Origin: an uncultured virus (IMG/VR IMGVR_UViG_3300011471_000001)
Lineage: Duplodnaviria > Heunggongvirae > Uroviricota > Caudoviricetes
Length of the DNA stretch: 28,527 nt
Reading direction: 5' to 3' (one strand)
IMG/VR virus record: IMGVR_UViG_3300011471_000001
Span: 62,001-90,527 of that record
Shown here: positions 1 through 28,527 of the stretch, one piece after another
Numbering within the stretch: position 1 is the stretch's first letter
Layout of the letters: every line of letters begins with the position of its first letter
Translations under genes and position numbers: made by a program
The notes under the pieces: generated by a model
Databases searched by the model: none
What the model was told of the DNA's origin: nothing
The model's input: the letters and a program-made list of their open reading frames with translations, nothing else

Positions 1-765
1 GCGAAATGGGATAAACAGTTGAGTGGTATTCATCTGCTTATCCTCCTTTTCGCAAGCGACGGGCGGGAGCAGAAGCCGGACTTCACCTTGTGTGATTTGC
101 ATCAGCAAGCCGTGGCGCAGGTTGCGCTGCATCAGCTGGATATGAGCCACCAGCGGCGCGAACTCGAGATCGGGAACCATGCCTTCCAGAATGTCGAAGC
201 GGCGATTTGCGGCCTCTTCAAAATCAGCTGGATCGTCATCCAGCTCGGTGCAAAGTGCGAACTCTGCAATACGCATGCGCATAATGGCGGTTTCATAATC
301 CGGCGCGTCAGCATCCGGCAGACCGGCACGCATGCGCTCCAGCATTTCCTGCCCGCGCCCGGTCAAAGGCTTGAGCGTCCAATCAGTTGGTACGCCGTTT
401 ACAGGGACATTCACGCGCTCAACGGGCTCGATGGTTAGCAGCTCAACGGTCTCCGCCAGTTTACTCAAATCAAAGTCATAGGTGTGCAGTTCCTGACAGT
501 GCTCACAGCTGTAGTGAAACGCCTCCAGGTTGTCAGCGCGGCTGTTAATCATGATCCACCACAGCGCTGTGCGTCGCTCCTGTGCGGTCCAGTCGCGGCT
601 GTCATTCATCGGACCTTCCTGCAGGGCATTCAGGTATTCCGTAACGCGCCGTTCGTCACCTAACATGTCGGGAGAGCAATATTTCAGGGCGTCTTTGATC
701 ACCGGCTGTCGAAAGATGATTTCAGTGGCAGGGCGCGACGCCAGCGGCAGTGGAGGGATGATCAC
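1..765 (-). CDS. pmgB: P1 PmgB-like morphogenesis protein (3' end runs off the window)
   Basis: Not in the ORF track. Read by hand from GTG at 765 (RBS AAGGA): MIIPPLPLASRPATEIIFRQP...WTAQERRTALWWI...CEHC..., ending ...TQLFIPFR at the window edge. Matches P1 PmgB motifs as recalled and follows tub. Confidence 0.85.
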   Translation of the reverse strand, partial: MIIPPLPLASRPATEIIFRQPVIKDALKYCSPDMLGDERRVTEYLNALQEGPMNDSRDWTAQERRTALWWIMINSRADNLEAFHYSCEHCQELHTYDFDLSKLAETVELLTIEPVERVNVPVNGVPTDWTLKPLTGRGQEMLERMRAGLPDADAPDYETAIMRMRIAEFALCTELDDDPADFEEAANRRFDILEGMVPDLEFAPLVAHIQLMQRNLRHGLLMQITQGEVRLLLPPVACEKEDKQMNTTQLFIPFR

Positions 766-776
766 AGTGTTGTCCT

Positions 777-1499
777 TCAGAATTTAATGAGGTTTGATGC
801 GGATGATTGAACCTGGTTTGTAATTCCCCCTGTTACTCCTTTCAGCAGTCCGTTTGCGAGACTTCCGGCGCTGGTGTACTTCACAAATGTCACCGGAATG
901 GTCGCAAACTCGCCCACGGCATCGCGGGCGCGAGAGATCTCGCCGATCGTGGTGATAAAGCCTTTCATTTCCTCTTCAAGTGAGGTGCGGCCGTCCTGTG
1001 AGACACGGTAGATCCGGATGTTGAGCAGGTAGGCTGGCGGCAGATTAAAGGTGCCGTCTCCGTTATGGATCCGCGCACGGCGCTCCTTAAACTTCTGCAG
1101 AATTTCGCCATCCTCGTTATCACGAACGGTCATCGAGACAGAGCCCGCCGTGATGTGAGTGGGCTTCACGGACTCGTTACCGCCGATCAGTTTGCTTTCG
1201 GTCTCAACGTTGCCCGTGCTGTAGGTGATATCTTTCACGTACATGTCCACGCGGGAGAAGCCGTCTATCTCGATGTTCCACTGCCAGCCCTGCGCGTACC
1301 GGATGCGCATAGCCAATTCGAGGATGGTTTTCGCGTTGGCCAGCTCAGGCGGCAGACCAGCATACGATGCGCCGGCGCCGCCGCTCATGGTGGCGGAGGC
1401 ACGGGACAGGATGTTAGAGATCAGGTTGCTTCCAGCCTGTTTTGCAGTGCTGGCAGCAAAGCCTTTGATGTTCCCGGCCAGACCGTTAAAAAAGCTCAT
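777..1499 (-). CDS. tub: P1 Tub-like tail tube/baseplate protein
   Basis: AQGWQWNIEIDG..KDITY..VRD..DGTFNLPPAYLLNIRIYR resembles P1 Tub; synteny. Confidence 0.85.
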   Translation of the reverse strand: MSFFNGLAGNIKGFAASTAKQAGSNLISNILSRASATMSGGAGASYAGLPPELANAKTILELAMRIRYAQGWQWNIEIDGFSRVDMYVKDITYSTGNVETESKLIGGNESVKPTHITAGSVSMTVRDNEDGEILQKFKERRARIHNGDGTFNLPPAYLLNIRIYRVSQDGRTSLEEEMKGFITTIGEISRARDAVGEFATIPVTFVKYTSAGSLANGLLKGVTGGITNQVQSSASNLIKF

Positions 1500-1508
1500 A
1501 GCGCCCCC

Positions 1509-2060
1509 TTACCAGGTGCTCATTGCGGGGATAATTGCCCGGCTGGCGGAGATCTGCATTTCCAGATCGGTTTTACGCTGGTGGAGCGTTGCCTCATCCG
1601 GCAGAAACGATGCGTCGAACTTACCGGCGATGTGCAGGCGGCGCAGACGCTCAACATTTGGAATGGCGATCAGCACTTCCAGGTAGTCTTCGAGCAGCCC
1701 GGTAATGTCTGCCGGTAGCTGTGTCTCTTCGTAATCGCAGTCACGGATATTGCGGAAGTAGAGCAGGGTAAACGGCCATTTCTCGCGGCCAGTCAGCTCA
1801 AGCTCAATGGTTGAATCGTAGGGATCGGCATACACCAGCGCGCCATTGAAATCGTTCACGTTTACCAGTGACAGGTAATCAGACGGAAAAGGGAGGCTTG
1901 CGCCCCCCAGTTTCTCAATGCGTTTACGGCCTGGTACACCGGCCCGATCCTGATAGACGCCGAGAGCCTGGCGGAGAAGGCTGGTTAATAACGCCTCTTC
2001 ATCCACCAGCAGCGTCGTGAAGCGCGCTTTCACGGCTTCAAGCAGTTCGACCGGCGTCAT
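1509..2060 (-). CDS. pmgC: P1 PmgC-like virion (neck/adaptor) protein
   Basis: MTPVELLEAVKARF..ALGVYQDRAG..DYLEVLIAIPN.ERLRR..IAGK resembles P1 PmgC. Confidence 0.8.
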   Translation of the reverse strand: MTPVELLEAVKARFTTLLVDEEALLTSLLRQALGVYQDRAGVPGRKRIEKLGGASLPFPSDYLSLVNVNDFNGALVYADPYDSTIELELTGREKWPFTLLYFRNIRDCDYEETQLPADITGLLEDYLEVLIAIPNVERLRRLHIAGKFDASFLPDEATLHQRKTDLEMQISASRAIIPAMSTW

Positions 2061-2062
2061 GA

Positions 2063-2554
2063 TTATTCAGCCCAGTTGTAAACAACGCGCAGCGGCAGCT
2101 TCACGGCAGCAGTGGTGTCTTCAGAGCCAAAATCAACGGCATCTGAGTACACCTTGCAGTGCAGGTAGCTGCGTGTCAGGCCAGCGCTGTCGCCGCCGTT
2201 CGACTCTGCTGCTGCAGCAAAGGTGATATCAACGTATTCTTTGTTGAGCACCATCTGGCGCACCGCTGCAAACACCTCACCTTTGATGGTTTCAACGCAG
2301 GTCATCTGGAACTCACCAGAGTTTTTCAGGGTGCCATGCTGGTTATACTTCATGCCACCTGGTGCCACGTCTTCCACATCCTCACGGGCCATTTCCGGCA
2401 GCTGCGTGGTACGGATCAGGATCGACAGGTTCGGGTAGCCTTTAACGGTCATCCAGTACTCAGAGCCGATAAGTTTTTCGCCCGCGGCAAGGTTCTGGTT
2501 AAAGCGCTTTTTCAGAAAGGCGGTATCGGCTTTCGTGTTGGAAAATCCGGACAT
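2063..2554 (-). CDS. bplB: P1 BplB-like tail tube protein
   Basis: RTTQLPEMAREDVED..NQHG..NSGE..CVETI.G..YSDAVDF..VYNW resembles P1 BplB. Confidence 0.85.
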   Translation of the reverse strand: MSGFSNTKADTAFLKKRFNQNLAAGEKLIGSEYWMTVKGYPNLSILIRTTQLPEMAREDVEDVAPGGMKYNQHGTLKNSGEFQMTCVETIKGEVFAAVRQMVLNKEYVDITFAAAAESNGGDSAGLTRSYLHCKVYSDAVDFGSEDTTAAVKLPLRVVYNWAE

Positions 2555-2564
2555 AATTTGTTCC

Positions 2565-3155
2565 TCAGATAAACATATATGGAATATCAGACTGGTTCTG
2601 GACGCTCAGGCCGGAGCACTGGAGCGTGACGGTGTTATGGGTGTAATGCCCTTCGGCAGTGCGGGGTGCGTCCAGCTGATAGCCGACGCTTCGGATCACC
2701 ACGTCCATCAGCTTCAGGCGACGGCCAACATCCATGATCACGGGGAGAGGACGGCGGCCACCCGGCAGCGCAGCGTTCAGTTCAGGGGAGGCCATCTGCT
2801 GCAGCGTCATGATTGCGTCCATCACTTCCACCTTCGCGTTCATCGTGGCCATCAGGTCTACAACGATGCTGAACTCAGGCGGCTGCTGGCCTTCCCAGAT
2901 AAGCAGGGAGTTGAAATCCGACTTTGATGTACTGCCGCTTACCGCCTGCACACCGCCCGCCAGCTTGCCGCCAGCAGCACTCACCGCACCGGCGACGCCG
3001 CCCAGCGAGTCATTGGCGAACGGGGATTCCCACATGGATTCAATGCTGGCTGTAGAGCCTTCCCCGATGTAGCCCACAACCATCGCCGTTTCTGACGTGA
3101 TATAGACTTTCAGGAAGGGGCTGACCCCATCTGGCATGATTGCACCGCAGATCAT
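2565..3155 (-). CDS. pmgG: P1 PmgG-like tail/baseplate protein
   Basis: DGVSPFLKV..WESPF..WEG..SPEL..GRR..LDAPR resembles P1 PmgG; lies between gene 21 and bplB. Confidence 0.82.
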   Translation of the reverse strand: MICGAIMPDGVSPFLKVYITSETAMVVGYIGEGSTASIESMWESPFANDSLGGVAGAVSAAGGKLAGGVQAVSGSTSKSDFNSLLIWEGQQPPEFSIVVDLMATMNAKVEVMDAIMTLQQMASPELNAALPGGRRPLPVIMDVGRRLKLMDVVIRSVGYQLDAPRTAEGHYTHNTVTLQCSGLSVQNQSDIPYMFI

Positions 3156-3198
3156 CGCGCTATCCTCAATGCCGCCGGTCTTACCCGGCGGCTATCCC

Positions 3199-3909
3199 TT
3201 ACAGGCCGCGCTTCTTACGCAGTTTCATTGACTTTTTACGGTGCGCATTTGCCATCGAGCTGTGCGCCTTCGTGCGGGCTTTTTTCAGCGCCTGCTTCTG
3301 GAGCGACGTCATGCGGCGCTTCTTCGGACGCTTGCGGATCAGCGTCACCTGACCGTCACGCACAGCTTTGAAGGTGGCCGACTCAAGCATCGCTTCACCG
3401 CCTTCACCGCCAGCCACGGTGTAATCTGCGATCGCTTCATCGTCGTCAGCCAGGCCGGAAAGCGCCTCGAAAACGCTCTCTGCGGCGCTGTCATCGTCAT
3501 CGTCGATCATGCTGGTGACGTCATCCTGGTCCGCGCCCAGGGCTACAGCGGCGTTTGCCAGCTGGCCCAGCGCGTCGTTGAATGCGTCTACCTGCTCGTC
3601 ATCCAGATCGTCGTCGTCAGACAGAGAATCCAGACCGGCCAGCACCAGCGCCAGCGCTTCAAAGCTGTCAGAATCGGCTTCGCCATCGGCAACCCAGCCC
3701 GCCAGCAGGGAAGCGGCTACGGAGCGGGCGTCTTCGCCAGCGCGACGCTCCACAGCCTCAAACATCGCCACATTGCGCGCAGATGCGGCGTTACCTAAGC
3801 CCGCGCTTTCCAGCATGGAATCTTTGATGGCTGGCTCTCCAGCTGCAGCAGGTTTCTCGAATGCAGCACCCAGCAGGCCATGCGTTCTGTGATTAAAAAT
3901 GTTGTTCAT
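3199..3909 (-). CDS. P1 gp21-like virion morphogenesis protein (acidic core, basic C-terminal tail)
   Basis: Start moved to ATG 3909 (RBS AGAGGA, just after the sheath stop); lies between gene 22 and pmgG as in P1. Confidence 0.75.
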   Translation of the reverse strand: MNNIFNHRTHGLLGAAFEKPAAAGEPAIKDSMLESAGLGNAASARNVAMFEAVERRAGEDARSVAASLLAGWVADGEADSDSFEALALVLAGLDSLSDDDDLDDEQVDAFNDALGQLANAAVALGADQDDVTSMIDDDDDSAAESVFEALSGLADDDEAIADYTVAGGEGGEAMLESATFKAVRDGQVTLIRKRPKKRRMTSLQKQALKKARTKAHSSMANAHRKKSMKLRKKRGL

Positions 3910-3920
3910 AATTTCCTCTA

Positions 3921-5498
3921 TTAACGGAACAGCGTTGGCTTGCCGACGATGCGGCGTGAAGATCCGGTAGGGCAGACAGACCAGGAGGCTTCCCACAGGT
4001 CGATATCCTTTTGCACCACGGAGACAACAAACGGCTCAGTGCCTTGCGTGACATCACGCGGTTTAACCAGTGCCTCAGCAGCTACGAAGCGCTCCAGCAG
4101 ATCGGTTAAGCCATCAGTCAGGCCTTTGAAGGTGATACCGTCCGGCTCATGCTTCAGCGCTTCTGCCACGTCATAAAAACCGCGTGCGATCGCGTTCATC
4201 AGCGAACTGATGTGCTGCAGGCGCAGGTAGTTGTTTTTGGCGAACGTAGTCAGGGAGTCGTCGATATACATGTTCCCGGCTTTATCGAGGCTTACCGGGT
4301 TAATGCGCGCAGTAACAAAGGCTTCACGGTCGATCTCGTCCAGATTCGGGATAGGCTTAATGTTCTGACGGTTGATGATTGCGCGTGACACGCCAGCAGG
4401 TGAGTAATGCCAGCCACCGACGTCGGAGACCAGCGCCACGCCTTTGGCTTTCGCCACAAACGCATCACAGGAGATTCCCCAGTTAACGTTGGTACCGGTG
4501 AATGCGTCGCGTGCGGTGTACGGCCAGTAGTAGCGTGCTGGCTGATGTGAACCGCCGAGCCCGTGGCCCTGCGCCTCCGCCATCGCCGCTGCAGACAGCT
4601 GCGCACCATGCACGTCGTAGAACATGTCGGTACGGGTGTCTTCCGCCAGCTTGACCAGCGCCGCGATCACGGTCGGGTCATAGCAGCCCAGCGACAGTAC
4701 AGCCGTCCAGGAGAACATGGATTTACGCAGAACCGTGAGGGCTTTGGTGTAGTCAGCCGTGGCAATAGCAAACAGATCGCCATCAATGCCGCCGCTAAAC
4801 TGCATATCGTCGAAGCCTTCAGTGATAGGCTGCATCAGCTTTTCAACGTCGTCCGATACGATAGCGCGAAGGCGGGTAGAGCCATTTTCCAAAGCGGTCG
4901 GCAGGAAGGCAGGCGAACCCATGTCGCTGGTGGCATTGGTGTTGAAAGAAATCTGGTGGGATTCCAGCACTGACTCACCGCCAGCCGCGTCAACTTCCTT
5001 CAGCGTCAGGATGTAGAAACCCGGAGCCGTTTTGTCGGCTTCCATGCTCAGCGTGCGATTTGCTGAGGCGTCGCCATCCTCGATGTAAATCATCGCTGCA
5101 GCGCCAGCCGCCAGAACCGGATCGGAAGACGGCGCAAAATTGCTGGCCACCAAGCTCAGCTCCTGCATGGTGGTATCAGCCATCAGGGACAGGGCAGGGA
5201 TCTTCATACCGGGCGCCGCCACACGGACCACATAACCATCACCGCCGTTAACGGCAGTCGCTACGTGGCGCAGCGGCTCAAATGCCGCACCGCTGCGCGG
5301 GTGAATGGCTTCGCCCAGCACCGCTTGATAGTTATCAGCCGTGACGCGCAGAACAGCGCCGATTTTGCCGCGGCGGGCAATAACCAGACCGGCAAAGACG
5401 GACGCGCCGCCAGATGCAACCGAAGTAGTCGCATCAGCGTTGACTTCCTGCACCGCAATGCCGGACGCCTGGCCCACAGAAAAACTAATCTTATTCAT
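3921..5498 (-). CDS. Tail sheath protein (P1 gp22-like)
   Basis: 525 aa with sheath-like C-terminus (WHYSPAG..R..INPV..IDDSLT); adjacent to the capsid gene. Confidence 0.9.
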   Translation of the reverse strand: MNKISFSVGQASGIAVQEVNADATTSVASGGASVFAGLVIARRGKIGAVLRVTADNYQAVLGEAIHPRSGAAFEPLRHVATAVNGGDGYVVRVAAPGMKIPALSLMADTTMQELSLVASNFAPSSDPVLAAGAAAMIYIEDGDASANRTLSMEADKTAPGFYILTLKEVDAAGGESVLESHQISFNTNATSDMGSPAFLPTALENGSTRLRAIVSDDVEKLMQPITEGFDDMQFSGGIDGDLFAIATADYTKALTVLRKSMFSWTAVLSLGCYDPTVIAALVKLAEDTRTDMFYDVHGAQLSAAAMAEAQGHGLGGSHQPARYYWPYTARDAFTGTNVNWGISCDAFVAKAKGVALVSDVGGWHYSPAGVSRAIINRQNIKPIPNLDEIDREAFVTARINPVSLDKAGNMYIDDSLTTFAKNNYLRLQHISSLMNAIARGFYDVAEALKHEPDGITFKGLTDGLTDLLERFVAAEALVKPRDVTQGTEPFVVSVVQKDIDLWEASWSVCPTGSSRRIVGKPTLFR

Positions 5499-5513
5499 GT
5501 GAAATGTCCATGA

Positions 5514-5536
5514 AATGCCCCCTTAACGGGGGCGTT
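5514..5536 (-). terminator. Hairpin (terminator/attenuator or stabiliser) after the capsid gene
   Basis: Minus strand AACGCCCCC-GTTAA-GGGGGCATT followed by only a short T run. Confidence 0.5.
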
Positions 5537-5544
5537 AAGGGGGA

Positions 5545-7284
5545 TTAGCTGCCGGTGCCGGTGGCAGCTGCTTCAGGAGCGGTTTCGCCTTCGATCTGCT
5601 TACCGGTCAGCATGTTGTAAGCGCCGACTTTGGTGTTGGTCAGGGTCAGCTTGGCGAAGTAGTTTTCACCATTGCGCGGGTGCAGCTCGTTAAGTGAAGA
5701 GCCCCAAAGCGTGGTGCGGTTGACCAGCGACGGGTTGGTTTCGTGGACATACGGAATGGCCGGAACCGCGTCACCCGCGATCAGGCCAGCGTCACCGATA
5801 GAATCACCGCGGCCGTAGAAAAGAATGTCCTCTTTAGCCAGCGCCACGCCGTCTACCACGAACTGATCGCAGATAGCGGTAGGGACTTCGAAGATCTGAT
5901 AAATACCGAACAGGGTGCCGATACGCTGGATGTACGGTGACTGCACAAAGTTAGGATCAGCCTGGAAGACGTTAGCAGGCAGGCTCTTCAGGAAGTTCGC
6001 CGCCTCACCACCAGCGAAGCCGCCACGGATACCGGCCTTACGGGTACGGTTCACCATGTCAGTGCTCAGCTGGGTAATCGCGTGCTTCATCAGGCCTACC
6101 CACGATTCGTAGGTCTGGCCTTCTGGCAGTGCCACGTCAAATTCACGGTTATAGACGTTATGGAATGCCATCGTGCGCAGACGCATCATGTCCTGCTCAT
6201 GGCTCAGCCAGTTACGCATAGCGGTAAACTGGGTAGACGACAGATTGATGCCAAATTCACGGCTCAAATCAGATGCGGCCATAACGGTGTGTTCAGACGC
6301 GATCACGAACTGCGATGGCTTAACGGTGAACTCACGCATCGACTGGTTGATAACCGGGATCAGGCCTGGTGCCTTCTCGACGTTGATCTCAACCTGTGCT
6401 GCCAGCTCAGTACCCTTAGCCGGTGCATCGGTAAAGGTCACAGCAATGGTGCCTTTGTCGTAATCGACCTTACAGGTGGCCGCAAAAGCATTGCCTTTGA
6501 CGTCTTTATCAGAGAAATACAGGTTGCCGTCGCCGTCATCGACTTTGCCCGGACGACGGTTGATCAGCAGCTTGGCGCGGCCAGCGCGGATCGGCATATC
6601 AGCGCCTTCCACGGTCTTCATGGAGAAGGTGAAGGTTTTCTTGGTGCCGTCCGGCTGCATCGCAGCAGGGAACGGATACAGGCGCTTCATCTGCGAGTAC
6701 ACAGCAGCAGACTGCATGTGCATTTCGTCGCCCTGGTCAAAGCTGCCGAACTTTGTACCGGCGACGTTCAGGAGCTCGTAAATCTTCGCTTCATCGCGCT
6801 CACACGGGACAAAGGTACATGCGTCGCTGGTGGCCGCGCCCAGTACAGCAGGCAGGATGAGAGCGGCAAACTGCGCCTGCCGCATTACACCGTCAGAAGT
6901 GCGCATGTCAGCCGCGACAGATTCAAACATCGCCTTGCCGTTGCCTTCGTGCTTCTCAGCCGCTGATTCAATCATCAGGTTTTCCAGCGCACGGCTGGCG
7001 TTCGCCAGCTGATCAGCTGGTGGATAGTGACCGTGACGCTCTTTGTACTCGATCATGCTCGATGCCCAGGCCGTGCCGACAATGCGGCAGAACTCCGGGT
7101 TAACGCCTTCAAACATCGGATCCTGGCCTGCTGCAGCGCCAATGTTCCGTGACATTTCGACGCGATCGGTAATCATCGCGCCAGAAGCATTGCGCTGTGC
7201 ATCAACGGTAAAAGCCATGACACGCGAAGCACGGGTCATGATGTCCTGCTCACGCATACGTGCAGGGGTAATATCTTTGCTCAC
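5545..7284 (-). CDS. Major capsid protein precursor (P1 gp23-like)
   Basis: 579 aa, P1 gp23-like size and position at the head of the late operon; probable N-terminal propeptide. Confidence 0.88.
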   Translation of the reverse strand: MSKDITPARMREQDIMTRASRVMAFTVDAQRNASGAMITDRVEMSRNIGAAAGQDPMFEGVNPEFCRIVGTAWASSMIEYKERHGHYPPADQLANASRALENLMIESAAEKHEGNGKAMFESVAADMRTSDGVMRQAQFAALILPAVLGAATSDACTFVPCERDEAKIYELLNVAGTKFGSFDQGDEMHMQSAAVYSQMKRLYPFPAAMQPDGTKKTFTFSMKTVEGADMPIRAGRAKLLINRRPGKVDDGDGNLYFSDKDVKGNAFAATCKVDYDKGTIAVTFTDAPAKGTELAAQVEINVEKAPGLIPVINQSMREFTVKPSQFVIASEHTVMAASDLSREFGINLSSTQFTAMRNWLSHEQDMMRLRTMAFHNVYNREFDVALPEGQTYESWVGLMKHAITQLSTDMVNRTRKAGIRGGFAGGEAANFLKSLPANVFQADPNFVQSPYIQRIGTLFGIYQIFEVPTAICDQFVVDGVALAKEDILFYGRGDSIGDAGLIAGDAVPAIPYVHETNPSLVNRTTLWGSSLNELHPRNGENYFAKLTLTNTKVGAYNMLTGKQIEGETAPEAAATGTGS

Positions 7285-7335
7285 AATTCAGCCCTTTTTT
7301 CAGGGCGCGGCTGCGAGGGAATTTTTGACGAGGCA

Positions 7336-7359
7336 AATTTATGCGGTTTGTACTTTGCG
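7336..7359 (-). promoter_or_regulatory. Putative late promoter for the capsid/tail operon
   Basis: Minus strand CGCAAAGTACAAAC-CGCA-TAAATT; 17 bp identical to the site at 20007-20023. Confidence 0.75.
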
Positions 7360-7453
7360 GTGTGAGTAAGGCAAGAAAAGATTTCAAAATCTAAGGAAAA
7401 TATTTATTTTTTGATGTACCTTGCCGTCATGTAATTGACCACTGGTAATCCTC

Positions 7454-7852
7454 ATGTCTTATAAGCTCTATTTTCAATACGGTAACGGTACTAAATCACA
7501 CACCTTAGCAACCGGAAGCCAGCGCGATGCGCGTCACCATTTGGACTATCTGCTCAGCGAAAAAGAGCCTCGTTCGCTGGCTAAACAGATCATCATCATG
7601 TACGGCGTTGAAATCATCATGGAGGCATGCCCGACGTTAGAAGATGATGCTATCCGTAGCATGGCGCGCTGGCGCAGGGCAGGAAACACCCAGCAGATGC
7701 ATAACCCGGTAACAGCGTCCATTTACATGCCACTCGCGGCGCGTGAATTTCTAGTTAACCAGGGTGAAGGTTCCCTGGCGGCGGGCATGCGTAAAATTAT
7801 GCTGCAGATTGGCGGGCCGGAAGTGGCTGCGGGCTACATGGTAGAAAATTAG
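7454..7852 (+). CDS. Hypothetical protein, possible C-terminal ribbon-helix-helix-like DNA-binding region
   Basis: 132 aa ORF divergent from the capsid gene; C-terminal TASIYMP..REFL..GEGSLAAGMRKIM has a strand-helix-helix pattern (inference). Confidence 0.6.
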   Translation: MSYKLYFQYGNGTKSHTLATGSQRDARHHLDYLLSEKEPRSLAKQIIIMYGVEIIMEACPTLEDDAIRSMARWRRAGNTQQMHNPVTASIYMPLAAREFLVNQGEGSLAAGMRKIMLQIGGPEVAAGYMVEN

Positions 7853-8035
7853 GGCGAAGCCATCGCTGAGGCATAAAGAAAAAGCACCCCAAATGGGCGG
7901 CTTGTGATAAAAAGTATATGCAAGCCGTCCTCATTCCCTTAGAAGCTGACATCAACTATATGACTAAGGTTACGATTAAAATAGCTTGTAGCAGGTATCT
8001 CGCATACAAATATATTTTTTATTAAAGGATTAAAA

Positions 8036-8677
8036 ATGCCTCCAGTTACAACTATTGATTTAACTATTTTATCAAAAGAAGAATTAATTGAGATTTATGA
8101 AAATCATAATATTACACGCATAGCTCACTACTTATGGTGCCTCGAACACCCAGACATCCCTGTCAACTTTTCTTCAGAGTTCGTTAAATTATTAGATAGA
8201 ATAGAAAAACTTTTAGAAATGAATGGCGATGGCATTGAATCCCCGGACATCTTGCTGGATGCTTTGATAGATTCAATTTACACCGATTGTCGTGCATTAT
8301 TCTGCGAAAGTGAGGGGCGTCGTAAAAATTATACACTGCAGAACTGCCTTAACTTGATTGATGAAAAAAAAGCTGTAGAAGAAATAAATAAAATAATTGA
8401 TAGCCGTCAATTTGAAGACCCAATCATTTGCAGGTATTCTTTTAGGAAATGGGTTAAATTTGTCACCGACAGAGCCATAGCTCATAAAGACAATCTGGAA
8501 GAAGGCGAAAAAACCACTGCTAATTATAGGTATGAGTTTTTGAATAACCCAGTAAATGTTTTTGAATTTCAGCTTTATATATACCAAATACATAATATTT
8601 ATGAAAAAATAGTTGAAAAATTCGCTTTGGACTTATTAGAAAAACATAAAAAAGCCAAACAAAAGGAAAGCAATTAA
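8036..8677 (+). CDS. AT-rich accessory (moron) protein, possibly degenerate HEPN-like
   Basis: 213 aa, visibly AT-rich relative to flanks, RBS AAGGA; contains DRAIAHKD. Confidence 0.7.
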   Translation: MPPVTTIDLTILSKEELIEIYENHNITRIAHYLWCLEHPDIPVNFSSEFVKLLDRIEKLLEMNGDGIESPDILLDALIDSIYTDCRALFCESEGRRKNYTLQNCLNLIDEKKAVEEINKIIDSRQFEDPIICRYSFRKWVKFVTDRAIAHKDNLEEGEKTTANYRYEFLNNPVNVFEFQLYIYQIHNIYEKIVEKFALDLLEKHKKAKQKESN

Positions 8678-8697
8678 TTTACTTTGCAAGCATGGAA

Positions 8698-8728
8698 TAA
8701 GCGTTAACACATAATGAGTTAACGCTTA
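8698..8728. terminator. Inverted repeat between convergent genes
   Basis: TAAGCGTTAAC-N9-GTTAACGCTTA, perfect 11-bp arms. Confidence 0.5.
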
Positions 8729-8733
8729 CCTTA

Positions 8734-9036
8734 TTACTGTTTTTGGTTGTGCTCTGATATCAGGATGTTTCGCCGGTTGCATTCATCCACTAATGTCAGT
8801 ATTCGCGCCACATAAGCGGGTAACTGGTCAGTGAATCCGGGTATGTTTTCATCCACCTGGCACGGCTGGTAGGCCTGCGCTTTTTGAGGCGGCAGCTCCA
8901 CCAGCTTTGTCACCGTCACGACTTCGGGTGTTAATGGCACGGGCTTTGTCCCGGAGCATGCGAATAACGCTGGCAGGCAAAGCAGTATGATTAACACCAG
9001 CAAGCAATATCGCACGGTTGATCTCATCAATTTCAT
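8734..9036 (-). CDS. Outer-membrane lipoprotein, o-spanin (Rz1-like)
   Basis: Signal peptide with lipobox LFAC, Pro-rich mature part, overlaps the 3' end of the i-spanin in another frame. Confidence 0.78.
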   Translation of the reverse strand: MKLMRSTVRYCLLVLIILLCLPALFACSGTKPVPLTPEVVTVTKLVELPPQKAQAYQPCQVDENIPGFTDQLPAYVARILTLVDECNRRNILISEHNQKQ

Positions 9037-9373
9037 TCTGACTATCCTCTTTAATTTTCACTAATTCCTGCTCCAGCGCCGCCTGTTTCTGCGCGTATTC
9101 CTGCCGGTCTTTTTCCCGCTCAGCCAGGGTCCGCTGCAGCGTGGCCGTCTGCGCCTGTTGATCGGAAAGCGCGGTTTTCAGCGTGCTGTTATTGCCGGTG
9201 AGCCTTTTATTGTTGGTGGTTAGCGTATCGTTAGCTGATTCCAGCTCCGCAACGTGTGCCAGGTGGTTCGTAACGGTCACGTAGCCCTTATGGCCCAGCA
9301 GCAGCAGAGCCGCGCATAGCGCCACGGCGACAGCGCGTTTAAGCCAGCCGGTGAAGGTGATTTCACTGAACAT
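8849..9373 (-). CDS. Inner-membrane i-spanin (Rz-like)
   Basis: Start moved to ATG 9373 (RBS CAGGA); N-terminal TM segment (AVAVALCAALLLLG) followed by a long coiled coil. Confidence 0.78.
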   Translation of the reverse strand: MFSEITFTGWLKRAVAVALCAALLLLGHKGYVTVTNHLAHVAELESANDTLTTNNKRLTGNNSTLKTALSDQQAQTATLQRTLAEREKDRQEYAQKQAALEQELVKIKEDSQNEIDEINRAILLAGVNHTALPASVIRMLRDKARAINTRSRDGDKAGGAAASKSAGLPAVPGG

Positions 9374-9426
9374 GGTTATTCCTGTGTAAGCGCAGCCATG
9401 ACGGCTGCGTGCATGAAAAAGGGCAA

Positions 9427-9711
9427 TCAGTTCACCTGGAATCCGGCATCGCCTGTTGCGACTGTCGATCCGCATGAAACCTGATCGTCAACGCACACAA
9501 TGCCTTTGCCGTTAATGGTGAACCACGGACGGCCAGAGACCGCCTTGCCGTTGTGGGTGCTTTTCCCGTCCGTGTGATCCTTAAACAGTTTGCCGTCCAC
9601 CAGCACGGCCTTGCCGTTGATGGTTAGCCCCGCGTCAGCCTCAGCGGTCTGACGTGAAGGGAAGGCACCGTGTCCGGAACAAACGGAGTCCAGCGTACCG
9701 GCAGCAGGCAT
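9427..9711 (-). CDS. upfC: PAAR-type tail spike tip protein (P1 UpfC-like)
   Basis: 94 aa; CSGHG, repeated INGK, HTDG..TH, VSCGS, as in PAAR spike tips. Confidence 0.85.
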   Translation of the reverse strand: MPAAGTLDSVCSGHGAFPSRQTAEADAGLTINGKAVLVDGKLFKDHTDGKSTHNGKAVSGRPWFTINGKGIVCVDDQVSCGSTVATGDAGFQVN

Positions 9712-9738
9712 CAGCGGCCCCCGGCGCCAGAGCGCGTT

Positions 9739-9936
9739 TTACTGGTCATCAGGTATTAGCTCCAGATCCCATCGACGGTAGTTAAGCGGGCAGGTGTAAT
9801 GGGGATGCTTCAGCACATAGCGCTGTCCATCCTCCAGCCAGTCCACCCGGTCAACCACGCATATCGCCCCCTCAAACAGATTCCCACGCAGACGCACGCG
9901 AGAACCCTTGCGGATCGGCTTTTCGGCCGCAATCAT
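9739..9936 (-). CDS. Small hypothetical protein (SH3/KOW-like)
   Basis: 65 aa; start overlaps the upstream stop; IRKGSRVRLRG pattern. Confidence 0.55.
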   Translation of the reverse strand: MIAAEKPIRKGSRVRLRGNLFEGAICVVDRVDWLEDGQRYVLKHPHYTCPLNYRRWDLELIPDDQ

Positions 9937-10514
9937 TACGACTCCATCAGCTCGTAGAAATCATCCGGGATATCGCTGAAGGTCACGAACAGGCCCAGCC
10001 AGACAGCGCGGCTTGCATCGGTGATGTAGCGCGACAGCTTGACGGTACTCAGTACCTTCTGAACCCATTTGGTCTGCGCCAGCTGGTCTGCAGGTGACAT
10101 TTCGCTCCAGACGTCAGTAGACATACCGCGCCCCAGGTTGAGCGCGTAGATCGCGGACCACATGACCGGCATCAGATCGGCGGTCTCCGGCTCATCAGAC
10201 AGTGAGCCTTGAACCTCCATGTAGAACTCAGTTGTCGCCAGGCAGATGTAATTTGGGATCAGCAGATAGCGATGCTCCGGACGCATGGCCATCATGCGCA
10301 CGCGGGTATCTTCCGCCGTGGCGTTTGCCATCGTCTGCTCAATCATCGTGTTGCGCGTGGTGCGCTGTGACGGAGTGAGACGCCAGTAGGGCGTTTCCAT
10401 CAGCGTCCGTGTTTCTCGTGAATAGTCATATTCATAGGAAAACTGCGGATCTTCGCGCATTGCCATATTCAGGTTATGGAAAAGCTCAAAGTGCGAGGCT
10501 TTACGGTTACTCAT
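9936..10514 (-). CDS. Hypothetical protein, first gene of a putative late operon
   Basis: 192 aa ORF directly downstream of the late-promoter-like motif. Confidence 0.7.
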   Translation of the reverse strand: MSNRKASHFELFHNLNMAMREDPQFSYEYDYSRETRTLMETPYWRLTPSQRTTRNTMIEQTMANATAEDTRVRMMAMRPEHRYLLIPNYICLATTEFYMEVQGSLSDEPETADLMPVMWSAIYALNLGRGMSTDVWSEMSPADQLAQTKWVQKVLSTVKLSRYITDASRAVWLGLFVTFSDIPDDFYELMES

Positions 10515-10544
10515 AATTCATCCGTTGTGGTAAATGGAGCGGGG

Positions 10545-10567
10545 AGAATAGGGAGTTTGTAATTTCG
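10545..10567 (-). promoter_or_regulatory. Putative late promoter for the PAAR/spanin operon
   Basis: Minus strand CGAAATTACAAAC-TCCC-TATTCT; same TACAAAC-N4-(-10) geometry as the other two sites. Confidence 0.65.
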
Positions 10568-10706
10568 GGGGTTGAGCGGCCATAGCTGAAAAAGAATTTA
10601 AAGTATAAATTTTTCATAAAAATCACTTTAAGTTTTCGACACTTTTCCCGTATAGTCTGGCTCTGCGGCAGGTTGCGCCACCATTTACTGAAAAAAGGAA
10701 TGCGAA

Positions 10707-11087
10707 ATGAATGACGTTTACGGACGAATGATCCCCGATACTGGCGTGCCTATTCAGAAAACCGTACTGGCATTGTCAGAAAGAACCGGCGTGCGGCTGC
10801 TGGACTGCGGCGAAGATTGCCAGGGCCGCTATGAAGTGATCACAGAAAACGTGCTGGTGGCCTGCACAGACGATTATGCGAGAGCGCGGGAATACTATTT
10901 CAAAGAGACCAGCCGCCTCAGTGCTGAGTGTCAGACCGCCTACAACATCAGGGCCAGAGAAGCGAAGGCGGCAGGCCTTATCGGCTATATTTTCCGTGAA
11001 TATGCCTGTAACCGTATCACGATGGATCAGGCGCTGTTGCTGCTGAATACGCCTCGCGGCATCCCGGCAGAATTGTTGTCAGCCTGA
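10707..11087 (+). CDS. Hypothetical protein
   Basis: 126 aa, RBS AAGGA, followed by a terminator. Confidence 0.7.
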   Translation: MNDVYGRMIPDTGVPIQKTVLALSERTGVRLLDCGEDCQGRYEVITENVLVACTDDYARAREYYFKETSRLSAECQTAYNIRAREAKAAGLIGYIFREYACNRITMDQALLLLNTPRGIPAELLSA

Positions 11088-11106
11088 TTCGTCCGCAAAG
11101 ACTAAG

Positions 11107-11131
11107 AACCCCGCATAGAGCGGGGTTTTTT
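11107..11131 (+). terminator. Rho-independent terminator
   Basis: AACCCCGC-ATAGA-GCGGGGTTTTTT. Confidence 0.85.
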
Positions 11132-11135
11132 CATT

Positions 11136-13562
11136 TCAGAGAGCGGCAATTATGTCGTTGACCGTTTTGCGCGTCTCACTTTTACAGGACACACTTCGCC
11201 GTGTGGCCAACGGGGCGATTCTGAAGCCATTGCTGATATAAAGGTACAGAATGGCAGGAGCGCTGCTGTTTGTGATTACCACCTTTGCGCCACGGTCCCG
11301 CGCTGCTACCAGGCACTCCACCAGCCGTACCTGATCCGCAAAGGTGAATGAGGTGCCACTGTATGCCGTAAACCCGGCTTCGTCCGGCAGAGGCTCATAC
11401 GGCGGGTCACAGAAAATCACGTCTCCTTCACCCGCCTGCGCGATCACATCCTCAAACCCGGCACACATGAACGTCATTTCTTTCTGCATGCCGGTGAAGT
11501 GCGCCAGTTCATCCATTGGGAAGTAATTCGCCTCTCCCTTCTTATTCCAGCCAACATTAAACAGGCCTTTCTGGTTATACCTGCATAGCCCGTTAAAGCT
11601 GGTTCGCATCAGCGCCAGGAAAAGCGCTGCGTGGCGTACAGCGTGAGCCTCGCGCCCGTTGAACTCATCACGGATGGCGAGATACGCCTCATTAGACAGA
11701 CAGCCTCGCTCCAGCTGGTAAGCCGCCTTAATTACGGCATCAGGATTGCCCTGCAGCTGGTTGAAGAGGTTAATCAGATCCGGGTTAACATCGCCCAACA
11801 GGTTGCGCTTAAAGCCTGCGTTGATAAAGACCGTGCCGCTGCCGACGAATGGCTCAATGAGACGTTCGCCTGCAGGAAGCATCGCCCTGACTTCATCCAG
11901 TACAGAGTGTTTACCGCCAGCCCACTTCAGGAATGAACGGGGGTATTTGTCGTCCGAAACCTTTCGCGCCGGCGCACTTTTTTTCTTTGCCGCTGGCGAA
12001 GCGGGGAGGGCTGCTGGCTGCGGTTCAGTTTCACCCGCCACCACCATGATCTGATTAGCAATGCGGTCGCCAATCCAGCGCATGACCGGCACTGGCATTG
12101 AGTTACCGATCGCTTTGTAGCGAGGGCCATCAGCCGCCAGCCTGTGAGCCTCTTCTTCCGCCATATCGGGGTGCATCAGGCGGAGATAGGCCAGTTCGTC
12201 AGCGGCAAGGACGTTGCGCTTCTTCTCCGGGATCAGGGTCCAGCCGTCAGGGAAGCCCTGAAGGCGCTCACATTCTTTAGGCGTCAGGCGCCGGACTTCG
12301 CACTGGCTGACGACAGAGGGGAATCCCTGGCCGGGTTTCCCGCCACCAGCTGACAGCGCACCGGTGATCTGCCCGTCGCCATTGAACAACCGGATCTCAC
12401 CACGGGTATTTTCAGCAAAAGCGGCATGCTCAACACACCTGGCAACACACGGCGCAGCGTCTCCTTTGCCCGTTTCCCCGGATTCAGCGCTAAGCGCGTG
12501 GCAAACGTCTGCCATATCGCCGCGGCCGTTACGCGCTATGCGTGTCTGGAAGCCATAAGCAACGGTCGGTGTGCCTCGCCCGGTGCCATCCTCTGAGGCG
12601 TCGTGACCTTCTGCCGTCAGAGTGTGGCTAACCTCGCCCGTGGCGCTTTGCACGGCAAATGTCTCGACGTCAAAATCATTGCGCTGGCCTTTGGCCGTCA
12701 GGCACGCGGCCACGCTAAGCGATCCTGAGCAGTTGCCGCCGCCAAATGCAGAAATTAAGTGAACGGCTGCGGCGTGGGAGAAGTCCGGGCCACCGACTCC
12801 AGAGCCGTTAGCAGTAAGTGGGGCAACTGCCTGCCCCGTTTCTCTGCGCGGCGGAGAATCCCGGCGCACGCCGTCGAACTCAAGAAGTATTTCTGCGGGA
12901 TCAACGTCGTTTCAAGCACTTGCGACAACGAACACACGGCGGCGGCGTTGGGCCACTCCGAAGTATTGGGCATCGAGCAGTCGCCAGGCGAGTTTGCGCT
13001 GTCGTCCAATAACACAACCAGACTTTGGCCACTTCGCCACATGCTTGCCATCGCTTTTTTTCCATCGCCAACCGGGGCCGTTTTTCCCGTGCGCAGGTCT
13101 TGGGCCTGGTTCAAACGCTTCATCTTCGCCAGCCATTCCGGCAAGGAAGTATCCAAAGGCGTTGTCATCGGTGCTGAGGCTTCCCGGCACGTTTTCCCAC
13201 AGGTGGACGGCTGGTTGTTCGCCGGTTGATACTCTTTTTTCGTCAATGGCATTCGCTAAATCTACATAGGCAAGGGTGAGTTGACCGCGTGGGTCGTCGA
13301 GGCTTTTACGGAGTCCGGCGATAGAGAACGCCTGGCACGGGGTGCCGCCAACCATCACGGCTGGGGCAGGGATAGAGCCAGCGCGGACGCCAGCGGCAAT
13401 TGTGGTCATATCGCCCAGGTTAGGGACAGCCGGAAAGCGGTGCGCCAGCACGGCCGCGGGGAACTTTTCAATCTCCGCGAACCATGCCGCTTTCCATCCC
13501 AGCCCTTCCCACGCCACGCTGGCCGCTTCAATGCCGGAGCAGACAGAGCCGTAAGTGATCAT
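11136..13562 (-). pseudogene. dmt: P1 Dmt-like C5-cytosine / N6-adenine (Dam) methyltransferase fusion, interrupted by an in-frame TGA at 12912-12914
   Basis: ORFs 12912-13562 (SGIEA, GTPCQ, WENV, QRRRRVF) and 11136-12869 (RRLTPKECERLQGFPD, GNS, then KWAGGK, EPFVGSG, DPPY) are in the same frame, separated by one stop. Functional status is uncertain. Confidence 0.85.
12755..13252 (-). CDS. Alternative-frame C5-methyltransferase beta subunit (M.EcoHK31I beta-like), nested in dmt
   Basis: C-terminal CSLSQVLE...KYFLSSTACAGILRRAEKRG.LP..L..AL resembles the EcoHK31I-type beta polypeptide, which is encoded in an overlapping frame. Confidence 0.7.
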   Translation of the reverse strand: MPLTKKEYQPANNQPSTCGKTCREASAPMTTPLDTSLPEWLAKMKRLNQAQDLRTGKTAPVGDGKKAMASMWRSGQSLVVLLDDSANSPGDCSMPNTSEWPNAAAVCSLSQVLETTLIPQKYFLSSTACAGILRRAEKRGRQLPHLLLTALESVARTSPTPQPFT

Positions 13563-14467
13563 CGCTTCGCCTCACCGCCCAGCGCATCCACCAGCCCGGA
13601 AAAGAAACCGGAAAACTCGGACGTGAAAAGCATGAAATCGGCCAGCGTGCGCGCGCACTGATCCTCGCGGTCGATATCATCATTCTGCTGGGTGAGCATG
13701 TCAGCGTACTTAATGCCCTTAATGCTCAGGTCATCGGACACGCGGCAGAAAATGCGCTCCTGCCAGTCCAGACTAAGCTGCGTGACCAGTTTTCCGGCCT
13801 CGATATGCGTGCGCACCTCGTCGCTCAGTAAGTCCTGTTTTTTGCAGCGGATTTTGCCGCCGTCTTCAAGTATTGCCGCCAGTTCGGCCTCGTCGCCCAG
13901 CGCAAAACCGGCGGGCAGTTCTGCGGCGCGCAGCCATTCAGTCAGCGTCAGCTCGATGGGATTAGCAGTCATCATCGGAATAACCGGCAGGGAGCCGATA
14001 GTTTTGCGCAGCAGCGCCAGCATGTCTTCAGCGGATTTAGCGCTGGCCGCGTCAACGTAGATACGGCTGTTCACGCTATCAATCCAGATGTAGGACTCAG
14101 AGCGACGTGAGAAAGCACGCGGCAGAAGCACACACAGCGCCTCGTCTCTCAGGCTGACTCTTTCACTGCGGCGCACCTTGCGCGCCTGCTCACGCTCAAT
14201 TTTCTCCACTTTCTCGGCGACATAATCGTTGAGCGTTGCCACTGGCATAATCTTGGTTTCATGCTGGCAGCACAGCAGGTACTGACCGTTCTCGGCCAGC
14301 AGAAGGCCGTCTGACGTGACATTGATCCAGCCTGATTTAGCCATGTCCTGCGCAGCACAGGGGGAAAACGTCATCGCCTGCAGCTGCTGCTCCAGCTGAT
14401 CCGCATCGAGCGGAATATCCCAGTTCAGGCTGTAGGCCATGACGTTTTTAAAGAAGGGTGATTTCAT
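13559..14467 (-). CDS. rdgC: Recombination-associated protein RdgC (P1 HrdC-like)
   Basis: FFKN..LLPRAFS..AEDMLALLRKTIGSLP..HIEAGKLVTQLSLDWQERI. Confidence 0.95.
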   Translation of the reverse strand: MKSPFFKNVMAYSLNWDIPLDADQLEQQLQAMTFSPCAAQDMAKSGWINVTSDGLLLAENGQYLLCCQHETKIMPVATLNDYVAEKVEKIEREQARKVRRSERVSLRDEALCVLLPRAFSRRSESYIWIDSVNSRIYVDAASAKSAEDMLALLRKTIGSLPVIPMMTANPIELTLTEWLRAAELPAGFALGDEAELAAILEDGGKIRCKKQDLLSDEVRTHIEAGKLVTQLSLDWQERIFCRVSDDLSIKGIKYADMLTQQNDDIDREDQCARTLADFMLFTSEFSGFFSGLVDALGGEAKR

Positions 14468-14496
14468 TCAGGAATGTCTCAACTTATAGCGTTAAC

Positions 14497-14521
14497 ACAT
14501 TCTAAATAATATTTTAGATTT
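14497..14521. promoter_or_regulatory. Putative repressor operator upstream of rdgC-dmt
   Basis: TCTAAA-N6-TTTAGA palindrome; 22/25 identical to the reverse complement of 20725-20749. Confidence 0.55.
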
Positions 14522-14531
14522 AAGATAACTC

Positions 14532-15140
14532 TTACTGACTGAACTCGAATTGAGGCGCGGTTGCGCTGAATGGTCCGTCAGACTGGAACACGATTTTCCC
14601 GCCAGCCTTGATAGTCAGGTTGCCGCCGACGTCGATCACCAGGTTCCCCGGCCCCAGCAGGTAAATATCCCCGCCTTCATTCATCCCGACACGCGAACCG
14701 CTGGCAGTATTGGCAATTTCATACCCGCCACCAGCAGACCGGATCTCCAGCAGGTTATTGCGGTGCGACACAAAATCCGTGGTTGGATTTAGGGAGGGAC
14801 GCGCTGGCGCACCATCCACAGCTGGTGGCTCATACCCGCCCCCCTGTCCGGAGGCTTCAGGCGCGACACTTGGCACGCCGCCCGGTGCCGACTGCGCCGC
14901 GCCGGTGATCAGCGGGCGCCGGGTATCCGGCTTTCCGCTGCCGTCTTTGTAGGGAAACTCCACCCATACCTGATCGCCCACGATGCAGGGTACAAACGTG
15001 TTGCCGATCGGAAGCTGATATTCCGCCCAGGGCAGGGTATCTGCATCCACGTCCGCCCACTGCGGAGTGAGGCGGATCTGCGCCCGCATGTGTCCCTGCG
15101 GGTCTTTTGTGGCCGTGATTATGGCGCGCTGCTTACTCAC
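14532..15140 (-). CDS. Baseplate spike protein (P1 gp5-like)
   Basis: gpV-like OB fold (DPQGHMRAQIR..LPWAEY..GDQVWVEFPY..PLITG) and a beta-repeat C-terminus. Confidence 0.85.
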   Translation of the reverse strand: MSKQRAIITATKDPQGHMRAQIRLTPQWADVDADTLPWAEYQLPIGNTFVPCIVGDQVWVEFPYKDGSGKPDTRRPLITGAAQSAPGGVPSVAPEASGQGGGYEPPAVDGAPARPSLNPTTDFVSHRNNLLEIRSAGGGYEIANTASGSRVGMNEGGDIYLLGPGNLVIDVGGNLTIKAGGKIVFQSDGPFSATAPQFEFSQ

Positions 15141-16126
15141 TGATTGGATACTCCTAAAATCATGCGCGTGGTGTAGCCAATCCGATCCTCATGGTGAATG
15201 ACCGCAACGGCGATAAAGTTTTTTGGTAACGTTTCGTCTACCTGGTTCTCCGCGTCATAGCGATGGATCTGCACGCCGATAATCATGCCAGCGGTGACGT
15301 CTGCGTTGCCGCTGACCTCAATATCCAGCTTAGGGACGATCACCCGCGCCATGTTGGTCAGCGTTGCAACATCGGCGTCAGAAATGTATTTGACCGGCTT
15401 CGTCTTATCGCCCACGGCCACGTATCCCTCTGTCATGGAGTAGCCGACATACTGATAGTCCCGACTGCTGGTGGCGGCGGCATCCTGGTTGATGTTGCTC
15501 AGCTTACTGATCGTGTATTCGGCCTGCGGATTGTTGGCCTCATAGACAAATGCCGCCTTTGTGCCGATCAGCTTTGCCATGTCCTTCATGCAGAATTTCC
15601 CACGGGCGCACCACACCAGCGCGCCATGATCTTCCGCTATCTGGCGCAGCACGCCGGACGGCTTCTCGCCCATATTGAGGTGATAGGTCATCGCTTTGCG
15701 GAAGGCGTCAGCCTCAATCGTCATTTTACCCGCGAACTCGGCCATGACGTCACCTGGCTGGCGGTCGGCATACAGCCGCACGCGGGCGGATGGGGTTTTG
15801 AGGCGCTTCAGATCCGCGGACACAGCGATGATCCGCACAACGTCACCGCTGGCGGGCGCGGAGGTCACGAAAAACGTCTCTGTATACGCGCCACGCTGCC
15901 CGGTCGGGTCGCCCAGTTCTGCCACCAGCTCAGCGCCATACCGGGCGCCCATTTCGTCCACCAGCTTTCCGGCTGGGTCGTGCGTCTCCAGCACCAGCAG
16001 CGGCGAAGTTAGCGACGTCTTCTCGATGTAAATCACAGACGTTATCCAGCTGCGCGGCATTTCCACGCCATTAAGCAGGACCGACTGCAGGAAGTACTGC
16101 ATGGGCTTGTTTTGCTGATTAGCCAT
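15137..16126 (-). CDS. P1 gp6-like baseplate hub/tail protein
   Basis: 329 aa; position in the 5-6-24-7-25-26 block; overlapping start/stop. Confidence 0.75.
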   Translation of the reverse strand: MANQQNKPMQYFLQSVLLNGVEMPRSWITSVIYIEKTSLTSPLLVLETHDPAGKLVDEMGARYGAELVAELGDPTGQRGAYTETFFVTSAPASGDVVRIIAVSADLKRLKTPSARVRLYADRQPGDVMAEFAGKMTIEADAFRKAMTYHLNMGEKPSGVLRQIAEDHGALVWCARGKFCMKDMAKLIGTKAAFVYEANNPQAEYTISKLSNINQDAAATSSRDYQYVGYSMTEGYVAVGDKTKPVKYISDADVATLTNMARVIVPKLDIEVSGNADVTAGMIIGVQIHRYDAENQVDETLPKNFIAVAVIHHEDRIGYTTRMILGVSNQ

Positions 16127-16896
16127 CAGTTGCCCCCTGGTGCCAGCTGGGTGTCATACCGGACGCTCCGGGCATCAACTTCATGCGCGGTCAGCACATC
16201 CACCATGACAATCAGCGACGCCTGGCAGGCGTAAATCCGATCCTGGGTGAATGGCGGCGACATATCGCTGAACATGATGGTTTTGGCGTCCTGAATGCTG
16301 CAGTTGATCTCAACGGGCCAGTTGACCAACTTTTCCTGCGCCGTGAAGTTAGTGGTGAGCCGGGAGCGGAAGTTAGCGGCCAGCGTGTTGCACATCATCG
16401 ACAGCGTATCTTTGTCACTGGCAATAAGCGTGATGGAGTAATTGAGCGAGGCCTGCGTAGCCTCAATCTCGGCCAGCGGCATCTTGCCCTGTGACTCGTC
16501 GGTAATGGCACCCAGGTTGCGATCAATCTCCTGGTCGTTGTTGTCATAGGTGATATCAAACCCGCGAGACAGGTTGATCAGCGGCAGGGCGTCGCGGTTC
16601 AGGTCCGGCATGTCCGACGCCTGCACGCTGCGGCGTCCGGCGCCCGCCTGGCGCACGGCGCGCAGAAAATCCATGACGTCATCAAACTTGCCGACGAATA
16701 CACGGTCTTCCGGCTTCCGCGCCAGGAAGGCGCTATAACGCAGCTCATGCTGGCGCGGGGCGGTCATTACGGCGCTGCTGAACACGTCATTCAGCGCCTT
16801 CGCTACGGCGGCATCAGCGGCGGTGAAGCCGGTACTCTCCACTTTGCCGGTGCGTGTTTTCACCCACTCGCGGGTGCGGGAAAGTAGCTCATTCAT
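16126..16896 (-). CDS. P1 gp24-like tail completion protein
   Basis: 256 aa; LPLINLSR motif; synteny. Confidence 0.72.
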   Translation of the reverse strand: MNELLSRTREWVKTRTGKVESTGFTAADAAVAKALNDVFSSAVMTAPRQHELRYSAFLARKPEDRVFVGKFDDVMDFLRAVRQAGAGRRSVQASDMPDLNRDALPLINLSRGFDITYDNNDQEIDRNLGAITDESQGKMPLAEIEATQASLNYSITLIASDKDTLSMMCNTLAANFRSRLTTNFTAQEKLVNWPVEINCSIQDAKTIMFSDMSPPFTQDRIYACQASLIVMVDVLTAHEVDARSVRYDTQLAPGGN

Positions 16897-17678
16897 TCGA
16901 TACGTCCGTTGCTGGTGGTGTCAAAATTGCGGGCAGGGATGCAGTAGTAAAGCGATCCGACATTCTGCGTGCCGAAGCCATAAATCCGGTGAACGTACCA
17001 CCACCGGCGCGCCAGGGTGCCGCTGGCCATCTCTTCATTCCACTCAAGAATTGAGCCAACCGGCACGCCCTCGGCGGCGATGCGCAGGATCAGCACATCG
17101 TCGGTTAATCCGTCCTGTTCGCCGTCGGCATCGAGCACCTGGAAACTCTCGCGCTCGTCCGGGCAATCCAGCACCGTGACAATGACCGGATCAGCGTCTT
17201 CATAGCTCAGGTTCCGCTGGTTGTTGTTGAGCTCGGTAAACGACGGCTGTTCAAAGCCGGTTTCATCGTCCACTTCCCCGACGTCGCGCATGTCCGGCAG
17301 GTACAGCAGCGCCTGAAAAGCGCTGTAGTCGCTCTCAATCGCTTTAATCCAGTCACGGCGGACCATGATGTTAAATGGGGCATGCCCTTTGTAGCGTGGT
17401 TTCAGCGCCGTGCTCTGTTCGCGTGCGGCAAGGGCATCCGGAAGCGGGGCGCTCAGCGGGTCATGATCCTCACTGCTGCCGCTGTCAGCGTCATCAGTAC
17501 CGCCAGAGGTATCACCATCGGGTGACGTGGCGGCGGTCGGCGTGGCGGCGTCGAGATCGATAACAGCATTGCTGCTATCCGGCGTATCGATCGCGGTAGC
17601 GGGTTGCTCAGTTTCACTGCTGGTGGCCTCGTTAATCGTCGGTGGATTGTCGGCCAGAAATTCGTCGTACCGTCCCAT
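16893..17678 (-). CDS. P1 gp7-like tail stability/neck protein
   Basis: 261 aa; low-complexity acidic N-terminus, LEW..RRWWYVHRI..YYCIP; synteny. Confidence 0.72.
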   Translation of the reverse strand: MGRYDEFLADNPPTINEATSSETEQPATAIDTPDSSNAVIDLDAATPTAATSPDGDTSGGTDDADSGSSEDHDPLSAPLPDALAAREQSTALKPRYKGHAPFNIMVRRDWIKAIESDYSAFQALLYLPDMRDVGEVDDETGFEQPSFTELNNNQRNLSYEDADPVIVTVLDCPDERESFQVLDADGEQDGLTDDVLILRIAAEGVPVGSILEWNEEMASGTLARRWWYVHRIYGFGTQNVGSLYYCIPARNFDTTSNGRIE

Positions 17679-18895
17679 TATTGATTACCTGCTCTTGTCT
17701 GGTTTTTTGCATATTCAATAAACATTTTTTCGGCCTCGGCGCGGGGCGTGCCGCTCAGCACCAGGGCATCAATGAACGTCTGGCGCTGGATCTTCGCCTG
17801 GTCCGCCAGCTGCTGACGCAGAAGGGCGTTTTTAGCTTTTTCGTCCACCAGCTCCGCCTGCTTCTTCGCGGCGCGTGTGCGCTGCGCTGCGGTCAGCTTT
17901 TTGGCACGGGTCAGCTGGCCGCGCAATTTGTCGATCCGCCCGTCGTCATTTTCCAGCCGCTTCGCCAGCGCACCCATGCGCTTCTGATACTTCTCATGCT
18001 CTCGCTTGACGGCGGCGACGTTCGTCTGCGAACTGCGGTTGCGGTTGAACTTTGCTTTGTCGGCGTCAGTGAAATGCTCAGTGGTTTTGCGCGGATCGTC
18101 GCCATAAGCGTTGTTACCAGCGCTTTTATGCAGTGCCTGGCCGATGCGCACCTGCCATGAGGCGGATTGCAGACGGGTGAAAGCGTGAATGACGTGCTTA
18201 CAGGCGACGCCTTTCAGGTTCGGGTTTTTCTCTTTGGGGTAGGCGTACTCTTTTGGCGGGGCAAGGGCGAAATTGCCTGCCGTGGCGATGTAGCGATACC
18301 AGTACTGGTGACGGCCGCAATCGCAATCAAAAGAGACGCGGCCAGCGCATAGTCGCTTAGCAATTTTGGCTGAGCTGTCTTTGGCATCGGTGATTTCCTC
18401 CATCAGCTGATCCCACTCTTCAAAGCGGAATTTCACGCGGTGATGCTTATCGATCGAGGCGGCGGACGCCTCCACGCTGACGGTCAGGACGTTGTGTTTA
18501 AGCGTGGTGGGCGTTGCGCGCTTAATGCCGGATCCGTCGTCTACCCGGTTATTGGCGCGCTTAATGTCGATCTGCTGACTACCGGCCACCAGCTGCGCAT
18601 ACGTGATACCGGCCTGTGATGAATTGAACTGCTGGCGGGCGCCGGCGCGATTTGCTTCGAACCCTTTCAGATCCTCTTTCGTGAAGAACGTGCCGGACTT
18701 CTTTTTGCCCAGGGCAATGATGTCGTCCAGCGCCTTGTTCTTCAGAGTCAGCGGGTTAAGCGTACGCCGCGCAATGCGCCGTGATTTGCGGCGGTCTTTG
18801 TCAATCTGGTCAAAGACGCGGGAGAACTCTTTGGAAGAAAGCCCTGCCGTGTCGTAGCGCCCGGACTGTGTGCGGGCAAACGGAGTATCAGCCAC
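17678..18895 (-). CDS. P1 gp25-like protein with SWIM-type Zn finger
   Basis: CDCGRHQYWYRY...VACKH (CxC...CxH); basic coiled-coil C-terminus. Confidence 0.78.
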   Translation of the reverse strand: MADTPFARTQSGRYDTAGLSSKEFSRVFDQIDKDRRKSRRIARRTLNPLTLKNKALDDIIALGKKKSGTFFTKEDLKGFEANRAGARQQFNSSQAGITYAQLVAGSQQIDIKRANNRVDDGSGIKRATPTTLKHNVLTVSVEASAASIDKHHRVKFRFEEWDQLMEEITDAKDSSAKIAKRLCAGRVSFDCDCGRHQYWYRYIATAGNFALAPPKEYAYPKEKNPNLKGVACKHVIHAFTRLQSASWQVRIGQALHKSAGNNAYGDDPRKTTEHFTDADKAKFNRNRSSQTNVAAVKREHEKYQKRMGALAKRLENDDGRIDKLRGQLTRAKKLTAAQRTRAAKKQAELVDEKAKNALLRQQLADQAKIQRQTFIDALVLSGTPRAEAEKMFIEYAKNQTRAGNQ

Positions 18896-19220
18896 TGATC
18901 AACTCCGGCTTACCGCCAGCAAAGTCGCGTATGCGCCCACGTAGCCATGCCATGTCCGGCAGGGAAAGCGTCTGGCCTGCGGGCAGCGGTTCCATTTCCG
19001 ACTCTATCCCGCACAGCAGGCGGAATACCCAGCGCAGATCGTCGTTACCCTCATAAGCCCGGTATGCCGCCAGGTCAGCGCGGAATATCTCATCGAGACG
19101 GATGGTGTAGTCGCGGTTGTCTTCGTGAAATGACGCGGATCGCTTGATCACCTCTTGGTGAAAGAGGCTGCGCAGCACCACGTCACTGATCGAGCGATCG
19201 TCGAGGCGGTTGTAACTCAC
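18888..19220 (-). CDS. P1 gp26-like baseplate protein (LysM-like)
   Basis: YTIR.DE..RADL.AYRAY....LRWV...L.AG..L.LP. Confidence 0.8.
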   Translation of the reverse strand: MSYNRLDDRSISDVVLRSLFHQEVIKRSASFHEDNRDYTIRLDEIFRADLAAYRAYEGNDDLRWVFRLLCGIESEMEPLPAGQTLSLPDMAWLRGRIRDFAGGKPELISG

Positions 19221-19870
19221 AGAATGCGCTCCTCATCGCTGATTCGCTTGCCGGTCAGTGACTCCGGCACGGCTTCGGCGGCTTTGATTTTCTCATAGCC
19301 GATGATGCGTTTAAGCGAGTCCATAAGGGACGGCTCCTGCTCGGCGGTCGCGGCGGTCATGGCGTTGATATAGTCCGCTGATGCCACGTTGTTGTAGCCC
19401 ACGGCGAAGCAGCACAGGATGGTCAGTACCTGCTCCGGGCGGATCTCGCGCCAGTTGATTCGGTAAATCTCTTCACCGCTGGCGTTGTACTCCACTTCAA
19501 CAATGGAATCGGGGATCTCAAATGCGCCCTTGTTCTCTGCTGGCAGCGCAATGTTGTCCTGCAGCATGAGCTCGTTGTAACGCTCAATGCCGGTGAGCAC
19601 GGCAGCGCGCCCGTCGCTTCCCCGCGTTCTGAGAGAGATATGGTTGCCGCCTACCTCGTTTGCCACTTTGCCAGTGGCTTCATCCACCAGTACTTTAAAG
19701 CCCTGCTTGCGCAGTGCCTCGACGAAAGGGGCAAGTTTAACCAGCTGCTTTCGCATGCCTTTTGGCAGCGTCTGCGGCTTTGACATAACGAGCGTGTGAT
19801 CCTCGTAAATGGCGGTGATTGCCATCGGCTGGCTGGTGGAAAGGCTGATTACTGCGATTTTCTGTTTCAC
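19217..19870 (-). CDS. mat: P1 Mat-like maturation control protein
   Basis: INWREI..EQVL..LCCFA..YNNVASADYI.AM resembles P1 Mat as recalled; follows ref as in P1. Confidence 0.72.
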   Translation of the reverse strand: MKQKIAVISLSTSQPMAITAIYEDHTLVMSKPQTLPKGMRKQLVKLAPFVEALRKQGFKVLVDEATGKVANEVGGNHISLRTRGSDGRAAVLTGIERYNELMLQDNIALPAENKGAFEIPDSIVEVEYNASGEEIYRINWREIRPEQVLTILCCFAVGYNNVASADYINAMTAATAEQEPSLMDSLKRIIGYEKIKAAEAVPESLTGKRISDEERIL

Positions 19871-19999
19871 GTCTGTACCCCTGAAAAGGCGAAAGGCCGC
19901 ATATAGCGGCCTCTCTGGCTTTTAACGTTCCCAACCGCGCGTTGCAGATTAGGTAAGTTGTCAAAAATTCCATCAGGGAACCGCTAACAGCTTGGGGCG

Positions 20000-20023
20000 A
20001 CTGTAAGCGGTTTGTACTTTGCG
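20000..20023 (-). promoter_or_regulatory. Putative late promoter for the mat-26-25-7-24-6-5 operon
   Basis: Minus strand CGCAAAGTACAAAC-CGCT-TACAGT. Confidence 0.75.
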
Positions 20024-20055
20024 TAGTTACGGGTCAAGCGAAAAATAAAAATAAA

Positions 20056-20715
20056 TTACTGGGCCTGTAGTAAATGCGTTATGCCCGCAAGCGCATAGGC
20101 TTTGATCATTAATTCCTGTTCAGTGCCATTGTGTCGGGAGAACTCAGCCTTACCGCCGGTATTGCCGTCCGCATGTACTGGCACCAGCCAGGGGAAATCT
20201 GCGCGGATCGTTGCCGGTGCAGCGTGCTGGTGGTGAGGATCACAAAGGGGGAGTTGCAGGAAGTGTGCGCCGGTTTTCGTCCGGCCCTCGATGTGATGCA
20301 GGCTGATTAGCGGCGATTCTTTTCCATGCTGTAGACAGGCAATGCAGGGCAGTTTCCCCAGTGCATCCATTACTACGCGCTCGGCTGCGGTCGGCGGGCG
20401 CCCTTTAAGGCCTCTGCCTGACGCGCTGGCGCGTGTTTGCCGTTTCTCGGCTACAGGTGCTGGCTTTTTCTCTTTCAGGCGCTCAGAGGCGCTTACAGCG
20501 CGTTTCACTGCTTTAGCTCTTTGCTCTGCGATCCATTCAGGGGAATTACGCTTTTCAATCTGCCTGGCAATCATCCTGCTGCTGCTGGCCTTCTGCTTTG
20601 CATACTGCTGCTGCCGATACTCCGGGTCTGCCAGTTTTGCTGCGTGTTTTTCACGCTGACGCTGCTGTGCTTTGGCCTGCTTATCCCGTGCGGCCTGAAA
20701 ATCTGCCTTTTTCAT
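20056..20715 (-). CDS. ref: Ref, RecA-dependent HNH nuclease (recombination enhancement function)
   Basis: Basic N-terminus, LPCIAC..HG, LHHIEGRT..AH..LPLC..HHQ. Confidence 0.9.
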   Translation of the reverse strand: MKKADFQAARDKQAKAQQRQREKHAAKLADPEYRQQQYAKQKASSSRMIARQIEKRNSPEWIAEQRAKAVKRAVSASERLKEKKPAPVAEKRQTRASASGRGLKGRPPTAAERVVMDALGKLPCIACLQHGKESPLISLHHIEGRTKTGAHFLQLPLCDPHHQHAAPATIRADFPWLVPVHADGNTGGKAEFSRHNGTEQELMIKAYALAGITHLLQAQ

Positions 20716-20724
20716 GATTTAACC

Positions 20725-20749
20725 AAATCTAAATTATTTTTTAGATTGT
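20725..20749. promoter_or_regulatory. Putative repressor operator upstream of ref
   Basis: AAATCTAAATTATTTTTTAGATTGT with TCTAAA-N6-TTTAGA core. Confidence 0.55.
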
Positions 20750-20898
20750 TGATCACCTTTGCCGCGCTGTAAAGCAATATGGAATTGACCACTGGAGAAA
20801 TCGAAAACCCGAAAAATATATAACATACGTGTTGTTTTTATTAACGTGTGTGTTAATATTCTTTTCGTGGCGCACAGCCACAGAAAGCAAGGAGCGAA

Positions 20899-21081
20899 AT
20901 GAAGTACAGCGAGTTTCGCAGGTGGTTACTCAGCATGGGGGTAGAGTTAACGAAATCCCCTGGTGGAAGCAGCCACTTTAAAGCGAGTTACAATGGCCGT
21001 ATAAGCATTGTTCCTTTCCACGGGGCGAAGGAGATAGCTGAGCCTCTACGGAAGAAAATAATTAAGGATTTGGGGCTTTAG
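20899..21081 (+). CDS. hicA: HicA mRNA interferase toxin
   Basis: 60 aa MKYSEFRRWL...GSSHFK...VPFHGAKEI...IIKDLGL. Confidence 0.93.
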   Translation: MKYSEFRRWLLSMGVELTKSPGGSSHFKASYNGRISIVPFHGAKEIAEPLRKKIIKDLGL

Positions 21082-21117
21082 GCCCCACCTTTTTCGTATC
21101 TGCTGCAGGAGAAAACC

Positions 21118-21567
21118 ATGTTTGTATACCCGGTACAGTTGGAGCACGACAAACCAACCGGCTCTTATGTTGTTTCATGTCGTGATCTGCCATTACTGAA
21201 CTCAGTAGGCGACACGGTGGAGGATGCGCTGCTAAACGCGGCTGAAGCTGTTGTTCTGGCAATCTCTATCGAAATGGACGAGCGCCGTATGGTGCCGCTG
21301 GCCAGCAAGGCGAAGAAGGGCGAGTATCTGGTAGGCGTACCGGTGCTGGTGGCCATGAAGGCTGTTTTGCACAATTCGATGATCGAGACCGGCACACGAA
21401 AAGCAGACCTGGCGCGCAGTATGAACTTGAAAGGCCCGCAGGTTGACCGGCTGCTCGATGTGCATCATCCCTCAAAGGTGGAATCTGTCGAGCATGCTAT
21501 CCACCAGCTCGGACGTACAGTAAGGCTGGGGCCGGTTGAGGCTTTTGCTCCAAATAAGCCCGTATGA
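21118..21567 (+). CDS. hicB: HicB antitoxin with C-terminal HTH
   Basis: YPV.L....YVVS.RDLP....GDT.EDAL..A; C-terminal RKADLAR..QVDRLLD. Confidence 0.92.
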   Translation: MFVYPVQLEHDKPTGSYVVSCRDLPLLNSVGDTVEDALLNAAEAVVLAISIEMDERRMVPLASKAKKGEYLVGVPVLVAMKAVLHNSMIETGTRKADLARSMNLKGPQVDRLLDVHHPSKVESVEHAIHQLGRTVRLGPVEAFAPNKPV

Positions 21568-21577
21568 CGTTCGGGGA

Positions 21578-21674
21578 TGTGGATAACTGCGCTGCACAAT
21601 CAGTTATCCACTTATCCACCGGATAGATCATATAAATCGATCCTATATAGATCCTATTTAGATCAAACAAGATC
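21578..21674 (+). promoter_or_regulatory. P1 oriR-like origin: DnaA boxes and five GATC repeats
   Basis: TGTGGATAA 21578-21586, TTATCCACT 21604-21612, TTATCCACC 21612-21620; GATC at 21626, 21639, 21650, 21661, 21671. Confidence 0.9.
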
Positions 21675-21722
21675 ACCGTGCCTGTAATCGCATGATTTTA
21701 AATATAAATATTACCTTTAACG

Positions 21723-21823
21723 TTGCTGGTTTCATGGTAACTATTGCTGGTTTCATGGTAATGATTGCTGGTTTCATGGTGAATGTTGTTGGTTTCATGG
21801 TAGGGTGTTGCTGGTTTCATGGT
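21723..21823 (+). repeat. Five origin iterons (incC-like), TTGCTGGTTTCATGGT
   Basis: Copies start at 21723, 21744, 21765, 21786 (one mismatch) and 21808; period 21-22 bp. Confidence 0.95.
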
Positions 21824-21866
21824 AGGACAGCTAATTACCCACATTGACCGATAGAAGGTTCTTTCG

Positions 21867-22748
21867 ATGGAAAACGACGAAGAAATCAAGACGATAGGTG
21901 ATGCTCTGGTGTATAGCTCTGAGCATGAAGCGAAAAGTTATACACTGACACCTACAGCTAACCGGACAGTCCAGCCGATTGCGCTGATGCGTTTAGGGGT
22001 CTTTGTGCCTGCTGTCCGTAATAAACCCCAGCGCGGGAATGCTGTCATTGATGCGTCTGAAGACTTTGGTCAGCTGGAGATAGCTAAAGCTGAGGGCTAC
22101 ACCAATATCATGATTAAGGGCAGTAGGCTCGATATGAGCACTGACTTTAAGACGTGGATCGGTGCTATCCGGGCCTTCAGTAAGTACGGCGCTGATAGCA
22201 ATCGCATTAAGTTGCCGTTCACTGAATTTGCCAAGCTGTGCGGAATATCCGTGGATGATATCAACCAGCGTTCTCGTGACCGATTTTTCAACTCTTTCCT
22301 GAGACTGGCTTCGCTTGTGGTCTCGTTCAAGAACAAAGACGGCAGCAAAGTGACGATAACGCACCTGCTCAACAGTGCGCATTTTGATACTGAGAAAGAT
22401 ATTATCACCCTGGAAGGGGATTCCAGGCTGTGGGAACTCTACGCATTCGATCACAAGGTCCTGCTTCAACTTAAGGCCATACAGGCATTACCGCGTAAAG
22501 AGTCAGCCCAGGCACTTTACGTTTACATCGAGAGCCTGCCAACCGGCTTCCTGCAAGTGTCGTTAGAGCGTCTTCGTGATCGCCTCAACCTCAACTCTAC
22601 TATCAGCACTCAAAACAATGTTGTTCGCAAGGCTATGAAAGAATTGGCAGATATCGGGTATCTGACGTTCACAGAAGTTAAGAAAAATGGCGTGGTTTAT
22701 TTCCAGATCCATTCGCGCAAGCCTGACCTGCTGCCAGGCAAGGAATAG
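21867..22748 (+). CDS. repA: Plasmid replication initiator RepA (P1/IncFIB-like)
   Basis: TVQPIALMRLGVFVP, EGY, RLDMSTDFKTW, KESAQALY.YIESLP; flanked by iterons. Confidence 0.95.
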   Translation: MENDEEIKTIGDALVYSSEHEAKSYTLTPTANRTVQPIALMRLGVFVPAVRNKPQRGNAVIDASEDFGQLEIAKAEGYTNIMIKGSRLDMSTDFKTWIGAIRAFSKYGADSNRIKLPFTEFAKLCGISVDDINQRSRDRFFNSFLRLASLVVSFKNKDGSKVTITHLLNSAHFDTEKDIITLEGDSRLWELYAFDHKVLLQLKAIQALPRKESAQALYVYIESLPTGFLQVSLERLRDRLNLNSTISTQNNVVRKAMKELADIGYLTFTEVKKNGVVYFQIHSRKPDLLPGKE

Positions 22749-22751
22749 CCA

Positions 22752-23307
22752 TTGCTGATTTCATGGCGGTCATTGCTGGTTTCATGGCAATGTTGCTGGA
22801 ATACCGGCGATTAATGCTGGTGGCTTAGCTTTTTAGAGTGTTTTTTGCTCATTCAGCGCATTTACCATGAAACCAGCAATGATTTCTGTGATTGAAGCGG
22901 CGGATCACCATGAAACCAGCAACGCAGGGCCTTCAAATCATCATCACCTCCATGAAACCAGCAACCGCACTTCTGCAGCCATGCCGGAACCATGAAACCA
23001 GCAATGCCAGACCATAGGCGGCATAAACAGCCGTTAAGCGTAGGCGTCAGTTTGTAAAAAGCAGAAAAGGCTTCACCAGTACATCTGCGTACCTTGAGGC
23101 CCTATGTTTGGAGAATGTTGCTGGTTTCATGTTTCACATTGCTGGTTTCATGGCAGAAACCCTCGCTGTGGCAAAAATGAGCAGTATCTGTATTAATAGC
23201 GGCCAATGACCATGAACCGAACAATGCTGTCTCAATAACGAATGTTCGCGCCATGAAACCAGCAACCATTTCTGTGCTAAATCGGCGGTTCACCATGAAA
23301 CCAGAAA
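22752..23307. repeat. Downstream copy-control iteron cluster (incA-like)
   Basis: Forward copies at 22752, 22773, 23118, 23139; reverse copies at 22865, 22908, 22950, 22990, 23251, 23293; degenerate copies near 22793 and 23210. Confidence 0.92.
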
Positions 23308-23369
23308 TGCTCAGCTGCAGGTGGCAAACTATGTTAAAAATAAAAAAACGACATGAAGGAGTAAAGGGT

Positions 23370-24101
23370 TTGGATGTTGAAAAGTTACTCGCAGGTCTCA
23401 CGCTCCCATCACAATTTCAACATCATGATGTGAGCCTCACGTTTGATATCATTGCATCACTCAATGCTCAAACTGATGACTCTGTTGAAGCAAGCATAGA
23501 AAAATATCGCTTAGAAGGTCCAGAGGTAGAAGAGCATGAAATTTCTGCAGAGGATAATGCTTATTACTATATGGAATACTATCAGGGGTTAGATAGCAGC
23601 TCTGTTGATTTAGACGATATGTTCACATCGTACTATCCAAGTGTTATCCGACGCTCTGTCTTTTTGACATTGTACGCCATGCTTGAGCACGATTACGAAA
23701 AGTTATGCAACGGATTTGCTAAGAGGCATGAGGAGTCAGTCAAGCTGTCAGATCTCAAACATAGCGGCTTTGAACGTTGCGACCTCTATGCCAAAAAAGT
23801 CATTGGCATGCCTACTTCACCACATTATGCGATGGTCAAGAAAGTGACCAAGCTAAGAAATGCTTGCGCGCATAATGATGCTCGGTTTGTAGAAAATGAT
23901 GATAGACCTATTAGTGAACTTGAGGATCTGATGCGTACTTTTCCCGATTTATTGGTTAAAGATGGAAAGCAGATTAACTTCAAGGCCGGATCTCTTCAGG
24001 CAATGACTAGCATTTTAAAAAAATATTTTAATGATGTTGAAGAAGCCTTAAAAGTAAAAGCACATCAATTACCAAACCCGTTTTATAAATTTCGCGAATG
24101 A
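23370..24101 (+). CDS. HEPN-motif protein (putative RNase)
   Basis: Start set at TTG 23370 (RBS AAGGAG) because the track's N-terminus is translated iterons; LRNACAH is an R-x4-H HEPN motif; AT-richer than flanks. Confidence 0.72.
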   Translation: MDVEKLLAGLTLPSQFQHHDVSLTFDIIASLNAQTDDSVEASIEKYRLEGPEVEEHEISAEDNAYYYMEYYQGLDSSSVDLDDMFTSYYPSVIRRSVFLTLYAMLEHDYEKLCNGFAKRHEESVKLSDLKHSGFERCDLYAKKVIGMPTSPHYAMVKKVTKLRNACAHNDARFVENDDRPISELEDLMRTFPDLLVKDGKQINFKAGSLQAMTSILKKYFNDVEEALKVKAHQLPNPFYKFRE

Positions 24102-24124
24102 AAAAAGCCGCCCGTAGGCGGCTT
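24101..24124 (-). terminator. Rho-independent terminator for a leftward transcript
   Basis: Plus strand AAAAAAGCCGCC-CGTA-GGCGGCTT; the U tract is on the minus strand, just after the stop of the 43-aa ORF. Confidence 0.8.
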
Positions 24125-24127
24125 GAA

Positions 24128-24259
24128 TCACTTGTAATGGATTATGGTTACAGGTGCATTGAGAATGGCATTAAATTGCCATCCACTCTCAGCACCCTGT
24201 GTATTCCACAATGCCAAAAACAAGGTTACGGCTACGCCGTAAATCTCGCTCTTACTCAT
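24128..24259 (-). CDS. Small hydrophobic peptide, candidate type I toxin (43 aa)
   Basis: MSKSEIYGVAVTLFLALWNTQGAESGWQFNAILNAPVTIIHYK; below the ORF-track cutoff; GGA SD inside the hairpin GGTTC-AACG-GAACC; terminator follows the stop. Confidence 0.68.
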   Translation of the reverse strand: MSKSEIYGVAVTLFLALWNTQGAESGWQFNAILNAPVTIIHYK

Positions 24260-24581
24260 TTAATGGTTCCGTTGAACCGCTGGCCTTCGGCTGGCCACAT
24301 GCGCATTAGAGAAGGCTAACGCAGATGCTTGCGGGTGAGAATTAAGGTAACTCTGACGCCGAAAATGGGCTGAGAATCCCGTCTACCTATGTGCTTGGTG
24401 CTGTTTAAGCATTCCACCGACAGCTTGGTCTTTGCAAACGTTTTTTTTCAAAAAAGTGATATAAATTTTCCCTCCTTAAATGTTCAATGATATCAATTGA
24501 TTATAATCTTTTAAATTCCTAAAAGCTGGTCGCGCTAGTGCTTGACACTGTAGGTTGGGTGGTGTTAGTAGAGCCTTGCTC

Positions 24582-24609
24582 TTGAAACGGAAGCAACAAA
24601 CCGTATACT
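24582..24609 (+). promoter_or_regulatory. Sigma70 promoter of the candidate sRNA
   Basis: TTGAAA-16 bp-TATACT; predicted +1 near G24616. Confidence 0.7.
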
Positions 24610-24615
24610 GGCTTT

Positions 24616-24752
24616 GAAGGCTAACGCAGATGTTTTCGTAGATCACATCCTTGCTGCCAGCGAAAATTGCCTAAGAACAATTTTTGCATTCTGGATAAAC
24701 GCCTGAGAACGCTTATTCAGATTCAATCAAACCGCCTCCGGGCGGTTTTTTT
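24616..24752 (+). ncRNA. Candidate antisense sRNA (type I antitoxin-like), about 137 nt
   Basis: Bounded by a promoter and a terminator; first 17 nt complementary to the minus-strand leader at 24311-24327; two internal hairpins. Confidence 0.7.
24729..24752 (+). terminator. Rho-independent terminator of the sRNA
   Basis: AAACCGCC-TCCG-GGCGGTTTTTTT. Confidence 0.88.
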
Positions 24753-25024
24753 GTGTCTGAAATCAGGATACAACGTAGAAGATCGTAAAATCTTGCCCTT
24801 TTCATCAGTCAATTAAATTGTATTTTTTCCAGCGACAATGATTGGCACGGGTGCAACAAATCAGGCCCAATACCTATCAGCTGCTCATTAGGCGGGCAGT
24901 ATAACACGCTCTGTTTTGTGAATTGGCGCGCAATTGTAAACGCGGATACCGTGCCAGTATTTATGCTCTACATGTGTAAAAACCATCCATATTTGCTGCA
25001 CACTGTGATCCAAGCCACCAGCAT

Positions 25025-25046
25025 AAAAAAAACCGCTTCGCAGCGG
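25025..25046 (-). terminator. Terminator of the minus-strand ORF 25058-25273
   Basis: A8 run followed by CCGCT-TCGC-AGCGG on the plus strand. Confidence 0.7.
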
Positions 25047-25057
25047 CCTTTAGTCGT

Positions 25058-25273
25058 TCAAATGTTATTTTTTAGTAAAGCATAAAGCATTGCTCTGCTG
25101 TCAATCGTGTTCCCATTCAGGTCTTTGCACACCCAGTTTTTACGCTGAAACGTGATGTAGCAGTCGATGCGGTTGATGCGCAGCGGTTCGGTTCTGCCTG
25201 CTTCTACAAACCCTTTTGCCTTCCAGATGCCGCGCATCTTATCCAGTTCGATCTGCTTCAAGCCTAAATTCAT
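25058..25273 (-). CDS. Small hypothetical protein divergent from umuD
   Basis: 71 aa ORF with its own terminator. Confidence 0.6.
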   Translation of the reverse strand: MNLGLKQIELDKMRGIWKAKGFVEAGRTEPLRINRIDCYITFQRKNWVCKDLNGNTIDSRAMLYALLKNNI

Positions 25274-25355
25274 AGTGATTAAATTCTTAAAATTTTAGAA
25301 TATACTTATTCTTATATGAAATCGCCCACTGGTCAATTCCATATCCTTAATCTTA

Positions 25356-25375
25356 TACTGTATTTTTATACAGTT
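25356..25375. promoter_or_regulatory. LexA (SOS) box
   Basis: TACTGTATTTTTATACAGTT (CTG-N10-CAG) just upstream of the umuD RBS. Confidence 0.92.
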
Positions 25376-25385
25376 AAAAGGAGGG

Positions 25386-25832
25386 GTGATTATGCGCTTA
25401 GAGATAATAGCAATACCTGACGAAGCCGCGCCCAGACAGGCTTTCAGGCAGTTTATTGAAACGGTAGCAGCGGGTTTTCCGTCTCCTGCCATCGGATACG
25501 AAGACACTCCACTGGACCTGAACGAGTATTGCGTCAGGGCCAAAACGGCCACTTATTTTGTGCGCTGCGAGGGTGAGTCGATGGTCGGGGCCGGTATTTT
25601 TGACGGCGATCTGCTGGTGGTGGATAAATCGAAGGCGGCGGCAGACGGCCAGATCGTGATTGCCTCTGTGGACGGGGAGTTTACGGTAAAAAAGCTGCAG
25701 CTGAGGCCGGTGCCGATGCTGCTGGCCATGAACCCGCGCTATAAGCCGATCCCTGTCGAGCCTGATGGTCTGGAAATATGGGGGGTGGTGACATACGTCA
25801 TCCACCGTACTGACAATGTTCCTGCACAGTGA
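25386..25832 (+). CDS. umuD: DNA polymerase V subunit UmuD (start may be ATG 25392)
   Basis: AAGFPSPA cleavage site, GESM, EFTVKKL. Confidence 0.95.
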   Translation: MIMRLEIIAIPDEAAPRQAFRQFIETVAAGFPSPAIGYEDTPLDLNEYCVRAKTATYFVRCEGESMVGAGIFDGDLLVVDKSKAAADGQIVIASVDGEFTVKKLQLRPVPMLLAMNPRYKPIPVEPDGLEIWGVVTYVIHRTDNVPAQ

Positions 25833-27081
25833 CGTCAACGCCTTCTACGTGTCGGCCGAGCTGGCATTCAGGCCGGACCTGTACGGGCGTCCTGTCGTGG
25901 TGGCGACCAACAATGACGGCTGTATTGCGGCGCTGAACCGCGAGGCGAAAAACGTAGGCCTTAAGCGGGGCGATCCGCTGTTTAAAATCCGCGATACCAT
26001 CCGGCGCTACGGCGTGGTGGTGTTCAGCAGCAACTACACGCTGTATGACGCATTCAGTAAGCGTTTCCATACGATAGTGGGCGAGTATGTCCCGAACCTG
26101 GAAGCGTACTCGATCGACGAAGTGTTTGGCTCTCTGGACGGCATGGAAAAGCTGGTGGACTTCCAGACATTCGGAGAAGAGATCCGGCGCACCGTTATCC
26201 AGCACACCACGATGAAGTGTGGCATAGGGATAGCCGAGACGAAGACGCTCTGTAAGGTAGCCACGCACGCAGCAAAGACTTGGCCTAAAACAGGCGGCGT
26301 GGTGGTGCTGACCGACCCGAAACGGCGCGACAAGCTGCTATCACTGCTCGACGTCTCCGAGACGTGGGGTGTCGGCAGAAAGATAGGGGCCAGGCTGCAG
26401 CTGATGAACATCAGGACGATGCTCGACCTGGCCCGCGCTGACACAACCATGATCCGCAAAAACTTCAATGTGATGCTGGAGCGCACCGTGCGGGAGCTGC
26501 GCGGCGAACGCTGCTTCGAGCTCGAAGAGAACCCGCCGACTAAGCAGCAGCTGGTGGTAAGCCGTTCGTTCGGCAAACGCCTCACCAGCCTGGATGAAGT
26601 GAGTAACGCCGTGTGCTTCTTTGCCACCAGCGCCGGTGAAAAGCTGCGGCGTGAAAAGCAGTACTGCCGGAATATCACGGTATTTATCCAGACCAGCAAA
26701 CACGATCCGCGCCGCCCGTATTATTCACGCGGCGCCAGCCATTCGTTTACGACGGCCACACAGGATACCCGCGATCTGATTGATGCCGCCGTGCGCGGCC
26801 TCAGAGCTATCTGGCGGGACGGCTATGAGTATGCGAAGGCCGGAGTGATGCTTGGGGAGTTCTGCGGCTCAGAGCAGCAGCTGAATCTCTTTGACGAGTC
26901 ACCGCCGCGCCCCGGTAGCGATAAGCTGATGGCCGTGATGGACAAGCTGAATAGCTATCAGCGCGGCACACTGTTTATTGCCGGTCAGGGTGTCAATCCG
27001 GCCTACCAGATGAAGCGGGAAATGTTATCTCCGCGCTATCTGACGCGCTGGGAAGAGCTACCCATCGTAAAGATGAAGTAA
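25816..27081 (+). CDS. umuC: DNA polymerase V subunit UmuC
   Basis: DVNAFY, NNDGC, SSNY.LY, YSIDE, SRSFG, LSPRY.TRW.ELP. Confidence 0.96.
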   Translation: MFLHSDVNAFYVSAELAFRPDLYGRPVVVATNNDGCIAALNREAKNVGLKRGDPLFKIRDTIRRYGVVVFSSNYTLYDAFSKRFHTIVGEYVPNLEAYSIDEVFGSLDGMEKLVDFQTFGEEIRRTVIQHTTMKCGIGIAETKTLCKVATHAAKTWPKTGGVVVLTDPKRRDKLLSLLDVSETWGVGRKIGARLQLMNIRTMLDLARADTTMIRKNFNVMLERTVRELRGERCFELEENPPTKQQLVVSRSFGKRLTSLDEVSNAVCFFATSAGEKLRREKQYCRNITVFIQTSKHDPRRPYYSRGASHSFTTATQDTRDLIDAAVRGLRAIWRDGYEYAKAGVMLGEFCGSEQQLNLFDESPPRPGSDKLMAVMDKLNSYQRGTLFIAGQGVNPAYQMKREMLSPRYLTRWEELPIVKMK

Positions 27082-27271
27082 TTTGAGATAAGCACATAAT
27101 TATCAGTAATTTAACTTAAGTGTAATTTCAGAGTTATTAGTGCCACTACTTTTGGTAGTAGCGCTGATCACTTCTTGATCGCTTCTTAGAGTGTGCATAC
27201 AATCAGAAAAAACCGAAAGCGCATAAATTAATGAAATGCGTTAACTTTTTCTGGCTTGGAGTTGTACGGAT

Positions 27272-27418
27272 ATGACTGACACAGCAAACTTTGCTTTTAT
27301 TTTAATGACGCTTTTCTTTGCATTACTGGCGCTGGCAACTATCGCGACCTTGTGCGGATTGCCCGCGATATTGCGCGCGTTTGACGCCTACATAGCTAAA
27401 TCGAATACCCTAAGCTGA
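27272..27418 (+). CDS. Small single-pass membrane protein (48 aa)
   Basis: MTDTANFAFILMTLFFALLALATIATLCGLPAILRAFDAYIAKSNTLS, read by hand; GGAG/GGA upstream; hairpin at about 27460-27488 downstream. Confidence 0.5.
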   Translation: MTDTANFAFILMTLFFALLALATIATLCGLPAILRAFDAYIAKSNTLS

Positions 27419-27587
27419 TCCCCCGATACATCCCGTTTTAAATTTATGCTTATCTGATGCCCTGCTGGCTGCAGTTCAAGCCAGCGGGTCTTAGTTTTGT
27501 CTGTCGAACTGAAGGTTAACATTAAATTTAAATGATCTTTAGAATGTAATAAACTTCTGGTTGAAATTAACCACTGGAATATTACAC

Positions 27588-27764
27588 ATGACCGGCACTG
27601 CTAAATCCCTCAATCTGAGCCAGCCATTACTCATCAGTGCTTTACTCGCTGAAATAGCAAGACTCCATCCCGGTACCAGCGTCAGTAAGGCGCAGTTTGC
27701 TGCCGTTGTGGAGGCTGTAAACCATGTAGTAATTGCCTTTAGCCGTGAAAGTGGAGATGCCTGA
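27588..27764 (+). CDS. Small hypothetical protein
   Basis: ATG 27588 preferred over TTG 27561; stop overlaps the next start (TGATG). Confidence 0.6.
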   Translation: MTGTAKSLNLSQPLLISALLAEIARLHPGTSVSKAQFAAVVEAVNHVVIAFSRESGDA

Positions 27765-28408
27765 TGAGCGACCGCTTTTACATCATCTGTACCAGAGATA
27801 CGGTAGGCAGTAATGCCTCTTTCTGGTGCCACGATGGTCACGGCTACAACACCAATATCGAAAAAGCACACGTCTATACCCTGGCAGAAGCACAGAGCCG
27901 CTGGAATACAGGCCGGACTATCGATCAACCCGTTTGCGCTGACAGCGTGGATGCGCTGGCCATCGTTCACGTTGACCACCAGCACGTACCCGGTGAGTCG
28001 GTCATTACTCCTGATTGCAGTAAGTACGTTGCATTTCAGAAAGGGCGCTGGGATGGCAATGATCTGTACTGGCTCCGCAACGGCGGCCTGCCGACGACCG
28101 ACTTCACACAAGCAACGATTTTCGATAGACCGGGCGATACGGTCGAGCTGGTTTGGCTACCGTTCGTCACAGCTGACGCAGTAAAGCGCCGCACGTTCCC
28201 CATTGCCATGCTGGATCATCGCCGCATGGTGCAGGGTGCTGGTCTGCGAGTACCGGCGCACATCAGCCGCGCCCGCCGCCGCAAGCCAGGCACAGGAAAG
28301 ACGCGCCTCAACTGCCCGGTCTGCGGGCGTATTCACTGGCAACTCAATCCGTATGTTTTTGAAGGCTGCGCTGACTGGCAGTGTGCGGGAGCGAGTAAGC
28401 ATGGATAA
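27764..28408 (+). CDS. Hypothetical phage protein with C-terminal Cys motifs
   Basis: 214 aa, RBS GGAG; CPVC..C...C; two similar internal segments (GSNASFW..GY.T...KA and GNDLYW..G..T....QA). Confidence 0.75.
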   Translation: MSDRFYIICTRDTVGSNASFWCHDGHGYNTNIEKAHVYTLAEAQSRWNTGRTIDQPVCADSVDALAIVHVDHQHVPGESVITPDCSKYVAFQKGRWDGNDLYWLRNGGLPTTDFTQATIFDRPGDTVELVWLPFVTADAVKRRTFPIAMLDHRRMVQGAGLRVPAHISRARRRKPGTGKTRLNCPVCGRIHWQLNPYVFEGCADWQCAGASKHG

Positions 28409-28527
28409 AGCCGTATTAGACATGTGCTGTGGCCCGCGCATGATGTGGTTCGATAAAGCCGATCCCCGCGTGCTGTATTCCGATATCCGGGAAGAGACCC
28501 ACCAGCTGCCCGACCGGGAGCTTGTCA
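28401..28527 (+). CDS. SAM-dependent methyltransferase (5' part only)
   Basis: MDKAVLDMCCGPRMMWFDKADPRVLYSDIR, a class I SAM-binding motif common in phage methyltransferases. Confidence 0.8.
   Translation, partial: MDKAVLDMCCGPRMMWFDKADPRVLYSDIREETHQLPDRELV

Follow-up and report, generated by a model that had tools for sequence, protein, structure and literature searches.

The closest described system is the enterobacterial type I toxin-antitoxin pair timP/timR (ryfA, RF00126). The timP architecture comprises four stem-loops, SL1 to SL4, with the TimR site in the SL2 loop and a pseudoknot between SL1 and SL3 (PMC11228461, in part). How TimR binding blocks the pseudoknot is called unclear by the authors of the timPR work (PMC13000454, in part). 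The TimP peptide is toxic on overexpression only, and growth is possible after timR deletion (PMC7667032, in part). In the E. coli locus examined here, ryfA is 304 nt long, with timP at positions 147-272 and a divergent timR. In par/Fst RNAI-RNAII of pAD1, hok/Sok, CopA/CopT, and ColE1 RNAI/RNAII, exposed loops provide fast recognition and a longer duplex forms elsewhere; these are cis-encoded or overlapping pairs in a plasmid-maintenance setting.

Here, a small ORF and a divergent sRNA were found beside the replication genes in a phage-plasmid from Pantoea (24101..24752 of the window, as we call the whole 28,527-nt stretch of DNA that was analysed). The neighbours in this source, a 90.5-kb virus record, are a Rep3 repA and umuDC. 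The region is likely a complete two-gene, RNA-controlled module carried on mobile elements, and a divergent relative of timP/timR.

The module, its hosts, and its two genes

The module recurs in 34 entries (33 after removal of one duplicate), and its hosts are Pantoea IncFII-type plasmids, phage-plasmids of ca. 90 kb, and metagenomes. On the Pantoea plasmids (six records, with 65% of the query covered in two of them), it adjoins IncFII repA. Further sources are viral contigs, one MAG, and 19 metagenome loci. A BLASTn search of GenBank phages gave no match. The genes flanking the module vary from locus to locus, 26 distinct SL1 regions are found among the 34 entries, and one phage-plasmid contig (L014) carries two tandem modules of differing specificity.

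A sequence-only reading of the window had listed a minus-strand 43-aa ORF with a hydrophobic N-terminal stretch and a terminator directly after it, a GGA Shine-Dalgarno element enclosed in a hairpin, and a plus-strand unit with a promoter and terminator of its own. All of these elements are present in the sequence (Table 1): the ORF is followed by a stem and a T run on the minus strand, the hairpin GGTTC-CGTT-GAACC forms in the minimum-energy fold of the leader, and the plus-strand unit has both its promoter and its terminator sequence. The same reading recognised no known peptide or RNA family, and indeed no Rfam, Pfam, NCBIfam, PHROGs, or PADLOC model matches the module's RNA or peptide in the window.

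Table 1. Coordinates of the module's features in the window
Feature	Position	Strand	Details
TimP-like peptide ORF	24128..24259	-	43 codons + stop; from the ORF list
Intrinsic terminator of the peptide mRNA	24098..24124	-	stem 24124-24105, then U tract; hairpin invariant in alignments
Shine-Dalgarno hairpin GGUUC-AACG-GAACC	24265..24278	-	holds a weak GGA; formed in the minimum-energy fold; counterpart of timP SL4
Leader SL3	24282..24296	-	GGCC stem, loop AGCCGAA; stem 95.4% paired
Leader SL2	24297..24328	-	carries the sRNA target, whose 3' half lies in the loop; both partners vary in pairs 91-118 and 93-116
sRNA 5'-end target, 21 nt	24311..24331	-	20 contiguous paired positions, one G-U; ends 51 nt upstream of the AUG
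Leader SL1	24346..24387	-	closing pair 27-40: GC 11, UA 10, UG 3, AU 1
Candidate peptide-mRNA promoter	24408..24437	-	-35 TTGCAA (24437-24432), 18-nt spacer, TG, -10 AATGCT (24413-24408)
Alternative promoter-like site	24487..24515	-	TTTAAA-17-TATCAT with TG; stronger-looking
sRNA promoter	24582..24609	+	TTGAAA-16-TATACT; 10/12 match; -10 invariant in 7 sequences
Antitoxin-type sRNA, about 137-138 nt (predicted)	24616..24752	+	fold z = -4.5, covariation
sRNA 5' seed	24616-24636	+	part of the sRNA
sRNA hairpin A	24660-24687	+	loop CCUAAGAA at 24670-24677, located in sequence
sRNA hairpin B	24690-24721	+	loop CCUGAGAA at 24702-24709, located in sequence
sRNA terminator	24729-24748 + U tract	+	hairpin, then U tract

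The ORF is conserved across homologous loci, being kept in 34 of 34 entries, and evolves under purifying selection, with most dN/dS values at 0.07-0.4 and an excess of third-position changes (655/534/939 differences at the three codon positions). In the encoded peptide, an N-terminus of basic and polar residues leads into a hydrophobic helix, and the conserved motif (I/L)NAPVT(V/I)I closes the polar tail that follows. The AlphaFold model (mean pLDDT 69.7) shows a short hydrophobic stretch, helical at residues 3-19, and coil in the rest of the peptide; as modelled, this N-terminal helix may be signal-like or transmembrane. Seventeen database homologues of the peptide, the named ones labelled 'hypothetical', were found, along with further cluster representatives. 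Searches of Pfam and NCBIfam (E ≤ 10) gave no family match except a chance one to AraJ, PHROGs and PADLOC models gave none, and the ESM Atlas yielded no usable match.

At the position of the candidate peptide-mRNA promoter, a promoter-like site is present in most subgroups; its predicted +1 is near 24401, and the peptide mRNA would therefore be about 300 nt. The stronger-looking alternative site is confined to the subgroup of the window and, because it is not conserved across subgroups, may be a chance occurrence in AT-rich DNA. No LexA box was seen on reading the module sequence. The terminator hairpin of the peptide mRNA also closes a convergent 282-aa ORF. A 798-nt metatranscriptome contig from a ca. 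86%-identical relative spans the equivalent of 24102-24762 and stops 9 nt past the peptide-gene terminator, RNA-library support of this kind consisting of assembled contigs whose ends and strands are unreadable and in which DNA carry-over is possible.

On the opposite strand, the -10 hexamer of the sRNA promoter and its flank are invariant in 7/7 aligned sequences. When the sRNA fold was scored on 24 distinct sequences, 96.5% of cells paired, and 12 of 30 pairs changed on both sides, a level of covariation reached in 0 of 500 shuffles. Rfam gave no match at gathering thresholds over the whole window; the matches at E ≤ 10 were to unrelated families only, all with scores well short of gathering and most of them at the terminator hairpins.

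The mRNA leader and its complementarities to the sRNA

The leader of the peptide mRNA holds more structure than the sequence-only reading had described. The 5' UTR is predicted to be about 142 nt and to form stem-loops 1-4. Over 27 leaders, SL1, SL2, and SL3 are 92.6-95.4% paired, and compensatory pairs are present in them; pair 125-133 of the SL3 stem, for example, is GC in 17 sequences and CG in seven. Pairs that correspond to those of timP are 94.6% paired in module leaders, versus 27-47% when the pairing is slid. The fourth element, the Shine-Dalgarno hairpin, is conserved in the 43-aa-peptide subgroup only; other subgroups have a UAAGG Shine-Dalgarno instead. Next to the apical loop of SL1 lies UUUCGGC (24358-24364), a candidate pseudoknot strand, and the SL3 loop bases GCCGAA (24286-24291) can pair with SL1. 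The candidate helix has five pairs and is 94.8% paired. Its pair 50-127 is UA in 11 sequences, CG in nine, and unpaired in five, while the other four pairs are nearly invariant; an SL1-SL3 pseudoknot is thus possible, with one co-varying pair in its support.

Not every measure distinguished the leader from random sequence. On two of five, its structure was not above shuffles (320 and 318 of 500), and SL1 of the window itself is thermodynamically unremarkable (z = -0.56), its isolated fold favouring another pairing. RNAalifold over the whole leader recovered 12 pairs, a low yield because the alignment register differs between subgroups; no single register allows lower SL1 and inner SL2 to be scored. 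A simple model of Shine-Dalgarno sequestration is unsupported, since in silico blocking of the target caused accessibility changes that were small and inconsistent in direction.

The contact at the sRNA 5' end had been noticed before: a 17-mer was said to occur twice, to extend to 21/23 with one G-U pair, and to begin at the predicted +1 of the sRNA. The two exact copies lie at 24311-24327 and 24616-24632, the extension is correct by reading the sequence, and in all relatives the match starts no more than 1 nt from the predicted sRNA +1. By chance, 0.01 matches at ≤2 mismatches would be expected (100 shuffles, none of which gave two). Compensatory change in both copies, which would be expected of an RNA contact, was also observed: the copies co-vary, and each of 11 seeds matches its own target. 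The sRNA 5' end pairs with its own leader at 19-21 of 21 positions in all 13 distinct seed/target combinations, and the distance between the end of the target and the AUG is 48-54 nt (at two plasmid loci, 40 nt to the first in-frame ATG). Cognate duplexes of the 11 distinct 17-mers have energies of -31.4 to -39.1 kcal/mol, and 544 non-cognate pairs have a mean of -21.7; the cognate total was reached by 0 of 10,000 permutations. Apart from the seed, unrestricted RNAduplex runs on the full RNAs gave extended structures that carry no meaning.

Proteins can bind at direct repeats, and those found here are intergenic and about 260-320 bp apart, so they might be DNA elements, either operators of a regulator or products of gene conversion, instead of RNA partners. 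We find this hardly credible. A terminated sRNA has its predicted +1 no more than 1 nt from the start of one copy, and the other copy is part of a conserved leader hairpin; differences between the copies are mostly G-U compatible, and their flanks do not match. Moreover, eleven seed versions occur with no linked specificity protein, the neighbouring genes differ among loci, and a separate 7-nt loop motif co-varies too.

This loop motif is a second complementarity, between the sRNA hairpin loops (CUGAGAA) and the apical loop of SL1 (UUCUCAG), and was missed by the sequence-only reading. In the window, the 8-nt apical loop AUUCUCAG (24370-24377) is complementary to the sRNA hairpin loops, with one mismatch in the case of hairpin A. 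UUCUCAG, the presence of which was not part of the search pattern, occurs in 28 of the 29 ORF-bearing loci, between -111 and -120. In one locus found via the peptide (L037) and in the second module of the L014 contig, both sRNA loops read CUGAUAA and SL1 reads UUAUCAG; in five ryfA-like chromosomal loci, the motifs are CUGCUAA and UUAGCAG, inside an 8-nt hairpin loop. These loop variants correspond to roughly two independent events, and at one locus (L007) the SL1 loop is altered with no compensating change in the sRNA. We tentatively suggest, at somewhat less than even chances, that the twin sRNA loops form a kissing complex with the SL1 apical loop and that, together with the seed, this makes a two-key specificity code.

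The combination of loop recognition with a long duplex, and the plasmid-maintenance setting, resemble par/Fst, hok/Sok, CopA/CopT, and ColE1 RNAI/RNAII. In contrast to those pairs, the genes whose RNAs would make both contacts of the module are encoded in trans and do not overlap, and two identical loops of the sRNA are opposite a single mRNA loop. With tisB/istR-1, zorO/orzO, shoB/ohsC, and dinQ/agrB, type I systems whose antisense RNA is encoded divergently and does not overlap the toxin gene, the module shares short perfect complementarity that lies in a long leader at a considerable distance upstream of the ribosome-binding site (PMC8594479, in part). It differs from them in that its peptide has a signal-like N-terminus and a polar tail, not a single full-length transmembrane helix, in that no mRNA processing step is implied, and in the added loop-loop contact. 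No Rfam match to an antitoxin and no Pfam or NCBIfam match to a peptide of these four systems, or of hok/sok, ldr/rdl, or ibs/sib, was found.

Probable relation to timP/timR

A profile of the peptide family matched 4 of 301 family genomes, at chromosomal loci. Those loci and a further one (L056) match RF00126 over positions 1-296 with E = 1e-7 to 1e-14, scoring 28-61 bits versus the Rfam gathering score of 80 bits. In hhalign comparisons of the peptide profile with peptides of two ryfA-like loci, probabilities of 96.8% (E = 2.4e-10) and 85% (E = 6e-6) were obtained. The weakest profile match (G099/L052, E = 6.7e-4) is a reading frame with no surrounding module and was dismissed; a BLASTn match of L056 in E. 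coli genomes turned out to be the unrelated acnB-yacH spacer.

The likeness to timP/timR extends over the whole layout. Both peptides are ca. 40 aa with a signal-like hydrophobic N-terminal part (PMC7667032, in part). In predicted mRNA size and in the position of the ORF, the module equals E. coli ryfA, with an mRNA of ca. 300 nt and a 5' UTR of about 145 nt in both systems. The antitoxin sRNA is divergent and upstream, and its 5' end pairs over ca. 18-21 nt in SL2 (PMC11228461 and PMC13000454, both in part). The 5' UTR has four stem-loops with the sRNA site in SL2, the Shine-Dalgarno element lies in a hairpin (in the module, clearly of SL4 type only in the 43-aa subgroup), and strands for an SL1-SL3 pseudoknot are present as candidate equivalents of the published ones.

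There are also differences. The module adjoins the replicon of plasmids and P1-like phage-plasmids, whereas timPR occupies the chromosomal sseA-sseB site. The RNA of the window has no match to RF00126 at E ≤ 10, and three relatives (L008, L032, and L037) have none at E ≤ 0.01. A covariance model of the module leaders misses the ryfA loci (best match 11.8 bits, E = 0.16). No similarity between the peptide and E. coli TimP was detected: the probability with the profile is 0.1%, and the bridging peptide of L056 gives no BLASTP alignment. The sRNA is ca. 138 nt, versus 100 nt for annotated E. coli timR, and has two hairpins whose identical loops are complementary to the SL1 apical loop. The seeds are highly diversified, and one contig bears two tandem modules. 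The loop-to-loop contact would be an addition to the timPR literature searched, where it goes unmentioned (PMC11228461 being represented by its abstract and Results text); the words 'kissing' and 'loop-loop' are absent from PMC7667032 and PMC13000454.

One could accordingly ask whether an independent type I family has converged on the timPR layout and the ryfA-like link is spurious. Covariance models that fail in both directions, the lack of similarity to E. coli TimP, bridging matches below the gathering score, and a longer sRNA with two hairpins would all fit such an origin. We nevertheless consider it improbable: the profile can be aligned end to end with the peptides of loci in which ryfA positions 1-296 are matched; the predicted mRNA and UTR lengths, ORF position, order of stem-loops, and sRNA site are the same as in timPR, and candidate pseudoknot strands are present as well; and the proposed kissing motif is common to the ryfA-like loci, where it differs only by co-varying bases. 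Since the peptide profile reaches ryfA/timP-like ORFs and the leader architecture matches that of timP, the module is, judged by sequence, probably a divergent mobile branch of timPR and not a new type I family. The sequence-only reading had proposed an unrecognised, candidate new type I toxin-antitoxin system; its regulatory layout stands, now with selection on the ORF, co-variation of the seed, and the fold of the sRNA added, while the claim of a new family gives way to a probable relation to timPR.

Proposed regulation and possible role

Conservation of the module, coding selection, the structure of the sRNA, and co-variation of both contacts are observed directly in the alignments; we infer the transcript ends, and repression by the sRNA, from these sequences. 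In the mechanism we propose, a leftward transcript, probably of ca. 300 nt, would start near 24401 and stop at the terminator at 24105. Its leader would fold into stem-loops 1-4, possibly with an SL1-SL3 pseudoknot, ahead of the 43-codon ORF. The rightward sRNA of ca. 138 nt would make contacts of two kinds to repress peptide synthesis. A near-perfect duplex, ending 51 nt upstream of the AUG, would form between its first 20-21 nt and leader SL2, and one or both of its CUGAGAA loops would kiss the UUCUCAG apical loop of SL1. By analogy with timPR, binding of the sRNA would unfold SL2 and prevent the translation-licensing SL1-SL3 pseudoknot from forming; RNase III may also cut the long duplex. 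With the same reserve as for the kissing complex itself, we suggest that this contact could be the missing step by which a TimR-type sRNA dismantles the pseudoknot and could also let orthogonal addiction modules evolve.

The peptide may be toxic, and the module may act in stabilisation of plasmids and phage-plasmids, by post-segregational killing, or in defence. The regulation could be as proposed and the peptide still not be a toxin: it might be a small membrane or exported protein that acts in superinfection exclusion, signalling, or modulation of a membrane complex, with no addiction. The peptide looks like a signal peptide with a polar tail of ca. 20 aa rather than a full transmembrane helix, toxin and defence models do not match it, and even TimP is toxic on overexpression only, timR deletion permitting growth (PMC7667032, in part). 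We hold a non-toxic role to be unlikely on balance, because the control is typical of toxic type I peptides (tight double-contact antisense, a sequestered Shine-Dalgarno element, and a long structured leader), the module adjoins the replicons of plasmids and phage-plasmids, and its relatives include loci of a peptide family with proven toxicity.

Read as a maintenance- or defence-type unit, the module would be a previously unannotated addition to Pantoea plasmids and P1-like phage-plasmids. Since the seeds and loops are diversified, different modules, including the two in one phage-plasmid contig, would not be expected to cross-neutralise; if the kissing reading is true, co-resident plasmids could not disarm each other's modules. 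The module would be an example of antisense specificity diversifying on mobile elements, with two orthogonal modules side by side. The timPR locus is currently a chromosomal model of translation control by an RNA structural switch, and the module would provide a natural, diversified, and mobile branch of it, in which evolution has already made compensatory changes at two separate contacts.

Components and recurrence of the module

The sequence-only reading had claimed a peptide ORF facing a divergent plus-strand sRNA whose 5' end is antisense to the peptide-mRNA leader, each with its own signals. The ORF, the terminator directly after it, the GGA-enclosing palindrome (a hairpin in the minimum-energy fold of the leader), and the promoter and terminator of the sRNA were all found where that reading had placed them. 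For the repeated 17-mer, the chance expectation is ca. 0.01 matches, and two occurrences were seen in none of 100 shuffles.

Features of the window bearing on the module and its surroundings
Feature	Position	Strand	Remark
Peptide ORF	24128-24259	minus	43 codons + stop
Terminator of peptide gene	24124-24105	minus	stem
Palindrome containing GGA	24265-24278		hairpin
Candidate peptide-mRNA promoter	24437-24408	minus	-35 TTGCAA 24437-24432, 18 nt, TG, -10 AATGCT 24413-24408; positionally conserved promoter-like site
sRNA promoter	24582-24609	plus	TTGAAA-16-TATACT
sRNA terminator	24729-24748	plus	
17-mer copies	24311 and 24616		
UUCUCAA within peptide ORF	24163-24169		mRNA +94 of ORF
HicB-like antitoxin gene	21118-21567	plus	Pfam
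Rep3 initiator	21867-22748		Pfam
Repeated peptide words	22750-23250	both	just 3' of Rep3 gene
282-aa ORF	23253-24101	plus	
UmuD- and UmuC-like genes	25386-27081	plus	Pfam; just right of module
Dam/Dcm-type methyltransferase pair	window		Pfam
RdgC	window		Pfam
Baseplate protein	window		Pfam
RecA-dependent nuclease	window		Pfam

BLASTn searches gave no match among GenBank phages and matched six Pantoea plasmids in PLSDB, two of them with 65% query coverage and 72% identity, lying in spacers without annotation close to IncFII repA. Scans of IMG/VR with the peptide or with a sequence pattern revealed further loci, and the module was also found in one species-representative MAG, Candidatus Pantoea borealis, and at 19 metagenomic loci. 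The entries total 34 (33 without one duplicate fetch), with 26 distinct regions of SL1, the first of the leader stem-loops SL1-SL3. Since the pattern scans demanded both sRNA loop motifs plus the -10 box, conservation of these elements in pattern-found loci holds by construction; the ORF, leader, seed, target, and SL1 loop lay outside the pattern.

The peptide ORF proved conserved: all 34 entries contain one of 39-47 codons, ending just 5' of the terminator. Pairwise dN/dS for the 22 distinct ORF sequences was mostly 0.07-0.4 (the exceptions being two close pairs at 0.61 and 0.75, and three pairs without synonymous change), and differences at codon positions 1, 2, and 3 numbered 655, 534, and 939, respectively. 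At the sequence level, the ORF is a gene under selection. Its product begins basic or polar, continues with a core of 10-13 hydrophobic residues and a polar stretch rich in Gly, and ends in a tail carrying (I/L)NAPVT(V/I)I; AlphaFold, supplied with a 32-sequence alignment, predicted residues 3-19 to be helical and everything after them to be coil (mean pLDDT 69.7). A word-indexed search of 5.8 billion proteins returned 17 matches, the named ones being Pantoea "hypothetical protein", while HMMER returned 22 from 1.84 billion cluster representatives, about a dozen of them short family members and the long ones low-complexity matches. The peptide had no match in Pfam, NCBIfam, PHROGs, PADLOC, or the ESM Atlas.

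The -10 box of the sRNA and its flank do not vary across the seven module sequences of one alignment. The window sRNA, ca. 138 nt from the predicted +1 through the terminator, folds at -44.6 kcal/mol (z = -4.5). When a specified three-helix structure (hairpin A, hairpin B, and terminator) was subjected to a covariation test with 24 distinct sequences, 96.5% of cells were paired, falling to 42-55% with partners slid, and 12 of the 30 pairs had changed on both sides, a level reached by none of 500 shuffles. Hairpins A and B have one 8-nt loop, CCUGAGAA, in common; hairpin A of the window reads CCUAAGAA. A 798-nt contig from a metatranscriptome run, a ca. 86%-identical relative spanning 24102-24762, is at contig level compatible with transcription of the module and is no proof of it.

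Two complementarities between sRNA and leader

At every locus, sRNA nucleotides 1 to 20-21 (the seed) are complementary to a leader segment (the target), which ends 48-54 nt from the AUG, or 40 nt from the first in-frame ATG at two plasmid loci. Its boundary lies no more than 1 nt from the predicted sRNA +1, with unmatched flanks. Thirteen distinct combinations of seed and target were found, each pairing at 19-21 of 21 positions, and differences between the two copies are mostly G-U compatible. In a test with 25 distinct sRNA-end/leader pairs, comprising 11 distinct 17-mers, cognate duplex energies ranged from -31.4 to -39.1 kcal/mol; 544 non-cognate duplexes averaged -21.7 kcal/mol (range -9.6 to -38.8), with cross-pairing persisting between closely related seeds. 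The cognate total was not reached in 10,000 permutations; compensatory change in both 17-mers is what the sequence-only reading had proposed to look for.

The most interesting feature of the module is a second, co-varying contact between loops. Of 29 loci examined, 28 have, at -111 to -120, the leader motif UUCUCAG, which complements the sRNA loop core CUGAGAA exactly; the exception, L007, has UUACUCAG. The motif is placed in the 8-nt loop of SL1, predicted open in leader folds, above a closing stem of 2-4 bp that varies with compensation (closing pair 27-40: GC 11, UA 10, UG 3, AU 1). SL1 of the window folded alone is not distinctive (z = -0.56), its preferred pairing burying part of the motif, and loop complementarity is imperfect at L007 and for the window's hairpin A. 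The locus L037, which the first DNA pattern did not pick up but its peptide did, carries CUGAUAA in each sRNA loop, UUAUCAG in SL1, and a new 21-nt seed, the same in both copies. On a 47-kb viral contig (L014, IMGVR_UViG_3300031417_000419; also L045/L046), two complete modules stand head to tail at 5.4-8.4 kb, ca. 900 bp apart, the second being the L037 loop variant and its neighbour having the standard seed and loops. Since they differ in seed, both sRNA loops, and SL1 loop, the two should be mutually orthogonal. A third variant, CUGCUAA with UUAGCAG, occurs at five chromosomal "bridging" loci (ryfA-like loci whose ORFs match the module peptide profile), where the motif is also an 8-nt hairpin loop. 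Loop co-variation amounts to about two independent events. Comparison of the loci shows that both RNAs keep their structure, that two stretches of complementarity between them co-vary, and that the ORF is under selection.

Two further motif occurrences were noted: members of the 43-aa subgroup carry UUCUCAA, one base off the SL1 motif, within the ORF, and three loci (L019, L023, and L027) have a second UUCUCAG farther upstream, at -205.

Probable relation to timP/timR

The candidate new type I system of the sequence-only reading stands as an sRNA-controlled small-peptide unit, which is real and well supported; as a new family it is doubtful, the bridging loci making it a probable divergent relative of timP/timR (timPR). 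When the peptide profile was run against 301 genomes from the MAG's family, four matched: the MAG itself, one weak match, which was dismissed, and two genomes with five ORFs. The bridging loci, and L056 in the same genome, matched the ryfA (timP mRNA) model RF00126 across positions 1-296 with E-values of 1e-7 to 1e-14, at scores of 28-61 bits, under the cut-off of 80. In hhalign, the module profile gave 96.8% (E = 2.4e-10) and 85% (E = 6e-6) with two bridging peptides. The window and three relatives gave no ryfA match, neither the module profile nor L056 resembled E. coli TimP, and a model built from module leaders did not detect ryfA loci.

In E. coli K-12, ryfA is 304 nt long, with timP at 147-272 and a divergent 100-nt timR ca. 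400 bp upstream. The candidate peptide-mRNA promoter would start an mRNA of ca. 300 nt near 24401, with the ORF at ca. 143-274. In the module leader, as in the published timP leader (PMC11228461), SL1 is followed by SL2, whose loop contains the sRNA site, then by SL3 and a Shine-Dalgarno hairpin. A candidate pseudoknot joins UUCGG(C/U) beside the SL1 loop to (G/A)CCGAA in the SL3 loop (94.8% paired, one co-varying pair). In a test of 15 leader pairs against 500 shuffles, three measures stood above every shuffle: the percentage paired, the cells changed on both sides, and the covariation score. The two measures based on counts of pairs did not stand out (320 and 318 of 500).

By analogy with timPR, the sRNA would open SL2 and prevent the SL1-SL3 pseudoknot required for initiation. 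TimR destabilises SL2 and the pseudoknot (PMC11228461); its authors later called details of the TimR effect unclear (PMC13000454). We hypothesize that loop pairing at SL1, immediately adjacent to the pseudoknot strand, is how the sRNA would prevent the pseudoknot. Neither PMC7667032 nor PMC13000454 contains the words "kissing" or "loop-loop", and the abstract and Results of PMC11228461 do not mention such a contact. Simple re-sequestration of the Shine-Dalgarno upon sRNA binding was unsupported by folding. Judged from type I systems in general, RNase III cleavage of the 20-bp seed-target duplex is plausible.

In the E. coli K-12 timR-ryfA spacer (L062, 5340-5900) lie a second unit resembling timR and a truncated start resembling that of ryfA. 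By eye, the segment GGAAAGGCCGC in the body of the annotated timR is a near-complement, with one C too many, of the dozen bases that open ryfA; it may be a second contact, placed elsewhere than in the Pantoea modules.

Searches of open-access text on Pantoea type I toxin-antitoxin, phage-plasmid, and ryfA plasmid topics, and on divergent, kissing, and plasmid type I toxins, found no description of the module, and the T1TAdb paper mentions neither Pantoea nor Erwinia. We conclude that the module is probably not a type I family of its own but a timPR variant that is new, mobile, and diversified.

Genetic setting and possible role

The window is the final 28.5 kb of a 90.5-kb IMG/VR virus record with a completeness rating of 97%. 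The record looks like a P1-like phage-plasmid, a label based on what we take to be counterparts of Ref, Dmt, HumD, and RepA of phage P1. No obvious HicA partner for the HicB-like gene was seen in the window's ORF list. In short-ORF translations just beyond the Rep3 gene, the same words of a few residues recur again and again, which suggests that the DNA here is a block of iteron-like direct repeats.

The 282-aa ORF is convergent with the peptide gene on one common bidirectional terminator. It has no Pfam family; its residues 188-267 weakly match the PADLOC model RTasHEPN (HEPN-type domain of DRT systems; E = 5e-4), and its translation shows an R-x4-H motif. A nuclease for defence or abortive infection, adjoining the replicon, is one possibility. 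On Pantoea plasmids, the left neighbour of the module is an SOS-response-associated peptidase gene. On the L013 viral contig, frame translation of an ORF ca. 120 bp 3' of the peptide-gene terminator revealed a P-loop motif and resemblance to zeta-toxin/AAA-type kinases.

Because of the family relationship, the position beside replicons, and the diversified specificities, with two orthogonal modules in one element, we infer that the peptide is toxic and that the module serves plasmid maintenance or defence.
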